A program made the translations under genes and the position numbers. 64,000 nt of DNA, from the IMG/VR virus record IMGVR_UViG_3300035698_014365, positions 1-64,000 of that record; one strand, given 5' to 3'. Position 1 is the stretch's first letter, and every line of letters begins with the position of its first letter. The notes under the pieces are model-generated. The model had not been told where the DNA came from. It ran no database searches and saw only the letters and a program-made list of their open reading frames with translations. The stretch is from a virus. Shown one piece after another: positions 1-64,000 of the stretch.

Positions 1-2
1 AC

Positions 3-137
3 ACAGAGGTTCCATGGTGCAATTCTGGGGGCGTAATGAGAGCGGGCCACGCCGAAGACTGCCGATGCCTAAAGTGCCACAGAGAACACAAGGGAGCATT
101 CGTGCCCACCCCAACAGGAGAGAGTGATGAAGTGTAG
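3..137 (+). CDS. Partial (5'-truncated) Cys/His-rich cassette protein ending ...CRCLKCH...TPTGESDEV*
   Basis: Open frame from the window start through repeat B (108-127) to TAG at 135-137; same C-terminal peptide as the downstream cassettes. Confidence 0.6.
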   Translation, partial: TEVPWCNSGGVMRAGHAEDCRCLKCHREHKGAFVPTPTGESDEV

Positions 138-336
138 AAACTATCTGTGTGTCGGCTTCTATGGAGCCAGCAATGAGGTGTGTGGTATGTCTGGCCGTGC
201 CGTTCGCAACTGCAAACACCGCAAGGATTTCGAGCGCATCGTTCGCGCTGGCCATGGGATGCAGTCGGAGTCCAATGCAGACGAAGCCCGTGGTGGGCAA
301 TTTATGATGGAGTTAACCCGTTCCAAGGAGAAGTAG
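127..336 (+). CDS. Small Cys-rich hypothetical protein (cassette)
   Basis: ATG directly after the SD in repeat B; four Cys in the N-terminal half. Confidence 0.65.
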   Translation: MKCRNYLCVGFYGASNEVCGMSGRAVRNCKHRKDFERIVRAGHGMQSESNADEARGGQFMMELTRSKEK

Positions 337-338
337 TT

Positions 339-626
339 ATGAGCAAGAAAATCGAGTATGTGGTAGAGGTTCGCGTATCGGCAGAAGAAGACGGACAGGC
401 GATTGCGTTCGTCAAGGCAGTACAGAAGTGGTGTGAGGATGAAGAACAGACGCTGGTGGAGACATCGGGCGTCTCGCTGGGGCCATGGCCGCGCGACTCA
501 GAAACCTTGAGCGACGGACAGATAAAGAAGCGGGCCGCCAAGCTGCTCCAGCGGCACAGTGCCTACTCCATCGGCGACTGTGATGTGGCCATTGCCGAAA
601 TCAACGGCATTGTGTCGGCCGCCTAG
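339..626 (+). CDS. Hypothetical protein (MSKKIEY...)
   Basis: AAGGAG SD upstream of ATG 339; abuts the previous stop. Confidence 0.7.
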   Translation: MSKKIEYVVEVRVSAEEDGQAIAFVKAVQKWCEDEEQTLVETSGVSLGPWPRDSETLSDGQIKKRAAKLLQRHSAYSIGDCDVAIAEINGIVSAA

Positions 627-631
627 CAAAC

Positions 632-744
632 GGGTGACGTTTAGGGTGGCGTGGACTGTCCAGTAGCCTGGAATGTGGCCGAAAGGCTAGGAGCAACATG
701 TATCGCGGCGTAGCGTCCGCGCAGAAAGCACCACCCTGTCACCT
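632..744 (+). ncRNA. Candidate multi-stem structured RNA in the intergenic gap
   Basis: GGTGAC(633-638)/GTCACC(738-743) and AGGGTGG(643-649)/CCACCCT(731-737) close the region; inner hairpins CCAG-tagc-CTGG, GCC-GAAA-GGC and CGCGG...CCGCG. Confidence 0.5.
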
Positions 745-771
745 AACCACCCCAACAGGAGAGAGTGACAC

Positions 772-1026
772 ATGAACAAGACTGAATGGATAACAGAGAG
801 AACCCGCATCATATCTGACATGCTGGACAACCCAGACGAGAACGGTATCTACCCCACCACCAAGTGCTACGAAGAGCTTGACGCGCTCTACGACGCCATA
901 GCCCCCACCGCTACGACTGAGGGGGAGACTTGCGACAACTGTGGACGCGGTGACTGTCGGTTTGCGCGCCCGAACGAGGGGACCTCTTGTCGCTACTACA
1001 CCCCAACAGGAGATGACAATGGCTGA
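772..1026 (+). CDS. Two-module cassette protein: N-module + PTATTEG + Cys-rich module
   Basis: Starts after repeat B (749), contains repeat A, ends in repeat B. Confidence 0.8.
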   Translation: MNKTEWITERTRIISDMLDNPDENGIYPTTKCYEELDALYDAIAPTATTEGETCDNCGRGDCRFARPNEGTSCRYYTPTGDDNG

Positions 1027-1528
1027 ACTGAGCGAGGCATACGAACAGCAAGTGGGGGAGTCTGCCACGTATCGCAAGCTATCCAGCACCTACCACACGC
1101 TCAGATATGTGCGGTGGTTGGAGGCCATTGCCACACCCCTGATGAAAAGTAAGGAATGCCCGCATTGTGGTGGTGATGGGAAGTTCATGGACAAGGGGGA
1201 GTCGTACCCCTGCACGCTTTGCGAGGGCTCTGGCCGCGTCATGGCCGTTGAGAGCCGCACCCCCACCGCTACGACTGAGGGGTGGGTGGCAGTGGAGGAC
1301 GGGCTGCCACACGACGATATGTGGTGTGCCCTTCTCAACCACGGGAATCAGAGAATGCTTGGGTGGTGGAATGCCACGCACGAATGTTGGTGCTACCGGG
1401 GCAGATGGCGCCAAGGAATAGCGGCGTGGCTCCCATTGCCAGAGGCACCACCAGAAGCGGTCTGTGGTGAATGCGGACAGCGACTCCCCGACGCCCCGCC
1501 CCCAACAGGAGAGAGTGACAATGGCTGA
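1019..1528 (+). CDS. Multi-module cassette protein: N-module, DnaJ-type zinc finger (CxxCxGxG x2), linker A, DUF551-like domain, CxxC
   Basis: CPHCGGDG/CTLCEGSG motifs; WVAVEDGLP...AWLPLPEAP fits the DUF551/Eaa pattern; start ATG lies in repeat B. Confidence 0.8.
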   Translation: MAELSEAYEQQVGESATYRKLSSTYHTLRYVRWLEAIATPLMKSKECPHCGGDGKFMDKGESYPCTLCEGSGRVMAVESRTPTATTEGWVAVEDGLPHDDMWCALLNHGNQRMLGWWNATHECWCYRGRWRQGIAAWLPLPEAPPEAVCGECGQRLPDAPPPTGESDNG

Positions 1529-1784
1529 ACAAGAGACGGTGATTGAAATACTTGAGGACTACGCCGACACGCGGGACAGGTGGAACACCGTGCCCAACAA
1601 GTACCCAGACCCCAGCGCATTCAACGAGCGAATTAGGGCCGTGTTCCGCACCCCCGCCGCTACGACTGAGGGGTGTGAGGGGTGTGACAGCATCGGCTCA
1701 ATCGTATTTTGCCCGCCATGTGAACGCTACCCCAAGAAGCGCATCGACTGCTTCACCCCAACAGGAGAGAGTGACAATGGCTGA
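1521..1784 (+). CDS. Two-module cassette protein with C-terminal CxxC..CxxC module
   Basis: ATG in repeat B, internal repeat A, ends TPTGESDNG. Confidence 0.8.
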   Translation: MAEQETVIEILEDYADTRDRWNTVPNKYPDPSAFNERIRAVFRTPAATTEGCEGCDSIGSIVFCPPCERYPKKRIDCFTPTGESDNG

Positions 1785-2043
1785 ACGATACCTAACACAC
1801 GGGAAGGTGGTGTGGGATACCAAGAAGGGGCCAGCCAACCCCCTCTGCAAGTGCGAACAGGAAGAGGTGAGCCGCCATATAGCCAAGGCCCTCAACGAAT
1901 CCGAGACAGTGCTGGCACTTATGGACGAACTCGAAGAGCGCAACACCTACGGGGCCAAGTACCACATTGGGAGTATCCAAGAGGTAATCGACGCCATCCG
2001 TGCCGCACTTGCCACCCCAACAGGAGAGAGTGACAATGGATAG
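1777..2043 (+). CDS. Cassette protein (MAERY...HIAKALN...)
   Basis: Bounded by repeat B at both ends. Confidence 0.8.
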   Translation: MAERYLTHGKVVWDTKKGPANPLCKCEQEEVSRHIAKALNESETVLALMDELEERNTYGAKYHIGSIQEVIDAIRAALATPTGESDNG

Positions 2044-2347
2044 CACAGACGGTTGCACATGCCAGTCATGTGGTAGAACTTACAAGGTTGACCTGCTGGT
2101 TTCCGATGAATTGTGGAAACGGATTAGGCCAGCGGGCAAGGCTGAAGGCGCTGGAATGCTTTGTGGTGGCTGCATGGTGTTACGCATTGAGGGGCTAGGG
2201 ATGTTCGGTGTGTATCGTGTTGGCGCTGTCAAAAAGGAGTGCGATGGGTGCGGGCGGGACCCGTTCAACGCCCTCTGTGATAAGTGTGACAGGCTGCCGC
2301 GTCCCGACCATTTCATCACCCCAACAGGGGAGAGTGACAATGGCTGA
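2036..2347 (+). CDS. Cassette protein with two Cys4 zinc-binding modules
   Basis: CQSC...LCGGC and CDGC...CDKC; bounded by repeat B. Confidence 0.8.
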   Translation: MDSTDGCTCQSCGRTYKVDLLVSDELWKRIRPAGKAEGAGMLCGGCMVLRIEGLGMFGVYRVGAVKKECDGCGRDPFNALCDKCDRLPRPDHFITPTGESDNG

Positions 2348-2642
2348 TAGGTACGAAGTAGACAAAGAGAGCTGCGACAGTTGGTGTGTGTGTGACACGA
2401 CCACCCCAGTGGGTAAGCCAGATATTTGGTGCCACTCTTCCAGCGAGACGCACGCTCACCGCATAGCTAAGGCTCTCAACGCCACCCCCACCGCTACGAC
2501 TGAGGGGTGTGAACACACGTGGCAAACGCCCATGTTCAAGGTTGAGCGTTGCAGAGACTGCGGTAAGCTCCGCGAATTGGCGTACCCCCCAACAGGAGAG
2601 AGTGGCAAGGGTGGCGCGAACGAGGGGAAAGGAGTAGATTAG
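2340..2642 (+). CDS. Two-module cassette protein (MADRY...RIAKALN + linker A + CxH..CxxC)
   Basis: ATG in repeat B, internal repeat A, degenerate repeat B near the end. Confidence 0.8.
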   Translation: MADRYEVDKESCDSWCVCDTTTPVGKPDIWCHSSSETHAHRIAKALNATPTATTEGCEHTWQTPMFKVERCRDCGKLRELAYPPTGESGKGGANEGKGVD

Positions 2643-2748
2643 TGCAGAGCCTGGAAACTCCGAATACAATAGGGTTGGCCCAGTCCATTAAACGAGTGCG
2701 ATATCTTCCAGGCTCTCGTACTCGGCCCTTATTGTGTGGGCCTGGAGG
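2641..2748 (+). promoter_or_regulatory. Structured leader upstream of the HNH gene
   Basis: Perfect 11-bp inverted repeat AGAGCCTGGAA(2646-2656)/TTCCAGGCTCT(2706-2716), then a GGCCC/GGGCC hairpin next to the GGAGG SD. Confidence 0.5.
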
Positions 2749-2752
2749 AGTT

Positions 2753-3241
2753 GTGGAAACGAAGTATTGTCCCGGGTGTAAAACGACAAAGCCCACCACC
2801 GCGTTTTCCAAGTCGCGGGGGCGCTACGATGGCCTACAGGGCTGGTGTAAGGCGTGCAAGGTCGAGCAGCAGCGGTCCACGCCAGAAAAGAGGCGGGTGT
2901 GGGACGCGGACTACCGGCGCAACAACCCCGAGAGCATCCACGAATCAAACACCCGCTGGGCACACAAGCCAGAGGTTATGAAAAGGAGGCGCGCGCGTGG
3001 TTTGGCGCGAATGAGGAGAGAGCGCTGGACGCCGGCCGCAGTGGCACGGCAAAGAGTGAGAAAGGCGTGCCGAAGAGGAGAGCTTGTGCGCCCCGAAATC
3101 TGTTCGCGATGCGGCAGGGCGCCCGTGAGGGGAACAATCCATGCCCACCACGAAGACTACGGCAAGCCACTGGAGGTGGTGTGGGTGTGCCAAAAATGTC
3201 ACACAGCAATTCACATATTAAAGGAGGGGCTGAATGAATGA
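2753..3241 (+). CDS. HNH endonuclease with N-terminal zinc finger
   Basis: CPGC...WCKAC and CSRC...IHAHHEDYGKPLEVVWVCQKCH; GGAGG before GTG 2753. Confidence 0.85.
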   Translation: METKYCPGCKTTKPTTAFSKSRGRYDGLQGWCKACKVEQQRSTPEKRRVWDADYRRNNPESIHESNTRWAHKPEVMKRRRARGLARMRRERWTPAAVARQRVRKACRRGELVRPEICSRCGRAPVRGTIHAHHEDYGKPLEVVWVCQKCHTAIHILKEGLNE

Positions 3242-4391
3242 TGCACCGATGGTAGTCGAACAGAGCGCGATGGAGATTGCCAACCGCGCTGATATTGAGA
3301 TGCAAATTTCCACAGCGCGCAAGTATCCGCGCAGCGTGCAAAAGGCGTCGCAGGCCATCGTTACCATGGCCACGATGGATGAAGACACCGCCGCCGCGTG
3401 CGGATACGTTATTCCTCGGGACGGGAAGGAGATCGACGGCCCCTCTGTGCGCTTGGCAGAGATAGCCGCCAGTCAGTGGGGCAATATGCGCATCAAAAGC
3501 TACGTGGTGGATATTGGACAGAAGTTTGTTACGGCAGAGGGCGTCGCCCATGACTTGGAGAGCAATATGGCATATTCAATTCAGGTCCGACGCCGCATCA
3601 CGAAGAGTAGCGGCCAGCGGTACAGTGACGACATGATTATGACGACCGCGAACGCTGCGTGTTCAGTAGCATTCCGCGAAGTTACGTTCAAGGCGATCCC
3701 GCGGGCCTATGTCAACAAAGCGTACCATGCGGCGCGCCGCATTGCCGTCGGCGACGAGTCCAAGCTCCCCGAACGCCGCGAGAAGATGCTCAAGCGCTTT
3801 GCTGTTCACGGCGTGACCTCGGTAATGATCCTACAGTTCGTCGCGCGTCCGTCTATCGAGGAGGTCGGACTCGCAGACCTGCAGAGATTAATGGGTGTGT
3901 ACACTGCGGTGGCAGACGGTGACGTATCTGTCCGAGAAGTTTTTGGCGGTCAGAAGTCAGAGCCGAAACCTGCTCCCGCTCCAAAATCAGAACCGGCCCC
4001 TGCGGCAGTGAAGCCTGAGCCTGTTGAGGCTGCTGCTCCGGCTGAGCAGAAGGAAGAGGTCCCTGCTGCTGCGCCACCGCCTGCCGAGGAAAAGCCCAAG
4101 GGGCGCGGCCGGCCCAAGGGTGCCAAGAATAAGGCAAAGGCTGAGCCCACTCCTCCTGCACAGGAAGAGGCACCTGTTGAGCCTGCACCCAAACAGGAAG
4201 CTCCCGCTGGCCAGTCTCCTCAGCAGGAATATGAGACCCTTCTGCTCCAGCTTGAGACACAGGGCAAGGGTGAGCAGTTGAGCACGGTGATGCAGCAGTC
4301 CGTCAAGGTGCTGGATAAAACCATCGACGAGTTCACTGACGACGACTACGTGCAGGTCAACGCCGAACTGAGGAAGGCTCTCAATGGGTGA
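3234..4391 (+). CDS. Putative single-strand annealing/recombination protein with a long Pro/Ala/Glu tail
   Basis: Phage-type N-terminus (ARKYPRS...GPSVRLAE...WGN); adjacent to an exonuclease; low-complexity C-terminus. Confidence 0.55.
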   Translation: MNDAPMVVEQSAMEIANRADIEMQISTARKYPRSVQKASQAIVTMATMDEDTAAACGYVIPRDGKEIDGPSVRLAEIAASQWGNMRIKSYVVDIGQKFVTAEGVAHDLESNMAYSIQVRRRITKSSGQRYSDDMIMTTANAACSVAFREVTFKAIPRAYVNKAYHAARRIAVGDESKLPERREKMLKRFAVHGVTSVMILQFVARPSIEEVGLADLQRLMGVYTAVADGDVSVREVFGGQKSEPKPAPAPKSEPAPAAVKPEPVEAAAPAEQKEEVPAAAPPPAEEKPKGRGRPKGAKNKAKAEPTPPAQEEAPVEPAPKQEAPAGQSPQQEYETLLLQLETQGKGEQLSTVMQQSVKVLDKTIDEFTDDDYVQVNAELRKALNG

Positions 4392-5484
4392 GAACAAACA
4401 CGACTTGTTGGGTCCATCGAGCCTTGGTCTTCGCCACCTCTGCCCTGGGAGCGCTAATCTCCAACGCCAGAAGGAGGTTCCGGAGGAGGAAGAGTCCTCT
4501 GCTGCGGCCACTCGAGGAAGTGCGCTTCACAAATTGGCCGCGGATGCCCTTGGCGATGTGGATATCACCATATCGTTGGCGGCTATTGAGCAGGGTGATG
4601 TCAACGCGGTCAACTGGTGTGTCGAGCAGTGCCGCGAAATCCACAAGGACTTCCCGGGTATACTGAAAACCGAGCAGGAAATCTCGCTGAAGGATGTTGG
4701 CATAGAAAAAGGCACTATCGATGTGCTGATTGTCCAGCCCGGGGAAGGCGTCACTGTCATTGACCACAAATTTGGCATGATGGAGGTGCCACCACCTGAG
4801 TACAACTGGCAGATGAAGGCGTATGCATGGGCCGCGCGCAATAAATACGGTGGCGAGTCCGTGTCTGCTGTCATTCTCCAGCCAGAGCTCGAGCCGTCGC
4901 GCAGGTTCAAGGAACACACGTTCTCAGCGGAGGATATGGCCGCTATCGGCAAGGAAATAGCCGACACTGTGGACAGGTGCAATGCAGAGGACTCGCCGCT
5001 CGTCAAGGGCTGGTGGTGCACAGGCATGTTCTGCAAGTGCACTGACGTGTGCCCGCTGTGGATGAATGCCGTACTTGGGCTGCCACAGCACCTCGATATC
5101 ACCCAACACCTCGACACCCTTGAGCCAGACAAGCGTACGGACCTCTACGACACGCTGGTTGCGGCCAACAAGTGGAGCGAGAAGGCTATCGCCAAGTGTC
5201 AGGCGTGGATACATGGGGGTGGACACGTGCCCGGGTATGAGATACGGGACGGCAGAAAGTCCCGCGTGTGGGGTGACGCAGACGTTGCAGGCCCCGCACT
5301 CAGGGAAATGGCTGTGGACATGGGGGTGAACCCGGACGATCTGTTCGAGCCGGAGCACCTGAAGTCTATTGCCAAGGTCGAGGGAGTTGTTGGAACCTCA
5401 GATGCCGTTGCCGAGAAACTGTCGCCACTCATTCTCCACGTGCCAGGTAAGCCCGTTATCAGGCCCGCGCGCAAGAAAAAGTGA
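4384..5484 (+). CDS. DUF2800-family PD-(D/E)XK, Cas4-like exonuclease
   Basis: HxLLGPSS..CPGS, GSALH, GTID, VIDHKFG, QMKAYA and a C-terminal Cys cluster. Confidence 0.85.
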   Translation: MGENKHDLLGPSSLGLRHLCPGSANLQRQKEVPEEEESSAAATRGSALHKLAADALGDVDITISLAAIEQGDVNAVNWCVEQCREIHKDFPGILKTEQEISLKDVGIEKGTIDVLIVQPGEGVTVIDHKFGMMEVPPPEYNWQMKAYAWAARNKYGGESVSAVILQPELEPSRRFKEHTFSAEDMAAIGKEIADTVDRCNAEDSPLVKGWWCTGMFCKCTDVCPLWMNAVLGLPQHLDITQHLDTLEPDKRTDLYDTLVAANKWSEKAIAKCQAWIHGGGHVPGYEIRDGRKSRVWGDADVAGPALREMAVDMGVNPDDLFEPEHLKSIAKVEGVVGTSDAVAEKLSPLILHVPGKPVIRPARKKK

Positions 5485-5882
5485 CACGGCTCCCGCAATC
5501 CAATGGCACCGCCGGCGAGGACATGGCCCTGCACTGGGCCAAGCAACATGGCTGGCGGCTTTTCCGTCACCAGCCACCGACGAAGGTGGTGTACATAGAG
5601 AAGCGGGCGGTCACCATCCAGTGTAAGTCGGGTGGCATTTCAGACTTCACGGGGTATCGCCCGAGATTAATTAACATGTACGTTGCGGTCGAGGCCAAGG
5701 AGGCGACGGGCAAGACCATGATGTGCAGCAGGCTCGACAAGGATCAGCGGGACTGGATGAGCCGTCTGCCACCAGGCTGTGCGTACGTTGCCATCGCGTG
5801 GATGGATGGCGGTAACCCGTGGTGTGAGGTACACCCATTTAAGTACAAGGGCTCCTACAAACGAAACGAGGGCACGAAGTGA
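5481..5882 (+). CDS. PD-(D/E)XK nuclease, RecU-like Holliday junction resolvase
   Basis: SDFTG...VAVEAK motif followed by Q..WM. Confidence 0.7.
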   Translation: MTRLPQSNGTAGEDMALHWAKQHGWRLFRHQPPTKVVYIEKRAVTIQCKSGGISDFTGYRPRLINMYVAVEAKEATGKTMMCSRLDKDQRDWMSRLPPGCAYVAIAWMDGGNPWCEVHPFKYKGSYKRNEGTK

Positions 5883-6130
5883 GCATCGAAGAACTCGTGA
5901 TTATACACGCCAAGACTAAGGTGGGCCATTTAAACCGCCAAATTCACACACAAAGGGGCTTCATTAAGCATCTTGAGGAGGAGAAAGAGGTGCTGGCGGT
6001 CGAGAATAAGCGCCTGCGGCATCGGATAACAGGCTACAAAGGCGCCATCTCCGTGTTCAGGACCAAGCTGGCGGCCGGGGTGGGCATTGTCATGGCCACA
6101 GTCCTTCCGGGCGATTTCTTGCCCCTTTAG
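5879..6130 (+). CDS. Hypothetical coiled-coil protein
   Basis: GTGA overlap with the upstream gene; heptad-like segment. Confidence 0.55.
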   Translation: MSIEELVIIHAKTKVGHLNRQIHTQRGFIKHLEEEKEVLAVENKRLRHRITGYKGAISVFRTKLAAGVGIVMATVLPGDFLPL

Positions 6131-6165
6131 AGCGGGAAAAACGATACCCTTTCAACAAAGGAGAG

Positions 6166-6459
6166 GTGATGGCGACGTACACCAAGCGAGGGGTTTATGG
6201 AATAGACGATCTTGTGCCGGAGGCCGCCGAGGGGTTGCGTGTGGTGTCCCGGCTGTTCAGGAAGAAAGATCAAGACCTGTATTTAACGTCCGGCAGTGAG
6301 GGTACGCACCTCATGGAGAGCTACCATTACACGCACAGGGCGTGGGATCAGAGGCCGAACCCCAAGATAAGCACAAAAATGCTCAAAGTGGCCCTTGGGA
6401 AAGCGTTTCAGGTAGTAGACGAGGGCGACCACATCCACATCCAGCGCAGGGCTACTTGA
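6166..6459 (+). CDS. Peptidase M15-like zinc peptidase (putative endolysin)
   Basis: LTSG..G.H...SYHY..RAWD and DHIHIQ (HxxxxxxD...HxH); AAGGAG SD. Confidence 0.7.
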   Translation: MMATYTKRGVYGIDDLVPEAAEGLRVVSRLFRKKDQDLYLTSGSEGTHLMESYHYTHRAWDQRPNPKISTKMLKVALGKAFQVVDEGDHIHIQRRAT

Positions 6460-6994
6460 GATTCATCAGGCCACCGCATGTCTGCAGATCGTACGGCGAC
6501 ACCTTGATATTGAATATTTCCGGCCCGTCCCAGCCGTACTTGAACAGCATGTGGTTGGCCAGCTCACTGCAGTAGTACGCCCCCGGCCTGTCCTTGGCCT
6601 TCGGGTTAATGAACTCGAACAGGCCCGGGAAGTCGTAGTTCAGGGTCTGGCGCCACATATAGGCCAGTTCGTCCTGCGCGGCCTCTCGCTTGCCCACATC
6701 ATCAAATATTGACGCCCTGCGGAACCCCAGAATAAATCTCTTGCGCTTGCCTACCAGATCCTCCATGGAATCGACACTGAGGCCGTCGTTGGTGAGCATC
6801 TGAGCGATCAGGAGCTGGCCCCGGCACTCGAATACAATGCCCGTGTGCACGGAGATATTGCGGTCAAATATGTGCCTGCGGCCTGCGGTGACGCCACGGA
6901 TTATCATTGGGCTGGGGATAACCCGTCCGCCACCGCAGATAACGAGGTCCATGCCACGCAGCTTCGGATACCAGCGCTTCATGGAGTTGATCAC
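6452..6994 (-). CDS. Permuted papain-like amidase (YaeF/YiiX, C92 / permuted NlpC-P60)
   Basis: His first (VHTGIV), then YDF and YYCSEL Cys, then SPYDL. Confidence 0.8.
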   Translation of the reverse strand: MINSMKRWYPKLRGMDLVICGGGRVIPSPMIIRGVTAGRRHIFDRNISVHTGIVFECRGQLLIAQMLTNDGLSVDSMEDLVGKRKRFILGFRRASIFDDVGKREAAQDELAYMWRQTLNYDFPGLFEFINPKAKDRPGAYYCSELANHMLFKYGWDGPEIFNIKVSPYDLQTCGGLMNLK

Positions 6995-7698
6995 AGCGAA
7001 AGTCCTGAGTTGAGGCTAAGGCGCGAAGGAGAATGACGAGCAGCGGAACCTGCTACGACGGCACCACCAGTAGTTACCACAGTAAGCAATGGTCGCTCTG
7101 CCGCAGTTACTGACTCTTGGGAGTCGAATGTCCCCTGGTTGGCATTGTTACCAATGAGAACAATCCCGTAGTTTGGCTGTGCGCCAGCGTGCCACTCGCC
7201 GACAGCCGTAGCCAAGTCCCACGTTATTGGATCTCCCGCACCCTCTGCGCCGGTCATTGCGGTAGTAGCTTCCGCTACACCATCGTAATCCCCTGCCGCC
7301 AAACTTCCACCAGCACCAACAGCCCAAGGCGTATCAGTTGGATTGGCAAACGCACGGGCATTCGTCGCCTGTGAACTTGCGGCAGGAGACTCGCTGGCTC
7401 CTTCTGCGGTATTTGTTACACCCCAATTTGTGGTAAGGCGATGGGCGGAAAGGCTAGAACCACCAAACGGGGCAAAATTGACGTATAGTGTCAATACCGC
7501 AGATGCTATTGTTTCGCCAGCAGGAATGCTGGATATGTCAAAGCGCATCAGCGTGAGCGCACCATCGCCATTGTCCACCAGTAGCGTAGCCTCGGTTCCA
7601 AACGCATCGTTGGCCGAAATAAACCTATCTATGTACGTATCCTTATGCGTGCCACTGACTGTAGCCGTTGGGCCTTCACCGAATATGTACGTTGGCAT
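6991..7698 (-). CDS. DNRLRE/CBM96-type carbohydrate-binding protein, probably virion-associated
   Basis: DTYI...N.AFG...LMRFDISSIPAGETIASAVLTLY...NYGIVL...RPLLTV. Confidence 0.8.
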   Translation of the reverse strand: MPTYIFGEGPTATVSGTHKDTYIDRFISANDAFGTEATLLVDNGDGALTLMRFDISSIPAGETIASAVLTLYVNFAPFGGSSLSAHRLTTNWGVTNTAEGASESPAASSQATNARAFANPTDTPWAVGAGGSLAAGDYDGVAEATTAMTGAEGAGDPITWDLATAVGEWHAGAQPNYGIVLIGNNANQGTFDSQESVTAAERPLLTVVTTGGAVVAGSAARHSPSRLSLNSGLSL

Positions 7699-7699
7699 A

Positions 7700-8023
7700 T
7701 TACCCCTTTTCTGCTATAATTTCCCTGCGCACACCGATGTTCTGCATGGCGCCGGCCTTCATGTTGGCCGCCTGCTGCTCCATGGCCTTGGCCTGCCGCT
7801 CCATACCCTCTGCCTGCTCAACGGTGGAATAAAAGTCTGCGATGTCCCCCTTGAGTTCCAACACCGACTTCTCACGCAACTGTTTCTTGACTTCCAGCAT
7901 CGACTGCGCCTGTTTCTGCTCACGACGCACCTGTTTCCTGTCAGCCTTCACGGGAACAGCTTTGTCAGCGACTTTCTTCACGACCTTCTTGGCCGATTTC
8001 TTCAGCTTTGCCTTGCCACCCAT
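7700..8023 (-). CDS. Lys-rich coiled-coil hypothetical protein
   Basis: GAGGAG SD before ATG 8023. Confidence 0.7.
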   Translation of the reverse strand: MGGKAKLKKSAKKVVKKVADKAVPVKADRKQVRREQKQAQSMLEVKKQLREKSVLELKGDIADFYSTVEQAEGMERQAKAMEQQAANMKAGAMQNIGVRREIIAEKG

Positions 8024-8069
8024 GTTACTCCTCCTCGAGTTTCGCCTGCGCTTTCGCAAACGTGTTAAT

Positions 8070-8099
8070 ATAATACGACGCCCGATTTTTGGCCGTCAA
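8070..8099 (-). promoter_or_regulatory. Putative sigma70-type promoter TTGACG-N18-TATTAT
   Basis: Near-consensus boxes in the intergenic gap upstream of 8023. Confidence 0.45.
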
Positions 8100-8154
8100 A
8101 AGTCCTGAGTTCAAACTACCTTTTTCCGCGGGCGGATTGTTGCCTGTGTCTTGT

Positions 8155-11100
8155 TCATGCCGCCCTCTCCAGTTGTTCTATGCGCTCAACCAGCCGTTCA
8201 ATCATGTCCCGATTCTGGTACACCCCACCAGCGGTCAGCTTTGCCATGTTGTTAAGATTCATGTGCCACTTGTCGCCGGTCTTGCTGTATATGCCCATTT
8301 CCAATCCGCGTGCCAAATTCTGCTCGCGAAGAATAGTCGATAGCTCCTTGGGGTCATCGTAGTCATCGAAGACGGTGACGCTTCCAGTTCCACCACCAAG
8401 GTCAGCGTGTATCTGTCCAGTAGCAGTGAAAAACACACAGGGGTCATTTGACCCATTTTGAAAATGAAGGTCGCCGTCGCCTTGAGAGGCAAGGAATTTC
8501 CATTTGTCTATGAGGTCATCCCCGTTGTCTGCCCACAACTCCAGTTGGGCATTTGTTCCGTTTGGAGCAACAATAGTAACGTTACCAGCAAAGATTACGT
8601 CCTGACTGAAAGTCACATCTCCACCAGCAGCAATCTGTATTGCATCCGTGTCACTGGCAGAGCCAATGTACCCAGCGTCAGGGATGGTCAGACCACCCCC
8701 CCCCACCACTACGGTCAGGCCCGTTCCGTTGAACTCAGCAACCTTGACTCCACCCTGCGTGTAGGCCCAATCTGAGCCGTCCAGATACCAACCATTGGTT
8801 AGTGCGCCAGTCAGGGCAAACGCCGGAGTAGCGATACCGCCAGCCTTGCCGGTTATTCGACCAGCAGCAGTTACTAGACCGGCAAACGAGGCATCCTGCG
8901 AGGTATCTATCGTCAGCGCCAGCGTGTCGTTGGTTCCGAAGTAAAGGTTGTCTGCCGCCTGTGTACCAATTGCCAGTGGCGTGTGGTACGAAGAGAGGTC
9001 GGCAAGGTCTGTCTTCAACTGCCCGTACAGGCTCCCCGCCGCAGTCGTACCCCACATCTTCAGAGCCACAATCTCAGAGTTGTCATTCAGAGCAAGAAAA
9101 GCACCATCGTGGGCCGATGAGTTGCTGGTGGAGGCGACAATGCATTCTGCCGCAGCATCGTAAGCGTCCACATCATATATCGGGGTGCGACCAACCCCCA
9201 GCGCACCGCCAGAAACAAATATATCACCGTTGAGGAAGTGGTAGTCACCCGTGCCCACGAGCTGGCTGTCGAAAATCCAGTTGGTGCCATCGTAGGTGTG
9301 GCCAGCGTCCTGAGCCGCACCAACAGTAACCCCCTCTGAGTCGGCGTCAATAACAAGCGTCTTGACAAAGGTAATATCGTCAGAAGTTGTGAACGGGAAC
9401 GCCCCACCGTTGGAGTTAATCTCATCCAACTGGAGGGTGTCGCCGTCGTGCGTGTGAGCAGTAGGAGCAGCACCTGCAGCGGCACCACCGATATCAGACA
9501 GCACCTCGGCTCCGGTGCGGTAGTCCACGCGGTTTCCAGCGTCCAGCACAAGGAACTTGTCTACGTCGGCGGCAGCGTTGATGCAGGTAGTTAGGGCCGT
9601 CGTGTTGGAGAAAGTAAGTGTGCCCGAGGTGGTAAACGCAAATGCACCCCCGTCAGAGTTGACAGCATCATGCTCAAGTGTCTGGGTATCGTGTAGGTGG
9701 GTGCTGGCAGACGCCCCAAGTGTAGCCAGCCCTGCTGCAGCGTTTGCGTCATCTATCAGTGAGCGGCCAAAGGCTGTCAACACTGTCTCAGCCCACGTAT
9801 CCACGCCCGTAGTGTACGCCAGCTTGTCAGCGGCTGTACCCAGCGCGGCTATACTCAACAGTGTCGCGTCATATGCCTGAACATTCGTTCCCGGCACGAG
9901 GGCCAGTGTCGCTTGCACAGCCGCTTGGTTGGCGTCATCCAAAATGGTTCTGGCAAATGCAGTTAAGGCGGTCTCTGCGGCAGTGTCTACGCCAGTAGCA
10001 TAAATCATCTTGTCCGCAGCAGTCCCTAGCAGCGCTATGGAGGTGAGCCATGCGTCATACACCTGCACATTAGTGCCCGGGACAACTGCCAGTGTCGCTT
10101 GCACGGTGGCTTGGTCTGCATCGTCCAGAATGGTGCGTGCAAAGGCAGTCAGTGCTGTCTCTGCCCACGTATCCACACCAGTGGCATAAGCCATCTTGTC
10201 CGCAGCCGTACCCAGCAGGGCAAGGCTCGTCAGCGTAGCGTCTAGGGGCTGTATGCCAGCGGTTGCCAGCGAGGCCCACGCAACGTCTGCACCGTCACTC
10301 CTCAGCAGTGTCCCCGCTCCACCTATCACAAGCTCCGCCCACTTGGGAGTGCCATTGCCATATACCAGTGACCCCTGAGATACTGCCGCCGCCAGAGTGT
10401 CACCATGGGACAGGCTCAGAATATCATGGGCAGCAGGAGCAGCACCAGCAGCCAGTGTGTACGTGTTCGCAGCGCTCACTGCTACGACCTTGCCCACATC
10501 GCCAGCGCCGGGGTCAAGCCCAGCAAGGCTTGCCAAGTCCGCCCCGCCAATGGTTGTAAGCACCGTAGCCGCATCAGCATCGTCAAGTATGGTGCGTGCA
10601 AACGCAGTCAACACAGTCTCCGCAGCGGTGTCTACACCAGTAGCATAAATCATCCTGTCAGCGGCGGTGCCCAGTAGTGCTATAGAGGTAAGCCACGCAT
10701 CGTAGGCTTGCACATTGGTGCCAATCACTAATCCCAACGTGGCCTGTGCTGTGGCCGCGTCAGCATCATCCACCAGTGAGCGCCCGAAGGCCGTGATAGC
10801 CGTCTCTGCTGCCACATCCACCCCTGTGGTGTAAACCATCCTGTCTGCCGCTGTACCCAACAGTCCTATACTGGTCAGGAATGCGTCAATAGGCTGGAAT
10901 GCCGCTGCGTGGTTCCCGTCCAGCAAGTCAGCATTCAGGTTGGTGTTCAGTGTAGTCGAGGCGACAACGAGAGGTGCTGTGCCTGTGGCTATCGTGCTTA
11001 CCAGGCTCTCGCCTGTTATCGTGCCACTCGCGCCGAAGTCGCCGTCCGCAAACGAAGAGGCATATTCTATCGTGCCTGCCCCAGCGTTCCCACCATCGGC

Positions 11101-12768
11101 CACCACATCGTCAAGGTGGGAGGAAACCAAATCGCCAGCGGCTACCTGTATGCCTATATTGTTCGTAAATCCCTCTATAAGCACGCGGTTGGCAGTGGTG
11201 TGTATCTCACCCCCGCCCGCGCTGTTGATATACATGCCGTAGAACGTGCCGTTCCCCGCAGTCTCACAGTGAACATGGTTGTTCTCAAGAGCCTTCTCTG
11301 TCCCAAGCCCCAATATGTAGAACAGTGCGCCAATGCCCGAATACGCCGCGTGGCTCATATTGACGTGGAACACGCAGTCCTTAACCATCGCCTCGGTAAT
11401 ATTGGCCGCGCCAGTTTCGCGCATCACCATAAGGCTATCGTTCGTGTCGGCAACCTCTATTTCCCAATGGCACTGGAAGAAGTCATACTTGCCCGTGCCA
11501 GTAACATCCACAAGGGCGTGTGTGCCAACCCCCGCAGCGGTGCCGCTAAAATCGTACTTGAGCTTACAGTTCTGGAGGAACAACTCTCCACCTGAGTGAG
11601 CTATCAGCGTCCCCACAATACCATTGGTGGCAGACGCTTGCTCAATGTAGCAATTGTATATGTCTACTTCCCCAGCCGTCATGGCCAGCACAATAGCACC
11701 ATTGGCGGTCGGGGCAGAGGACAGTTTAATGTTTTCGATAGACGCATCACTCGCACCGGGAGGACAGGTGAGCGTAGTGCCCGCCACACTGGTAATCTCC
11801 GTGACCTCGTGCCCACCCCTGCCAACGAGGGACACGTACTCTTTCATCACCACGTTCTCAGTGTAGACGCCGGGGGAGATGACAACTGCGTACCGCTTAT
11901 TGGTGGTGTTGTCGAGGATGGAATCAATTGCGCCCTGCACCGTGGTGAACTGTGCGCCAGCCTTTGCCACGGTAACAATCTGCTGGTGAAAGCCTACGCC
12001 ACCTATGTCACTCAGAACCTCAGCACCCGTGCGGAAGTCTATGCGGTCCCCTGCGTCGAGGACGAGGAACTTGTCGGTGTCCACACCCGCGTTGACACAG
12101 GTGGTCAGCGCAACCGTGTTGGAAAATGTGACGGCGCCGGTTGTATCAAACGCAAAAGCACCCCCGTTGGAGTTGACGCCATCGAGTAGCAGTGTTTGGG
12201 TGTCGTGCAAGTGAGCCACCGCAGCAAACGCCGCCGCGTGTTGTCCATCCAGTAAGTCGGCGTTGAGGTTGGTTACCATCACATTGGAGGCAATGACCAA
12301 TGGTGCCGCCGGGGCAGCCACGTCGCTCTGGAATGTCTCGGCCCGGATCTGCCATGCGCCCGCGTCCCACGCAGCAGTCAGCGGTCGCGTACCATCAATC
12401 AGAAGGGCCCAGGCATGGTCGGCAGAATCTGCCAGCCCTCCGATAGAGCCGTGGTCTATTTGCGCCTGAACAACGTCGAGGTCGATCTCATTGTTTGGGG
12501 CATCGAGCACCACAGACAGTCGAGCGGAGGCCGTGTTGATATTTCTGAACTGAAGGTCAACACCAACCTTGGCATTGTATGGCCCAACCCCGCCAACGCC
12601 AACATTGGAAGCCGTGTTGACCTCTCCGGCCCCGCCTCCACCACCACCAAACGATGCGCGCCTGAGTTCGTCCTCGAGCGCGTCTATCTGGCGTTGCAGA
12701 GAGTGGGCAGCCTTGTCGAGGCCCGACCAGTTCTCTATAACAACATTGCTGACTTTACGGATGGTCAC
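8155..12768 (-). CDS. Tail fibre/tailspike with a pectin-lyase-like beta-helix and internal repeats
   Basis: Ala/Gly/Thr-rich; TVAKAGAQFTTVQGAID...ISPGVYTENV beta-helix entry motif; repeated blocks; C-terminal coiled coil. Confidence 0.85.
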   Translation of the reverse strand: MTIRKVSNVVIENWSGLDKAAHSLQRQIDALEDELRRASFGGGGGGAGEVNTASNVGVGGVGPYNAKVGVDLQFRNINTASARLSVVLDAPNNEIDLDVVQAQIDHGSIGGLADSADHAWALLIDGTRPLTAAWDAGAWQIRAETFQSDVAAPAAPLVIASNVMVTNLNADLLDGQHAAAFAAVAHLHDTQTLLLDGVNSNGGAFAFDTTGAVTFSNTVALTTCVNAGVDTDKFLVLDAGDRIDFRTGAEVLSDIGGVGFHQQIVTVAKAGAQFTTVQGAIDSILDNTTNKRYAVVISPGVYTENVVMKEYVSLVGRGGHEVTEITSVAGTTLTCPPGASDASIENIKLSSAPTANGAIVLAMTAGEVDIYNCYIEQASATNGIVGTLIAHSGGELFLQNCKLKYDFSGTAAGVGTHALVDVTGTGKYDFFQCHWEIEVADTNDSLMVMRETGAANITEAMVKDCVFHVNMSHAAYSGIGALFYILGLGTEKALENNHVHCETAGNGTFYGMYINSAGGGEIHTTANRVLIEGFTNNIGIQVAAGDLVSSHLDDVVADGGNAGAGTIEYASSFADGDFGASGTITGESLVSTIATGTAPLVVASTTLNTNLNADLLDGNHAAAFQPIDAFLTSIGLLGTAADRMVYTTGVDVAAETAITAFGRSLVDDADAATAQATLGLVIGTNVQAYDAWLTSIALLGTAADRMIYATGVDTAAETVLTAFARTILDDADAATVLTTIGGADLASLAGLDPGAGDVGKVVAVSAANTYTLAAGAAPAAHDILSLSHGDTLAAAVSQGSLVYGNGTPKWAELVIGGAGTLLRSDGADVAWASLATAGIQPLDATLTSLALLGTAADKMAYATGVDTWAETALTAFARTILDDADQATVQATLAVVPGTNVQVYDAWLTSIALLGTAADKMIYATGVDTAAETALTAFARTILDDANQAAVQATLALVPGTNVQAYDATLLSIAALGTAADKLAYTTGVDTWAETVLTAFGRSLIDDANAAAGLATLGASASTHLHDTQTLEHDAVNSDGGAFAFTTSGTLTFSNTTALTTCINAAADVDKFLVLDAGNRVDYRTGAEVLSDIGGAAAGAAPTAHTHDGDTLQLDEINSNGGAFPFTTSDDITFVKTLVIDADSEGVTVGAAQDAGHTYDGTNWIFDSQLVGTGDYHFLNGDIFVSGGALGVGRTPIYDVDAYDAAAECIVASTSNSSAHDGAFLALNDNSEIVALKMWGTTAAGSLYGQLKTDLADLSSYHTPLAIGTQAADNLYFGTNDTLALTIDTSQDASFAGLVTAAGRITGKAGGIATPAFALTGALTNGWYLDGSDWAYTQGGVKVAEFNGTGLTVVVGGGGLTIPDAGYIGSASDTDAIQIAAGGDVTFSQDVIFAGNVTIVAPNGTNAQLELWADNGDDLIDKWKFLASQGDGDLHFQNGSNDPCVFFTATGQIHADLGGGTGSVTVFDDYDDPKELSTILREQNLARGLEMGIYSKTGDKWHMNLNNMAKLTAGGVYQNRDMIERLVERIEQLERAA
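9720..10890 (-). repeat. Five ~60-aa repeats in the tail fibre (DAxLTSIALLGTAADKMxYxTGVDTxAETxLTAFARTILDDAD...), in blocks of 2 and 3
   Basis: Seen in the translation and as degenerate ~180-bp DNA repeats. Confidence 0.85.
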
Positions 12769-13046
12769 TTCTTATGGCTCCTGCCATTGCCGTTACGAGC
12801 TGCCGCCACCAACCACTTCACATCTGTCTGCACCGCGATGGACACCTCTTTGGTCTTCCTCACGTCACGCGCCAACTCCTTGTGGTCATTGCAGTGCCCG
12901 TTCACACCAGAACACGCCTCTGCGCTGCCATTCTTCCCGCCGCGGACCTTGAATGCAAAGACGGTGACTACTATGCCACCCACCAGTCCGATTGAACCTT
13001 CGAGTACTCCACCTAAAATATTCGACAGTGCGTTCGGGTCCATCAT
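12765..13046 (-). CDS. Small membrane protein, holin candidate
   Basis: One N-terminal hydrophobic segment and a basic C-terminus. Confidence 0.5.
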   Translation of the reverse strand: MMDPNALSNILGGVLEGSIGLVGGIVVTVFAFKVRGGKNGSAEACSGVNGHCNDHKELARDVRKTKEVSIAVQTDVKWLVAAARNGNGRSHKK

Positions 13047-13049
13047 AAA

Positions 13050-16000
13050 CTACTCCTTGAGCAAGTCATTGTCAGATACAGAGTATGCCTTTATCTTGCC
13101 AAGTTTCTTCAGCAGGAATTGTTGCCGTGCCATCTCGCCTACAAAACTCACGTGCTTCGCCAGTATCTTCTCCTGTACCTCCGGAGACTTGTTTTTCCAT
13201 GCGTCCTTTCCAGTGGCTCCCTGCTGTCTCTTGAGGGCACGCCGGAACTGTCGCGTCAGTAGCTCAGCCATGTACTTCTGCAGAGCCGCGCGCTCCTCAC
13301 CAGAGATGTTGAACTCAATGCGGTCCTTCGCCTTCGAGGCACCAATCTTTGCCAGCTCTTTGACATCCGCAGGGTCTACGCCCAGCTTGCTGATTGCATC
13401 CTTCTTGCTGAACGTGAGCTTTCTCGGTGCACGCCTCGGAATCTGACCCGTTCTGCGCTCAGCCTCGTATGGGGTGAGCACCATTTCTATCATCGGGTCC
13501 ACGTCGTACTTGGTTACGAACGCCGGGTTCAAGAACACATTGAACAGCGAGTTGCTGCCGCTCTTGAATATCTGCTTCTTGTCCAACCCCAGCGTGTTGT
13601 ACGCCTCGGGGAGCATCTTCTCAACAAACGGGAGCTTATTTATTACGTTATTCAGGGCGCGTTTGAATGTGTTGGGGTCGTGCTTCTCCCGGGCGGTGTT
13701 ATCCATAGCCTGGCGAACCTGATACACGAACGTCGGCACGAATGATGCCGGTGCCTGCTCAAACACCCGGGCAAGGGCGCGGGTGTACTGCTTCCCCTCG
13801 TCGCCTGGTACGCCACGACCGAACAGGGTCTGCAGCCCAGCCAGCGCAGGGGTCTCAGCAATGGACTGGGCGCCACCAGAGAACGCATCAACCGTGTTGT
13901 CGAATGCTGCCCCGTAGTCGCCACTCTCAAACGCACGCTCCTGTCGAGCCTGTGCAATATTCGCACCCAGCGACAGGGATATGGCAAGCGGCTGTGCCCA
14001 GTCGTAGGACACAAGCATGTCGTCTTTTCTCTTCTTCGCAGCCTCGGCATCGGTGAACCCAGAGAAAACCCATCGCTTGAGCCCGGACACGTTCACCCGA
14101 TATGGGCCGCCACCCGTCTGCTCGCGCTCGAAGGCCGTGACGTTGTAGTTCTCTGCATCCCCAGTGATTATTCCCATGTTGTACATGGCGTAACCCATGC
14201 CAGTGAGGCCACCACCACCAACGACCGCCCTTGTGAGCGACCGGACGAACTCGCGCTGATTAAACTCGTGTCCTGCAACCGCACGGCCGAGGTGGTACAT
14301 CGACTTCACCATGCCTGCCGGCGAGTACTCAAGCGCACGGGCCAGAAGGTTGGCCGGCGTCTTCGGATACTTCAGCACGAGGTCGCCAACACCGAAATCT
14401 TTCTTCGCATTCAGCAATTTCTTGAGTGCAACGGCTCCCTCGGAAAGAAAGTTGTCGTCTTGGAACGTGACATACTTGCCGTACTGGTGAGCCAATTCAA
14501 TGGCCGCATCCGGGGCGTTCTTCATAAAGTCCTGAACGTATGCCTTGCGGTCTGCCTTCGGAACCTTGTTGTTGATCGCTGCCAGCTCGGCTATCTCCCC
14601 AACCAACTGGTTCTTTACCGTCTCGTACACGGCGCGGTCAGTGGCACCAAGCGACACACCAAGGGCCTTCTCGAGGAAGCCGAGTGTCTTCTCAGCATAC
14701 TTGAACGGACCCTCTGCACCCTTGCCGCGGAACGCAGCTCCCTGTATCTGGAACTTGGTTGAAACGTCGCCAGTGGGGAGCCCTTTTATGGAGCGCCGGG
14801 CGCCCTTCATAAACCCCTTGTACATCTCCTCAAAGGCGTGCGTGCCACCCTTGCCGAGCGTCACTGAGCGTTCTCCGGTCACCCTGGAAACACCAATGTC
14901 TATGGCTGTCGCCGGAAGGTCTATAACTCGCTCTGCCGCCTGCATGAGTGAGTTGCCAATAACATTCCTGCCAAGCGTCTTTACGTTTAGGAGCTGTGCT
15001 ATTGTCTGGAGCGCGCTGACCCTGCGCCAGAACTTCGGGGGTTTCAGCAACTCAAGCGTCTGTTGCACCTCAAGGATGGCCTCGGTACGCGCGTCGCCGG
15101 TCAGTTCCTCAATTGATGCAGTGCGCTCCTTCAGGTGCTCAAACATTTCCTGCGGCACGCTCTCGTCAGACTCAATGCGCTTCACCAGACGGTCAACAGC
15201 AGTTGCCTGCTCCCACAGGGCCTGCGTACGGGCACGCTCAGTCTTCAGAACCTTGCGAGCACGACGGTATATCTTCTGGAGGTGAGGCTGAACACGCTCA
15301 TCCAGGTCACCCATCATGGACTTCGACCACTCGCCAAACTTCAGCCCGGTCTCGCCAAGTTTCGCAGCACCGATAATCGCCAGGTCTGCCATCTCGTCAC
15401 CCGGGAGCCCTGCGCGGGTCTTCGCCTGCGTCAGAGACTTCTTGTACTTGTCCATGCGCTCGGCAGCCATGGTGTTGAGGCGGCCCTGCAGCATCTTATT
15501 GAGGCTCGGCTTCTTTGCCTTACCCTTCAGAGGAACAGGCTCACTGCCAACCGCGTCGTGAATCTTTGTCTGCATCAGCTTCAGCGACTCAACGTCCGAA
15601 GACGTGAGCTCTCCGCTGCTGACCACGCGCTCGAGGACACCGAGAACCTGTTTGGTTTCCTTGTCCAACGTGTCCCATGTCTGAGCAATCTTAGCGAGCC
15701 TCTGCAGCTCCTTTGCGTCCTTGGTCTGCAGCACGAGCTTGCGCTTGTCGGGGCGAGTCTTATTTATCTGATCGAGGCGTCTCTGCCCAGCGACAAGCAC
15801 GCCGGCGGGGTCTTTGAGAAGGCGCCCAAACACTCTGGCGGCCTGAATCTCCTGGCCAGCCTTGGTGAGGGCAACCGACGTTTCGGTAGCAATTTCAATA
15901 GCCTTCGACATCGCCGCATCGGCGCGCGCAGGATTGCCTGTGCCAGCCTTATTTGACACGGACTGATAGTGGTCAATAAGTCGCATGGCCACAACGGTCT

Positions 16001-19000
16001 TCTCAGAGCCGCTGGACTCGTCGGACTTCACCCACTGCTCAGCACCTTCCCACCCGCGCTCCCTAATGACCGCGTCGGCGTTCTTAATGCTCTCAACATT
16101 TGACTTGGGGGTATACAGACGCGAAGTTCCGCCAGGGCGACCCTTTTTCTCGGCCGTCTTGGGGAAACTGCGTTCTTTCTGCTTTGGCTGCTGCTTGGGC
16201 TTGGCCCCTGCCTTGGGTGGCGGGGGCTTCTTGGGCGGTTCAGCCTTGGGCGTTACTGGCTCTGGGGTTGGGGCTGGCTTCGGCGCTTCTGGCGTTCCGC
16301 CAGGCGCTTGTCCATCATCTCCAGATACTCCTCGTGTGTCAGCTTGTCCCAGCCGGCCCGCTTGTTCGCCATCTCCGTGGACATAATCTGAGTTCTCCTT
16401 CCATCGGCCCGCACGTGTCTCGTCTTCAATATATCGACGATTCCCGCCTGCGTCAATGTCTCTATTTGATACATCCCTCAAATACTGCTGTTTTGCGTCC
16501 TCTGCGTCAGCGCCTGCACTACCAGATGTGGCCATTGGGTCGCGCCCGACCACATGATCTGCTGCCCCAACGTCCATTCCAACGCCTGTGGGCATGCCAC
16601 CGTTCTTTGGGTGAGAAAGTTCGTGCAGGCCAAGTCCTCGGATATACCCATCGTACTCTGAGGACGCCCTCTCTGCTGCCGCACGTGATTCGTCGGCAAC
16701 ACGGGCAGCATCAGCACCATTGAGCTCGTCACCACCAGTGCGGTCAATCTTGGACTCCGGCGTGTCGAGCTCCTGCTTCAGGAAGTCGCCCCCTTTTCGC
16801 ATGGCAATATTGGCAGCATCGTGCCCCTTCAGCGGGTTGCCATCGGCATCCAAGTACTCAGGGTGCTTGCTTGCCCATTCTTTGCTGTAGTACTCACCGT
16901 TGGCGTCTGGTAGCTTGCCCTCAAAAAAGTCGTTGAGGCCACCGAGGTTGCGGAAGTCCACCGAGACTATCGAAAAGGGCTTCTTCAGGCTTGCGAGTCT
17001 GTATATCGAATTGACATAGATAGGCCGCGTCGGCATATCCATGACCTCGTCGTGCGAAAGGTCGGCCAGCGCCTCGGTGTTTTTGCGAATCTTGTCGGAA
17101 ACGCCGGGCTGCTGGGCTTCACGCACGAACGCAAGCGTCGGGTCAAGAATTTCCGCGGTGTTTTCTGGCTCGGTTGTGCCCTCAAACTTCTTCAGGACGC
17201 GCGCGCCTATCTTGTCGGCCGCATCTACCTCGGGGCTCTTTGAAGTGCTTTCTGTGAGATTCTTTGTGGCATTTTCCGTGACCTTTGCCAGTTCCTGCGG
17301 TGTCGCTGGGGCCTTGAACTCCGGTTCGGGCTTTGTGTCCCCCGGCTTGGCGATATCCAATGTTGGCTGCTTCGGCCCCGCCCCGGGCTTTGGCTGCTCA
17401 AACTGTGCTCCGGGTTGCATCTTCGGCAGGGCGTCCCCGGCGAGCTTGTCTGCGACTGGCTCGAACAGCTCGTCTCTGCGGGCACCAAACTCGTCAACCT
17501 TCGCATCGGAAACGACTGCAAACCCCTCTTTGCCCTTGCCCTTGATCCATCCCTTTATCTCGGCGCGCTGCGCGCCCTGCAGAACCTTGAATTTGGCACC
17601 AGACGCCACGTCGCGGATGGAAAACCCCTCTGCAATGGCGAGGTTCAGGAGCTCTTGCTTCATCCACTCCGCCGAGACAACATTTTCCCCGACAGCGCTC
17701 CCAACCCAAGCGTCATATGCGAGGTCGGCCAGCGGCTGTGCGAGAAGCTGCAGGGCGCCCGCGGGAGCATACACCTCTGGAATCACTGACACGAAGCCGG
17801 CGCCAGCACCACGGGCGGCCGCAAAGAGGGCGTCGCCTAGTGCCACCTTGCCCTCTGTCAGGTCGTCGATAGTGCGTGCGCCAGACAGGCCACCCGCAAC
17901 AATGGTTCTGGTCAGTGCAGATGTGAGAAATTTCGACTTAGCAATCCACGGAACGGTTTGGAGTCCCTTGCCCACAAGCCCCGCCATCCCAATGGACTGC
18001 AAAACTGTGCCAGAAATCTGTCCACCGACAAACAACTCGGGGTTTTCCTTGCGTGCCTGATCCACCATACGGTCTACGGCGCGGACATTCGTTGCAACCG
18101 AACGGCCAGCCTTACCAACTGCCCCGGGAACCTTGCCAACGGTTCCTTCGGCAAGGGATGCGATGCCCTTTCGGAGCAGACGGCTGCCCGGGACAGATTC
18201 ACTAATTCCGGCAACGGTCGATACGAACGGGTTGACCCTCTCCTCAATTGCAACGTCTTCGATTAGCTGCTGGTTCACAGTCCGCTGTACATTGTCCCCC
18301 GAGCGGTCAAGGACCAATCTTTGCTGGTTCTCAGGCAGAGAGGCCAGCCAGCCCGCTGTGCCAACTTCACCGTCACCCTCAAGCCCTTGTGACTTCGCCA
18401 GATTGCGTAGCTCGCGCGCGCTGACACCGACCAGCGGTTTACGCGAAGCCTCATTGCGACTGTTCGCAACAACAGTTTCTTCGCGCTCGGGAAGGGCGGG
18501 CGCCACAGGATCGTCAGACGCCGCAACAAAGTCCTCGCCAGCGTAGAGGTGCCCGGGGGGCGCCTCCTCCTGCCCCACGCGCAACTGGCGCTCCTCCTCT
18601 GTCTCTGCTGGAGGGGTTGTTGGCTCAATGTCAACACGAGTGGCGTCAGGAACAGCAGCCTCAGTAAGGGTGCGCTCGGGGCCCGGGGGAGCCATGGGGC
18701 CTTCGCCAAGAACCTCTCCTAGAATTCCGGTGCGGTCCGGTCCAGCAGGTTCAGGTGCAGGCGCTGGAGCAGGGGCACTCGGGGCTGCCGCGCCCGGCTC
18801 AACGAATATCTCTGACAGGTTCTGGGAGATGGCCTGTGACTCCCACCCGCCGTAGGCATCGAGACCACCAAGGGCAGACGACAGACCCGCAATACGCCCC
18901 TCGTCCCCAGAGGACAACACCTCTGTGACGTTGGAGCGGATGTCGTCCGGAGACCACCCTGAGTATGCAGGGAGTGCGGACGCCGCGCCAAGAAAACTAT

Positions 19001-19025
19001 CCTGACGTGCGATATCGAGAGGCAC
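13050..19025 (-). CDS. Giant internal virion/ejection (polyvalent) protein with a GGDEF-like domain
   Basis: 1991 aa, helical, last in the ejection-protein block; C-terminus of the large-polyvalent-protein type; DFRNLGGLND...GHDAAN...RTGGDEL. Confidence 0.8.
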   Translation of the reverse strand: MPLDIARQDSFLGAASALPAYSGWSPDDIRSNVTEVLSSGDEGRIAGLSSALGGLDAYGGWESQAISQNLSEIFVEPGAAAPSAPAPAPAPEPAGPDRTGILGEVLGEGPMAPPGPERTLTEAAVPDATRVDIEPTTPPAETEEERQLRVGQEEAPPGHLYAGEDFVAASDDPVAPALPEREETVVANSRNEASRKPLVGVSARELRNLAKSQGLEGDGEVGTAGWLASLPENQQRLVLDRSGDNVQRTVNQQLIEDVAIEERVNPFVSTVAGISESVPGSRLLRKGIASLAEGTVGKVPGAVGKAGRSVATNVRAVDRMVDQARKENPELFVGGQISGTVLQSIGMAGLVGKGLQTVPWIAKSKFLTSALTRTIVAGGLSGARTIDDLTEGKVALGDALFAAARGAGAGFVSVIPEVYAPAGALQLLAQPLADLAYDAWVGSAVGENVVSAEWMKQELLNLAIAEGFSIRDVASGAKFKVLQGAQRAEIKGWIKGKGKEGFAVVSDAKVDEFGARRDELFEPVADKLAGDALPKMQPGAQFEQPKPGAGPKQPTLDIAKPGDTKPEPEFKAPATPQELAKVTENATKNLTESTSKSPEVDAADKIGARVLKKFEGTTEPENTAEILDPTLAFVREAQQPGVSDKIRKNTEALADLSHDEVMDMPTRPIYVNSIYRLASLKKPFSIVSVDFRNLGGLNDFFEGKLPDANGEYYSKEWASKHPEYLDADGNPLKGHDAANIAMRKGGDFLKQELDTPESKIDRTGGDELNGADAARVADESRAAAERASSEYDGYIRGLGLHELSHPKNGGMPTGVGMDVGAADHVVGRDPMATSGSAGADAEDAKQQYLRDVSNRDIDAGGNRRYIEDETRAGRWKENSDYVHGDGEQAGRLGQADTRGVSGDDGQAPGGTPEAPKPAPTPEPVTPKAEPPKKPPPPKAGAKPKQQPKQKERSFPKTAEKKGRPGGTSRLYTPKSNVESIKNADAVIRERGWEGAEQWVKSDESSGSEKTVVAMRLIDHYQSVSNKAGTGNPARADAAMSKAIEIATETSVALTKAGQEIQAARVFGRLLKDPAGVLVAGQRRLDQINKTRPDKRKLVLQTKDAKELQRLAKIAQTWDTLDKETKQVLGVLERVVSSGELTSSDVESLKLMQTKIHDAVGSEPVPLKGKAKKPSLNKMLQGRLNTMAAERMDKYKKSLTQAKTRAGLPGDEMADLAIIGAAKLGETGLKFGEWSKSMMGDLDERVQPHLQKIYRRARKVLKTERARTQALWEQATAVDRLVKRIESDESVPQEMFEHLKERTASIEELTGDARTEAILEVQQTLELLKPPKFWRRVSALQTIAQLLNVKTLGRNVIGNSLMQAAERVIDLPATAIDIGVSRVTGERSVTLGKGGTHAFEEMYKGFMKGARRSIKGLPTGDVSTKFQIQGAAFRGKGAEGPFKYAEKTLGFLEKALGVSLGATDRAVYETVKNQLVGEIAELAAINNKVPKADRKAYVQDFMKNAPDAAIELAHQYGKYVTFQDDNFLSEGAVALKKLLNAKKDFGVGDLVLKYPKTPANLLARALEYSPAGMVKSMYHLGRAVAGHEFNQREFVRSLTRAVVGGGGLTGMGYAMYNMGIITGDAENYNVTAFEREQTGGGPYRVNVSGLKRWVFSGFTDAEAAKKRKDDMLVSYDWAQPLAISLSLGANIAQARQERAFESGDYGAAFDNTVDAFSGGAQSIAETPALAGLQTLFGRGVPGDEGKQYTRALARVFEQAPASFVPTFVYQVRQAMDNTAREKHDPNTFKRALNNVINKLPFVEKMLPEAYNTLGLDKKQIFKSGSNSLFNVFLNPAFVTKYDVDPMIEMVLTPYEAERRTGQIPRRAPRKLTFSKKDAISKLGVDPADVKELAKIGASKAKDRIEFNISGEERAALQKYMAELLTRQFRRALKRQQGATGKDAWKNKSPEVQEKILAKHVSFVGEMARQQFLLKKLGKIKAYSVSDNDLLKE

Positions 19026-20431
19026 TAAAATCCTCCGCCACGGTTATCCGCTGGTGCGCCGCCTCCCCCTCCACCGCTCTGCTGTGCAAGAATAGCCTGC
19101 ACGGCCTTCAAGTCCTCCGGTGTTGGCTGTGGCATCTCCGAGTCCTCGGCCAGCTTTGGAGAATACATGTGTGCAAGGGCCGCACGATACCGAGGAACAG
19201 CCCACACCTGTGCCGCTGCCGAGTTGGGGAGAATGCGATAAGTCGTCTTGCCAAATGCATCAGTGTCAGCCTGAACACTCTTCGGGAATATTGCTTGGAG
19301 CTCACGCTTCAAGACTGTGCTCAAATCCTTCTCGGACTGGCCGGCAGTCTTCGGAGTCGGCGACTTGGGTGCAGCCGCACCGCTGGCCTTCTGTGTCGCC
19401 AGCTTTTTCTGCTCCTCGGCAGCCTTGATTTCTCCCTGGTAGCGAATCCCATCATTCTCGAGCTTGCCTTTGAGGTCCAGCAACTCGTCCTTGTCAGTGG
19501 GCAGCCCGGTCTCCTGCGCCATCTGCTGTATTTTGATGTTCGCCTTCTCGTCAGGCCCACCAGCCATGAGCTTCAGGAGCTTGTCAACATCCGAGGTTTT
19601 TTTCTTTGACCCTGCGAGCTGTTCCTGCTTGCCGTACACATAGAAGTTGGCACCCGTAATGGACTGGAGCCCGCCACGCGCCTTCGTCTCAGTAAGGAGC
19701 TGCTGATCAGGGTCTTGGCCCATCTCGGGAGTGCGGCCCTGCTGAATAAGCTGCTTTTCTTTCTCCTGAAGCTGAGAGCCGGGGCCGGTGGCGGCAATCT
19801 CTTGTCCAGTCACATCGGGGACCGACCCAGCGACCTGTTGGGTAAGCTCCTGCGTGCTCTGTGCCCCGGGAATCAACTGGCTCGGTGGCTCCTGTGGAGG
19901 CAAATCATCTGCAGGCCCGAGCCTCTGGGCGAGCTCCGGGTTCTCAACATTGCTCCTGCCAATATCCTCGTCGGTTGGAGCGGCGCCCTGTGGCCCCATC
20001 ATACTCACCTGCGAGGACTGGCCGGCGATGTTGGCCGTCTCGGCTATTGTGCTCTTGCGGCGATCCTTGGCCTGTTTCTCCCATATAGGAAAGCTCATAC
20101 CAAAAATGGGGGGCGTGTCAAGCCCAAGCTCGGCAACAGCCCTCTTCTGAAGCTCGTACTGGGCGACGTAGTTAAGGAACTTATCAGGCTCCTCTATTGA
20201 GTCCACCCTCTTTTTCATTGCCGAGCGCTTCTGCTGGCTCCAGTCCGACGCCGTAGGAGAGGCCAATAGCTGGGCTGTAAATTCGCTCTTTGTGGCAGTG
20301 AAGTTCTTCATCTTCTTGCGCAGCTCGGCCGCAGCAACCGTGTTGTCAGCAGATCTTCCAACCTTGCCGAGTTGCGACGCTATCTTACCAAAACCGCCAA
20401 TAAAGTCTGTTACAGGGTATGGAGCGCCCAT
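19025..20431 (-). CDS. Putative internal virion (ejection) protein
   Basis: Gln/Ala/Lys-rich; position in the podovirus ejection block. Confidence 0.6.
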   Translation of the reverse strand: MGAPYPVTDFIGGFGKIASQLGKVGRSADNTVAAAELRKKMKNFTATKSEFTAQLLASPTASDWSQQKRSAMKKRVDSIEEPDKFLNYVAQYELQKRAVAELGLDTPPIFGMSFPIWEKQAKDRRKSTIAETANIAGQSSQVSMMGPQGAAPTDEDIGRSNVENPELAQRLGPADDLPPQEPPSQLIPGAQSTQELTQQVAGSVPDVTGQEIAATGPGSQLQEKEKQLIQQGRTPEMGQDPDQQLLTETKARGGLQSITGANFYVYGKQEQLAGSKKKTSDVDKLLKLMAGGPDEKANIKIQQMAQETGLPTDKDELLDLKGKLENDGIRYQGEIKAAEEQKKLATQKASGAAAPKSPTPKTAGQSEKDLSTVLKRELQAIFPKSVQADTDAFGKTTYRILPNSAAAQVWAVPRYRAALAHMYSPKLAEDSEMPQPTPEDLKAVQAILAQQSGGGGGGAPADNRGGGF

Positions 20432-20434
20432 CTG

Positions 20435-20797
20435 CTACCTCCCGGTTTTCCAAACTTGCATAAGGTTGTTGCGCAGCCCAGGGGATTTGTTGAGAACCCC
20501 ATTAAAGTTCTGCTGAAAGGCCTGGGCTTTCTGGTAGTCGCCCTCCTCTTCCCTCCACTTCCACTCGCGTGCACTCTGCTGTCTCTGGAACGCCAACTGG
20601 CTACGCTGTGCCGCGATAGATGAGGCGAGGCTTCTTTTTTTGAGAGAAAAGTCCCGCGCATTTATCATCATTGCCTCGCGGCGAGCCTCCTCGTCGGCTT
20701 CTTCCTGCTTGGACATCCCAATGGCGCTCAATACGAGGCCACCGATATCCGCAATGGTACTGAGTGTGCCCGCTCCCGCCACTGTTCCTACACCCAT
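20435..20797 (-). CDS. Putative internal virion protein (Gly-rich hydrophobic N-terminus plus coiled coil)
   Basis: Composition and position like small ejection proteins. Confidence 0.6.
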   Translation of the reverse strand: MGVGTVAGAGTLSTIADIGGLVLSAIGMSKQEEADEEARREAMMINARDFSLKKRSLASSIAAQRSQLAFQRQQSAREWKWREEEGDYQKAQAFQQNFNGVLNKSPGLRNNLMQVWKTGR

Positions 20798-20811
20798 ATC
20801 ATACCCCCCCC

Positions 20812-23025
20812 CTAGAAAGTCCCTACTGCGTTTTCGCCTACGAGGGCGCCCTCAAGACCACTCCTGTTTTCGCTGCTCCAAAGGTGGCGAGACACCCCCA
20901 TCGAATAGAACTTCCACATACTTACGATCTGGGACTCGCCCCAGCCCTTGGCGGCAAAGTTGTCGTAAACGGCCATCGGAACGACCTCTGTCAACGTAGT
21001 CCCGTCTGCCACCATTGTTGCGAGTTCGTCAGGCGAATATCCATAGTTGTCAAACCACCCAAGCTCTACCTGTCTTGCTGTTATTGGATCTCCAGCAGTG
21101 GTCGGTTCAATATTTCTACGGATGTCATCAGAAACAAGTGGTGCAACAGTGTCGTTCATCCACCGCCCGGTCCTCGCCCAGTCCTCAACTGTCATATTCG
21201 GGGCTATTTCTGACAGCAGGTTAGAAAGCTCAAGAGAGTTGGCCGCCTTCTTATCAGGGTTATCGGTTGAATTGTGCTCTGAGGTAAGACGCCAAATGCG
21301 CTCAAACTCGGCCTCAAAGTCGGCGGGGTTTGACATGATTGTAAGCATGTTTTGGCCTCCGCTATTGTACCATGTCTCAAACTCCTGCGTTGTCGGCTGA
21401 CCAAGGTTCTCCCACACGCTCTGGGTAGCGTTCTCCGCAAGCTCAGGGTTCAGGTTCTCGGTGAAAGTACCGAAGGCAGTCGCTCGCTGCTCTGGCGTCA
21501 CGGCTAGACCACCGCCGGGGCCCCCACCGCCCCCAGGAACGCTGAGTCCAAGACTCTCAAGCATGTCGTAGTCTATCTGGAACTTGCCATCTGCGTCGAA
21601 CGTCCCAACGCCAAGGAGATGCATCTTCCCAATCGTGGACCGGGCTTCCGCGGGGTCCATGTCCGGGAACAGCGTTGCAAGCGTATCGTCGTCCAGGGAA
21701 TTCATGGCCTGGTAGACAGGGTCTCCGTTGAGTGCCATCTTCTCATACATAGCCTTGGCCGACTCTGGCGCCATCCCAAGCATGTCGATGGTCCCGTCGT
21801 TCTGCATTGCGGTGAATGCATCGTCCCAGCCCATGCCGCTTGCAATGTACTTGGTTATATTCTCCATGCCAGACGCAAAGTCAGCACGCGACTCTGCGGT
21901 CAGCATCCTGTCGGTGTTCAGCGGAACCCCATACAAGGACTCAAACGCAGTAGACGCCTGTGCGAAGTTGTCTGCTCCGCCAGCCTCTATGAGGGCCTGT
22001 GCGGCATCTACCTTTCGAGTGTACTCCTGCTGAGACTTCTGCAGGCCAAGTGTCGCCATGCTGTTCACCGCCTGCATCTGACGCGCAGCGGCCTGCTCGT
22101 TGATGCCGCGCATCGCTTCGACTTCCTGCCCACCAAACTGGCCCTGAAGCATCGCGCGCTCAGTAAGGCCCTCGCGACCAGTCATGCCAAGCTGAGACAT
22201 GTCCTGCGCAAGCGCACCAGAGGCAGCCTGCTCCTCGCCCTTCAAACGCATGCGCTCCGACTGGCGTTGCTGGTCAAGCTGCGGGTCTTGCCCTGCGGCA
22301 ATCTGGCTCATAATACCAGTGCTCTGATTGAACAGGCTGTCGCCCTGGCCAACCTGTGCCACGGGTGTCGTAGCAGCGGGGTCTGCCGGGGGGTTATTCA
22401 ATGCATCCAAGTTCGCGTTAGGCGCATTGGGGTCACCGGTGGCGCTCAGATCAAGGTTCAAATTCCCCATCTGTGTCGATGGTACAGCGCCCGCACCTGC
22501 TGCCACCCCGTCAGAGGTTGCCAGTGGAAGATCCAGGTTTCCCATCTGTGCCGATGACCTACCTCCCCTCAGGCTACCCTTCGCAACGGCTGCAGGGGGC
22601 CTTGCCCCACCCAAAACACGCGGGTCAACTCCCGCAGCAGCCCTTCCACCGGACCCCTTGGCTTCGGCTGCTGATGGCCTAAATGTCCCGCCCCTCTGCG
22701 CCCCTGGAATCCCATAATCCCGTTCAATTCCCTTGAGCTGCGACTGGCTGACCGGAGTAACCGTCATGCTGCCATCGGGGTTGCGCGTCAAGTCCTCTCC
22801 TTCATGGAGCATCAGGGGGCCTTCCTGCGTCCCGACCATCTGTGTCGGGTTGGATGGCTGTAGTTGCCCATCTTCACCGAGACCAGTGTTGCCAAGGGCC
22901 TGTGAGCCAAGCGGCGGCCCCGCGGCCACTGCCAACTGCTTGCGCAGCTCCTTCAGGGACTTCGACTCTTTGCGCGAAGCGCGAGTCTGTTCTTCCTTGA
23001 GCCACTTATATCTCGACTTAGCCAT
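20812..23025 (-). CDS. Putative internal virion protein
   Basis: Gln/Ala/Gly/Met-rich helical core; position. Confidence 0.6.
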   Translation of the reverse strand: MAKSRYKWLKEEQTRASRKESKSLKELRKQLAVAAGPPLGSQALGNTGLGEDGQLQPSNPTQMVGTQEGPLMLHEGEDLTRNPDGSMTVTPVSQSQLKGIERDYGIPGAQRGGTFRPSAAEAKGSGGRAAAGVDPRVLGGARPPAAVAKGSLRGGRSSAQMGNLDLPLATSDGVAAGAGAVPSTQMGNLNLDLSATGDPNAPNANLDALNNPPADPAATTPVAQVGQGDSLFNQSTGIMSQIAAGQDPQLDQQRQSERMRLKGEEQAASGALAQDMSQLGMTGREGLTERAMLQGQFGGQEVEAMRGINEQAAARQMQAVNSMATLGLQKSQQEYTRKVDAAQALIEAGGADNFAQASTAFESLYGVPLNTDRMLTAESRADFASGMENITKYIASGMGWDDAFTAMQNDGTIDMLGMAPESAKAMYEKMALNGDPVYQAMNSLDDDTLATLFPDMDPAEARSTIGKMHLLGVGTFDADGKFQIDYDMLESLGLSVPGGGGGPGGGLAVTPEQRATAFGTFTENLNPELAENATQSVWENLGQPTTQEFETWYNSGGQNMLTIMSNPADFEAEFERIWRLTSEHNSTDNPDKKAANSLELSNLLSEIAPNMTVEDWARTGRWMNDTVAPLVSDDIRRNIEPTTAGDPITARQVELGWFDNYGYSPDELATMVADGTTLTEVVPMAVYDNFAAKGWGESQIVSMWKFYSMGVSRHLWSSENRSGLEGALVGENAVGTF

Positions 23026-23035
23026 TGACTACTCC

Positions 23036-23440
23036 TTACAGGCGAACGCTGCCAAGGAACTTGATTTCACGTGCATCGGTATCAGCATGCCGACTTTCGG
23101 TGCCGCGCTTCCATGAGGTGCCAAAGTAGATGCGCATGAAGCACAACGGGTGTGTCTGGCGACCGGCCAGAACGTACCGGTCAATCTCTTGCTCTGTCTG
23201 CCCCATCAGGTAACCGACAACAGACTCGCCCTTGTCGGTGTCCCCAAGCACAACCCCCATGTCAACGAAGTTCGCGCGGGTCGTCTCGACGACGGCGCTG
23301 AGCCCCATCTCCGTGACGTAGGCACTTGTGCCCTTGCGAATCTCGTCGATGTCCACATAGTCACCCGAGACACGCGCCGGATTGTCGAACCAGCCATTCA
23401 AAATCGGGTAAGACATACTTGCTCTCTCGCGTACAGCCAT
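23036..23440 (-). CDS. Hypothetical structural protein
   Basis: GGAGG SD; within the structural operon. Confidence 0.6.
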   Translation of the reverse strand: MAVRERASMSYPILNGWFDNPARVSGDYVDIDEIRKGTSAYVTEMGLSAVVETTRANFVDMGVVLGDTDKGESVVGYLMGQTEQEIDRYVLAGRQTHPLCFMRIYFGTSWKRGTESRHADTDAREIKFLGSVRL

Positions 23441-23449
23441 GCCATCCTC

Positions 23450-23614
23450 CTATTGCTTTACTTTGTCCTCAAGCTCTTTGACGCGATGTCTCAGAGCCGT
23501 GACTTGTGCGTTCAGTTGGTTTGCCAGGTCAATCACCTTGCGCTGCGACTCCGGATCGGCAGGGTCAATGTCCCGGACAATATTCTGATACTGTTCATCT
23601 ACCAAATTGGGCAT
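23450..23614 (-). CDS. 54-aa coiled-coil protein (MPNLVDEQYQ...KVKQ), absent from the ORF track
   Basis: Translated by hand; GGAG SD; fills the gap between neighbours. Confidence 0.65.
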   Translation of the reverse strand: MPNLVDEQYQNIVRDIDPADPESQRKVIDLANQLNAQVTALRHRVKELEDKVKQ

Positions 23615-25914
23615 GTCGTGTCTCCCTGGTGCTCAGTCATGTCTCGGTGCATGTACAGCACCGACTCGAGGTCCGGAGCATTCGACACTATCCGCAAGTC
23701 GCTGAATTGGCAGCCACCAGACAGCAGCGTAACCGCCCCACCATAGCTCTCCGTCGAATCGGGCAGGTTGGCAGTGTTGGTAAGGGCCCCGTTCTCATAT
23801 ACAATCAACGATGAGCCGTCACGAACCACCACCAGGTGCGTCCAGGCAGCATATGTTTCATTAAGATACACTCTTATGTCGTTGTTATCATCCTCAAATC
23901 GCAATGCGTACCCTTCGTCTTGAAAACGGACACGCAATCGCAGTTCTCCGTCGTCGAATATCACCACTTCATCGGACAGGCTGCGAAGCCACACGCCAAC
24001 AGCGAAGTCGCCGGAGCCAGTTGCTGCCATTGTGGCAGTCAGGCTGTCTGTGATGCCCATCACAACGGCGCTCCCCGACTTCCCGTCAGGGCCAATCGTA
24101 GTATTCGAGAACGATCCACCGGCAGCAACACCGGTTGCGCGGTCCATTGTCGGCGACAACTGGTCTCTGCCAATCCACAACAGAGGCGTTGACCATGCCA
24201 GCGCCCACGACATCTCACTCATCAGCTTCTTGGGTGGCGCACTGCCCTTGCTGAACAGCTTTGCCCACATCTGCGTCATAACCAGGCGCCATGGAGCCAC
24301 AACCACGCGAGTCACGAGCTGGATGAACTTCGACTCAAAGTGTCTGTCAGCCACAATCTGGCCATCAATAGGCACTTCCCGGGTCACCACAAAGTCTGTC
24401 GGCAGAGAGTCTTGGCGCAGCGCAGCGTCCATCGACATGCCCGGGCGGTATCCATCGGCATCAAACTCGCCCACAGAGCGCACGTTTTTGTACCACGGCT
24501 TCACATTGATATGCGTCTCACTGTGCCGGTAGATGTCGGAGCCCAGCTTCGCGTACAGCTCGGGGTATATCACCTCGCTCTCAATCTCAGAGCCAGCGTA
24601 CTCATCTTCCCCGTCTTTCCACTGGTCGTCACGCCCCATCTCGTGGATCTTGAACGTCGTGGCGTCCATCACCAGCGGCACACTCTCATCCACAGGACTC
24701 TGCAGCTCAATGGTGCCCGTCTTACCAATGGGGTACGGGAATGCCTCCCCGTTGTAGAACGACCACCCAACGCCCTGAGAGGGCTGCTGAGGGATGGCGT
24801 GGCGTGCACAGAAGTCGGTCTTACTCACGACATACCCTGAGCCGTAGTCCCAGTTGTGGATGTAGATGGTGAGGGTCGTCGTCGAGGTGTTGCCCAAGGC
24901 GTCGGTGATTACGTACGTTACTTCGTATTCGCCAGGCGACTCGTAGGTGTGGGCCGGGTCTTTCTCGTCGCTCGTTGTGCCATCCCCAAAGTCCCAGAAG
25001 TGCCCCGTGACAGCCGCATCCTCGGTTCCGGTGAACTGCTTGTTGTCAGGAGCGGCGCCGGTCTCTGAGTCCACCGATGCAGACGCTGCGGGGATGCCAA
25101 AGTAGAACGCCCCAACACCCTGCCTGTCCTCGTCGGCATACCCGTGGTCGTATCCGGTGAACGCATTGTCCTGCTCCGGCAGCCCAAACAGCGAGTAGCG
25201 CATGTTCTGCGTGGTGAACGTAGTGATGTCGCTCGGGATGTCGCGAGACAGCGTAACGCTGAACGTACACCCAATATACGTGATGTTGGTGCCGTTGCCG
25301 ACCTGTGACTGCGTCTTGCCCACGAAGGTGCAGTTGGTGCAAATCACCGTGTAGTTGCTGGCCACATCGAATTCGCAGTCAAGGAACAGGCAGTCGGTGA
25401 ACCGGTATACGTTGCCTATCTGGCCGTTGTACCCCACGGCGAACAGCGGCGAGTGGATTGTGCACCCCTCAAACCTGAATACACAGCTACTGTGGTCCAC
25501 GTCGACCTGCAGAGAGGTCGCGTGGCGCATGTAGCACGACTTCCAGGCGTACTCATTGCTATCAGAAATTACCCGCATTGTAAGCGTGAGGTTGCCCAGA
25601 ACCCCTCGCGCCGTGGTAAGGCCATCGGCGTTTTTATCCGAGCCGTAGTAGTCAAACTCGTCAGTGATTATCCACGCATCAAACCCACCCTCTGACCGAT
25701 TCCACCCGTCAAGTGTTTGGTTGGGATTACCCATGAAAACGTCTACATCAAGGTAATCATATGTCCCATTCATGCGGAAAATGGAGCCTGCGGCATCCCC
25801 ACCATTCTCTATGAACGTAAGCCACCGAGGATACCCCCACGGATCGGCGGAAGTACCAGGATTCATCCCCGTTCCAAGGGTGCTAAAGTCTGTGTAGAAC
25901 GTCGCCATGGGCAA
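23599..25914 (-). CDS. Multidomain tail protein: beta-helix-like, PKD, nozzle-like segment, LamG/ConA-like
   Basis: WDFGDGTTS...PAHTYESPGEYEVT (PKD); WTHLVVVRDG..LIVYENG (LamG). Confidence 0.8.
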   Translation of the reverse strand: MPMATFYTDFSTLGTGMNPGTSADPWGYPRWLTFIENGGDAAGSIFRMNGTYDYLDVDVFMGNPNQTLDGWNRSEGGFDAWIITDEFDYYGSDKNADGLTTARGVLGNLTLTMRVISDSNEYAWKSCYMRHATSLQVDVDHSSCVFRFEGCTIHSPLFAVGYNGQIGNVYRFTDCLFLDCEFDVASNYTVICTNCTFVGKTQSQVGNGTNITYIGCTFSVTLSRDIPSDITTFTTQNMRYSLFGLPEQDNAFTGYDHGYADEDRQGVGAFYFGIPAASASVDSETGAAPDNKQFTGTEDAAVTGHFWDFGDGTTSDEKDPAHTYESPGEYEVTYVITDALGNTSTTTLTIYIHNWDYGSGYVVSKTDFCARHAIPQQPSQGVGWSFYNGEAFPYPIGKTGTIELQSPVDESVPLVMDATTFKIHEMGRDDQWKDGEDEYAGSEIESEVIYPELYAKLGSDIYRHSETHINVKPWYKNVRSVGEFDADGYRPGMSMDAALRQDSLPTDFVVTREVPIDGQIVADRHFESKFIQLVTRVVVAPWRLVMTQMWAKLFSKGSAPPKKLMSEMSWALAWSTPLLWIGRDQLSPTMDRATGVAAGGSFSNTTIGPDGKSGSAVVMGITDSLTATMAATGSGDFAVGVWLRSLSDEVVIFDDGELRLRVRFQDEGYALRFEDDNNDIRVYLNETYAAWTHLVVVRDGSSLIVYENGALTNTANLPDSTESYGGAVTLLSGGCQFSDLRIVSNAPDLESVLYMHRDMTEHQGDTTCPIW

Positions 25915-26377
25915 AGTGCTCGCTCTCTATTACGCCAACTTTTCCGAGAAGTCTCTGGTTCAAAACCTGGTGTGCATCCGCGTAAGCCATTATCATCCTG
26001 CCTGCCCTCAAGCAACGCAGCATCAGCGTGGCAAACAAGTCCTTCAACGCCTTGCAGTCTCCCGTGTAGAACAGAAAGTGGTCTATCTGATGCTTCCCGT
26101 ATCTGGCGAAGTGTGCCTTACCGTTGAGAGGGGGGAGCGAACGCACCGCGCAGTCGAAGTCCCGGTACAACCACCCGGGGCGCCGCATTCCCTCGTAAAT
26201 TCTCACGATATCTGACAACACTCGCAACCCCTTTTCGCCTTCCGGCAGCTCCGCACCAGCCATCGCTGGCTGAATAGCACTCGGCACCTCTGTCACCACC
26301 TCGTCAAAGGCGCCTCCCGGCACGGGCTCGTCGCCCAGCCAGACCCCGTAAGTCCTTATACCTTCTGCTTTTCCCAT
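25883..26377 (-). CDS. Hypothetical protein, possibly GNAT-like virion assembly factor
   Basis: Position after the nozzle; C-terminal AY.D...N.RLL.K.G pattern (weak). Confidence 0.45.
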   Translation of the reverse strand: MGKAEGIRTYGVWLGDEPVPGGAFDEVVTEVPSAIQPAMAGAELPEGEKGLRVLSDIVRIYEGMRRPGWLYRDFDCAVRSLPPLNGKAHFARYGKHQIDHFLFYTGDCKALKDLFATLMLRCLRAGRMIMAYADAHQVLNQRLLGKVGVIESEHFAHGDVLHRL

Positions 26378-28938
26378 AGCACGTATCCAAGGTTTCCGCG
26401 GGTACTGTACACGCCAGCGCTCTGCGGCCACGTTTCTCCAAGGTCTTTGCGGACACGATCCTGCTGTGTCTGCGGGTCCATTGTCAGGTCACCAAGGTTC
26501 ATGTCGTACACGGTCCCGTTGAACTGGCGCACAGAGCCATCCTGGCAGCGCATCTCAAACACGCCATCTCCGAGGTCGGCAATGCTCCCAACGTCCACAA
26601 CACCAATGCTCTCACTCAGAACGTCAGCATAGATAACGGCGTACTGAATATTGGTGTTCGGGATGCTCTTGATATTCGAGTCAGACACGTTCGTCGGCCC
26701 ACCCCATGTCGAGTCACGACACCACACAATGAACTTGTTGGGGGCCTTCCTGATGCCCTGAATTGCACCCTCTATGCGGTCATTTACCTGCCTGTTGGGG
26801 AAGTAATAGCCACACATGTACTTCGTGGACACGCCCAGCTCAGAGTAATGGAGCAGACTGCCGTTTTGGTTGCCGCCGATGGCAAAGCCAGGGACGACAA
26901 TTCCGAGCGCGAGGTTGGGCAGCCTGCTCTTGTACCGGTGGACAAAGAACCCAACGTGGCGCTCGCCCGCACGATTGCGCAGCGTTCCGTCGGGAATGGT
27001 GTCGTTGATTACTCTGCCAGTGGGAACGCACGTAAACCCTTGAATTGTGCGCGTCCCGGATGTGGTCACCCGAACCTCCGTGTCGCTGATAACCTCTTCG
27101 ATCACCAGTTCATGCCCATCTGATGTCCACAGCGTCTCTCCCGGAGTCAGCCCAGAGAAGTCGTCGCCGGATATCCATGTGACAATGTAGCCCTCCTGTG
27201 ACGCCCTGGTGACACGGCCGCCCCCGATCGCCGCGGCCTGTATGTCCTTAGCTTCGCCATAGTAGTAGTCGCCACCACGCACAAGCATATGAGTGCTATC
27301 GATATAGGTGCCAAGCGTATCGGTCTCGCCATCTTCCCAGTCGAATGGTGTGCCCTCGTCCTTGTGCTCAAACTCCCCAATGATGGCGGTGATGACCCCG
27401 CTGGTATCCTTGGAGGCCCAGAAGGCCCCGGCGCAGCGCGCATCCATGACCCAAATAACCTCAACCGGAGGCAGAATCTCTCCGCTGATGTCGTCAACGC
27501 GCGACTCGCGCCCTTCGGGCCCAATGTCTTCACTTCGAATCACCACATAATGCGTCCAGTGGCGCTCCCTTACCGTCTTTTCAATCCCAGACGAGAACTC
27601 CTGGAGCGGTGGGCGCAGTATTCCGACCTCTATATCCTGCTGATACGCATAGGCATTGTCCACTTCGGCGTCGTCAGCAAGCGTTATGTTGAGCCAGCCA
27701 GACACATCTGTCCCACCGGTGCCGGCGCTGCCGTAACCAATGGTGCTCCCAGCGATATTCCCCGCGGTGAATATGAAGCGCTCGTTTGCAGAGTCGTATT
27801 CACTCGTGGCGTAGCGAAAGACCTTCCTGATTTCTGTCTGGTTGGCCAGCGCAACGTCGCCAAGGCTCTGCACGTTGTACCCGTCTGTGCCGTATTCCAC
27901 GCAGAACTGTGCCTCAACACCGTTTATCAGCAGCGTGAATGACCCACCAGGAGACGCGAGGGCCGACCACTGAGTTGGGTCTTTATACGTGTCGTTCAGG
28001 GCCTTACACACAAGGCGCCCTGTCGTAAGGCTGCCATCACCAACCGGCCGCGCAGTCCACATGTCCCCATAGTCTCGGACGACAACACCCTCTTCAACAA
28101 GTTTATTGCTCCCCGACTGCTGCAAAATGTCGGCGCCAGGGGTGGTCCGATCGCGAAGGCCCTGCCCATCCAGCTTCGCCATAGCATACAAGTACGAGTA
28201 CCTGTGCGGGAGGCTAGGCGTTCTACTGTTTGGAATAACAAGGGCTTGCGGGACAGGCGTGTTGCGTTTCCAGTACTCTGTCTTGTCGAAATCAACGGCA
28301 AACATGCCGCCCGGGTTGAATATCAGGCCCTGCCTGTCAACCTGGTCCCACGTACTATCTGAATTTTGAAGGGATTCTGATGAGCGGCAGAGGAGCAGCG
28401 TTCGGTTGGTGAATTGCACCACGCCGTCGCCGGACAGCTCTACATCTGCCTGATAGAGTGAGCTGCCCCACTGGAAAACGACCTTGCGAGCCACATTGTG
28501 GTACTCCCAAAGGTTGATTCTGGCATGCATCCAGCACCCGGAAGTCCACGCAATGTCTCCAGATGTACCAGTGCGCACCTCGGTAGGACTCACGTACTGC
28601 TGAATTTCGTCGTGCTGATCCCCGAGTTCGCCAGGCCACACCCACCAGTGGCTGATGTCGGCAACGCTGAATATGGCGGTGTCAGAAATTATCCGATTCC
28701 CCACCTTGTAAGCGCGGTAACCACTGCGCCCTGACAATGTAGGGGGTATGGGACACTCGACTATTCTGGTGCCATTCCGTGGGCGAATTTCCGTAGGGTA
28801 TGCAAGAGCATTGGTGAGGCTGGCAAGCGCGCCTTCAGGCAAGTCCTCGTGAGGGGCGTTGTGTATCATGCCCCGAGGAGCACCCTCGTAGGTAACTGGC
28901 TTATTGTTCCGGGGGTTGACTTCCCGCGCAGTACTCAT
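26356..28938 (-). CDS. Tail nozzle / packaged-DNA stabilisation protein (P22 gp10 / T7 gp12-like), apparently lacking the C-terminal part
   Basis: N-terminal RGM...P.DLP...L.N......R.G pattern; beta-rich; follows the adaptor. Confidence 0.7.
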   Translation of the reverse strand: MSTAREVNPRNNKPVTYEGAPRGMIHNAPHEDLPEGALASLTNALAYPTEIRPRNGTRIVECPIPPTLSGRSGYRAYKVGNRIISDTAIFSVADISHWWVWPGELGDQHDEIQQYVSPTEVRTGTSGDIAWTSGCWMHARINLWEYHNVARKVVFQWGSSLYQADVELSGDGVVQFTNRTLLLCRSSESLQNSDSTWDQVDRQGLIFNPGGMFAVDFDKTEYWKRNTPVPQALVIPNSRTPSLPHRYSYLYAMAKLDGQGLRDRTTPGADILQQSGSNKLVEEGVVVRDYGDMWTARPVGDGSLTTGRLVCKALNDTYKDPTQWSALASPGGSFTLLINGVEAQFCVEYGTDGYNVQSLGDVALANQTEIRKVFRYATSEYDSANERFIFTAGNIAGSTIGYGSAGTGGTDVSGWLNITLADDAEVDNAYAYQQDIEVGILRPPLQEFSSGIEKTVRERHWTHYVVIRSEDIGPEGRESRVDDISGEILPPVEVIWVMDARCAGAFWASKDTSGVITAIIGEFEHKDEGTPFDWEDGETDTLGTYIDSTHMLVRGGDYYYGEAKDIQAAAIGGGRVTRASQEGYIVTWISGDDFSGLTPGETLWTSDGHELVIEEVISDTEVRVTTSGTRTIQGFTCVPTGRVINDTIPDGTLRNRAGERHVGFFVHRYKSRLPNLALGIVVPGFAIGGNQNGSLLHYSELGVSTKYMCGYYFPNRQVNDRIEGAIQGIRKAPNKFIVWCRDSTWGGPTNVSDSNIKSIPNTNIQYAVIYADVLSESIGVVDVGSIADLGDGVFEMRCQDGSVRQFNGTVYDMNLGDLTMDPQTQQDRVRKDLGETWPQSAGVYSTRGNLGYVLWEKQKV

Positions 28939-28940
28939 GC

Positions 28941-29618
28941 CTAGAATGCCCGTTTTCTATTAAATCTCGGAACACCTTGTTCGCCTTCGCCAAGTCTCCG
29001 CATGACAAGCGGCTTGAGCGTGGTTTCAATATATGCCCTTGCGGCTTCCATTTGCTGGTGGTCGTCAACTGCATCTATCAGCTTTGCCGTCGCCTGCAAC
29101 AGGTAGTCGTCGGCTCCGATAGGCATTTGATGCTGAATTGCGTCACTGGTAATCTGGCGTGGTCTCGCATAGGCCATGCGCCGGAACGTAGAGATTGTGT
29201 CGCCCGGGTCGAGGCCACCAAAGAACTGCAGCCACGCATCTTCGCTGGAGGTTGCCTGCTGAGAGCGCACGTTGAGAATGCGTCGGTATTCCTTGCCACC
29301 GAACCACTTGAGCTCAGCAGACCAATCGACGTTCTCGCTCCAGGACAGGTCATATCCGAGCGATACGTGCGAATCGACAAGCACGGAATCGACAAGCCAC
29401 ACCGCGGACGGGGCCGCATAACGGTATGTGCCTGCCACAGTTGTGAAGAATGGCAAGTCGCCCGTTGTCTCGTCGATGATAATGTTGTCTTCAGAACGGC
29501 GCGCAATGAGAATCGTGTGCGCCTCATTAAACAGGGCCCGAGAGCCACGGGCGCCCTCGCGCTGCCACCCGTGACACTCAAGCTCAATCCAAGTCAGCAA
29601 CTGACTGGTTGTGGCCAA
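28941..29618 (-). CDS. Head-tail adaptor protein
   Basis: FNEAH...TVAGTYRYAAP pattern; size and position. Confidence 0.7.
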   Translation of the reverse strand: MATTSQLLTWIELECHGWQREGARGSRALFNEAHTILIARRSEDNIIIDETTGDLPFFTTVAGTYRYAAPSAVWLVDSVLVDSHVSLGYDLSWSENVDWSAELKWFGGKEYRRILNVRSQQATSSEDAWLQFFGGLDPGDTISTFRRMAYARPRQITSDAIQHQMPIGADDYLLQATAKLIDAVDDHQQMEAARAYIETTLKPLVMRRLGEGEQGVPRFNRKRAF

Positions 29619-29619
29619 T

Positions 29620-30252
29620 TTACACCTCGTCGTTCAGGCGATCCGAATCCTCTTTGCGCTTTGCCTTCGGCGGTCTGCCTCTGGGGCGCTTGGGTGGCTC
29701 CTGCTCTGGCGCAGGGGTCGGCGGTTCGTCTGCTTCAGGTGTTTCCACAACGGGTTCTTCAGGCGAGACTTCAGTAGGTTCTCCCTCGACTGCTTCCTCA
29801 GTGGCAATTTCCCGGTCAAGACGCTCCTTGTCACGCTTCAACTGATCCAACTTGGAGACCTCGACCTTGAACTCCTTCTTGCTGAGTGCTGCAATCTCGC
29901 GTTTTACTGCCGGCTCATCTATCTCCAGTTCCCCACTCGGAGGCAGATGGCGTGACAGCCAGAACCTATTGTATTCGCAATCGAGCACATCTGCTACCAG
30001 GGCGCCCACGGAGTCTTCCTGAAACTCGAGGACAGCAGATTCCTCTGCGGTCTTCCACTCCTGCTTGCCGCTGATGTCGGTGTACGGATACGCTCGCACC
30101 CCGTATGTCCCATGAATCCTTGGCATCTGCCCGCCACCGAGATACCTCACCCGGATGAACGTGCGGCCAAGTTTCTTGAGTTGCTCAATGCGCTGAATCT
30201 CTTTCTTTTCTTCCTGACTTTTGAAAAAATCACCCATTATCGGTGCACCCAT
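29620..30252 (-). CDS. Hypothetical protein with a C-terminal AT-hook-like motif
   Basis: AAGGAG SD; PKRPRGRPPK. Confidence 0.7.
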   Translation of the reverse strand: MGAPIMGDFFKSQEEKKEIQRIEQLKKLGRTFIRVRYLGGGQMPRIHGTYGVRAYPYTDISGKQEWKTAEESAVLEFQEDSVGALVADVLDCEYNRFWLSRHLPPSGELEIDEPAVKREIAALSKKEFKVEVSKLDQLKRDKERLDREIATEEAVEGEPTEVSPEEPVVETPEADEPPTPAPEQEPPKRPRGRPPKAKRKEDSDRLNDEV

Positions 30253-30279
30253 GACACTACTCCTTGAGAGTTGTTTTCA

Positions 30280-30305
30280 GAGAGGGAGCCCGAAGGCCCC
30301 CTCCC
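30280..30305 (-). terminator. GC-rich hairpin with a C(UUCG)G tetraloop after the capsid gene
   Basis: GGGAGGGGGCC-TTCG-GGCTCCCTCTC; no clear U tract, so it may only stabilise the mRNA. Confidence 0.5.
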
Positions 30306-30326
30306 CATTCAGTCAACCCACCAAAC

Positions 30327-31619
30327 CTACGCAGTGCGCGAGGTCTGACGGTAACGGCCGCCAATGACAAGCGCCGACCCGAAGTACTCACGCCCGACGC
30401 CCGTTGCATCCACAGGGGATGTATCGAACTGGAGCTGCTGAATACCACGCACACCAGCATAGCCGTAGCCATTGCGGATGTTGTAGTCGTAGTTGTCGTT
30501 GACGTAATGCATCGGTTCCGGCTCCCATTTCACGAGCGCACCAGCACCATGAAGAACCATGGCATCGCGCACGAGCGGGTTGTCCAGCCGGCGGTCGTCG
30601 TTGTCTGTCGGCCACATGTAGTGAGCCGTCAGCCCGAACGGTTCGGCGCTACCGGACGGGAGCAGTGTAGCAAGGCGCTCGTCCAGAACGACGTAGATAT
30701 CAGCACCAGCAGCCGACATCCACTTGCCCAGGGTTCCATACCAGTTCTGCGCCGGCTCGTCCTTGAGACGATTCATTGCAGTCCAGCGGTCACCAAGGGT
30801 GTCCGTGAAGTTCGGGTTGGAGAAGTACGCGGCCTGCACCTGTGAAACGGTGAGAACGTACCACGGACGTTTCCCAGGAAGCGGGATAATCCGACGGCGA
30901 AGCGCAAAGATGGCCATCTCATCCATGGCCCAGCCACTCAACATCTGAGGCTGCGTCTGGGTGAAGGCGCCTGCTCCGCCACTCACGGTGTCCATCGCAC
31001 TCACGATGCGATTGGTGTACGTCGCGTACGTCGGGTGGAACGCCGGCTGAGTGTCGGCATTGAGGCCCACCACGAAGGCGTGACGGTTCCACTGGGCGGG
31101 AGCCAGGTTGGCGGTTGAGCCAGCCATAAGGTTCCAGCCGTTCGTCTCGATCAGCGCCATGCGGATTTCCAGACCTTCCTCAGCCGCAGCATGAGGGGAG
31201 AGGTCGTCCACGTGAGCCTGATAGAGCCGGTAGGGTTCGGCGTCCAGCTTGTCCTCACCGTAGCCAGGCTCATCCTGAATAACGAAGCGGTATGGCGCGC
31301 GATACAGAGTACCCGTCTTCACCTGCGGCGGAACCTCAGTACCCAACGCAACCGTGCGACCACGCAGGATGTTGGCGTTGATGGGGAGCTTCATCGTGAC
31401 ACGAATGTTATTCGCGCCAGCGCTGTCTTTCGGAGCAATCGGCTGGTAGATCCCCGCAGGGATTTCCAGACGCTGACCATCATAAAGAATGGTCTTGGCC
31501 CGCAGGTTCGTGTAGATATCCCGCGGGAGGGCACGTCTTCGCAGTTCCCTTGAGAAGTTGCGAATAACGCTCTGACCACCGGACATGGTGCCCAGATCGG
31601 TGTACTGGCTGAGAGCCAT
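30327..31619 (-). CDS. Major capsid protein
   Basis: 430 aa after the scaffold; HK97-fold-type C-terminus (AMVLHGAGAL...DY...G...GI); downstream hairpin. Confidence 0.8.
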   Translation of the reverse strand: MALSQYTDLGTMSGGQSVIRNFSRELRRRALPRDIYTNLRAKTILYDGQRLEIPAGIYQPIAPKDSAGANNIRVTMKLPINANILRGRTVALGTEVPPQVKTGTLYRAPYRFVIQDEPGYGEDKLDAEPYRLYQAHVDDLSPHAAAEEGLEIRMALIETNGWNLMAGSTANLAPAQWNRHAFVVGLNADTQPAFHPTYATYTNRIVSAMDTVSGGAGAFTQTQPQMLSGWAMDEMAIFALRRRIIPLPGKRPWYVLTVSQVQAAYFSNPNFTDTLGDRWTAMNRLKDEPAQNWYGTLGKWMSAAGADIYVVLDERLATLLPSGSAEPFGLTAHYMWPTDNDDRRLDNPLVRDAMVLHGAGALVKWEPEPMHYVNDNYDYNIRNGYGYAGVRGIQQLQFDTSPVDATGVGREYFGSALVIGGRYRQTSRTA

Positions 31620-31679
31620 AAGGCATCCTCCGACTAAAGATTTACGTTACTTGGTGCGCTCGGAGGTCGCGTTTCATCC

Positions 31680-33347
31680 CTATACAGCCGGGACACCCTG
31701 CTGCTGTGGAAGTGCAGGCCAGTGATCGGGGACCGGGAGCTTTATACCCATGCTCACGAAGTATGCCTTTGCATACCGGCTCCACAATTGGCGGTCACCT
31801 GCAGACCCCAGTTTCTCCATTTCTGCCAAATCAATCCGGTTGAGCTCTGCTTCCGCCTGCTCTGCCGTCATTTCACCACCGGCACTTTCCGGACCCGCTG
31901 CACCATCAGAGCCGATTGTCTTGGCACTGGTGGCTGCTCTCTGCACGGCTGACTCCAGTTTCTGCTCTCCCCGCAATTCCGCTTGGGCGAGGGCGTCTTC
32001 CTGACGCTTCTTTGTGATGCCTCCCTGCGAGAGCATGTATTGGTAAGCGGCTTCAATCGATGGAAAATTGACCGGCTTACCGAAAGGATTCCGCATCTGC
32101 TCAAGCTGCCCAGTGAATCTATTGAACTGCTTGCCCTGAACCATGTTGTACGCATTCACAATCGTAGCGTAGCCTTGCAGGTCGTCGGGTGTAATCCCTG
32201 CATCCGCAGGAGAGATACCGCTGTTCTGGCAAAAAGCCATGAGTTCGGTGTCTTCTCCATTGAACTGGTTCACTACAGCATTTACTTCGTCCCATCCGCG
32301 TGGACCGCTTCCCCTCTTCATCGTGAGGATCTTGTTTGCAAAAGTCCATGCGGCATTTTCAACCGCTCCGCCATTTCCATCCGGTGAAAACACCGGCTTT
32401 GACGTATCCAGCTCAGGGTGTTCGCCCTGAAGCGACCGAACTTCGGCGGTTACCGTTACCGCTGTGGTCTTTGAATCAGCTTCGTTCTTCCACTTCTCAA
32501 GAAGTTCCTTCTGAGCCTTTGAGTCACCAGAAACCGCATCGAGCTGCTGGCTGAAGTCCTGCTTTTGCTGCACAACCAGCGTTTGCAGTGACGCATTTTC
32601 CTGGTACATCGACTTAACGCTCTCACCAAGCGTCTTGAGGATAGCCTTTGTCTTCTTCTGCTGATCGGTATCTACAAGCGGGTCTTCCTCTATGCCCTCA
32701 ATTTCAGCAAGCATAGCATCGACCGCAACAACCTGCTCATTCGGCACACCCGGTGCAACTGGGGGCTGAATGGGCGCCTGCGCATACCCAGAGGGCTGCA
32801 TCATCCCAACCGGCAACGCTGTCGGCGGAACTGCTGCTGCGCCTCCCTTTTTCAGCGCTTCAAGCTCCTCTCGCAACTGGCGCTGGTCTTCTTGACCCTT
32901 TGCAAACTCCGTGGTCAACTCCGTAAGGCGCGTCTCGGCTACGTTCGCATACTTGCGTGCGTGTCCGAACTGTTTCAGCACCTCTCTCGGATCGGCATAG
33001 CCACGAAGCTCTTCGGGCAGATCCTCCTGGCGGACCTGAGTACCGTCGGGCAGTGTGAAGTAAACCTGGCCTTCGCCGACTGGCGCCTGCTGTGGTTCCG
33101 GGGCTGGCGGGGCAGGGGCTGGGGGCTCCTGTGTCGGCTCCTGGACAACGGGCGTCTCTTGCGGCGACGGTTCCGGAGGGGGCTCTTGGGGAGCGCCTTC
33201 TGGAACAATCTCGGCCGACAGGATTTCGTCTCTTGCTTCTGTCTGTTCTACCTGCCACTGGTCTACGTCAGCACCAGACGGTGGTGTCTCAGGCAGAGCG
33301 TCGAGAGCGGCCTGTCGCTCCTCTTCACTCGTGAATGTCCTCGGCAT
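31680..33347 (-). CDS. Scaffolding protein
   Basis: Acidic, Pro-rich and coiled-coil; between portal and capsid; AAGGAG before ATG 33347. Confidence 0.7.
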   Translation of the reverse strand: MPRTFTSEEERQAALDALPETPPSGADVDQWQVEQTEARDEILSAEIVPEGAPQEPPPEPSPQETPVVQEPTQEPPAPAPPAPEPQQAPVGEGQVYFTLPDGTQVRQEDLPEELRGYADPREVLKQFGHARKYANVAETRLTELTTEFAKGQEDQRQLREELEALKKGGAAAVPPTALPVGMMQPSGYAQAPIQPPVAPGVPNEQVVAVDAMLAEIEGIEEDPLVDTDQQKKTKAILKTLGESVKSMYQENASLQTLVVQQKQDFSQQLDAVSGDSKAQKELLEKWKNEADSKTTAVTVTAEVRSLQGEHPELDTSKPVFSPDGNGGAVENAAWTFANKILTMKRGSGPRGWDEVNAVVNQFNGEDTELMAFCQNSGISPADAGITPDDLQGYATIVNAYNMVQGKQFNRFTGQLEQMRNPFGKPVNFPSIEAAYQYMLSQGGITKKRQEDALAQAELRGEQKLESAVQRAATSAKTIGSDGAAGPESAGGEMTAEQAEAELNRIDLAEMEKLGSAGDRQLWSRYAKAYFVSMGIKLPVPDHWPALPQQQGVPAV

Positions 33348-33428
33348 CTCTTCAACTCCTTTTGCCGTACGGGGGGATCGAATGTGGCTGTTGGCAGCCA
33401 ATCCGCCGCTTGGGCGTTGGGGTCACGT

Positions 33429-35570
33429 TTATTCCGCACCCTCTTGCGGAATTTCCATATACTGCTCCTCTGGGGACGAGAAATCACCCCCGCCCTCGGG
33501 GGGAGCAACCTGTTCTGGCTGCGAGTTGGTAGGCTGACCCTGTGAAGGGCCACCAGGAGCTGCGCCTTGGGGGGCACCGCCTGGCTGCGCACCAGCTTGC
33601 TGAGCCATCTGCTTTAGCATCTGTAGGGCCTGTTTCTGCATCAGAATTGACTGTGCAGTCTGGGCCTTTGTACCTTCAATCTCAGAAATCGCCTGCAGCA
33701 TGTCGCGCATTTCCTTGAGCTTGCCAAGCATCTCGACCTTTTTCTTCTCCTGCGGATCAAGCTCTATGGTCTGGAGAATGCGGTTGGTCAGAATGCGAAT
33801 CTCTGCCTGGAACAGCTCTGGGTGCGCCGACAATATCTTGGTGATATCATAAAGCATGGCCTGCTCACCAATGCGCTGAGTTGGGCTGTCCTTGCGCAGG
33901 GTCACATACACGTTGGCCCGCGGCAAATCAGAGATACTGTTCTCGTAGAGCCGTTCTGTGCTCTCGCCGTCAACGCGGTACTGCGGACGGTTGAACTCGA
34001 TTTCCTCGTCAGTGTCGCCGTCGCGAATCTTGCGGTACTGGTCCTTATAGGTGATGCGCGCCTGATTGTACCACGCCTCGCCCTTGTTCATAAGATGCTG
34101 GCGCCAGTTGTCATACAGAACCAGGGTGCCGAGCTTCGTGACCGCATGCCGCATTTCGAATAGAACGCCGGACTCAGACTGTGGGCCCGTGCCCTCGAGC
34201 GCTGGCGTGACCGGGAGGACTTCGTTGAACAGGCTCAGGGTCTGCCCTATGTCCTGCATAATCGACGACGGAACCTCTTTGTTGGCAACCTGCCCCATCA
34301 CAAGGCGGGGGTCACCGTGCGCAGCGACCATGAATCCAGGCTTCGTAGCATTCTCGCTGATTTCACGGAACGTGGTCTGCGAGGTGTCGAGTGCATCGAC
34401 GTTGACGATCTTCATGTCAGACGCCAGCGACGCAATAATGTCGTCTTTCTTGGCTTCTCGGTAGTTCAGGGTGCGCACGAGGTCGATTGCGGCATCCATG
34501 ACGCCCTTATCGATACCCATCTCGCGGCATGCACTGAAGGGGAAGTAGCCGATAAACCCGCACTGAACGTCGTGGTCGCCCTCATACAGGAACGTCGTAC
34601 GCGAGATGTCGGGGCAGCACACGCCGAGCTTCAGCGTACGAGAGGTGTATGGAAATTCCTTGACGTTGCTGAAATCGGTGATTTTGTAGCGCTTCATGTA
34701 CTTCTGAACGTCGGCACGGCCCTCAATATCCAGCGGAAATTCAATCCAATCGCCATTTTCGTTCTTGCCGTACAGCCTGGTTGTCTTCTTTTCCTCTATC
34801 CAGCGGTACTCAATGACCAGATACTTGTCACCCCATCGGTTCGGGACGCGCTCAAACGTATCGACGTTATCAGAAAAGCCCACATCCTCCTGAGAATTGC
34901 TCTGGTCCCGAGCAATGCTGCGGAACGTGTCGTCGCGGATGTCCCACTTGTCGATCATTTCCTGTGGGGTGAACCATGCGTGCTTGATTGCGCGCTTCCA
35001 GTCCTTCAGGTCATCGGTAATCCAGTAGGGGTCTTTCAGTACCATGCCGCTCTGGGGCGACGTAAACGCAAGCGCACCCTGTGGGCGGAGGTCGTAGCGG
35101 ACCGTAAGCTCCTCGTACCCGCTGTGCAGGAGGCCGCGGAGGCAACATCGATTCTCACTGTTGTGGTAGTTGTATTGCTCAGCGTCTGCATGATACCAGT
35201 GCTTGAGCTTCTGGAGGGTCCAACTGTTTTCCTGATCGAGGGCCTGAAAGTCGAAGTCCCACTTTTCAGACAAGATTGAGCCTGCGAGGGTGTCTATTTT
35301 GCGGCTCGCTACATCGATGCTTACCGGGTGGCGACCGTCCTCTACGATTTTGCTGTACGATTCGCGGTCCCAGGAACTGCCGTCTACGGGCACGTAGGCC
35401 CGGATGTTGCGGAAAAGCCTGTCTCGTTGAGAGCGCGTCTTGGTGAGCCAGTCGTCGTTCTTGCGCTCTATGTCATTGATGAAGTCGTTACTCGAACTCT
35501 CCAGCTCCCGATAAGGGATGTTGGTGGAGATATTCGGAGCACGAATTTCCTTGGTATCAGCCATCCCCAT
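33429..35570 (-). CDS. Portal protein (P22-like)
   Basis: W...GRHPVSID..SRKIDTLAG, L.GxEEL, DP, QSESG motifs; Gln-rich C-terminal barrel. Confidence 0.9.
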   Translation of the reverse strand: MGMADTKEIRAPNISTNIPYRELESSSNDFINDIERKNDDWLTKTRSQRDRLFRNIRAYVPVDGSSWDRESYSKIVEDGRHPVSIDVASRKIDTLAGSILSEKWDFDFQALDQENSWTLQKLKHWYHADAEQYNYHNSENRCCLRGLLHSGYEELTVRYDLRPQGALAFTSPQSGMVLKDPYWITDDLKDWKRAIKHAWFTPQEMIDKWDIRDDTFRSIARDQSNSQEDVGFSDNVDTFERVPNRWGDKYLVIEYRWIEEKKTTRLYGKNENGDWIEFPLDIEGRADVQKYMKRYKITDFSNVKEFPYTSRTLKLGVCCPDISRTTFLYEGDHDVQCGFIGYFPFSACREMGIDKGVMDAAIDLVRTLNYREAKKDDIIASLASDMKIVNVDALDTSQTTFREISENATKPGFMVAAHGDPRLVMGQVANKEVPSSIMQDIGQTLSLFNEVLPVTPALEGTGPQSESGVLFEMRHAVTKLGTLVLYDNWRQHLMNKGEAWYNQARITYKDQYRKIRDGDTDEEIEFNRPQYRVDGESTERLYENSISDLPRANVYVTLRKDSPTQRIGEQAMLYDITKILSAHPELFQAEIRILTNRILQTIELDPQEKKKVEMLGKLKEMRDMLQAISEIEGTKAQTAQSILMQKQALQMLKQMAQQAGAQPGGAPQGAAPGGPSQGQPTNSQPEQVAPPEGGGDFSSPEEQYMEIPQEGAE

Positions 35571-35802
35571 GGTCCACCACCAATGCTGGCAAGTGCTTGA
35601 AATCGAAATGATAGCTCTTTGGCATACGCTTCAACTGCACCATCTCGCCCTCTGCGCGCATCTCAAACCACTGCCGACACTTCGCGTCCGGACAGTGTAT
35701 GTAAACCCTTGTTATTTCGCCCTTGTCCACCTCTATGCCCAGCAACAGCTTCTTGTAGCCCTTGTGTATGTCCTCCGGGCAATCAATCCTGTACTTGCGC
35801 AT
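35557..35802 (-). CDS. Small zinc-ribbon protein (Mu Com-like spacing)
   Basis: RIDCPEDIH..KKLL...IHCPDAKC. Confidence 0.55.
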   Translation of the reverse strand: MRKYRIDCPEDIHKGYKKLLLGIEVDKGEITRVYIHCPDAKCRQWFEMRAEGEMVQLKRMPKSYHFDFKHLPALVVDHGDG

Positions 35803-35803
35803 A

Positions 35804-35840
35804 GAAAAAGGGCCCTTCCCGTGTGACCAGAAAGAGCCCT
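35804..35840 (-). terminator. Intrinsic terminator-like hairpin immediately before the zinc-ribbon ATG
   Basis: AGGGCTCTTTC-N10-GGAAGGGCCCT followed by TTTTCT. Confidence 0.6.
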
Positions 35841-35876
35841 GGCGTGGGATGTTGGCGAATGACGCATTCAGGTATG

Positions 35877-35906
35877 AATATATCGACCATGTATGCGTAT
35901 CGTCAA
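35877..35906 (-). promoter_or_regulatory. Putative promoter TTGACG-N18-TATATT for the head operon
   Basis: Near-consensus boxes in the intergenic region. Confidence 0.5.
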
Positions 35907-35961
35907 GGCACCCAAAAATGCCGGTAGCAACATTATGTTGCTACACGGACGCCATTTGTTG

Positions 35962-36381
35962 CTACGCGGTGCGGTTGTGCCCAGAGGCACATTGCAGCTC
36001 CACAGTGCCGTCTCCGCCCACTGCAACAATGCGAGAACTGGGGGTTTTGCACTGCGGGCACTCACCATATTCGGTAGTTAATCCATAGAACACCTCTTTG
36101 GCGAGAGCGGCAAGCTCTGGGGCATCCTCATCTGACACCATCGGCTCAGAAACCTCTGTATCATCGCCCTCAACCACGATTTTCTCAGGATCGACGACGA
36201 CTGCCTTCACCTTCTCGTCAGGCCCGGGCTCAGGCACATTGACCACCGCAGACGAGACGACCGGTTCTTCCGGCGTTTTCTCATCCCTTTTCCGCTTCTC
36301 CTTGTACGCAGCGAGTGCAGCCCCCTCTGGCACCCATCGAGCATCCTCGTCGCTTCCAGCGTAAACTCTGTCGCCTTTCAT
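35962..36381 (-). CDS. Acidic hypothetical protein with a C-terminal CxxC...CxxxH zinc ribbon
   Basis: GGAGG SD; motif. Confidence 0.7.
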   Translation of the reverse strand: MKGDRVYAGSDEDARWVPEGAALAAYKEKRKRDEKTPEEPVVSSAVVNVPEPGPDEKVKAVVVDPEKIVVEGDDTEVSEPMVSDEDAPELAALAKEVFYGLTTEYGECPQCKTPSSRIVAVGGDGTVELQCASGHNRTA

Positions 36382-36391
36382 GCTATTCCTC

Positions 36392-37156
36392 CTATTTCAC
36401 CAGTTTCACCGTCCAGGTCCGCTCATCGAGCCAGTCCCTGACACGGCACAGTACTTGTTTGGCGCTCGCCCCGCCCTTCATTGGGATAACCCATCCCGGA
36501 TACCAGAAGTCGAGGCAGGCGCCGTAATTGACAGGAATATTGACCTTCAGGCCGTAGAACTCTATTTCCATCAGCTCTTCAAGGTGCTGCTGTGGGATGC
36601 CCTTCATTATCGCGTCGTCGGTCTTCTTGTCAAATTCAATCACATTCGGGTCGAATTTACGACGGGTCACCCAGCGACCGGCCTTTGTGTGCCAGTAGTA
36701 GCCATTCCACGGAAACATGAGCCAGTGGCAGAACTTGTTGTTGTCGCCGTGGTGGCGCAGTGTGAACCACGCCAGGCGATGCGGGCTTATCTCAGGGTTG
36801 ACCTCCTCAGCAAGGACAGCCTCCTCGCCACGCTTCACCTTTCTGGCAATGGCTGCAAAGTCTATCTGATGGCCATCAGGGCACTTTCTGGTACACCAGT
36901 GGCCCCGGGCAAAGAACATCCCGCACTCGCCCAGCAGGCGGAAATAGTCGGCCTCCTGCTCAGCGGTTATCTTGTCCGCGAGAATGCACATATCAACGTC
37001 GTCGTCGTGGCCAATGAAGTCGCCCTCCCTGATTATCCCAAGGAGAAGGCCAAACCCGATGAATAATGCGTGCCGTATGCCAGCCTTGTCGGCACAGCGC
37101 AGCATTATCTCGATGTCGTCGATCGCCTTTTTCTTCTTTTCTGGCGTATAGCTCAT
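36392..37156 (-). CDS. LicD-family nucleotidyl/phosphotransferase
   Basis: FGLLLGIIREGDFIGHDDDVD; P.NY..CL..WY..W..P. Confidence 0.9.
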   Translation of the reverse strand: MSYTPEKKKKAIDDIEIMLRCADKAGIRHALFIGFGLLLGIIREGDFIGHDDDVDMCILADKITAEQEADYFRLLGECGMFFARGHWCTRKCPDGHQIDFAAIARKVKRGEEAVLAEEVNPEISPHRLAWFTLRHHGDNNKFCHWLMFPWNGYYWHTKAGRWVTRRKFDPNVIEFDKKTDDAIMKGIPQQHLEELMEIEFYGLKVNIPVNYGACLDFWYPGWVIPMKGGASAKQVLCRVRDWLDERTWTVKLVK

Positions 37157-37854
37157 AGATCCTCGCAGGACTTGACAACAACCTTCCCATCAGGGGACTG
37201 GCTCTGGCCACGGAAGTACTGCCGGAAGCGCCACCCGGGATACCACTGGTCGAGAAGTGTCCCGTACGCAAAGGGAATGCGCATTTTGTACGGCCCATGG
37301 TCCTCAAATACGTCATATCGCCAGATGCCGTCCTCTCCCAGCAACCGAGACGCCTCCGGGTGAGCGGCCCCGCGGATACGCGCAATGGTCTCTGGCGCCG
37401 GCTCAAGCAGCTCTTTCCGGGTCTTCTTGAACACGTACTTCGAAGGAACCTTCTTGCCCTCCCGGTTGTAATCGTACGTGTACAGGTAGTCGCCACCGCG
37501 CGGATAGAACGCATAGATGTCCACAGTGGGCGTCCCGTGCAGCCGCGACTCAGCCGGCACACAGTGAATATTGAGCGGGCGACCGTCCTTATCATTCTTG
37601 ATAGACGTGCTGACCTTGTAGCCAAGCGCATCAAATGCCTTCTGGAGCATGTCTTCGTCGAGTTCCTGGAAGAAAACCCCTATGTCGATGTCGTACGCAT
37701 CGATTGAGAAGGTGCGGTCGGCCACATACTCGAGCATTGTCCCGAACGCGTGGAACCAGCGCAGGGGCCTCCCGTGGCGCCCGGCGAGGCTGTCCATTGC
37801 TGAGGATATGCGCTCAAACACAGCGCGGGCAAGAATCTCGTTATTCATGCTCAA
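37153..37854 (-). CDS. LicD-family protein
   Basis: FGTML...YDIDIG, VDIYAF, IP.....LLDQWYPGW. Confidence 0.85.
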   Translation of the reverse strand: MSMNNEILARAVFERISSAMDSLAGRHGRPLRWFHAFGTMLEYVADRTFSIDAYDIDIGVFFQELDEDMLQKAFDALGYKVSTSIKNDKDGRPLNIHCVPAESRLHGTPTVDIYAFYPRGGDYLYTYDYNREGKKVPSKYVFKKTRKELLEPAPETIARIRGAAHPEASRLLGEDGIWRYDVFEDHGPYKMRIPFAYGTLLDQWYPGWRFRQYFRGQSQSPDGKVVVKSCEDL

Positions 37855-38815
37855 TGCTCCGAATAAGGGTTTTTAGGTACTTTGCGGCAACCGGGAGGGA
37901 CAGATCCTTCTCGTACATTTCCGAGTAATGATCCGGCTCCCCGGTGAGCGAATACGCCTTGTGTGTCCTGACCTGGTCCCAGAAATGGGCCTTGTCAGCG
38001 AGGATAACGGGGTATTTATAGCCCCATATCTGCAGACTGTCACGGGCAACGACGGGGAGTCCACAGGCAAGGAACTCAGAAACCACCCTCGGACAGCTAT
38101 CATCGCGATTGTACGGCGCTATGCCCACATGACACTTGCTCATGGCCTTCGGCATTGACTCACGTGAAACATGCTTGACTTTCACGTTCTTCGGCGGCCT
38201 CTTCCCCTTCAGAGGATTTCCGAGCTGGAGGACGGACAGATCCTTGGGCACGGTGTCCCATACCCAGCCCACCCGCTTCCTCTTGTCCTTCGGGTGAATT
38301 GCCACAAAGCACACGTCGTATTTTTTCTGCTGCCTGTCGCGATATCCAAATATGTGCGACGCAGGCTTTATCCACAGGCTCGTACGCATGTACGGGTAGA
38401 GCTCATTGACACGGGCCTTCTGCTTCTCGGAATCGACCAGCACCATGTCGTAGTCCAGAAACGACGACTCGGGGACAAATCTCTTGCCGGCGCCGTAGTA
38501 CACCTTTATTGCCCAGTGATATCGTTTGAATATCGGGATGTACTCAGGGAACCCTCCCCGGGCAATTATCATGTCGGGCTTCACGGGGTGGACGTAGCTC
38601 TGTAGCCGCTTCACGAACTTGACCTCGAAGTTCTCAGAGTACCGCACCGTGCGCTTGTGACCACCATAGAGGACGGTACACGTGTCTGAAGGCCCGGTCA
38701 TGGCGTAGGCAAGCTCCGTCCATTGATCTGTCTCGTCCTCGATGCTGTCGTACAGAATCTCTTTGGGGTTCTCCCGGTCCTTCGGAAAGAATCCGCGTAG
38801 GAACAGTATGTTCAT
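37841..38815 (-). CDS. GT-B (GT4-like) glycosyltransferase
   Basis: DSCPRVVSEFLACGLPVV. Confidence 0.9.
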   Translation of the reverse strand: MNILFLRGFFPKDRENPKEILYDSIEDETDQWTELAYAMTGPSDTCTVLYGGHKRTVRYSENFEVKFVKRLQSYVHPVKPDMIIARGGFPEYIPIFKRYHWAIKVYYGAGKRFVPESSFLDYDMVLVDSEKQKARVNELYPYMRTSLWIKPASHIFGYRDRQQKKYDVCFVAIHPKDKRKRVGWVWDTVPKDLSVLQLGNPLKGKRPPKNVKVKHVSRESMPKAMSKCHVGIAPYNRDDSCPRVVSEFLACGLPVVARDSLQIWGYKYPVILADKAHFWDQVRTHKAYSLTGEPDHYSEMYEKDLSLPVAAKYLKTLIRSIEHE

Positions 38816-39930
38816 TCGTTGATTATCTCCGTTACGTGCCACACCTCATCATTGTGCAGCATCGGGTGAATGGGAAGGGTGAGTTCGTGTTCCTCGTACC
38901 AGCGCGCACCGTCCAGCGTGCCGTCCTTTTCACACACGTCGTACATCGGATACCGGTGGTTTGATTTGTAGTGCATCCCTGCGTGAATATCCGCCATCGA
39001 CAGCCTGCGGTACACCGTGTTGCGGTCAGCGAAAAACACGGGAAAGAAGTGGTTGCTACTCAGCGACGGCGCATGGCTCGGAAATAGCGTTCCCTCAAGC
39101 GTGATGTTCTTCTTGTAGAACTCGGCAATCTCAGAGCGGCGCCGGTTGTGCTCGTCGAGAACCTTCAGTTGTTCAAGGGCAATCGTGGCCGTGATGTCGT
39201 TCATGTGGGCCTTCAGGCCAACCAGCGGAACGCCGTACTCCCACGAGTAGCCATCACTGTACATGCGGGAGATAGTGTCCTTGTCGATACCCAGCCAGCG
39301 CATCTTATTTGGCGGCTCACCCTTCCACGACGCCAGTGATGGAATCACGAGCGCGCCACCATCGCCAATGCCCAAATTCTTGACCGCATGGAAGCTGAAG
39401 CAGCACTGGTTCTGAGAACACCCGATCGGCTCGCCGCTCATATACGTGCTTCCCATGGCGTGCGCACAGTCCTCAATTATCGGAATCTCTGCTGCGAGAG
39501 CAATCCCATCTATTCTACGCATGTCGCACGGATACCCTCCGAGGTGCACAATGACAATAGCCTTGGCGTCAACCTCCTCAAGCATGCGCTCTATTGATTC
39601 AGGGTCGGCGCATCCCGTTGACCACGTCACGTCGTAGAACACCGGCTCCAGCCCCTCGTAGAGCAGGGCGTGGTTGGTGGACACAAAAGTCATTGGTGTG
39701 GTGAGCACCTTGTCGCCAGGCTGCAGTCCCAGATTTTTGACTGCGAGGTGAAGTGCCGACGTACAACTGTCTGTGGCCCACACGCGCTCGTGGTTGACAT
39801 GGAACCTCTCTGCCAGAGCCTTCTCAAATTCAGCGACCTTCGGCCCGAGGCCAATCCACCCACTGTCCAGCACCGGGCGCAGGGCCTCAAGGATGTTGTC
39901 TGTCTGCATTGCTGGTCGAAATACCTGCAT
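38812..39930 (-). CDS. DegT/DnrJ/EryC1/StrS PLP-dependent sugar aminotransferase
   Basis: SCTSALHLA, IIEDCAHAMG, FSFHAVKNL..GDGGA, LTLPIHP. Confidence 0.95.
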   Translation of the reverse strand: MQVFRPAMQTDNILEALRPVLDSGWIGLGPKVAEFEKALAERFHVNHERVWATDSCTSALHLAVKNLGLQPGDKVLTTPMTFVSTNHALLYEGLEPVFYDVTWSTGCADPESIERMLEEVDAKAIVIVHLGGYPCDMRRIDGIALAAEIPIIEDCAHAMGSTYMSGEPIGCSQNQCCFSFHAVKNLGIGDGGALVIPSLASWKGEPPNKMRWLGIDKDTISRMYSDGYSWEYGVPLVGLKAHMNDITATIALEQLKVLDEHNRRRSEIAEFYKKNITLEGTLFPSHAPSLSSNHFFPVFFADRNTVYRRLSMADIHAGMHYKSNHRYPMYDVCEKDGTLDGARWYEEHELTLPIHPMLHNDEVWHVTEIINE

Positions 39931-39932
39931 CT

Positions 39933-40568
39933 CTACTCCTTCACCCAAAGGACGAATTGGTGCTTATGTGGCTTCTTCGCTGTCCGCATCTCAACCCTGA
40001 ACCCCGCCTGCTTCATTCCCGCCCTGATCTCGTGTCTGATTCCGTCATACAGCAAGCCGTCAAACAGCCCCCCCTTGCAGTGCATGGTCAGCAGAACCAT
40101 CTTGGCCCTCTTCACAACTTCTGGGACCATATGCCAGAATATCTCATACTCGGCACCGTAGCAGTCAAAGCGGATGAAGTCCGGGCGCAGATCAATGTTG
40201 TCGCAGAAATCATCGAGCTTGCTGGAGGGCACCGTCTCCACCTTGCCCTTTGTTTTGCGCACCTTCCCAACCTCGCTGTACAACGAACTGTTCCGGCTGT
40301 CCTTCCCCGAGTAGCAGTTCACCCTGACTCTCCCGGTGACGCTGCCAATGGCAAGTATCCTGATGTCCACATGCCGCGGCACATTCGCCATGAGCTTCGG
40401 GAAGTTTGACGGGTCGGCCTCCACAGCACAGACGCTGGCCTTGGGACACGCCTCGAGCATTGCATTTACGCCGTCGCCCTGGTGGCTGCCTATCTCAAGG
40501 ACAACCGGAGACTCGCCAAGGCTCGGCAGCAACTCAAGCGCGCGGACAAATTCAGCTCGTAACGACAT
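39933..40568 (-). CDS. FkbM-family SAM methyltransferase
   Basis: VLEIGSHQG, AVEADP, KLDDF...DFIRFDCYGAEYEI. Confidence 0.9.
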   Translation of the reverse strand: MSLRAEFVRALELLPSLGESPVVLEIGSHQGDGVNAMLEACPKASVCAVEADPSNFPKLMANVPRHVDIRILAIGSVTGRVRVNCYSGKDSRNSSLYSEVGKVRKTKGKVETVPSSKLDDFCDNIDLRPDFIRFDCYGAEYEIFWHMVPEVVKRAKMVLLTMHCKGGLFDGLLYDGIRHEIRAGMKQAGFRVEMRTAKKPHKHQFVLWVKE

Positions 40569-41421
40569 CAAATACCTCTGCAAGTTTTCTCCCGGAAATA
40601 CTCGGGTGGTAGTTGGTGGCATGCGCACGGAAATCAGCAGACACAGCTTTCCTGTCCGTGTTGAGACCATTCGACTCGACAAGCTCAGGGTGCCCACACT
40701 GTTCAACCGTTGAACGGTACGCGATGCAGTCAGACACAACTGCCGGCAGCCCTATGGCCATGCACACGAGAAGGCGATTATTTGACTTCATGTTCACGGC
40801 CCAGTGGGGGTGGTGGGCAAGCACGGCCAGATCGCAGTCGCGCAGAATATCGATAAGGGTGTCAGCCGACCAGCGCATGAATATCCAGTCCTTGAACCCG
40901 GGTAGCTTGCGGTCACAGATGTACACACGCTCTTCGTACAGCCCAACTCCCGGATAATCCTTTGCCGCCGCGACATTCTGCCAGCGCCCGAACGTGGCAA
41001 TGCGCGTTATCTTGTCGCGCAAAATCACGGGGGGCTCCTCCATGGCACCGTAATCAATTGTGTCAGGCACGACAAATACCGGGAGGTCAGTATGCTTCAT
41101 CAACTCGTGGCGCTTCTCCTCGGTGTCGGTTGTCACGGCATCACAATAGCGCATCATCTTGTCGTACGGCTTGTCGCTCCAGTTCTCCCGAATATCATCC
41201 ATGTCCAGAACAACGGCAACCCCTTTGCGTTGAGCCTTCTTTGCCGCAGAAATTGTCCAGTCCCTCAGCAGCTTCTGGATATAGAGCACCTGAAAGCCGT
41301 CAAACGTGCCCTTGTATTTGCTGTACGAGTACCCCTTGGGCAGCGCCTTCAGAAACGCCTTGTACCTGATGCGCCTGGACGCAGAGGTCTTGTCCTCAAT
41401 CGGAATGGTTGCTATTCTCAT
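40552..41421 (-). CDS. GT-B glycosyltransferase
   Basis: AS.RIR, VLDMDD, KSNNRLLVCMAIGLPAVVS. Confidence 0.85.
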   Translation of the reverse strand: MRIATIPIEDKTSASRRIRYKAFLKALPKGYSYSKYKGTFDGFQVLYIQKLLRDWTISAAKKAQRKGVAVVLDMDDIRENWSDKPYDKMMRYCDAVTTDTEEKRHELMKHTDLPVFVVPDTIDYGAMEEPPVILRDKITRIATFGRWQNVAAAKDYPGVGLYEERVYICDRKLPGFKDWIFMRWSADTLIDILRDCDLAVLAHHPHWAVNMKSNNRLLVCMAIGLPAVVSDCIAYRSTVEQCGHPELVESNGLNTDRKAVSADFRAHATNYHPSISGRKLAEVFDVVTS

Positions 41422-42071
41422 TTCTTCCAGAACTCCCATAAGTGGTCGCCGCGCGACTCTTTTGTTATCCGCTTGAACCCGTCAGACTTAAACTGTCGGC
41501 ACAACTCCTCGTACTTGCGCCGATACTGCTTGGTGTCGAATGGGGCATGAGAATGCCACGACACAAATATCGCACGAATCTCCTCTGGCACACCGTCAAG
41601 CACGTCGTACTCGGCGCCCTCAATATTGACCTTGAGCAAATCGACGGGACGACGGGTTCTCTTCTTCAGGGCATTCAGGAGGTCTGTCAGGCGATACGAC
41701 ATCACGGGAACCTTCCCGTACCCCGTAATCTTCCCGCTGCGCTTCTTCTCCTTCAGTGGCTCCCTGAATATTGTGCAGCCCTGAGAGCGGTCTTTCCCCT
41801 TGTACTTATCCGGGATATACAGTTGGGAGTACCCCTTGTCGGCAGCAACAACGCAGGCGGACACGACAACCCTCTCGTCACCCTTGAATCGCTCCTCAAG
41901 CCTGCATACGCTCCGAGGCAGCGGCTCCACAGCGACAACGAGTTTGGCGCCGGCATCCAGCCATATTTTCGTGGTCTTCCCCGTGTGGGCACCAAGGTCA
42001 ATGACAATAGGGCTTCTCTGCCCCATCAGGTAGCCTACGACCGTCTCAATGCCGGGGCGCTTCTCACTCAT
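41418..42071 (-). CDS. FkbM-family SAM methyltransferase
   Basis: VIDLGAHTG, AVEP, VDLLKVNIEGAEYDVL. Confidence 0.9.
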   Translation of the reverse strand: MSEKRPGIETVVGYLMGQRSPIVIDLGAHTGKTTKIWLDAGAKLVVAVEPLPRSVCRLEERFKGDERVVVSACVVAADKGYSQLYIPDKYKGKDRSQGCTIFREPLKEKKRSGKITGYGKVPVMSYRLTDLLNALKKRTRRPVDLLKVNIEGAEYDVLDGVPEEIRAIFVSWHSHAPFDTKQYRRKYEELCRQFKSDGFKRITKESRGDHLWEFWKK

Positions 42072-42072
42072 A

Positions 42073-42570
42073 TCACTTCCTCAGTACGAGGTTCGTGTAA
42101 AGGGCTCGCCCCAGATGCTTTGGCATAGGAGTTTTCCAGTCTGAATACACCCACTCCAAGTACTCCTCAATGGGGGAGTGGCACGGGTACTCGCGCCCGT
42201 AGCACACAATCTTACCGGGGTACTCAAAGAAGTGGGCGGGCATGCGCCATGTGTTGCGCACTCGGTAGGCCCCCTTCTTTTGAAACGCTGCGACTGCCAC
42301 CTCTATGTCTCCGCAGACACCGATTACCCGTAGTTTCTTCTTGGCACTGTGAACCTTGGTTTTGAAGTTGAGCTTGCGCAGCCCTCGCGCCACCATCTTT
42401 TCTTTCCCAAGCAAATCTTCTGTCTTGCAGCAAAAATCAAGGTCGTTGTCGCCCTGTATGACACCGCCTTCGCGATAGAACCCCAGAAGAGTGCCAAAGG
42501 AAATCCAGTACGGGACGCCTGCGGCGCGGAGAATTTTGTCCGTCTCGACCAATGCGTGCTCGTGGTTCAC
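42073..42570 (-). CDS. LicD-family protein
   Basis: YWISFGTLLGFYREG..I.GDNDLD; EEYLEWVY.DWKTP. Confidence 0.9.
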   Translation of the reverse strand: MNHEHALVETDKILRAAGVPYWISFGTLLGFYREGGVIQGDNDLDFCCKTEDLLGKEKMVARGLRKLNFKTKVHSAKKKLRVIGVCGDIEVAVAAFQKKGAYRVRNTWRMPAHFFEYPGKIVCYGREYPCHSPIEEYLEWVYSDWKTPMPKHLGRALYTNLVLRK

Positions 42571-43292
42571 TCTTTCACCCCCACCACGATGCAGGTTTGC
42601 CAATCCATGATGATATCTCCGTCCACAAAGCGCATGTTGTAGGCGTCCTTGACATACTGAGGGGCACCCTGGTGCAGCCACCAAATGCTGTCGCGCTTCG
42701 CTTGCTCCTTTTCGCTATTTCGCAGCCAGTTGTTGAGGCTCATTCCCTGCTGCACCACAACGTCAACGCGCTTCACCCTGCACTGCTCGTCAACAAGCCC
42801 AACAAGGGTGTCGGGGGTATAGCAATTTCTGGCTTCTTTCACCTTGAACATCTCAGTGAACCAGCCGAGGCAGCCACGCGGAGGCACGCCCTCAACAACA
42901 CACAGGCGCCCACCCGCGCTCAGAGAGCTCGCCACAGACGCCATGGCAACGACTTCGTCGGTCACTACGTGGTGAAGAACCATGCGCATGACCGCTATGT
43001 CGTAGGCGAGAACGTCGAGGCCGTGAACTATGTTGGCCGCCTCTATTGTGAACTTGTCGCCAATGCACCGCTCCCTGCACTTTTCAAGCATCTCTTCGCT
43101 CGAGTCGAGCATGTCCACGTGCTTCACGTAGGGGGAAAGTGCGGCACCCACCGCGCCGGTCCCACAGCCCGCGTCAAGCGCATAGTCGCCCGGCTTAGGA
43201 TCGACGCCGCGCAGGACCACAGAAAGGTCCGTGGCGTCATTCACCCACAGCAGGTTGTCGTAATTGTCCGCCCTTGAGTTGTCCCAGCTCAT
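42567..43292 (-). CDS. Class I SAM-dependent methyltransferase
   Basis: ALDAGCGTG, DSSEEML, MVLHHV. Confidence 0.9.
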   Translation of the reverse strand: MSWDNSRADNYDNLLWVNDATDLSVVLRGVDPKPGDYALDAGCGTGAVGAALSPYVKHVDMLDSSEEMLEKCRERCIGDKFTIEAANIVHGLDVLAYDIAVMRMVLHHVVTDEVVAMASVASSLSAGGRLCVVEGVPPRGCLGWFTEMFKVKEARNCYTPDTLVGLVDEQCRVKRVDVVVQQGMSLNNWLRNSEKEQAKRDSIWWLHQGAPQYVKDAYNMRFVDGDIIMDWQTCIVVGVKE

Positions 43293-43858
43293 TTTCCCTT
43301 TACCTTTCGTTTATTCATGTACTTGTCACGGGCAGATGGGTTGCCAAAGTACGGCTTGCGCCAGTTCTTGTACTGCCATTCCAGATACTCCTCGACGGGG
43401 GACATGCACGGATACATCACATCCCCGTATCGGATGAAGTCCTTGCCAAACATCCTCGCTGGCACACGGCGCCCTTTGAATACGCGGTACTTTCCCTTGA
43501 GAAAGTGGCCCATCAGAGCCATGTCTTCGCCGCCCATGTAGGCCAGCAGGCGAGCCTTCTTGCTGTAGCTGCGCACATCGAACCCGCGCGCAAGCAGTAC
43601 CTGTTTGAGCACATTAATCTTCGGCACCAAGTCTTCGGCAAAACAGAAGAAATCAACGTCCTCATCACGCTCCAACAGGTGCCCCTCGCGGTGTATCCCC
43701 AACAGGGCGCTCATACCTATCCAGTGCCGCACTTCACAGGTGCTTAGGATGTCGTGAAATATCTCCATCACCGCGGCACGATGAGCTATCCCGGGGGAGT
43801 GCAGCAGCGAGTGGTACATCTTCAGCCACTTCTTTTCTGGCACCAAACTATAGTCCAC
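43289..43858 (-). CDS. LicD-family protein
   Basis: SALLGIHREG.LL.RDEDVD; EEYLEWQY.NWRKP. Confidence 0.9.
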   Translation of the reverse strand: MDYSLVPEKKWLKMYHSLLHSPGIAHRAAVMEIFHDILSTCEVRHWIGMSALLGIHREGHLLERDEDVDFFCFAEDLVPKINVLKQVLLARGFDVRSYSKKARLLAYMGGEDMALMGHFLKGKYRVFKGRRVPARMFGKDFIRYGDVMYPCMSPVEEYLEWQYKNWRKPYFGNPSARDKYMNKRKVKGK

Positions 43859-44444
43859 ACTTCACCCCCACGTAGCACACCTCTTTGCCGTTCGGGATAA
43901 TGCCCTGCGACTTCGACTTCCCAAAGAAGTCCTCTCTGAAGCCCGCTGCGAGTGCCATGCCCCGGAACTCATTCTTGTGTGCGAAGTGCGCGAGGTGGTC
44001 GTTCTTCTTGCGCGCGCGCCACTCATCCGTTGTCTCAATGGGAAACGTGAGGAATATTCCACCGCCTGGCACAAGGAGACTCCAGCATGCGTCCAGAAAG
44101 GCCCCGGTACTCGCGCAGTGCTCAACACAGTGGCGGCTGAAGATGTAGTCGAACGACTCTTCTGCAAATATGGGGTGGAGGATATCGCCCTCGACGACAT
44201 TGCGTTTGCGCTCTTTGGCGTACCGTGCGTACTCAGGGACGAGCTCTACCCCAGTGGCAACGTATCCATGGCTGGCAAGCGCCTCTACGGCGTACCCGTC
44301 ACGAGAGCCAACGTCCAGAACAGTCCCCACAGACGGGAACCACCTGAAAAACGCCATCACCGTCGTGTCGATGTGGGGATGATACTTCTCTTTTTTCGAC
44401 AGGTCTTTCACTGGAAGGTCTCTGTTATCCCCGTACAGCATCAA
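43848..44444 (-). CDS. Class I SAM-dependent methyltransferase
   Basis: VLDVGSRDG, SFDYIFSRHCVEH, LVPGG. Confidence 0.9.
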   Translation of the reverse strand: MMLYGDNRDLPVKDLSKKEKYHPHIDTTVMAFFRWFPSVGTVLDVGSRDGYAVEALASHGYVATGVELVPEYARYAKERKRNVVEGDILHPIFAEESFDYIFSRHCVEHCASTGAFLDACWSLLVPGGGIFLTFPIETTDEWRARKKNDHLAHFAHKNEFRGMALAAGFREDFFGKSKSQGIIPNGKEVCYVGVKCGL

Positions 44445-45300
44445 ACGCCTCCTTGTACGCCTTGGCGGCGTGCTCTATGTCGAACCACTGCGATTCGGGC
44501 TTCTCAGCATTCAGTAGCGCATGCTCAATATCGGCCTCAGAGGCGTCCTGCGAAATTGGAGGCAGGCCCGCCGTAGACAGAAGCTCTCCGATGGCTGTCC
44601 CGGCATACCCAACAACAGGAAGCCCTGCACCCAGAGCCTCAACGGTCGCATTCGGGCACCAGTCGAGGTCACTCAGGTTCAGCATCACCGTGGAGGTCTC
44701 TATTATCGACAATAGCTCGTTGTCGTCAACCTGCCCGGTGTACAGCAGGCGGTCTGCATGCGGATGCCACGGAGTCTTCCCGGCGACAATGGCCATCCAG
44801 TCCTCGTGCTTCTCAAGGAACTTCATTGTGAACGACACCATTCTCTTGAGCCGCTTGTGCTTGCGCAGCCTCTTACCACCCCAGTTGCCCACCATGAGCA
44901 GCACATTCGGCTGTTCCCAGTACTTTCTCAGCGTGGAGGCGCGAGAAGTGTCTACTCCGTTGTGAATGACCACCGACTTCTTGGGAGCGACCAGGTGCGA
45001 TGAGACATAGTCGCGGGCAAAGGCCGACTGGAATATGACCAGATCGGAGCGCTTCATGCTCTTCTTCACCAGCTTGTTGTACCACTTGTCCTTCTTCTCG
45101 TCGCCAATCCTGATGCCGTCAATGCGCAGCACCTTCGGCAGATATGTGCTGTTGCGCCACCGGGAAATGCCAAGCGCCACCTGGGCCTTGTCCTGCTTGC
45201 TGGTGAACTTGGCCCCCATAGGCTCAAGGGCGGCCTCCAAGCGCCGCAGGAACTTGCCCTTCCCAGTTTCATCTGGCTCGTAGTCGAGATACACCTTCAT
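44425..45300 (-). CDS. GT-B (GT4-like) glycosyltransferase
   Basis: VIFQS, VIHNGVD, DWCPNATVEALGAGLPVV. Confidence 0.9.
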   Translation of the reverse strand: MKVYLDYEPDETGKGKFLRRLEAALEPMGAKFTSKQDKAQVALGISRWRNSTYLPKVLRIDGIRIGDEKKDKWYNKLVKKSMKRSDLVIFQSAFARDYVSSHLVAPKKSVVIHNGVDTSRASTLRKYWEQPNVLLMVGNWGGKRLRKHKRLKRMVSFTMKFLEKHEDWMAIVAGKTPWHPHADRLLYTGQVDDNELLSIIETSTVMLNLSDLDWCPNATVEALGAGLPVVGYAGTAIGELLSTAGLPPISQDASEADIEHALLNAEKPESQWFDIEHAAKAYKEAFDAVRG

Positions 45301-46130
45301 GGTCGGTCACATCCATTGCAAAGGGGAACAGAATGGCGGTCGCTCAGGCGATTCACCTCGTCTTTGTACCACTGCGATTTTCTCATCTGCACGTATGTGC
45401 CCTCCAGCAGGTTGCCCAAAACAAGGGCGCGGGGATGGTGGCAGCACGGAACCACGGTGCCGTCGATGTCCACATATAGTCGCCTGCCCTTGCGCTTCCC
45501 CACAAACAGACACTTCCCTGTGGGAATTTTGCGGGGCTTTTCATACTCCTTGGCCTCCGGAAGCTCCCACTTGCCTCTGAATAGCGGCCGCCAGCCAAGC
45601 GGGTTTACGAGCTTTTTCCACCGCCTTTTCCCGTTGACGGAGGTGCAGATGGTGCGGGTGACCAGTTCGAGGCGCGGATTGTACTTCCGCCTCAGCTTGC
45701 CGACATACTCCAGAAACTCCATCAGCTTGTCCCATTTGGCCGGAGTGTGCCATGCCTCGTACTCCTCCGGTGTGCCATTGCCATGACAGCTCACGGCGAG
45801 GCGGGTCACAATGCGGCCCCTGACAAGCGCTTTCAGGTCGTCTTTGCGCAGAACCTGTGCATTGGTGGATATCTCGACCTCTTTTGGCTTCCACGGGGCC
45901 TGTTTAATCAGCTTGATCAGATGAACAACCTCTGGATGCAGTAGCGGCTCCCCAAAATTGAACAGGCGCAGGAGGTCAACCTCGCCCACATCCACGTTGT
46001 GCAGGATTTTGAGGAAGTCGCCGGGCTCGATGAACTCGATCTTCGGCTTCAGCGTCGATATGGGACAGCCGACGCACCTAAGTTGGCAACCGCGGACTAT
46101 GTCAATCCCGAATTTATGCAGTGTGCGCAT
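45297..46130 (-). CDS. Radical SAM enzyme with a SPASM/twitch domain
   Basis: CQLRCVGC, FGEPLLHP, STNA; C...DGTVVPCC...LGNL...CNGC. Confidence 0.95.
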   Translation of the reverse strand: MRTLHKFGIDIVRGCQLRCVGCPISTLKPKIEFIEPGDFLKILHNVDVGEVDLLRLFNFGEPLLHPEVVHLIKLIKQAPWKPKEVEISTNAQVLRKDDLKALVRGRIVTRLAVSCHGNGTPEEYEAWHTPAKWDKLMEFLEYVGKLRRKYNPRLELVTRTICTSVNGKRRWKKLVNPLGWRPLFRGKWELPEAKEYEKPRKIPTGKCLFVGKRKGRRLYVDIDGTVVPCCHHPRALVLGNLLEGTYVQMRKSQWYKDEVNRLSDRHSVPLCNGCDRP

Positions 46131-46794
46131 CTGGCTTCTTCTTCCATGTATCCTTGAGTGTTCCGTGCTTGGAGGCAGACGTGCGCCGTATCAGCGCAAG
46201 GCCAAACCCGTAGGGCAGTGTGAGGGTTTCTATGTCGTTTTGGTACTTTCTCTGGAGATTGCCAACAGCAGTCGCCACATTGTACTTGCCGGGGAGCGCA
46301 TCGTGAACCGCGATGATACCGTTCCGGGCCATCAGCTTCACCGCGCGCTTCAGATCCTTGTAGCAGCTCTCGACAGACTTCTTGCGGGTGCTCATGTAGT
46401 CCAGAAACAGGAAGTCAAATCCCTTGAGTGACTGTGGGTGTGTCCAGAAATCACCACTGTCGCCCTGCAGGTACGTCACCCAGTCGATGCCTGCGGCGTC
46501 GAGCATATAGCTATAGTCGAAGCGGTCGCAGGTGATGAAGTCGCCACCATTGAGAAGGGCCACGTGGCCAAGGACAAAGGACGAGCGGCCAAAGCCAATC
46601 TCGCCAATGCGCGTAGCGCCCAAACCAAAGCATATGTCCACAAGCGTGCAGAGGTGCGCGGATGTTGAATACCCGAGGCTGGGATCGATGTTGAGCGCCC
46701 AGCACGCCAGCATGTACCGAAGCGGGTGTGCTTGGGCGCTGACGATTGGGAGTTCTTCAAGGAGCGTCTCCTGGCAATGCATTCTCTTAGGCAT
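46114..46794 (-). CDS. Class I SAM methyltransferase (Methyltransf_24-like)
   Basis: GEIG.GRSS, GDS, FDFLFLD, NGIIAVHD. Confidence 0.85.
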   Translation of the reverse strand: MPKRMHCQETLLEELPIVSAQAHPLRYMLACWALNIDPSLGYSTSAHLCTLVDICFGLGATRIGEIGFGRSSFVLGHVALLNGGDFITCDRFDYSYMLDAAGIDWVTYLQGDSGDFWTHPQSLKGFDFLFLDYMSTRKKSVESCYKDLKRAVKLMARNGIIAVHDALPGKYNVATAVGNLQRKYQNDIETLTLPYGFGLALIRRTSASKHGTLKDTWKKKPDAHTA

Positions 46795-46966
46795 CACTAC
46801 CGTCCCCGGCATTGTTCAACAACGCGCAATACGCCTCGCCAAGGGACTCTACGGATTTGGCAAGAGCGGGATTGCAGTCAAACTCGCTACTCTTTATGAG
46901 GTTGCGGATCTTTGCAAGAACTTCCATGCGTGTCTCTAAACGGACTTTCGTTTCATTGTCTCCCAC
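46787..46966 (-). CDS. 59-aa hypothetical protein, absent from the ORF track
   Basis: Translated by hand from GTG 46966 with GGAGG upstream; fills the gap. Confidence 0.5.
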   Translation of the reverse strand: MGDNETKVRLETRMEVLAKIRNLIKSSEFDCNPALAKSVESLGEAYCALLNNAGDGSDA

Positions 46967-46980
46967 AACACCCTCCTCGC

Positions 46981-47733
46981 TTAGGTGAACTTCGTATTCT
47001 CTCGGGTAATACCTTCCCGCTTGAGTTGTTTGATGCGCTTCTTGAACTGCTTCTTCAGTTCCGCGTTCTTCTTCTCGTCCAGCCGGCGAACCTTGTGCAT
47101 CTGGCCCTCGTGCTTCCGATAACGCGCCACCACCTTCTTGAGCTTGTAATCCTTCACGAGCTTCGGTAGCGGGCTGTCAGGGTGCACGCCCAGCCGATAG
47201 ATAAATTCCTTGTCCCCCATCGACCTCAGTGCCTCGTAGTACAGCCCAAACCTGTCGTACACTGAGCGGCGCCACATGCGTCCCTGCGCGTGGCAGAAAG
47301 TTTTTTTGTTTACACCGCGGAAGTCGTCGCCACCGTACCAACGGTCTGCGTAGCCATGGACAAGGTCAACCTCCGGGTGTTCGTCAAATATGCGCACGGC
47401 ATCTTCCAGCGCATTCGGTGTTAAGACGTCGTCGGCGTCTATCAGGCGGATGAATTCTCCCTGAGATGCGAGTATTCCGGTGTTCTTGGCGGTGTTGTAG
47501 CCAAAATTCCTTGGGTGCTCTATAATGTGAAAGCGCCCACGGGGCTTGCCTGTGTCGGCAACGCTGTAGTAGAGCATGTACGAGCCAATTTCATCGAGTT
47601 CTTCCGGGCGGCTCCCATCATCAACGATAATGCACTCAAAGTCCTCGAACGCCTGCGCCTCAATACTCTCAAGGCAGTCGTCCAAATAAGTGGCATAATT
47701 GAAATGGGGCACCACGATCGATACCCTAGGCAT
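46981..47733 (-). CDS. GT-A (GT2) glycosyltransferase
   Basis: VSIVVPHFN, IIVDDGS, AKNTGI, LIDADD. Confidence 0.95.
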   Translation of the reverse strand: MPRVSIVVPHFNYATYLDDCLESIEAQAFEDFECIIVDDGSRPEELDEIGSYMLYYSVADTGKPRGRFHIIEHPRNFGYNTAKNTGILASQGEFIRLIDADDVLTPNALEDAVRIFDEHPEVDLVHGYADRWYGGDDFRGVNKKTFCHAQGRMWRRSVYDRFGLYYEALRSMGDKEFIYRLGVHPDSPLPKLVKDYKLKKVVARYRKHEGQMHKVRRLDEKKNAELKKQFKKRIKQLKREGITRENTKFT

Positions 47734-48304
47734 ATTTCTTCGCCTCCCTTATCCAGCGACTGTCCTCACGCGAGTGGCCCTTGCCATGCCAAATCACAGA
47801 CTCGCGGTCAAAATGGTTGTCATTGAACTTGGTCTCCAGTGGAATCAATCTCACAACAGACTTCTTCCACACCTTCCACAGGTATCGCTGGTCGTCAAGC
47901 CACTTCTTGGCTTTCATCACACCACGCAGCCAGTTGGCAACCAGTTCCTCTGTCTCAGGTGAGCGCCCGATTGCCATGACGCCGGTGTTGAATATCGAGC
48001 AGTCGGCTATTCCGGGGCGATACATCACCTTCAGCGTCCCGGGCTCCACATCTGACCAAAAATCATCGAGTGGCGCACGCACGATGGTGTCAACGTCCAC
48101 CCACCCCACCCGTGTCCACCCGCGCTGAAACGCTTGGTGAAACAGCTTCACGCGACCCATTGCTGCCTCAATGCGATCGCCGGTGGGAAATGTGACCTCC
48201 TTGAGATCCTGATCGGGGTCATTCCTCTTGATAGAGGCCACGCACACCTTGCGCATCTCCATGCATTCGGTGTTCTCGTTACATCCTGTGAGTAGCAGGC
48301 CCAA
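47726..48304 (-). CDS. GT-A nucleotide-diphospho-sugar transferase (GT8/GT77-like)
   Basis: WVDVDTIV, FNTGVM, DQ..L, FN...IWH; TTG start after GGAGG. Confidence 0.8.
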   Translation of the reverse strand: MGLLLTGCNENTECMEMRKVCVASIKRNDPDQDLKEVTFPTGDRIEAAMGRVKLFHQAFQRGWTRVGWVDVDTIVRAPLDDFWSDVEPGTLKVMYRPGIADCSIFNTGVMAIGRSPETEELVANWLRGVMKAKKWLDDQRYLWKVWKKSVVRLIPLETKFNDNHFDRESVIWHGKGHSREDSRWIREAKKYA

Positions 48305-48312
48305 AAGTCCTC

Positions 48313-48948
48313 CTATGCGCAGTCCACACACCACCAGCGCTTGGTTTTTGTACAGTAGACAATGTCCCCCAGTTTTGGAATCTTGTCGCCGCCGCAAATC
48401 GTTATGCCGAGCTTCTTTGTCGCCTTGTACACTTTTCTCGCAAATGCCAGATATCCCTCGGGTGTATGGAGCGGGTGCTCGGCCCTGTCGAGGCAATTGA
48501 AATCATACGGCAGCCCGCTCGCATACACGTTCCAAGCATCTTCAGGATAGTGGACGTGCACCATCTTTATTGCCCACGCCTTCGCCGACCTTCTTTTTCC
48601 TCGGACGAGGAGATCGAGCTTTACGTGGACTATTTTTGTTGCCTTCGGGGTTATCCCCGCCGCCGCCATCCGCACTCGGTTCTTCCAGTCCTTCATCAGG
48701 GCTCTCTTCTTGTACACCTTGAACTCCGGGAGCTGGACAAACACCTTCATCCCCTTGTCCTTCTTGTACCGGAAGTACGCTCCCGTCATCCCCTTCGGGA
48801 CTACCTTCTCCGTCCCGTCCGGCAGCGTCCACAGCAGGCTGTGCACTCCCTTGATCAGGCCGTCCTTGTCCGAGTTCCGGTGTATCCCGTCCAGCGGAGC
48901 CTTCACCCTCGACCTCTTTATCTCCGTCAGTGTCCCCTGAATCTTCAT
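48313..48948 (-). CDS. Protein-kinase-like fold protein (small-molecule/sugar kinase candidate)
   Basis: G..G.Y, GMKVF, AGITPK, AIKMVHV, KLGI...D...GDIV, WWCVD follow the PKL motif order. Confidence 0.55.
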   Translation of the reverse strand: MKIQGTLTEIKRSRVKAPLDGIHRNSDKDGLIKGVHSLLWTLPDGTEKVVPKGMTGAYFRYKKDKGMKVFVQLPEFKVYKKRALMKDWKNRVRMAAAGITPKATKIVHVKLDLLVRGKRRSAKAWAIKMVHVHYPEDAWNVYASGLPYDFNCLDRAEHPLHTPEGYLAFARKVYKATKKLGITICGGDKIPKLGDIVYCTKTKRWWCVDCA

Positions 48949-49573
48949 TCTTCCTCCTGCCAATAACGTCCGCGAACCTCTTTTCAAGGCCCCAGTGCAC
49001 CTCACACTCAAACCCGGCCTCCTCCAGCCACGTAATAACGGTGCTGTTCTTCTCGAAATGCTGGGAGTTGTGCTCGCGCCAGTCCTTCCCCTTCTTGCGA
49101 TTGGTGCGTTCCTTCGTGCGGTTCTGGATAATCACGAGGCTGCAGTGCGGAAGAATGTGCTCTGCCACTGCGGCGAGCTCTTTGTTGGACAGGTGGTACA
49201 GGACAAAGCTGGCGTACATGGCGTTCACCTTGGCTTCCCGCTGCCCCTTGCGTATCTCCCTGCAGAAGTCCTTGGTTGACATCTTGAGAAACTCGACGTT
49301 TTGATTGAACTTCTCGATGTGCTGTGCCGTGACCTGTGCCTGCCCCATGTATCTGTCTGAGAGGTCGATGCCAATCACACTCTTGGCGTAGTGAGCCACC
49401 TCCCACACGTACAGGCCGGCGTTGCAGCCTATCTCCAGCACGTCCATGCCCTCAAACAGGGGGGCAAACTGGGAAAAGAACCTCAGCCTGATGTCGAGCC
49501 TGGGCCAGCGCTGGTAGGCTTTCTCTTTCCACTTTGCCGCGATTTTATCGTACTTATCCTTTGTGAGTTTCAT
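48542..49573 (-). CDS. Class I SAM-dependent methyltransferase with an overlapping acidic tail
   Basis: DVLEIGCNAG, GIDLS, FVLYHL. Confidence 0.85.
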   Translation of the reverse strand: MKLTKDKYDKIAAKWKEKAYQRWPRLDIRLRFFSQFAPLFEGMDVLEIGCNAGLYVWEVAHYAKSVIGIDLSDRYMGQAQVTAQHIEKFNQNVEFLKMSTKDFCREIRKGQREAKVNAMYASFVLYHLSNKELAAVAEHILPHCSLVIIQNRTKERTNRKKGKDWREHNSQHFEKNSTVITWLEEAGFECEVHWGLEKRFADVIGRRKNEDSGDTDGDKEVEGEGSAGRDTPELGQGRPDQGSAQPAVDAAGRDGEGSPEGDDGSVLPVQEGQGDEGVCPAPGVQGVQEESPDEGLEEPSADGGGGDNPEGNKNSPRKARSPRPRKKKVGEGVGNKDGARPLS

Positions 49574-50120
49574 CCCATACCCCTTTCACGAACATAAGTT
49601 TTTTGTCGAACTTCCCTTTATCCATTGAGCCCGGGTGGCGGTCCTCATACCACTCGGCCCATATTGACCTTTTCCCCAAAACCCACCGTGATGCTGCGCG
49701 GCCGGCACCTGTCCATATCTCGGGTCCACCTACCCACGCATTCTTCAGCCCAAATCGGGTCACCCAGAACGGCTCCTCAAGTATCTCTATCGGCTGGCGC
49801 CGGTCGTACCCCTTCTTGCGGATGCTCTCAAACAGCTTGAATCGCTTGGGAAGGTGCACGTTGAGAATATATGCGTCCGTCCATTTGCTCATGCCAATCT
49901 TGAGCCGACGCTGGCGCTCCTTCACATAGCGAGTCTTCTTGAGCTTGCGCCAGTCGAATCCGTGCTTCTCGTACAGCTCCAGCATCTCAACGTGCGGGCT
50001 GTTCATCAGCGACAGATCCCCCTCGTAAATATCCATCGGTGTCACGACCGGGATATACCTGATGTGCAGAGCCTCCAATTGCACCTTCTCTTTGGTGCCC
50101 GTTGAGCGGATGTCACTCAT
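49554..50120 (-). CDS. ParB/sulfiredoxin-like domain protein
   Basis: LFESIRKKGY....PIEI...EIWTGAGRAA...LG...I (variant of the DGxHR motif). Confidence 0.6.
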   Translation of the reverse strand: MSDIRSTGTKEKVQLEALHIRYIPVVTPMDIYEGDLSLMNSPHVEMLELYEKHGFDWRKLKKTRYVKERQRRLKIGMSKWTDAYILNVHLPKRFKLFESIRKKGYDRRQPIEILEEPFWVTRFGLKNAWVGGPEIWTGAGRAASRWVLGKRSIWAEWYEDRHPGSMDKGKFDKKLMFVKGVWDETHKG

Positions 50121-50484
50121 TCTTGACCCCCACAAATTCATTCCACTTTGCCATCAGGCGCATGGGGCAGCTTCTCTTCTGACACTGAACATCGCCAGCG
50201 CCAATTTCCTCAATGAGTCCACAGGTGTCCTCGTGTGAGCCTTCTGTCACCCCGAAGAAGGGGCACTCCTGCTGGATGATATCTGGCCAGTCTAAATAGT
50301 TTTGGAGCGTGGGCATTGAGGAGCGCGCGTGTTCTAGTGGGCAATACTCTTTACAGCAAGAGGGTTCGCCCGGCGAGTACATGTCGGGAGAAATGAGCTC
50401 CTGAATGGAACAGCTCCCATCGTCACAAAGAATGCCAAACGTCGCACATCCTGATTTGTGGTCACCCACCCAGCACCTCCTCAA
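50113..50484 (-). CDS. Cys-rich hypothetical protein
   Basis: Many Cys; abuts neighbours. Confidence 0.55.
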   Translation of the reverse strand: MRRCWVGDHKSGCATFGILCDDGSCSIQELISPDMYSPGEPSCCKEYCPLEHARSSMPTLQNYLDWPDIIQQECPFFGVTEGSHEDTCGLIEEIGAGDVQCQKRSCPMRLMAKWNEFVGVKNE

Positions 50485-51421
50485 AGAAGTTCAGGTAGTC
50501 GTTGGCCACATATCCTATGTCCAGCCTGTCCGGGCGCACAGCCGGCTTCCAGTTCTGGTCTGCCGACATTATCATCGCATTGGCCAGTATGACACGGTCG
50601 AGGCGCGGAGGCTTGCCAAGGTCGATGGGTTTGAACTTGAATTTCTTGTCCTGAATGGAGATGTAATTCCACCCCTCCAGCATCTCCGCTGTGCCACCCT
50701 GGTTGGTGCAAAGCACCGGGGCTCCGGCTCCGACGGCCTCGGCAACACTGTTCGGGCAGGCGTCGAGGTGCACCACGTGAACAAATGTCGATGCTGCCTT
50801 CAGATACGACGCGATGGTGACCTGATCGCACTCTCCCACATAGGTGACGTTGTCGCCCTTGTACTTCTTGTCCTGATCGAGCGCGTTGCCCAGAATGAAC
50901 AGCTTGGACTCCGGGATGCAGGCCATGTTAAACGACAGCACAATATCCTTCAGCCGCTTCTGCGCTATCCACTTGCGCGTACTGGCGACGAATATGTGTC
51001 CCTTCCCGAGGTCGCGTGCAGTGATGACATTGTCGTACCACTCGTAGTCCACACCGTTGTGGATAACCGTCTCTGGGCATTTCGGCTTGCACACGAACGC
51101 ATGGTTGACCTTGCGACTGTATTCTGACTGAAATACGACGGCATCAGCCAGCTTCACCGACTTCTTGCGCTTCGCATTGAGCTTTTCATAGTCCTCGTGC
51201 TTTGACACCCTCGCAGGGCCAATTCTCAGCACGTTCGCCCGGGCACGCGACTTGTACCTGATGTGCCCCACGTGGAGGGCAATATCCACCTTCTTGTCAG
51301 TGTCAGCCGTTACCTCTGCCCCGAGCTTCCCGAGAGCCGTAACGAGGCGCTGAACGAAGAAGCCCTTGCCACTCTTGGCAGCCGACCAGTCTCCATGCTT
51401 CGATGCTATGCAGATCTTCAT
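50462..51421 (-). CDS. GT-B (GT4-like) glycosyltransferase, paralog of 44425-45300
   Basis: GKGFF..RL, VVFQS, VIHNGVD, DACPNSVAEAVGAGAPV. Confidence 0.9.
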   Translation of the reverse strand: MKICIASKHGDWSAAKSGKGFFVQRLVTALGKLGAEVTADTDKKVDIALHVGHIRYKSRARANVLRIGPARVSKHEDYEKLNAKRKKSVKLADAVVFQSEYSRKVNHAFVCKPKCPETVIHNGVDYEWYDNVITARDLGKGHIFVASTRKWIAQKRLKDIVLSFNMACIPESKLFILGNALDQDKKYKGDNVTYVGECDQVTIASYLKAASTFVHVVHLDACPNSVAEAVGAGAPVLCTNQGGTAEMLEGWNYISIQDKKFKFKPIDLGKPPRLDRVILANAMIMSADQNWKPAVRPDRLDIGYVANDYLNFFEEVLGG

Positions 51422-52359
51422 CCCAGTAGCCTCGCCATCTTTGTCATGTTTTCGAGCCTGGTTCCGATGGCCAGCACCCGTTTTCTGCAGTCCGCCCACT
51501 CTGGCGGAACCTCTCGTGCTCGAATTCTCTCTGCTGCTTCTCCCAGCGATCGATAGACAATAGAGTTTGAATCAGTCGAGTAATCTGCCATCCCCCCACG
51601 AGCAGAATCACTGCGAACAATGATGCAGCCACTAAGAGCGGCCTGACTTGCGGCATTGTAGAATCCCTCCAGTTTGTTGGGGGCGAAGAAGTAGTCGCAG
51701 GCCCAGTAGAAATCTTGGAGCTGTTTGGGCTTTGGTTGCCGAATATGTGTCAGCCACCCCTTCTCGTAGCGACTGTTCCCAAACGTCAGCCACTCACACT
51801 CAGCCCCGAGTTTTCTGTGCAGCTTTTTGAAGGCCTTGAATTTCTTGCGCGGCAACTTTGAGTGTTGGCATCCAACAACAGCTCTTCCGCCGAACCGATC
51901 GCGCTCATAGAGGTACTGAAACTCGCTCTCCGCTAACCCCGCAAACACCACCTGCGCTTCCACTCCATGCTGTCGCAGCACCTCGGCGGGCCACGAGCTA
52001 TTGGCCATGACTATGCCACCCTTTTTGTGGAACTTCTTGAGCAGATGAATGATGTCGTGCTCGGGCATTGTCCACGTTTCGTACGGGCGTGCCCAATATG
52101 CCACCCGCTTCCCCTTGGCCTTCTCCATCACCAGCGGAACGTCGTGGATATGGACAGCCACAACCACGTCGGCGTTCTGTGGGATCGTCTCCTTTGGCTT
52201 CGGGTGCTTGAACCATGTGAATCCGTCGTGCGTCGCCACCACCGACACCTTATGCCCCAGATCGCGCAGGGCCTGAGCAGACAACAGGATGGTGCGCGTG
52301 CCACCCGTGTTGTTGAGCTGCCCCCAATAATGGTGGTCGTTGTAGAAGCATATGTTCAT
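51418..52359 (-). CDS. GT-B (GT4-like) glycosyltransferase
   Basis: GGTRTI....AL..LGHKV, EGFYNAASQAALSGC. Confidence 0.9.
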   Translation of the reverse strand: MNICFYNDHHYWGQLNNTGGTRTILLSAQALRDLGHKVSVVATHDGFTWFKHPKPKETIPQNADVVVAVHIHDVPLVMEKAKGKRVAYWARPYETWTMPEHDIIHLLKKFHKKGGIVMANSSWPAEVLRQHGVEAQVVFAGLAESEFQYLYERDRFGGRAVVGCQHSKLPRKKFKAFKKLHRKLGAECEWLTFGNSRYEKGWLTHIRQPKPKQLQDFYWACDYFFAPNKLEGFYNAASQAALSGCIIVRSDSARGGMADYSTDSNSIVYRSLGEAAERIRAREVPPEWADCRKRVLAIGTRLENMTKMARLLG

Positions 52360-53150
52360 AGGAATTTCCCCAGCGCCTTGACGACCTTCTTCACCGGAGG
52401 CTGCCAGTTGTGATCTTGTAAGATTTTGCACGGCGTACCAAATGGTGACCATAGCTTTTTGTACCTGTCTTTATTCGTCCCCTTGATGGCCTTCTCGTAC
52501 TTGTCGTAGGTCATCACAACATGTGGTAGCCCACACAGGCTCGCCAAATGCGCCGGGCCCGACGACGGGCTGAGCATCACCTTGCTCGAGGCCATAATAT
52601 CACACAGCCTTCTCAGCGAAATCCCTCTGAGGTCTTCTGTCCCGGGCACATGATACGCCCCCTTCGTTGTTCCAATACTGCACACGGTGTGTGGCTTCAG
52701 CGCCTCGACAACCTTCACATAGTTCTTCAGCGGCCAGTTGCGATTCTTGTGGTTCGACTTATGGGCGAATTTTGTCTCAGCGCGCGCGTGAATCACAAGG
52801 TTGTACTTCCACGCCCCACTCACCTCGCCGTACTTCACATACTCTCTCGCCCACTTGCAGCACACCTTGCGCCCGGGAGACAGGTGAATGACCTCTCCCA
52901 CCACGGGAATCGGCACATCGAACGACGGCTTAATGCGCAATTTCTTCCCGTTGAAAAACCATCGGTCGGCAACCCCGTCTGGGCTGTATGAAATAAAGTC
53001 GGTCGCAAACTCGTACAGAAACTCGTGCTCAGGCCGACATATCACCGTCACGCGCTCGAATCGTGGGGCAATATGGCGCAACGCTGGAATCCAGGTGGCG
53101 ACACACCATCCAAATTCCATAGAGTCAGGGCCTGCGACGAGGTGTCTCAT
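52356..53150 (-). CDS. GT-B glycosyltransferase, GT9 (heptosyltransferase)-like
   Basis: RNWP...Y, DLRG.SL..L...SSGPAHLASLCGLPHVV. Confidence 0.85.
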   Translation of the reverse strand: MRHLVAGPDSMEFGWCVATWIPALRHIAPRFERVTVICRPEHEFLYEFATDFISYSPDGVADRWFFNGKKLRIKPSFDVPIPVVGEVIHLSPGRKVCCKWAREYVKYGEVSGAWKYNLVIHARAETKFAHKSNHKNRNWPLKNYVKVVEALKPHTVCSIGTTKGAYHVPGTEDLRGISLRRLCDIMASSKVMLSPSSGPAHLASLCGLPHVVMTYDKYEKAIKGTNKDRYKKLWSPFGTPCKILQDHNWQPPVKKVVKALGKFL

Positions 53151-53320
53151 GGTGTGAATCTTACGCACTCTGGTGGGTATTCTGATTCCTGCCCGTTTCC
53201 AGCAGCATCAAACCATTCACAGCAGACGTAGTTGTCGCCAACAAACGTAATAGTCATGTCTGGGCCGCCGCTGTTCAGACAAACCACATAGCCAACTTTC
53301 ATTTTTTCGTCGTCGCTCAT
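53147..53320 (-). CDS. YodC/DUF2158-family small protein (57 aa), absent from the ORF track
   Basis: Hand translation MKVGYVVCLNSGGPDMTI...VCCEWF fits the GDvVxLkSGGPxMTv...CxWF pattern. Confidence 0.8.
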   Translation of the reverse strand: MSDDEKMKVGYVVCLNSGGPDMTITFVGDNYVCCEWFDAAGNGQESEYPPECVRFTP

Positions 53321-54081
53321 CACCACACCGCCTTTCTCATGGGCTTCTTTGCCCGGACAATTTTCTCACATCGCTTCTCAACGACACGCTTCTTCTTCGT
53401 CTTCACATCGCGATAATAGTAGATGAGCCTGTGGATGTGCACACATCGGCTGAGCCCAGCCAGTTCTATCGCCGGCATCATCAGCGCCAAGTCGGAGCAC
53501 GCTGGCAGCCACGCGCCCTTGTGCTTGAAACAATCCTCCGGAATCTGCCTGAACAGCTTCCATTTCATTGTCTTGAGGTGCGAGCCGCGCCACGGATGCT
53601 TCCTGACATTGGCCCCGTCGGGGTAGGCATTCGAAATCTTCGTTCTGCGGCCGACCGACTTCTTCAAATACGAGCCGTAGGTCAGCAGGCACTTCGGGTT
53701 CTTCTGGTAGGCGCGCTCAACAATGCGCAGAGCCTTCGGGTCGAGCTTATCGCCATCCCCGTCCAGAAACACCAGGATATCCTCTGGGTCGAACGGAATA
53801 CTCTCATAGGACGTGTCGCAGTGTTGCTTCTGAATCCAAGGGGCCTTGTATATCTGGCGCGCGACACCGTAGTTCTTCTCACTAACCGATATGGATATCT
53901 TCCCCAGAGGCAGATTTGCATTCCTGCGGAAGCTGTCAACGGCCGTGAGCGTCCTGTCCTCCGGCGCATCCAGTGCTACGTGCGCAACCCACTTCTCACA
54001 CGTCTGGCCGACGAGACTCTTCAGAGTCTTGCCGATCAGATGCTCTGCATTGCGAGCGCGCATGATTACGCGGAACAGCAT
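53320..54081 (-). CDS. GT-A (GT2-like) glycosyltransferase
   Basis: RNAE..I.KTL.SL..Q, VFLDGDGD, LTYG, SHLKT, YYYR. Confidence 0.85.
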   Translation of the reverse strand: MLFRVIMRARNAEHLIGKTLKSLVGQTCEKWVAHVALDAPEDRTLTAVDSFRRNANLPLGKISISVSEKNYGVARQIYKAPWIQKQHCDTSYESIPFDPEDILVFLDGDGDKLDPKALRIVERAYQKNPKCLLTYGSYLKKSVGRRTKISNAYPDGANVRKHPWRGSHLKTMKWKLFRQIPEDCFKHKGAWLPACSDLALMMPAIELAGLSRCVHIHRLIYYYRDVKTKKKRVVEKRCEKIVRAKKPMRKAVW

Positions 54082-54986
54082 CAGCAAATCACCTTTCTGG
54101 AGTTGTGCAGGAGCTTCTTTGTCCCCTTGTCGCTCCCCATGCACGCCTTGGCAATAGCAATCCACTCAGGGTCTTTCCACAGCCTCTTATAGCGCTTCAC
54201 GGCCGTCTCGGTGATGAGTTTGCTGCGACGCCCCTCTTTGAGCCTTCTGGCAAACTTGAAGTCCCCAAGATGGATGTCGCGGTAGCTCGCACTCGACTTC
54301 TGACCATTTGGCATCTCGTTCTTGTGCTTCGGAACCTTGATTCCTGACCCGCGCAGCATCCGGCAGTGCATGACCTCGTCGTACTCCCGATAGCTGCCAA
54401 ACTTGTGCTTATCGAGACCATCCCTCTTCTGTCCGGTCGCAACAGCCTTGTAGAGCGCGCGCTGAGCCTTCACGGCCTTCAGCCATTGTTTCACGTGAAT
54501 CATCACTGTACCACCGCAGATGCGCATGTAGTGGTCGCGCCAGCCGTGCTCACCGTGAATCTTCGGGCGCCAGGGGCGAGTAGACGGGCCCCGGAACGCA
54601 CTGTACGGAACTCCGCCCTTTTTCATCACAGACACGTGGTACTGGAGGTGTGTTGGCGTGTGACGGAAAACGACGAAATCCACGTCCGTGATATACGCAT
54701 ATTTGTAAGGCTTCAGGTAAGCTCGCGGTATCAGCAACCGACAGGCGCCACAGGTTCCCTTCCCGTTCCGATAATTCAGGAATTGATTCTCTATCACATC
54801 CCAGCCCACCATAGACTGAAACGGCTTCGTATTGAGAATCGCAGCAACCCCTGGCAGCAACTTCCCTCGGATTAGTACCTTCACGTCCCACTCTGGGTAC
54901 GCTCGTTTTACCGAGTATATCCACAGGGGAATGAAGAATTCAAACCCGTCGGCGCTGACAACCGTGAATGCACACACCTTCGCCAT
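54081..54986 (-). CDS. GT-A-like transferase, highly basic
   Basis: FIPLWIYS, YAYITDVDF (DxD), IHLG. Confidence 0.6.
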   Translation of the reverse strand: MAKVCAFTVVSADGFEFFIPLWIYSVKRAYPEWDVKVLIRGKLLPGVAAILNTKPFQSMVGWDVIENQFLNYRNGKGTCGACRLLIPRAYLKPYKYAYITDVDFVVFRHTPTHLQYHVSVMKKGGVPYSAFRGPSTRPWRPKIHGEHGWRDHYMRICGGTVMIHVKQWLKAVKAQRALYKAVATGQKRDGLDKHKFGSYREYDEVMHCRMLRGSGIKVPKHKNEMPNGQKSSASYRDIHLGDFKFARRLKEGRRSKLITETAVKRYKRLWKDPEWIAIAKACMGSDKGTKKLLHNSRKVIC

Positions 54987-54987
54987 C

Positions 54988-55359
54988 TTAGACCGTGTGC
55001 GTCCCTTCTACACCCCGGGCCTGACGCGCAGCCGTACGGTGGTTGAGCCAGTGCATGGCCTCTTCCAGCTTCGTGAGCGCCAAGGCGTTCTCGCGGCACG
55101 AGTAGTCACCGGACTGGAACCCCTGAAGCCGGTCGATGACGATGGCGATCAGGTCTTCGTTGTGGCACCCGTTGACATCCCCTTCTTTGATTGGGCCGTT
55201 CTGAAACTCGACCCAGGCAAACGTCGTGGGTGGCGTGTCCTTGTCAGAAGGCTTGTCCACCTCTCCAACCTGATACCTGTGGCACGCATTCCCCGCGCCC
55301 GGCTTGTCGAGGCACACAACCTTTGTGTAGCGCTGGCTTCCAATGCCCAGTGTTCTCAT
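54988..55359 (-). CDS. tad1: Tad1-family anti-Thoeris/anti-CBASS nucleotide sponge
   Basis: GAGNACHRY...FQNGP...NG..NEDLIAIVIDRLQGFQSG.YSCRENALALTKLEEAMHWL..R...R..RGVEGT follows the Tad1 pattern along its length. Confidence 0.85.
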   Translation of the reverse strand: MRTLGIGSQRYTKVVCLDKPGAGNACHRYQVGEVDKPSDKDTPPTTFAWVEFQNGPIKEGDVNGCHNEDLIAIVIDRLQGFQSGDYSCRENALALTKLEEAMHWLNHRTAARQARGVEGTHTV

Positions 55360-55505
55360 TTCTTCTTTCTCCTCTTCTTTTTTTTCGACTTACCGGCCTT
55401 GTCAAGCGCGATAGCCACTCTCTGTTTTTTGGGATACCCTTCGCCAGCGAGCTTCTTGATATTCTTGCTGATGGAAACGGGCGACTTTCCACTTGCGAGC
55501 GGCAT
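55356..55505 (-). CDS. 49-aa highly basic protein (MPLASGKS...QRVAIALDKAGKSKKKKRRKKK), absent from the ORF track
   Basis: Hand translation; GGAGG SD; ATGA overlap with tad1. Confidence 0.75.
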   Translation of the reverse strand: MPLASGKSPVSISKNIKKLAGEGYPKKQRVAIALDKAGKSKKKKRRKKK

Positions 55506-55518
55506 AGCCGCCTCCTCT

Positions 55519-55710
55519 CTACTTAGCCTTCTTCCGGGCCTTCCGGGCCTTGCGAATCTTCTTCAGGAGCTTGTCCATCTTCGCTTCCAGGGCTGCCACT
55601 CGCTTCTCCAGCTCCTCGATCACAATTTCCTTCCCCGACACCCGAATCTTCGCCGGCGCCTTCTTCAGCACGACCTTCTTCTTTGCTGCCACTTTCCTTG
55701 CTACCGCCAT
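55519..55710 (-). CDS. Small Lys/Ala-rich basic protein
   Basis: GAGGA SD; MAVARKVAAKKK...KARKARKKAK. Confidence 0.7.
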   Translation of the reverse strand: MAVARKVAAKKKVVLKKAPAKIRVSGKEIVIEELEKRVAALEAKMDKLLKKIRKARKARKKAK

Positions 55711-56062
55711 CCTCTTCCTCCTTCTGATAGACAAGCAATGGCTTGCCTGCTTTGTGCAGTGGCTTGACCATCTTGAAGCCATGCTTCAAACACAGGTCGC
55801 GCCCTGCCGTGGATAACCAAGAGGTCCATATTGCATCGAACCTCTGGGTCAAGTACCACATGAGCCTGTCTGCAAACCCCTTTTGGCGGTCCTCTTCGTG
55901 GTACACGTAGATATCGAGAAGCACGAGCCCTTCGCGGTCACTCGGGTTGATCACGAGCGCGCGACCAATCATACGCTCTTCCTCGTACAGTGGAATATTG
56001 TAAATGCCGTAGCACTCAATGTACTCTTCCTCGACCGACACTTCCTTGACTTTCTGAATCAT
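55523..56062 (-). CDS. GNAT-family acetyltransferase
   Basis: DIYV..E.RQKGFA..LM (motif A) and L..KHGF (motif B). Confidence 0.75.
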   Translation of the reverse strand: MIQKVKEVSVEEEYIECYGIYNIPLYEEERMIGRALVINPSDREGLVLLDIYVYHEEDRQKGFADRLMWYLTQRFDAIWTSWLSTAGRDLCLKHGFKMVKPLHKAGKPLLVYQKEEEDGGSKESGSKEEGRAEEGAGEDSGVGEGNCDRGAGEASGSPGSEDGQAPEEDSQGPEGPEEG

Positions 56063-58164
56063 CTCGCCATCCACCTTTCGGGTCTTTTCGTCCGATCTGT
56101 CTTCGGAGCCTCTACTCGCTGGTATTCTCTACGACTCGCCACGTGCGGCGCTGGCCGCTTCTTCCTTCTGACCTCGCTCAGGATGAGCAGGAGGGCTTTG
56201 CACATCAGCGCCTCTTCGTCCTGAATTTTCTTGTCACGCACACTCCACAGACTCAACTGCTTGCGGGCAATCGGGCACTTATTGTGGATAACCACGCGGT
56301 CGTCGTTGAACATCTGGACGCCAAGGGCAATCGCGCCGAACTCGTCGTACCTGACGGGCTCCCGGGTCACCACCCCAGCCTGCTCACGGAACACATCGGA
56401 CAACGGGCGCCGGCCACCCGACTCTTTGAACATTAGATCGTTGCCAATCACGTTTGCCTGGCGGTAGTCGTGGAGATACACGCCGTATCGCGACTCTTCG
56501 CGCAGGGACGCCGCCATTTCGGTCACCAAGGGGGTGTCCTGCCAGAATTCAGTGTACACCCACAGCTTATTGCGGTAATACTCGTAAATTGCGCCAATTC
56601 CGCCCAGCGTAAGGTCTTTTCCGAGAACGAGGGCCACAAAATGCAGTATTTCGACTGCCACCGGCCCATTCCAGGTAGGATCGAAGGCGTGGCGCACGTC
56701 CCAGTCCACTGTGAACGCTGAGCTCATCACATTTGAGGACGTTTGGGTGAATATCTTCTTGGGTCCGCCGGCAAAGGCCAGCACACAGGCGTCTCCCTTG
56801 TCCGGAGAGCGTGATATGCGGGCCTTAAAGTCGGTTTTCGACTCCATCTTGATAGCAGTGCCGTCACCCGGGCGCCATTCGCGTCCACTGAGCTCGTCAA
56901 GCAGAAATTCGTCGCGGCACAGCACCATGTCGTCGATGTCGGCACCCACATTGAACCACATCTCTGTGGCATACCCCTTGTACTCAGGATTTGAGGACTT
57001 GGCGTTGCTGTAAATCGGCACCACTTCGAGATTGTCGGCCTCGTTGAGGGTCAGAAACTCGATAAGCGCAGCCCCGTACCCGCCATGGGCATCCACCTTG
57101 ACCTTTATCCGGTCGGTCGGGCTCTTGAAGTCGCGCCTGGCGTCCCGAATGTCCTGCAGCACGAACCGGTTGAGCTCCTGTGGGGTTGCCTTGGGGTGAG
57201 TGGCTATGCGGTGGAGTATGTTCCCCTGCCGGACTGCCACTGTGGCCAGGTCGTCACCCTCAAATGCAGGGTCAACGCCTACCTCGAGCGGACCCGACGC
57301 CGACCACTCGCCATTCTCGTAGCGCACCATTGCCGCATTGACCCTGTCCCACGCCATGATTGCCCGCGGGTTGGAGGGCGGGAACTCGCCGAGCACACGC
57401 ACCATATACTGTGGGCTGTCGCGGTTGTATTTGCGGCGCCAGTATTCAATCGATTCTGGGGTTACGAGGCTGGATTCCTCGGCATTGTAGTGCAGATGCT
57501 TCCACAGGCCCGCATCGGTGTGGAAGGTGTCGAAAAACCACCCCTGTGTGCGCGTAGGGTTACCGCAGAGCAGAATGTGGTTATTGGGTCCAGTCAGGCA
57601 GCCCATGAGGCCGTCACGCATCTTATCGATGTTTTCGCCACTGGCCTCGTCCACCACCACGAGCACATGATCTTCATGGAGGCCGGTGATTGACTCCTGG
57701 TCGCGCGCGGTCACGATATTGGCAAACCACGTCTGCGGTGAATCGACGAACACCAATTTCTCCGCCGTGTACTCCAGCTTGTCCTTTATGGTGCTGCGAT
57801 TGTACCACTTGCCCACTTCGGCCCAGGTGGTCATTTTGAGCTGGTCATACTTGGAGCCGGTGATGATTATTCTGGCGTTCTCGTACAGATAGATGAATGT
57901 GAGGACAATGAGGGCCACAGATCCCGTTTTCCCAATTCCATGACCTGAGCGGGCGCACACGCGCGGAAAGTCCTGAACGGCCGTAATGAGCTCTACCTGC
58001 TCTGGCTCAACCCGCCGACCCTGCACCTGTGCCGCGACATCTTCCGGACTCAGGCACATTATCTGATCTTCGATGAACGCCACCCAGTTTGACTGGTAGT
58101 AGCGCAGCTCTTCAATCGACAGGTCTATGAGGGAGTTCTTAGCCAACGGCGTTTGCCCGTTCAA
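56059..58164 (-). CDS. terL: Terminase large subunit with a C-terminal extension
   Basis: RSGHGIGKT (Walker A), VVVDEASG (Walker B), GNP, VLGEFP, VGVDPA..GDD, SPDKGDA. Confidence 0.95.
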   Translation of the reverse strand: MNGQTPLAKNSLIDLSIEELRYYQSNWVAFIEDQIMCLSPEDVAAQVQGRRVEPEQVELITAVQDFPRVCARSGHGIGKTGSVALIVLTFIYLYENARIIITGSKYDQLKMTTWAEVGKWYNRSTIKDKLEYTAEKLVFVDSPQTWFANIVTARDQESITGLHEDHVLVVVDEASGENIDKMRDGLMGCLTGPNNHILLCGNPTRTQGWFFDTFHTDAGLWKHLHYNAEESSLVTPESIEYWRRKYNRDSPQYMVRVLGEFPPSNPRAIMAWDRVNAAMVRYENGEWSASGPLEVGVDPAFEGDDLATVAVRQGNILHRIATHPKATPQELNRFVLQDIRDARRDFKSPTDRIKVKVDAHGGYGAALIEFLTLNEADNLEVVPIYSNAKSSNPEYKGYATEMWFNVGADIDDMVLCRDEFLLDELSGREWRPGDGTAIKMESKTDFKARISRSPDKGDACVLAFAGGPKKIFTQTSSNVMSSAFTVDWDVRHAFDPTWNGPVAVEILHFVALVLGKDLTLGGIGAIYEYYRNKLWVYTEFWQDTPLVTEMAASLREESRYGVYLHDYRQANVIGNDLMFKESGGRRPLSDVFREQAGVVTREPVRYDEFGAIALGVQMFNDDRVVIHNKCPIARKQLSLWSVRDKKIQDEEALMCKALLLILSEVRRKKRPAPHVASRREYQRVEAPKTDRTKRPERWMAR

Positions 58165-58843
58165 TGTGCCCGTGGTGGATTACAACCTCATCGAACGCTT
58201 GGGCCGCCTCTTCTTCATCCTTGAAGGTGCCTATCTCAATATCCTTGCCATCTATGCGCGCGACGACCTCAAACTTGCCATCTGTGCCGCGCTGCCACAC
58301 CCCCCGGTATTTCGATGTCTTGAAGGCCACCCTGTGCTCCCCACCCGGGAACTCTCTGGCTTGGCTCGCCGGCAGGAAGGAAATGTCGTTGATATCCGCC
58401 CCGGGACCGAACGCCTCAATTGCAGTGGCATTGTACGCCCTGGCAGCATCCGTCTCGTTATCGAACAACCCTATGTGGCAATTGTTGAAATGGGATTCCC
58501 ACAGACCCCGATTGTCGTACCAGCGCACCCCAGCGTACTCAGACTTGCCCACACCACTCACCCAGCGCTCAGATTTACCACTGAGGTTGATTGGCAGCAT
58601 GTTTCCCTTGCGACAGTCGAGGGAGTTGCCGTTGATGAATTTAATGAGGAAATATGGGGGGTAACCGCAGATTAAACGATGGAGATAAACCTTCTTGTAC
58701 CTGCCTTCGATGCGCATGCCGCGGGTGGCATACTTGTGCTTCTCGTCGCGTATGAGGGCCGACCAGTTGTAGTCCGAGAGCCAGTCGTAGACCTTCGAGT
58801 CTACAAGCGCGCGCTCATTCTTCGTCAGGAGAAGGCTCTTCAC
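58139..58843 (-). CDS. HNH-AP2 homing-endonuclease-like protein with two AP2 domains; HNH site degenerate
   Basis: LHRLI...INGN.LD.R..N; SEYAGV...IGLFDNETDAARAYN and SKYRGV...IGTFKDEEEAAQAFD. Confidence 0.85.
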   Translation of the reverse strand: MKSLLLTKNERALVDSKVYDWLSDYNWSALIRDEKHKYATRGMRIEGRYKKVYLHRLICGYPPYFLIKFINGNSLDCRKGNMLPINLSGKSERWVSGVGKSEYAGVRWYDNRGLWESHFNNCHIGLFDNETDAARAYNATAIEAFGPGADINDISFLPASQAREFPGGEHRVAFKTSKYRGVWQRGTDGKFEVVARIDGKDIEIGTFKDEEEAAQAFDEVVIHHGHIERANAVG

Positions 58844-59000
58844 GTTGCTCGTACTCCCGGTTGATTACCTGACGTATCCACGCGGCCGGGGAGAGCTTGT
58901 CCTCTACCCACTCACAGATGGCTTCCTGAAGCCTGATCGTGGTTTTGAGGCGCCTGCTCTTAGTGCCATATCCCGCTACTGGTGGACGACCCTCACGCAT
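58815..59000 (-). CDS. Small ribbon-helix-helix-like regulator
   Basis: KTTIRL....EWV...LSPAAWIRQVI. Confidence 0.55.
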   Translation of the reverse strand: MREGRPPVAGYGTKSRRLKTTIRLQEAICEWVEDKLSPAAWIRQVINREYEQREEPSPDEE

Positions 59001-59130
59001 TGACCCTACTTCCGCGACTTGCGCTGTGTTGCTGCACGCTTCTTCTGGCGAGCAACAAGGGCCTTCTTCTCGCGCTCCATGATGCTGTCACCTTTTCTCT
59101 GTGTAGATGTCTTCTTGGCCATGTTCGGCA

Positions 59131-59394
59131 TTATTTCTTCCCCTTTTTTGATTTGTCGATTTTCACGTCTTTGGGAGAAACCCGCTTAGACCCATAAAAC
59201 AGCTTCTTTGTAACGTGCTCATCCTTCTGTGCTTGGGTCTTGAACGTCTTCCCGTATGTCAAGGAGTCCGTTAGGGCGCCGGCCCGCCTGTCCAGCGCAG
59301 CCCTTTTCTTCGAATCCCGCCTTTTAAGCGCGGCCCGATCCTTGGCTATTTTCTTCATCTCGGAGTCGTACTTCTTTTCTGACAGCTTTGCCAT
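59131..59394 (-). CDS. Small Lys-rich protein
   Basis: GGAGG SD; composition. Confidence 0.65.
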   Translation of the reverse strand: MAKLSEKKYDSEMKKIAKDRAALKRRDSKKRAALDRRAGALTDSLTYGKTFKTQAQKDEHVTKKLFYGSKRVSPKDVKIDKSKKGKK

Positions 59395-59405
59395 ACCTTC
59401 CTCCT

Positions 59406-59588
59406 CTACGCTCCGCGTAGGTCGTTTGGGCCGCGCTGAGGGGGTCCGCCATTCATCATGCGAACCTGCTCAAGGTCGTCCCCCGACATCGGGTGTGATT
59501 TGTGACACTTCTCGCAGTACCACTCCGACGCCTTGGGGTAGTGGTCGCTGATAAGCGGTCTGCAGGCTTTGCCACATGCGCACTTCAT
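59406..59588 (-). CDS. Small zinc-ribbon protein
   Basis: CxCG...YCxxC; AGGAG SD. Confidence 0.6.
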   Translation of the reverse strand: MKCACGKACRPLISDHYPKASEWYCEKCHKSHPMSGDDLEQVRMMNGGPPQRGPNDLRGA

Positions 59589-59596
59589 AAGGTCTC

Positions 59597-59818
59597 CTAT
59601 GTCCTCTCAAGGAACTTTTCGAATGACTCCTCTGTCTCCAGAGCAATCTTCAGGTTGATAACATCTTCCTTGGAAATGGGCGTATCGCGCCCCTCGACCT
59701 CATCAGGGTTTCTGACGGTGCCGTCGGCATGCAGGTATCGCAGCCTGCGATGGTCCACTGAATTGAGCATCCCTTCCTCACAATGATTCGGCCACCCGCC
59801 GAAACTCATCCACGCCAA
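59597..59818 (-). CDS. Hypothetical protein
   Basis: Tiles with neighbours. Confidence 0.5.
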   Translation of the reverse strand: MAWMSFGGWPNHCEEGMLNSVDHRRLRYLHADGTVRNPDEVEGRDTPISKEDVINLKIALETEESFEKFLERT

Positions 59819-59877
59819 TTTCCTTCGCCAAAGCCTTCAGGTCAAATCTTCCACTATGATACGCGGCCGCCAGCTCT

Positions 59878-60094
59878 TCATTTCTGTCGCTTCGGCCCAG
59901 AAGCTCGTCGGCCAGCTCCATAATCGTTGCTTCTTCCAGTGATACGAATTCCTCCACTCTTACCCTCCGGTCTCTTGTAAAACTCCGGCTTCACGGGAGC
60001 GTACGTCCCGCACTTATTGCAAATCGGCCCCTTGCGATACCAGGAGTGGCACCCCTCCTTCGGACACGCCCTGTCAGCCTGCCGGGCAAGCATC
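59878..60094 (-). CDS. Small Cys-containing basic protein
   Basis: CPxxxC...CxxCG; start chosen after GGAGG. Confidence 0.5.
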
Positions 60095-60346
60095 GAGCAA
60101 GTCCTCCTGCACCGCCCAGATGCCATCAAAGCACTCTGCGAACCGATATCCGGTGATTCCGCGGTGCCGAGCGTACGATCTGAAGCTCTGAGCAGCCGCC
60201 TCCTTCGTCCACGGATACGGGCCCTCGCTGTGCCCGGCAATACTCCCAACCCGCCACGTCCAGCGCCCGGGCTTCACCTCTTCGAATTTTACGAGTATCA
60301 GTGCCATGATTTCTCCTAATATCGTCTTTTGGCGGTCGAAAGTCAA
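60074..60346 (-). CDS. Hypothetical protein
   Basis: Tiles with neighbours; an internal AGGAG+ATG is an alternative start. Confidence 0.5.
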   Translation of the reverse strand: MTFDRQKTILGEIMALILVKFEEVKPGRWTWRVGSIAGHSEGPYPWTKEAAAQSFRSYARHRGITGYRFAECFDGIWAVQEDLLDACPAG

Positions 60347-60349
60347 GCC

Positions 60350-60751
60350 CTAAAGTGAATCTTCGCGCACAACCTTGCCGCCGATGGTCACCGTGAACCC
60401 GTGGCCGTAGTACCCATTGTGGGAGTTGAAGAGGTGTAGGTAGAGGACCTTTTTGCCCTTCACGAGCTTGAATGCCACCATTCCTCCCGCGTCGAGGGCG
60501 CTGTATCCGTGTTCGCGCGCCTCAAGAACAACCTCCTGAAAAAACTCTGGGTCGAACTGCCAGCCGTCCAAATCTCTCGGTTGGCTCAGCTCCCCATCGT
60601 AGTCGTAAGTAGTGGCGATCTCTTTGGTGATGAACCAGTCGGCTCTCTCGCAGCAAGACTGGCCCATGTCGTATCCGACGAGCACGTTGTTGTCGTCTAC
60701 AAAATTAACCTTTTGTGCCCACCCTCCGTCGTTGCTGTCGAAAATTTTCAT
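60350..60751 (-). CDS. Conserved-type phage hypothetical protein (QSCCE...SHNGYYG)
   Basis: Motif pair that I recall from phage hypothetical proteins. Confidence 0.7.
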   Translation of the reverse strand: MKIFDSNDGGWAQKVNFVDDNNVLVGYDMGQSCCERADWFITKEIATTYDYDGELSQPRDLDGWQFDPEFFQEVVLEAREHGYSALDAGGMVAFKLVKGKKVLYLHLFNSHNGYYGHGFTVTIGGKVVREDSL

Positions 60752-60763
60752 AGCTTTTTCCCC

Positions 60764-60904
60764 TCAGAACGTCACCGCGACAGTGAGAACCGCTGCCGCT
60801 ATCCAGTACACCACTCGCCGCACGTCGCCGTCGATCCCGCACACCACGGCCGCGCCCACATCACAAACTATCAGTATGCACGGGAATATCTGTGTGCGGT
60901 TCAT
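60764..60904 (-). CDS. 46-aa two-helix membrane protein, absent from the ORF track
   Basis: Hand translation MNRTQIFPCILIVCDVGAAVVCGIDGDVRRVVYWIAAAVLTVAVTF. Confidence 0.7.
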   Translation of the reverse strand: MNRTQIFPCILIVCDVGAAVVCGIDGDVRRVVYWIAAAVLTVAVTF

Positions 60905-60913
60905 CGCCACCCC

Positions 60914-61324
60914 TTATCCATTCTTCCTCCCGGGCACGCCCAGCCGGTCACAGGCTCTGTCGTAGGCCACACCCGCCTCATCCTGCCCATCAAACGTCCC
61001 CAGGAACTCCCTCACCCCGCCAACACAAATATCCGCCCGGAACCCACCCCGAAAACCCCTGACCCCCTTGGGCTTGCTTCGCCCCGGGCAATATTTCGCC
61101 GCCGCACACCCGGAAACCACACACAACCCCAGCGACACTTCCCTCCCCACCTTCACAAGCACAGCCCCCGCAGCGCGGGCAGCCGAGAAAACACCCTCCT
61201 CACCCACCGGCCACATACCCTCCGGAACCAGCACCGCCCATGGGTTACCTTCGACCATACCAGTTTTTCGGGCATACGCCAGCATCTTGCCAAACCACTC
61301 TGCATTTAATCGTTTTCCGTTCAT
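60914..61324 (-). CDS. Protein with a C-terminal AP2-like DNA-binding domain
   Basis: KGVR...FRADI.VGG.REFLGTFD..DEA..AYDRA. Confidence 0.7.
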   Translation of the reverse strand: MNGKRLNAEWFGKMLAYARKTGMVEGNPWAVLVPEGMWPVGEEGVFSAARAAGAVLVKVGREVSLGLCVVSGCAAAKYCPGRSKPKGVRGFRGGFRADICVGGVREFLGTFDGQDEAGVAYDRACDRLGVPGRKNG

Positions 61325-61327
61325 GGG

Positions 61328-62449
61328 CTATTCCACCTCCATGTATGCCTGAATAAATTCAGCCGCTACTTGCGGAACGATTGCATTGCCGTAACCCCGC
61401 AGCAGGCCCACTCTTCCGGGTAGCCCATCAACCAGCGGGGCAAGTCCGGGTTTAATTGGCCGCGCTTTCCCGTCCGCACAGGGGATGTAGATGCAGTCTG
61501 CCCAAGCACAGTGGCGGCCGCCTGGAGGTCTCCCCCGCCGCTCTGCGTCCGGCCCAGCTCCTGCTTGCGTTCTGCACTCTCCGCTCCCCCCGTTATCGCT
61601 CTGGGTGTCGGCCATCCCGCTACCGCTGCTTGTCTGGGAAGCTGATCCACCCTCGCTCTCTTCGACCCGTCCGGGTTCACCCCCTCCTGACTCATTCCCG
61701 AGGTGTCCTTCCAGTCCCTGCTTGAGGGCGTCACCCACCCCGTCGCCAGGTGTATTTGATCCCTCAGTTTGTACCGGCCCTGGGCGTCCGGGCGTATCTC
61801 CATTACTCCGCCTTCGCCGTCCGTGTGGTTTGGGGTTCTCCACCCCGCCTGCTGCCCCATGTACTCCAGATCCCCCATCGTCACCCGGTTCGCAAATGAC
61901 GAGTTCTGATCTTTCCGGTTCGCCGTACCCTGCCGTTTGACATTTGCCTTGACCGTCGGCCACCCACCAGAGCCTTTGTCTGATGTGCGGAGTCCCGAGG
62001 CCCGCAGCGCACAGATCGGCACCCCCGAATCCATATCCCAATGCTTCCATTTCAGAGCGTACTCCGGTGAGCCATAGCCTGCCAGCCTTGCTCGCAACCT
62101 GCTCTCCAAACACGACTGCAGGGTTTCCTTCGCTGATAATTCGTCGGAAATCAGGCCACAGGTGTCTGGGGTCGTCGGTTCCACCACCCTTTCCCGCTGC
62201 GCTGAAGGGCTGACAGGGACAGCTCCCGGTCCAAACAGGTCGGTCTGCTGGCCATCCTGCGAGCCGCAACGCAAGGGCCCATCCCCCGATTCCGGCAAAG
62301 AAGTGGCACTGCCTGTATTTCCCGAGTTCCCCACCATCCACCTCCTTTATACTCCGGCAGTCCACATACCCCCACGGCAAATGGCCGGCCTTAATCAACT
62401 CTCGCAACCACTGACACGATTTCGGGTCATTGTCGTTGTAATAAACCAT
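61328..62449 (-). CDS. DNA (cytosine-5) methyltransferase, main (alpha) frame
   Basis: FFAGIGGW (I), GSCPCQPFS (IV), GEQV (VI), HIRQRLW (VIII), LRGYGNAIVPQVA (X). Confidence 0.9.
   Translation of the reverse strand: MVYYNDNDPKSCQWLRELIKAGHLPWGYVDCRSIKEVDGGELGKYRQCHFFAGIGGWALALRLAGWPADRPVWTGSCPCQPFSAAGKGGGTDDPRHLWPDFRRIISEGNPAVVFGEQVASKAGRLWLTGVRSEMEALGYGFGGADLCAAGLGTPHIRQRLWWVADGQGKCQTAGYGEPERSELVICEPGDDGGSGVHGAAGGVENPKPHGRRRRSNGDTPGRPGPVQTEGSNTPGDGVGDALKQGLEGHLGNESGGGEPGRVEESEGGSASQTSSGSGMADTQSDNGGSGECRTQAGAGPDAERRGRPPGGRHCAWADCIYIPCADGKARPIKPGLAPLVDGLPGRVGLLRGYGNAIVPQVAAEFIQAYMEVE
61366..62337 (-). CDS. Nested alternative-frame ORF, putative methyltransferase beta polypeptide (TRD + motif IX); start uncertain
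   Basis: Repeated GW(P/R/V)T(P/V) units and GQLNPDLPRWLMGYP (motif IX), which is missing from the alpha frame. Confidence 0.7.
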   Translation of the reverse strand: MVGNSGNTGSATSLPESGDGPLRCGSQDGQQTDLFGPGAVPVSPSAQRERVVEPTTPDTCGLISDELSAKETLQSCLESRLRARLAGYGSPEYALKWKHWDMDSGVPICALRASGLRTSDKGSGGWPTVKANVKRQGTANRKDQNSSFANRVTMGDLEYMGQQAGWRTPNHTDGEGGVMEIRPDAQGRYKLRDQIHLATGWVTPSSRDWKDTSGMSQEGVNPDGSKRARVDQLPRQAAVAGWPTPRAITGGAESAERKQELGRTQSGGGDLQAAATVLGQTASTSPVRTGKRGQLNPDLPRWLMGYPEEWACCGVTAMQSFRK

Positions 62450-62502
62450 CCCACCCCTTCAGGGTTATTTTCGCCACAAATGGTTTTCGGCCCCCCAGAG
62501 CA

Positions 62503-62531
62503 AAGATACTGTTCTGACCGCCAAAAGTCAA
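62503..62531 (-). promoter_or_regulatory. Putative promoter TTGACT-N17-TATCTT
   Basis: Near-consensus boxes upstream of the methyltransferase. Confidence 0.55.
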
Positions 62532-62585
62532 TAGTGAATATTCACACGGGTAATTAAAAAGCGACCTTGAATACATGGACAGGTG

Positions 62586-62622
62586 GATTTAATGGGAGAT
62601 TTAATGGGAGGCACAATGGGAG
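62586..62622 (+). repeat. AATGGGAG x3 at a 12-bp period in the non-coding block
   Basis: Copies at 62591, 62603 and 62615. Confidence 0.8.
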
Positions 62623-62824
62623 GGGAGTTGCGACGGTCAAAAGTCGTTCGTGGAAATACACAGCAGTGGGGAGGAGGTGATATATATAAATCTCAAGCAC
62701 GGGGATCGTATATGGGGGAGACCCCCCCCCCCACCCCTTTGGATCTGTGTGTGCCAGTGTGCGCAGAACAGGCCCTACTATACATATTAAACATTATGCG
62801 ACACGCAACAGGCCCGTATGCACT

Positions 62825-63421
62825 CTATTCATCACTCGCTTGTGCTTTCGACACGTCCGTGATGTCTGCACCCACATCCCTCGCAATTCTTCGCGCCTCC
62901 TGGTTAGCACTGAATGCCTGCCTCCGTGCCTCGCCAGGCTGTAGGCCTATGTTAACGTCTACGGTGCTGTGTTCACCGAATAGCTGAGGGTTCCACTTGG
63001 CAGCACGCCACTGTGCACCCCTGTCTATCACGCTCCATATGCGGCTCTTAAGGTCTATCTTGCGCATATTGCCCACATCCTGTGGGGATACCTCATCTGC
63101 CTCCATGGCTATATTTCGCTGTTTCTCTTTTACGGCCTGAACCTGTGCGATGCTGCGAACGGCCATTGCGCGCTTGTATGGCGCAAGCATTCCGGTTAAC
63201 CCACTTAGCCACAAATAGAACCCCTGGCGCGATATTCCATGTTTCTTGCATATCTCAGATACTGTTAAATCCGTGTTCGCTGCAATCTCTCTGAGGATGC
63301 TCTTTGCAAGGGAGGGGGAATATATTTGGTAGGGGTGCCCGCCATGGTTTTTCTTTGGTGGGATAGCTGGCACGTCGTCGAAGCTATCAACTGGCTGTGT
63401 GTTGTCTTGTAGTTGTTCCAT
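62825..63421 (-). CDS. terS: Terminase small subunit (HTH, Sf6/P22-like)
   Basis: YSP.LA..I...I...TV.EICKK.GISR..FY.WL...Y..A; QW.AAK.NP..FGE. Confidence 0.85.
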   Translation of the reverse strand: MEQLQDNTQPVDSFDDVPAIPPKKNHGGHPYQIYSPSLAKSILREIAANTDLTVSEICKKHGISRQGFYLWLSGLTGMLAPYKRAMAVRSIAQVQAVKEKQRNIAMEADEVSPQDVGNMRKIDLKSRIWSVIDRGAQWRAAKWNPQLFGEHSTVDVNIGLQPGEARRQAFSANQEARRIARDVGADITDVSKAQASDE

Positions 63422-63428
63422 AGAGAAC

Positions 63429-63460
63429 AAGATATGGCATGGGGGTATTGACTGTCAATA
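63429..63460 (-). promoter_or_regulatory. Putative terS promoter TTGACA-N18-TATCTT overlapped by the palindrome TATTGAC-T-GTCAATA
   Basis: Read directly; palindrome at 63446-63460. Confidence 0.6.
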
Positions 63461-63722
63461 GAAAGAGTAAGGGAAGGAGAGAGGCGTTTAGGTAGGTACT
63501 AGGTAAAGGTTAGTTCTATATATAGCTTTATAGGTGGCTGTGGGATGGGATACGCGGTGTATCATTTCCATACGTACTATATGGTGGGTTCTGTGGGGAT
63601 TTATTATTTGTTGGGGCACAAGATATAGAATGTGCGTTTTGTTGTTGGTACTTCGTTCTAGTTGGGGTAGATTGTTGATATCAGAACGATATCAGGCACC
63701 ACTTATAAAGGAAGGGAAACAC

Positions 63723-63998
63723 ATGACACGCAAAGATTACACAGAGTACCAGGAAGCGGTCGCGGCATTCTTCGCCAACGAGGGAATAAGCAACCTGTCC
63801 GCAACCGACGCAGAGTCCAGCTTTTCCTGGCGCCAGTGTGAATGTTGCGGCAGTACCTTGGGCGGCGATCGTTATGAATGCACAGGATATCACTCAACGT
63901 CCGGCGACGTGTTCGAGTACGAAGTATGCTCAGATTGCGTGTACTACGCCGAATATGGCCAGCTCGACGATATGACAATGATGGACATGGGCAACTAG
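63723..63998 (+). CDS. Small Cys4 zinc-binding protein, first gene of the divergent arm
   Basis: FSW..CECCG..LGG.R...VCSDC; AAGG SD. Confidence 0.7.
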   Translation: MTRKDYTEYQEAVAAFFANEGISNLSATDAESSFSWRQCECCGSTLGGDRYECTGYHSTSGDVFEYEVCSDCVYYAEYGQLDDMTMMDMGN

Positions 63999-64000
63999 TA

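What the first reader, a model, noticed from the sequence alone, without database searches (positions are those of the whole stretch)
1..2642. Gene-cassette array joined by two in-frame DNA repeats: candidate two-level domain-shuffling system
Seen: eight copies of repeat B (CCCCAACAGGAGAGAGTGACAATGG) sit at or near gene junctions. Each writes the same C-terminal peptide (PTGES, usually PTGESDNG*) on the upstream gene, and all but the last provide the SD and ATG of the next gene, mostly as an 8-nt overlap. Four copies of repeat A (CCCCCACCGCTACGACTGAGGGG) sit inside genes, always in frame as PTATTEG, and separate unrelated N-terminal modules from unrelated C-terminal modules (three Cys-rich modules, one DUF551-like). 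Synonymous positions in A are invariant, while the 1650 copy has a non-synonymous change, which points to constraint at the DNA level. Inference: B x B recombination adds, drops or reorders whole expression-ready genes, and A x A recombination swaps protein halves in frame. That would be an integron-like combinatorial library without an integrase, possibly driven by the phage annealing protein and exonuclease encoded just downstream (3234-5484). The array continues past the left window edge.
Basis: partly seen in the sequence, partly recalled or inferred. Interest (0 to 1): 0.85.

Follow-up and report, generated by a model that had tools for sequence, protein, structure and literature searches.

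The report
Phage gene array shuffled at two joints
A salt-lake phage builds about 14 small early genes from interchangeable pieces joined by two 25-base DNA sequences, and related DNA from nature carries the same joints with different pieces on either side, so both whole genes and gene halves are swapped there.

Summary
The record is a complete 76.7-kb phage genome, and the array runs from 74,796 (just after dnaB) across the record ends to window 2,642. It holds 14 genes, about 14 copies of B and 10-11 of A, all on one strand and found nowhere else in the genome.

B is a DNA/RNA-level ribosome-binding and start junction. It also occurs in non-coding gaps and in all three reading frames. A is always in frame (PTATTEG) with invariant codons.

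Five metagenome contigs share nothing with the array except A and B, which are 100% identical. Homology between those contigs breaks exactly at B five times. In one relative a four-gene A/B array sits inside the glycan operon.

Natural A-joint recombinants exist:
- g14 N-half + g11 C-half
- a foreign N-half + g14 C-half (two contigs)
- g1 N-half without its zinc module
- g2 and g5 sharing one A-to-B block

The genome has no integrase. The downstream genes encode a Rad52-like annealing protein (fold match) and a PD-(D/E)XK exonuclease. The repeat lengths (22-33 nt) match the 23-27 bp minimum reported for Red-beta-type recombination.

The enzyme and any selection for evolvability are inferred. 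The scan has noted similar junction repeats before, in other phages.

The parts
1..137 (+). 3' end of cassette gene g6 (starts at 76,368 of the record; N-module, A, Cys/His module, B tail PTGESDEV*)
109..133 (+). B copy (variant GTGATGAAG); supplies the SD and ATG (127) of g7
127..336 (+). g7, 69 aa, Cys-rich, no A and no B at its end
339..626 (+). g8, 95 aa, ordinary SD, no A or B
627..771 (+). non-coding gap that ends in a B copy (750-774, variant CACATG)
772..1026 (+). g9: N-module, A (902-924), Cys module, B variant with a 3-nt deletion (1001-1022, PTGDDNG*)
1019..1528 (+). g10: DnaJ-type CXXCXGXG zinc module, A (1260-1282), weakly DUF551-like module, B (1500-1524)
1521..1784 (+). g11: N-module, A (1651-1673, one non-synonymous change), Cys module, B (1756-1780). 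The C-module recurs joined to the g14 N-module in P0145.
1777..2043 (+). g12: no A. Its N-part (HIAKALN) is distantly related to the g14 N-module. Ends in B (2015-2039).
2036..2347 (+). g13: two Cys modules, no A, ends in B (2319-2343)
2340..2642 (+). g14: N-module, A (2485-2507), Cys module, last and degenerate B (2587-2611, no ATG). The C-module recurs joined to a foreign N-module in P0151 and P0153.
2642..3241 (+). g15, HNH / endonuclease VII-like nuclease that closes the array
   Evidence: phrog_2340, E 9e-31
3234..4391 (+). candidate single-strand annealing protein with a Rad52-like fold in residues ~20-170 and a low-complexity tail
4384..5484 (+). PD-(D/E)XK exonuclease (DUF2800, phrog_69)

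Best explanation
The array is a hyperplastic early region of small accessory genes, mostly zinc-ribbon proteins, written in a fixed grammar: B-[N-module]-A-[C-module]-B.

B (about 23-33 nt, cACCCCAACAGGAGAGAGTGACA + ATGG) is first of all a standard translation junction. It carries the Shine-Dalgarno sequence, the start codon of the next gene and usually the stop of the previous one. A (about 25 nt, caCCCCCACCGCTACGACTGAGGGG) is a fixed in-frame linker between protein halves.

Both sequences are letter-identical in unrelated genes and in different phage genomes. They are therefore islands of perfect homology just long enough for annealing-type homologous recombination. Exchange at B adds, drops, duplicates or replaces whole expression-ready genes, and can place cassettes in another operon. 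Exchange at A re-pairs N- and C-halves in frame.

Shown here: the anatomy, the DNA-level conservation across otherwise unrelated sequence, mosaic breakpoints at B and at A in natural sequences, and the absence of a site-specific recombinase.

Inferred: that the phage's own Rad52-like annealing protein (3234-4391) and PD-(D/E)XK exonuclease (4384-5484) catalyse the exchanges, and that the joints persist partly because shuffling pays off. The cassette proteins may be host-takeover or counter-defence factors, but their functions are unknown.
For: 1. Counts far above chance, one strand only, confined to the array.
2. B also occurs in non-coding DNA and in all three frames: g4 PPQQERVTHG*, L030 YPNRRE*, L027 ...AEGGE*. 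So it is a nucleic-acid element.
3. All 14 copies of A (10 in G000 and 4 in other contigs) are in one frame with identical codons. The only variants are non-synonymous: T->A at 1651, P->S at 75,772, P->A at 75,880.
4. The repeats are sharply bounded, with no conservation outside about 25 nt.
5. Contigs L027-L031 share no other nucleotide or protein similarity with the array, yet carry A and B at 100% identity.
6. Breakpoints at B: L027/L030, L027/L031 (two), L028/L027, and G000/L029 at the left edge of the first B.
7. B x B joint: the last 113 nt of L031 repeat its own 861-973, which is a tandem duplication or a circle of a 909-nt two-gene unit.
8. A four-gene A/B array in L027 lies between homologues (35-60% aa) of two G000 glycan-operon genes that abut at about 48,950.
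9. Breakpoints at A: g2/g5 share 133 nt at 95.5% that begin at A and end 10 nt past B. P0145 = g14 N (100%) + g11 C (100%). P0151 and P0153 (two contigs) = an N-half about 82% like P0147/L030 + g14 C (100%). P0147 has that N type with another C. P0123 (two contigs) = g1 N (124/127 identical) ending PTATTE-AEK. Other g1 homologues are stand-alone 115-140 aa proteins.
10. No Phage_integrase or Resolvase domain in the complete genome.
11. The 3234-4043 model (pLDDT 90) has its 12 best structural matches all in Rad52, Mgm101, Sak and Red-beta (Z 5.5-8.2), next to a DUF2800 exonuclease.
12. The minimal efficient pairing segment is reported as 23-27 bp for Red-beta and 31-34 bp for RecA (PMC3945230). 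This matches the repeat lengths.
13. Neighbouring non-cassette genes in the same operon use ordinary, varied ribosome-binding sites. The 25-nt conservation of B is therefore not needed for translation as such.
Against: - All recombinant forms come from short-read metagenome assemblies. P0145, the L028 joint and the L031 end joint each rest on a single contig, and a chimeric join at a 22-33-nt repeat cannot be excluded for those.
The A-level crossovers are therefore read from protein only.
- Contigs from four other salt-lake runs show the same G000 order with no differences and no true structural variant. Shuffling is thus not frequent on the scale of one population, although depth was only 2-5.
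- B has an obvious first-order role in translation, so its conservation does not need a recombination function.
- No first-order function of A is excluded, for example a pause site or a protein-binding site.
- The annealing-protein assignment rests on fold similarity at middling Z, without a sequence-family match.
Confidence: 0.7

Rival explanations
1. Expression signals only. B is a start-associated translation signal kept for uniform, coupled translation or for a trans-acting factor. A is a linker or an RNA-level signal such as a ribosome pause at the domain border. Exchanges at them are rare accidents with no bearing on why the sequences are kept.
For: B contains AGGAG 8-10 nt before the ATG and sits in unstructured RNA (z -0.1 to -0.5). 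It resembles the cluster K SAS in position and orientation (PMC3203893). A ends in the SD-like GAGGGG. Near-identical strains keep the same order.
Against: Other genes of the same operon do without B. Only about 6 nt of B pair with rRNA, yet about 23 nt are invariant. A is held in one frame in 14 of 14 copies, although a second frame is also open. Breakpoints coincide with the repeats in more than 8 independent comparisons. The reading does not explain why the letters are identical in phages whose shared proteins are only 35-60% identical.
Confidence: 0.2
2. A dedicated site-specific system. An unrecognised nuclease or recombinase, for example the HNH/endonuclease VII-like g15 at the end of the array, cuts or nicks A and B and so drives cassette movement. 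This would resemble homing or integron-type exchange.
For: The g15 nuclease lies directly after the last B. The repeats are sharply bounded and asymmetric, like recognition sites. Cassettes occur in a second operon in a relative.
Against: No integrase or resolvase is present. A and B are not palindromic and give no hairpin signal. Crossovers fall within the repeats, as simple homologous exchange predicts. Nothing links g15 to the sites.
Confidence: 0.07
3. Assembly artefact. The apparent reshuffling comes from chimeric joins of co-occurring strains at short repeats, and the real genomes all share one order.
For: Several joints rest on one short contig each (P0145 on 975 nt; L028; the L031 end). 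P0145 is 100% identical to G000 on both sides, as a chimera would be.
Against: g2 and g5 lie in one genome and differ at 6 of 133 positions. P0151 and P0153 are on two contigs and differ from each other. Their N-half is only about 82% like its nearest relative, while the C-half is identical to g14. L027 flanks are a different phage species (35-60% aa). The L029/L031 and L027/L031 joints recur in separate samples. The shared exact stretch between the g11 and g14 copies of A is 22 nt, which is below usual final k-mer sizes.
Confidence: 0.05

Closest known systems
PeSL (promoter-early stem-loop) cassettes of T4-type phages (Arbiol et al. 2010, PMC2839356; Comeau et al. 2014, PMC4122927)
   Same: Short conserved motifs repeated between small non-essential genes in hyperplastic regions. 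Indels and replacements between relatives are bounded by the motifs. Recombination between nearby copies gives circles or duplications, as the L031 joint suggests here.
   Different: PeSLs are transcription units (a sigma-70 promoter plus a terminator hairpin) in intergenic DNA. B is a translation junction that overlaps two coding regions, with no promoter, terminator or hairpin signal. PeSLs have no intragenic, in-frame counterpart of A.
Start-associated sequences (SAS/ESAS) of cluster K mycobacteriophages (Pope et al. 2011, PMC3203893)
   Same: An asymmetric repeat containing AGGAG a few bases before ATG. It has one orientation, occurs only among non-structural genes, and is conserved in front of genes of unrelated families.
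   Different: The sequence is different (GGGATAGGAGCCC, 13 bp) and so is the phage group. A role in recombination was not proposed for SAS. SAS are not read as a shared C-terminal peptide, and there is no second in-frame repeat.
Short conserved boundary (linker) sequences of the modular theory of phage evolution (as cited in PMC3029335)
   Same: Homologous recombination at short conserved sequences at module borders. This locus is a clear instance.
   Different: Such sequences are reported as not identifiable at most mosaic boundaries (PMC3029335). Here they are explicit and multi-copy, and they operate at two levels, between genes and inside genes.
Conserved glycine-rich motifs between hypervariable segments of T-even gp38 adhesins (Trojet et al. 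2011, PMC3157838)
   Same: Conserved in-frame motifs separate interchangeable protein segments, and segments are exchanged between phages.
   Different: GRMs form the structural core of one protein family and are constrained at the protein level. A joins unrelated N- and C-modules in many different small genes and is constrained at the DNA level.
Integron gene-cassette arrays
   Same: A one-directional array of promoterless, expression-ready cassettes bounded by a repeated site, with variable cassette content.
   Different: There is no integrase, no hairpin-forming attC-type site and no attI or Pc. Exchange is by homology, and cassettes can be re-cut internally at A.

Membership tests
PeSL cassettes (T4-type phages) | sigma-70-like early promoter in the motif | tested here: not met
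   Promoter-like sites are not enriched (3 against 2.4 expected; 2 against 2.2 expected) and none recurs at B or A.
PeSL cassettes (T4-type phages) | stem-loop terminator in the motif | tested here: not met
   B regions fold no better than shuffles (z -0.1 and -0.5). There are no terminator-like sites at the repeats.
PeSL cassettes (T4-type phages) | indels and replacements between relatives are bounded by the motif; circle or duplication joints | tested here: met
   Breakpoints fall at B. L031 shows a B x B joint. Physical circles were not tested.
Start-associated sequences (cluster K mycobacteriophages) | asymmetric repeat with the AGGAG core 3-7 bp before the start codon, one orientation, non-structural genes only | tested here: met
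   The spacing here is 8-10 nt from GGAG to ATG.
Start-associated sequences (cluster K mycobacteriophages) | consensus GGGATAGGAGCCC in cluster K actinophage genomes | tested here: not met
   B is cACCCCAACAGGAGAGAGTGACA. No phage record matched by blastn.
Integron | tyrosine-recombinase integrase (IntI) | tested here: not met
   PF00589 has no match in the complete genome, while the controls all matched. PF00239 is also absent.
Integron | attC sites: imperfect palindromes that fold as hairpins | tested here: not met
   A and B are asymmetric, with no fold signal.
Conserved boundary/linker sequences (modular theory) | the same short sequence at borders of unrelated modules in different genomes | tested here: met
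   A and B are 100% identical in L027-L031, with no other similarity.
Conserved boundary/linker sequences (modular theory) | mosaic breakpoints coincide with the sequence | tested here: met
Rad52-superfamily single-strand annealing proteins (protein 3234-4391) | Rad52/Red-beta/Sak-type beta-beta-beta-alpha DNA-binding fold | tested here: inconclusive
   The model has pLDDT 90. The top 12 structural matches are all Rad52, Mgm101, Sak or Red-beta, with Z 5.5-8.2 (rmsd 3.5-4.8 over 94-137 residues). Foldseek gave E 0.014-0.1 with probability 0.9-0.98. There is no Pfam or PDB sequence match.
Rad52-superfamily single-strand annealing proteins (protein 3234-4391) | ssDNA annealing activity, ring or filament assembly, partner exonuclease | not testable with these tools
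   Only the adjacent PD-(D/E)XK exonuclease gene is seen.

The most novel reading that the evidence does not exclude
A and B are kept by selection for evolvability. Together with the phage's own Rad52-like annealing protein and exonuclease they would form a recombinase-free combinatorial system. It would continually re-pair N- and C-halves of small host-takeover or counter-defence proteins. It would also move expression-ready cassettes, possibly through small circles, into any B site, including sites in other operons and other phages of the same lakes.
Probability: 0.3. Interest if true: 0.85.

Novelty: new variant of a known kind. Interest (0 to 1): 0.72.

Why it matters
Phage genomes are mosaics, but the proposed mechanism of homologous exchange at short conserved linkers has few clear examples, because such linkers cannot be found at most mosaic borders (PMC3029335).

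This locus shows explicit linkers at two levels, between genes and inside genes in frame. Natural recombinants exist at both levels, and a plausible phage-encoded recombination engine lies next door.

It offers a directly testable case of domain shuffling by designed-looking microhomology. Recoding A synonymously should stop the shuffling without changing the proteins. It also suggests a natural template for building combinatorial protein libraries in phages.

Tried and rejected
- blastn of window 1-6000 against 50,697 phage records gave no match.
- Exact A and B words in IMG/VR gave only single-copy matches in unrelated contigs. One 59-kb record (G001) has two B-like copies and was not pursued.
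- The search for related loci with DnaB found nothing. With the annealing protein it found one 41% relative without the repeats. With the g1 N-module it found three unrelated phages; L036 has no junction repeats.
- Genome contigs holds no exact A or B, so there is no host or prophage lead.
- A word search with g5 found only g5 and g2.
The DNA behind P0145, P0151, P0153 and P0123 was therefore not seen.
- Contigs of four other salt-lake runs were laid on window 1-6000. Depth was 2-5. All joints and nearly all loose ends are cross-matches of the repeats to the other half of the same array. One is a single-base variant of g3 and one is an unknown module before A. No structural variant could be called either way.
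- RNA folding of four A-to-B cassettes gave z near 0 in three and -2.9 in one, so there is no shared structure.
- Promoter and terminator scans showed no enrichment.
- The single-sequence fold of the annealing protein was useless (pLDDT 37) and was replaced by a model built on an alignment.
- Pfam on the cassette proteins gave only sub-threshold zinc-ribbon, DnaJ-finger and DUF551 hints.
Full report
**What is there**

The window is the first 64 kb of a complete 76,709-bp IMG/VR virus record with a 95-bp terminal direct repeat. Public runs that hold it are salt-lake metagenomes. The B core occurs 8 times in the window against 0.06 expected, and A occurs 4 times against 0 expected, all on the + strand.

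The array is about twice as large as reported. It starts 90 nt after the dnaB stop at 74,796, crosses the record ends and stops at window 2,642. It holds 14 cassette genes (g1-g14), about 14 B copies and 10-11 A copies. One gene, g3, chains three modules with three A-like copies. No copy of either repeat, even with five mismatches, lies anywhere else in the genome.

**Limits of the repeats**

An alignment of all copies with 40-nt flanks shows sharply bounded islands. A is caCCCCCACCGCTACGACTGAGGGG. B is cACCCCAACAGGAGAGAGTGACA followed by the start codon. There is no conservation outside them.

**B is a nucleic-acid element, not a peptide**

Most copies are read as PTGESDNG*. Two copies (74,796 and 750) lie in non-coding gaps. 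The copy at the end of g4 is read as PPQQERVTHG*. In related contigs B is read as YPNRRE* and ...GGE*.

B carries AGGAG 8-10 nt before the ATG and lies in RNA that folds no better than shuffles. It has no promoter or terminator signal. It is therefore a standard translation junction.

Non-cassette genes in the same operon (g8, g15, the annealing protein, the exonuclease) use ordinary, varied ribosome-binding sites. Translation alone does not require 23 invariant letters.

**A is in frame and constrained at the DNA level**

All 14 copies seen (10 here and 4 in other contigs) are read as (T/A)PTATTEG with the same codons, although about 8,000 synonymous spellings exist. Every variant copy differs by a non-synonymous change: 1651 T->A, 75,772 P->S, 75,880 P->A. 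This is the opposite of what peptide-level selection would give.

**Relatives**

Phage records, IMG/VR and 185,579 prokaryote genomes gave nothing useful. One scan of JGI metagenome contigs with a 20-mer of B returned five contigs, L027-L031, from four assemblies, and these carry both A and B.

Against the G000 array they share only the repeats, at 96-100% identity over 24-34 nt. The one exception is a 72-nt non-coding element upstream of the first B (92%), whose homology stops at the left edge of B. Their cassette proteins are unrelated to those of G000.

The flanks of L027, L028 and L030 encode 35-60% identical homologues of the G000 glycan-gene cluster at 48-54 kb. These contigs therefore come from a related but distinct phage lineage.

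**Exchange at B**

Among those contigs, sequence switches from 95-100% identity to no similarity exactly at B:
- L027/L030: the left sides differ and the right sides are 100% identical over 610 nt.
- L027/L031: this happens at two B copies.
- L028/L027: the same upstream gene is followed by different downstream genes.

The last 113 nt of L031 repeat its own positions 861-973. After the second gene of a two-gene unit, B leads back into the first gene. This is the joint of a tandem duplication or of a 909-nt circle.

In L027 a four-gene A/B array (1682-3087) is inserted between homologues of two genes that abut in G000 near 48,950. Both borders are B-type junctions. Cassettes therefore occur in another operon in a relative.

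**Exchange at A**

Within G000, g2 and g5 have unrelated N-halves. They share a 133-nt block (95.5%) that begins at the first base of A and ends 10 nt past B. Five differences lie in the 15 nt after A, followed by 86 identical bases.

A profile of the A-zinc-B modules, searched against 1.84 billion representative proteins, found ten proteins at E <= 0.001, all but one of them small (71-142 aa):
- P0145 is the g14 N-half joined to the g11 C-half, both 100% identical to G000.
- P0151 and P0153 lie on two contigs and differ by one residue. They are an N-half about 82% identical to that of P0147 (the L030 gene), joined through a degenerate A (TSPAMTEG) to the g14 C-half at 100%.
- P0147 carries that N type with a different C-half.

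The N-half of g1 belongs to a family of stand-alone 115-140-aa proteins with invariant Cys, His and Asp residues. Its closest relative, P0123 (124 of 127 identical, two contigs), ends PTATTE-AEK where g1 continues into a zinc module.

**Mechanism**

The complete genome has no tyrosine or serine recombinase, and the sites are not palindromic. Homologous exchange is the simplest reading.

Directly downstream lie three genes:
- an HNH / endonuclease VII-like gene (2642-3241);
- a protein of a large unannotated family (3234-4391; at least 243 relatives; phrog_3657);
- a DUF2800 PD-(D/E)XK exonuclease.

An AlphaFold model of the first 270 residues of the middle protein, built on 40 relatives, has pLDDT 90. 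Its twelve best structural matches are all Rad52, Mgm101, Sak or Red-beta, at Z 5.5-8.2. I read this as a Rad52-like annealing protein paired with an exonuclease, with moderate confidence.

The minimal efficient pairing segment is reported as 23-27 bp for Red-beta and 31-34 bp for RecA. Rad52-like phage recombinases dominate exchange on short or diverged homology (PMC3945230). The perfect stretches here are 22-33 nt. That the phage enzymes act on A and B is an inference.

**Caveats**

- All recombinants come from metagenome assemblies, and some rest on one contig (P0145, L028, the L031 end).
- Contigs from four other salt-lake runs reproduce the G000 order without differences. All apparent joints were repeat cross-matches to the other half of the array. 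The arrangement is stable within the sampled population at the low depth available.
- It cannot be decided by computation whether A and B are kept because they permit shuffling, or are kept for expression and permit it incidentally.

**Comparison with known systems**

The locus works like the PeSL cassettes of T4-type phages (PMC2839356, PMC4122927) and looks like the start-associated sequences of cluster K mycobacteriophages (PMC3203893). It is an explicit case of the conserved boundary sequences of the modular theory, which are reported as usually not identifiable (PMC3029335).

It is a member of none of the sequence-defined families. It has no promoter or terminator, its consensus differs, and it has no integrase.

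The feature for which I found no published description is the second, intragenic level: a DNA-constrained in-frame linker that re-pairs unrelated protein halves. The nearest analogue is the set of conserved glycine-rich motifs of gp38 adhesins (PMC3157838), which are structural and belong to one protein family.

Earlier notes of this scan report similar junction repeats in other uncultured phages. I did not test those.

**Verdict**

The enzyme and the adaptive rationale remain inferred. This is a new variant of a known kind.

Noticed in passing
G000 74,721-74,792 (beyond the window; L025:10721-10792) and L029:1-72: A non-coding element just upstream of the first B is 92% conserved between two phage lineages. 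It holds a hairpin with a GAAA loop (GGGCACAGAG-GAAA-CTCTGTGTGGG) and one compensatory pair change (CACAGAG/CTCTGTG against CGCAGAG/CTCTGCG). No T-run follows it.
   Followed up: partly
window 627-771: This is the only sizeable gap in the array. It also ends in a B copy of the CACATG type and contains a GGCC-GAAA-GGCT hairpin. It may be a second operon-internal RNA or regulatory element like the one before g1.
   Followed up: no
window 3234-4391: The protein belongs to a large family (at least 243 relatives at E<=1e-5; phrog_3657 'unknown function'; no Pfam). It has a confident Rad52-like fold model and looks like an unannotated family of phage single-strand annealing proteins.
   Followed up: partly
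G000 74,818-75,339 (g1; L025:10818-11336): The N-module (phrog_5845) is a widespread stand-alone phage protein of 115-140 aa with invariant Cys16, His73, His86, Asp98 and His100. This could be a Cys/His peptidase-like enzyme. In G000 it is extended by A plus a zinc module.
   Followed up: partly
L027 (rc 2202-2774), L029:1142-1849, L031 (rc 878-1498): One cassette gene (MKTIEAW...) carries an Ala/Gly/Ser/Trp tandem repeat (AAAGSAAW...) whose length differs between contigs (191, 207 and more than 236 aa).
   Followed up: no
L027 (rc 1682-3087) against window ~48,950 (- strand): A four-gene A/B cassette array sits inside the glycan-gene operon of a related phage, between homologues of two genes that abut in this genome.
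   Followed up: yes
A (e.g. window 2483-2507) against B (e.g. window 1498-1522): A and B align without gaps at 14 of 25 positions (CACCCCnACnG....GAnTGA; about 5e-4 by a simple binomial). Both begin with T-P-T when translated. A may be a derivative of B, which would make it a fused former gene border.
   Followed up: partly
G001 (IMG/VR record of L024) 47,075-47,344, - strand: An unrelated 59-kb viral contig has two copies of a B-like start junction (CCACCAACACCAACAGGAGAGAGTGA) in a run of small zinc-ribbon genes.
   Followed up: partly
window 2642-3241: An HNH / endonuclease VII-like gene (phrog_2340, E 9e-31) lies directly after the last, degenerate B copy. No link to the repeats could be tested.
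   Followed up: no

Follow-up and report, generated by a model that had tools for sequence, protein, structure and literature searches.

P0001, a giant ORF of 1,991 aa, lies on the minus strand of the window (the 64,000-nucleotide stretch of DNA analysed here), which comes from the 77-kb genome of an uncultured short-tailed phage. Its start overlaps the stop of an upstream 468-aa ORF, and it belongs to a late block that runs from the portal gene to P0001 and then to the tail fibre gene. The product is a series of modules with Pro-rich linkers between them (Table 1), and an identical protein of 1,991 aa is held in the protein collection as record P0003. Searches of the whole protein against Pfam, PHROGs and other families recognise no domain outside the GGDEF module, and Pfam detects neither an SLT nor an LPD domain. 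The neighbouring ORFs of 860 and 737 aa have no sequence matches in the PDB, no PilZ or EAL domain was found across the phage genome, and the phage GenBank collection contains no DNA or protein match. The same genome encodes a homologue of the Tad1 sponge (E 1.2e-29), as a first-pass annotation of this DNA had stated.

Table 1. Features of P0001 and its GGDEF module, with positions given in the window.
Feature	Window position	Strand	Residues (aa)	Basis or remark
Giant ORF P0001	13050..19025	minus	1,991 aa in total	GTG start
Pro-rich linker preceding the GGDEF module	17286..17405	minus	541-580	
Whole conserved module	16290..17285	minus	581-912	GGDEF core, N-terminal helical lead-in and C-terminal hairpin (VDxxGNxxYI)
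GGDEF-fold core	16479..17087	minus	647-849	AF2, Foldseek, VIA-align
SIVSVDFRNLGG		minus	685-696	Motif carrying the metal-Asp position
D690, metal-binding Asp (PleD D327)	16956..16958	minus	690	HMM alignment with GGDEF crystal chains, first Asp of their DxD
G695, at the canonical Lys position (PleD K332)	16941..16943	minus	695	Within the clade motif N-L-G-G-L-N
N698, base-contacting Asn (PleD N335)	16932..16934	minus	698	HMM alignment to GGDEF crystal chains
34-aa insert FFEGK...NPLK	16827..16928	minus	700-733	Between the helices carrying N698 and N739
N739, at the guanine-reading Asp position (PleD D344; Ser348 in Hypr GacA)	16809..16811	minus	739	HMM alignment
R762-T-G-G-D-E-L768, Arg-x-GGDE hairpin	16722..16742	minus	762-768	Conservation in relatives
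H805-P-K807 and P812-T-G814-x-G-x-D818-x-G820, clade-specific motifs	16566..16613	minus	805-820	Nearly invariant
K845, phosphate-binding Lys (PleD K442)	16491..16493	minus	845	Conservation and VIA-align
Pro/Lys-rich linker following the GGDEF module	16146..16325	minus	901-960	
C-terminal helical module, 702 aa	13053..15158	minus	1290-1991	

The first-pass annotation had placed a GGDEF-like domain at 16480-17060, which matches the mapped fold core (16479-17087), and all the motifs that it quoted are located in the minus-strand ORF, with GHDAAN at residues 734-739, IDRTGGDEL at 760-768 and GVGMDVG at 814-820. The check that it had proposed for a GGDEF palm, by HMM and structure prediction, gave a match that chance would not explain. 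The AlphaFold2 (AF2) model of the domain has a pLDDT of 93.1 and a pTM of 0.86, and its best VIA-align match to solved diguanylate cyclases reaches Z 16.7 with an rmsd of 2.2 Å over 155 residues. Scores against WspR, PleD, DgcB and others range from Z 16.7 to 13.5 and cover model residues 12-214, while the best 50 matches listed are all GGDEF domains, mostly diguanylate cyclases (rmsd 2.1-2.5 Å over ~150 residues), with no mCpol/Cas10 chain among them, which leaves room for a distant relation; the degenerate GGDEFs LapD and FimX are present among the structural matches. Foldseek against the PDB returned 93 matches at E<=1e-3 (best E 5.4e-10), those listed being all GGDEF domains.

Family models respond differently. 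The Pfam GGDEF model (PF00990) gives no match even at E 10, whether to P0001 in full, to the isolated domain or to the genome translated in six frames, NCBIfam and PHROGs give no GGDEF match for the whole protein or the domain, and a profile from the giant-protein clade alone finds its best PDB GGDEF chain at no better than E 0.099; the Pfam miss and this last value count against the reading that we prefer below. A search with the domain only, in a library of 1.84 billion representative proteins, reaches Pfam-GGDEF-positive proteins at library-wide E values of 7e-6 to 9e-4, and 8 of 19 aligned relatives exceed the PF00990 gathering threshold. The giant-protein clade aligns with an insert-less, Pfam-positive clade by hhalign at E 5.5e-43, and the family profile matches 45 PDB chains (best E 1.3e-7), every one of them a GGDEF protein. 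Although Pfam itself misses the domain, the profile comparison ties the clade to Pfam-positive relatives. Residues 647-849 are confirmed as a GGDEF palm domain that is real but divergent. A single-sequence PDB search gave only a weak match, to UMP synthase (E 0.007), which we took as chance because it is confined to residues 89-160 of P0002, 72 residues around the GGDE hairpin, and does not stand up to the fold evidence.

Comparison with PleD (1W25, 2V0N) and WspR (3BRE, 3I5B), which have the same fold (Z 15-16.7, rmsd 2.1-2.5 Å) at only 13-22% identity, shows that the lead-in Asp, the metal Asp, the base Asn, Arg-x-GG[D/E]E and the phosphate Lys are shared. The two-metal centre (D690, D766 and E767) is conserved together with N698, R762 and K845, and the catalytic residues are essentially invariant over ~30 related domains of just 25-61% identity. 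D690, at the position whose metal-binding role has been described (PMC7288161), and N698 are invariant, while R, G, G, D and E of the Arg-x-GGDE hairpin are invariant or nearly so and the fifth motif position, the Phe of GGDEF, is variable. The central residue of the hairpin is D in all scored domains except one degenerate copy (K), and is E in none. K845 is nearly invariant, and the end of the PleD alignment, at model residue 214 (PleD 446), puts K210 at PleD 442. Loss of the motifs in homologues had been named beforehand as evidence against the domain assignment; they are conserved.

Against these shared features stand several differences from PleD and WspR. As the first-pass annotation had read them, and as HMM alignments to GGDEF crystal chains bear out, the metal Asp and GGDE are kept while the conserved Lys (K332 equivalent) is Gly and the guanine-reading Asp (D344 equivalent) is Asn. 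The K332-equivalent position is mostly Gly across the clade, and position 739 is Asn in 27 of 31 related domains and Asp in the remaining four, whose motifs are otherwise identical to those of the Asn members; both substitutions characterise the clade in general and are not peculiar to this phage. No conserved Arg equivalent to R446 lies four residues past K845 (R850 is shifted by one position and is itself unconserved), the RxxD feedback site (I-site) is missing upstream of the hairpin, and there is no receiver or sensor domain. Additional conserved elements are HPK and PTGxG, and N693, H805 and K807 are further invariant residues of the clade. The 34-aa insert (helices A/B), estimated earlier at ~35 aa, is restricted to the giant-protein clade in alignments of relatives, forms a single clean gap in the hhalign comparison with the insert-less clade, is modelled confidently by AF2 (pLDDT 94-96) and has F65, F66, G68, W82 and G94 invariant. 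With the roles assigned in PleD, where K332 is a transition-state stabiliser (PMC12943098), the changes to Gly and Asn and the missing R446 equivalent count against an active enzyme of the kind we propose below.

The 1,944-aa relative P0005 has only the aa 581-912 module in common with P0001, and the 3,828-aa relative P0006 matches it solely over aa 528-915. Domain partners in the relatives are SLT (a transglycosylase domain carried by two of them), ART-PolyVal, LPD1/5/38, SNF2, RadC and methylases, the set known from polyvalent proteins. Four relatives carry two tandem GGDEF copies in one chain. Stand-alone relatives of 236-250 aa adjoin helicase and methylase genes rather than structural genes. 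No relatives were found in IMG/VR or in a one-genome-per-species prokaryote collection.

GGDEF domains in polyvalent proteins of phages and prophages, such as Acetonema longum WP_004096050.1, were catalogued by Iyer, Burroughs, Anand, de Souza and Aravind (2017; PMC5512222), who already proposed an injected role from sequences. As in these proteins, the GGDEF domain of P0001 sits inside a giant phage protein of several modules that is proposed to enter with the DNA, and their partner set recurs in the relatives of its domain, but P0001 itself is without any other recognisable enzymatic domain. The Asn and Gly substitutions, the 34-aa insert and the missing feedback site are not described in the passages of the article that were consulted (Iyer et al., 2017), the comparison being one of descriptions. 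No experimental test of the injected-GGDEF design was found in the literature. The idea of an injected GGDEF domain thus dates from 2017, and the value of the present case lies in its specific variant and in the concrete test that it allows.

In the reading that we prefer, and on which we are evenly balanced between acceptance and doubt, residues ~581-912 form a self-contained cargo module, delivered by the virion, that has at its core a catalytically competent nucleotide cyclase of the GGDEF family with a shifted purine choice. For catalysis, product and delivery we infer the following course. Two copies of the domain would pair, either between protein copies or, in some relatives, as two domains within one chain, and would condense two purine NTPs to a 3′,3′-cyclic dinucleotide; tandem copies such as those of the four relatives would be expected if two domains must meet. 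With neither a sensor domain nor an RxxD feedback site, the enzyme would run unregulated. The Asp-to-Asn base reader, a hairpin that is GGDE without exception in its acidic pair and an insert placed over the base pocket would loosen or shift the choice of purine, and either c-di-GMP or a dinucleotide that is mixed or contains adenine could result. P0001 would take the place of a T7 gp16-like internal-core protein, encoded directly ahead of the tail fibre, be packed in the virion and enter with the DNA, and the signal would therefore be made before any phage gene expression; such an early signal might reset the programmes that govern host surface and motility, or might disrupt nucleotide-based defence. 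The polyvalent partner set, the position in the late block, the Pro-rich flanking linkers and the proposal of Iyer et al. (2017) argue for this reading, whereas the lack of a virion or ejection match for the rest of the protein, of an SLT or LPD domain and of a PilZ or EAL partner argues against it.

Two known systems lend support to a shift in purine choice. Hypr enzymes, defined by a Ser or Thr as base reader (GacA 348) and by GGDE[F/Y] only (PMC6456294), combine a non-Asp base reader with GGDE, never GGEE (GacA, PDB 5VS9; Bd0367), and the same restriction in the P0001 clade is counted in favour of such a shift. The earlier statement that substitution at this position in Hypr/GacA allows ATP use and 3′,3′-cGAMP synthesis is correct (PMC6456294). 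P0001 differs from Hypr in having Asn rather than Ser/Thr, Leu rather than Phe/Tyr as the last motif residue, and no receiver domain. Asn may be a product-changing residue, although it is not the Ser/Thr of Hypr and is replaced by Asp in four family members. OptS, the mCpol cyclase of the Panoptes defence system, is a related palm cyclase, likewise without a sensor domain; it makes cyclic dinucleotides and has an Asn facing adenine N6 (PMC12657218), which is also counted in favour of shifted purine choice. In contrast to the P0001 domain, OptS serves host defence and has little left of the GGDEF motif, and it is absent from the best 50 VIA-align matches.

The same residues bear on whether the domain is instead an ordinary diguanylate cyclase, in which Asn739 reads guanine, c-di-GMP is the sole product and the substitutions have been neutral in the history of the clade. 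The occurrence of Asp at 739 in four members with otherwise identical motifs hints that the two residues may be interchangeable, the second guanine contact (N698) is invariant, and the listed structural neighbours are all GGDEF domains and mostly c-di-GMP synthases. Yet Asn is the majority residue and is kept across 25-61% identity, D344 is reported to be essential for activity in canonical enzymes (PMC7288161), the hairpin is GGDE-only as in Hypr, and a conserved insert lies between the two base-reading helices, so that we hold an ordinary cyclase to be a credible but unlikely outcome.

Our preferred reading also requires that the protein travel with the virion. That P0001 is an ejection protein injected with the phage DNA is probable from its gene position and the domain partners of its relatives. 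In phage T7 the late block runs from portal to fibre, with the gene for gp16 directly preceding that of the tail fibre, and gp16 carries an SLT transglycosylase domain. The P0001 gene has this pre-fibre position, as do those of podovirus internal core and ejection proteins, and P0001, like T7 gp16 and the N4 virion RNA polymerase, is very large, but no sequence or fold similarity to podovirus ejection proteins was found and P0001 is without SLT.

The C-terminal module recurs in ~30 hypothetical proteins (467-1,084 aa), of which several are encoded on ~40-49 kb contigs, and other N-terminal cargo on these relatives includes DarB-like and ParB-like parts; we read the module as a conserved carrier part. 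Its AF2 model has a pLDDT of 81.6; Foldseek against the PDB gave no match (best E 0.16), a wide VIA-align search gave a best Z of 7.4 for a helical hairpin only, and no PHROG was matched. A profile of the module found only designer repeat proteins in the PDB, and no family identity was gained from them. An LPD38-bearing relative, considered as a key to the rest of P0001, was matched by BLAST in the GGDEF part alone, and in a protein atlas the rest of P0001 falls into unnamed viral clusters only, leaving LPD38 as a weak lead.

The domain might then be active in a protein that the virion does not deliver, one made late that acts in the already infected cell or serves assembly only. Outside the GGDEF module P0001 has no similarity in sequence or fold to known virion or ejection proteins, and the genes beside the stand-alone relatives would fit such a role. 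Set against this are the place of the gene among the structural genes, immediately ahead of the tail fibre, the alternative cargo joined to the C-terminal module, and the SLT and polyvalent-protein domains of the relatives, which Iyer et al. (2017; PMC5512222) link to injected proteins. We consider a non-delivered enzyme possible, with the odds clearly against it.

A further explanation, which we regard as rather improbable, is a degenerate GGDEF domain that synthesises no dinucleotide and serves in nucleotide binding or sensing, as a docking or structural module, or as a YybT-like NTPase. The domain has lost the Lys of the transition state, the Asp that reads guanine, an equivalent of R446 and the Phe of GGDEF, the Pfam model fails, LapD and FimX are among the structural matches, and there are precedents for degenerate GGDEFs that act as sensors or ATPases (PMC7288161; YybT). 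However, nearly every relative keeps D690, G764, G765, D766 and E767 unchanged, whereas in known degenerate domains the acids of the hairpin or the metal Asp are gone; the new invariants N693, H805 and K807 suggest that the active site has been compensated and has not decayed, and the relatives with tandem domains fit a two-site reaction.

Least probable, to the point of being a long shot, is an injected cyclase that uses ATP by virtue of the Asn and the insert, floods the cell within seconds of DNA entry with an adenine-containing 3′,3′-dinucleotide (of cGAMP or c-di-AMP type) or another product that is not c-di-GMP, and together with the Tad1 sponge jams, pre-empts or refills nucleotide-based immune signalling; a decoy-guarded Panoptes-type system, for example, could be kept silent while the sponge removes defence signals.

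Should the preferred reading hold and the domain prove both active and injected, delivery of a second-messenger synthase by a phage particle would have its first experimental example, with the phage writing a host signalling molecule ahead of its own gene expression. The clade is a clean test object, with a compact, linker-bounded module that has no sensor and no feedback site, and the natural Asn/Asp polymorphism at the base-reading position can be swapped as a probe of product choice in GGDEF enzymes. A phage-encoded GGDEF fold like that of P0001 is seen in Bacillus phage G gp350, the diguanylate cyclase of phage SP-15 and Bordetella phage CN1. These free-standing GGDEFs are the best BFVD matches (E 8.5e-8 to 5.7e-4), but they share only 13-16% identity with the P0001 domain and are small separate proteins in contrast to a module within a giant protein of the structural block.

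The 1,991-aa protein P0001, called an ejection protein in the first-pass annotation, contains a domain that is almost certainly a true GGDEF-fold homologue. All motifs that the annotation had read as GGDEF-like are found in P0001 where it had placed them, and yet Pfam, NCBIfam and PHROGs return no GGDEF match for P0001 or for its excised domain (P0002, aa 636–880), even at E 10. Used as a single-sequence query, the excised domain finds 23 relatives among 1.84 billion representative proteins, a count that marks the clade as rare; nine of these are giant proteins of 1,762–4,300 aa with 29–61% identity over the module, while the weaker matches, at library-wide E 4e-6 to 9e-4, are themselves scored above the GGDEF threshold of Pfam (E down to 1.2e-22). 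Profile–profile comparison of the giant-protein clade, whose members carry a 34-aa insert, with the insert-less clade gives a probability of 100% (E 5.5e-43, 186 columns), and the sole large gap in this alignment is exactly the insert noted in the first-pass annotation. A profile of both clades matches 45 PDB chains, all of GGDEF proteins (best E 1.3e-7); that from the giant-protein clade alone is marginal, with the DosC GGDEF domain at the top (E 0.099). An AlphaFold2 model of the domain built from a nine-sequence alignment (mean pLDDT 93.1, pTM 0.86) matches 93 PDB chains at E<=1e-3 in Foldseek, all of the matches listed being GGDEF domains and SiaD the best (E 5.4e-10). VIA-align superposes about 150 residues on WspR, PleD, DgcB, GcbC, DgcR and others (Z 16.7 to 13.5, rmsd 2.1–2.5 A), and the top matches in a viral structure library, phage G gp350 and the SP-15 diguanylate cyclase among them, are free-standing GGDEF proteins of phages. 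The palm fold and the conservation of the motifs in homologues, both taken beforehand as decisive, are borne out by model, structure matches and relatives; the GGDEF observation is confirmed, and its interpretation as an injected second-messenger synthase is partly supported.

Features of the P0001 region (nucleotide positions in the window unless marked aa, which are residues of P0001) and PleD equivalents of active-site residues
Feature	Position	Strand	Remarks
Giant ORF, P0001, 1,991 aa	13050-19025	minus	GTG start
Motif SIVSVDFRNLGG	aa 685-696
34-aa stretch FFEGK...NPLK	aa 700-733
Motif GHDAAN	aa 734-739
Motif IDRTGGDEL	aa 760-768
Motif GVGMDVG	aa 814-820
D690	aa 690		PleD D327, metal ligand; invariant in clade but for one degenerate copy
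G695	aa 695		PleD K332, transition-state Lys; changed, mostly Gly in clade
N698	aa 698		PleD N335, base contact; invariant in clade
N739	aa 739		PleD D344, guanine-reading Asp; changed, Asn in 27 domains, Asp in 4
R762-x-G-G-D-E767	aa 762-767		Arg-x-GG[D/E]E hairpin; invariant or nearly so
L768	aa 768		PleD F372, Phe of GGDEF; variable in clade
K845	aa 845		PleD K442, phosphate; nearly invariant
No conserved residue			PleD R446, phosphate; without equivalent in clade
C-terminal 702 aa of P0001	13053-15158	minus	all-helical, AF2 pLDDT 81.6
468-aa ORF	19025-20431	minus	adjoins P0001 upstream; low complexity, Gly run at end
771-aa ORF	23599-25914	minus	PKD domain and concanavalin/LamG-type lectin domain
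P22-type portal	33429-35570	as P0001 gene
Tail fibre, 1,537 aa	8155-12768	minus	weak pectinesterase-like stretch
243-aa ORF	6994-7713	minus	49% identical to L002:2115-2846
Tad1 homologue, 123-aa ORF	54988-55359	minus

Residue equivalences were read from alignments with chains of GGDEF crystal structures and from a tabulation of about 30 related domains, with the roles of the PleD residues as described previously (PMC7288161; PMC12943098). In these domains the central residue of the hairpin is Asp throughout, save a Lys in one degenerate copy, and never Glu, and no RxxD feedback site precedes the GGDE hairpin. N693, H805-P-K807 and P812-T-G814 are nearly invariant and peculiar to the clade. The 34-aa insert, limited to the giant-protein clade, has invariant residues of its own and a pLDDT of 94–96 in the model; by topology it takes the place of the short loop between the N698 and N739 helices, which predicts a position over the base pocket. 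The substitutions singled out in the first-pass annotation are real but peculiar to no single phage: the states of G695 and N739 recur across the related domains and are thus traits of the whole clade.

An Asn amide is able in principle to pair with either purine. In OptS, a related palm cyclase, an Asn faces adenine N6 (PMC12657218), and the precedent that had been drawn from the Hypr enzymes is correct, Ser at the base-reading position letting GacA take adenine or guanine (PMC6456294). The natural Ser/Thr enzymes have GGDE only (PMC6456294), a suggestive parallel to the P0001 clade, where GGEE likewise never occurs; however, the base-reading residue is Ser/Thr there and Asn here, so that the P0001 domain is not a Hypr enzyme. 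Judged from these residues, a product other than c-di-GMP is possible, if somewhat doubtful. Four family members have Asp at this position with motifs otherwise identical, which speaks against a specificity change, and the Asn may leave the specificity as it was. With the K332 and D344 equivalents gone, the enzyme could just be inactive or of another kind, and sensor or ATPase roles are on record for degenerate GGDEF domains (PMC7288161), yet decay accords poorly with a metal centre strictly conserved over 25–61% identity and with tandem double copies of the domain in the single chains of four relatives (P0014, P0015, P0019 and P0024), as expected if the reaction needs two domains. We lean towards a catalytically active domain. 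The second copy of P0014 has neither the metal Asp nor the GGDE Asp.

The conserved module (aa 581–912) is flanked by Pro-rich linkers (aa 541–580 and 901–960). It is the sole part of P0001 common to the 1,944-aa relative P0005, and the 3,828-aa P0006, encoded on a 65.6-kb contig, matches P0001 over aa 528–915 only; since both match only at the module, it behaves as a mobile cargo domain. Besides the module, the 243-aa ORF is the sole protein common to the phage and a 20.7-kb stretch of the P0006-encoding contig (L002). Pfam domains among 19 aligned relatives comprise SLT, ART-PolyVal, LPD1, LPD5, LPD38, SNF2/helicase, RadC and methylase, a repertoire that matches the polyvalent proteins of Iyer et al. 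(2017; PMC5512222), where GGDEF is explicitly listed as one of the domains, though of limited spread, and interference with host nucleotide signalling is proposed. The concept of an injected GGDEF dates from 2017, and our literature search turned up no report that a phage GGDEF domain is active or is delivered by the virion. Particular to the present case is a well-defined rare clade with altered base-reading and transition-state residues, an insert predicted to cover the pocket and a missing feedback site. In the IMG/VR, phage GenBank and prokaryote species genome sets searched, this clade has no direct relatives. Stand-alone relatives of 236–250 aa adjoin helicase and methylase genes on other metagenomic contigs. 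The same 246-aa member occurs at either end of the 110,595-bp contig Ga0268262_10000092 (L004, L005), a record which is therefore probably circular with a terminal overlap, and one of the ORFs close to it has a PHROG tail-protein match. Upstream of another stand-alone member, a series of overlapping ORFs (L006:151-6167), among them a helicase and a DNA methyltransferase, looks like the domains of a polyvalent protein split into separate genes.

The virus record is a complete genome of 76,709 bp with direct terminal repeats, in which a co-oriented late block runs from the P22-type portal through unassigned ORFs of structural size and P0001 to the tail fibre, whose pectinesterase-like stretch may be a beta-helix depolymerase. 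The GTG start of P0001 overlaps the stop codon of the 468-aa ORF, to which it is translationally coupled. P0001 takes the slot before the fibre gene, as does T7 gp16. Searches by family, sequence and fold left the C-terminal 702 aa without a match, P0001 lacks an SLT domain, a family search with the 468-aa ORF gave no match and searches with the neighbouring ORFs gave no assignment, so the label of ejection protein rests on this slot and on the domain company of the relatives; on these grounds virion delivery seems reasonably probable. The C-terminal module is common to about 30 hypothetical proteins (467–1,084 aa, 25–41% identity), several encoded on contigs of about 40–49 kb; the N-terminal part resembles DarB in one of them and ParB in another, which suggests that the module is a conserved carrier whose cargo can be exchanged.

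The phage genome lacks PilZ and EAL domains. The Tad1 sponge ascribed to this genome is indeed there, its sequence matching solved structures of Thoeris anti-defence 1 (E 1.2e-29 to PDB 8kbb, 5e-17 to 7uav); its ORF lies in the late block, between a 183-aa ORF and a glycan gene cluster.
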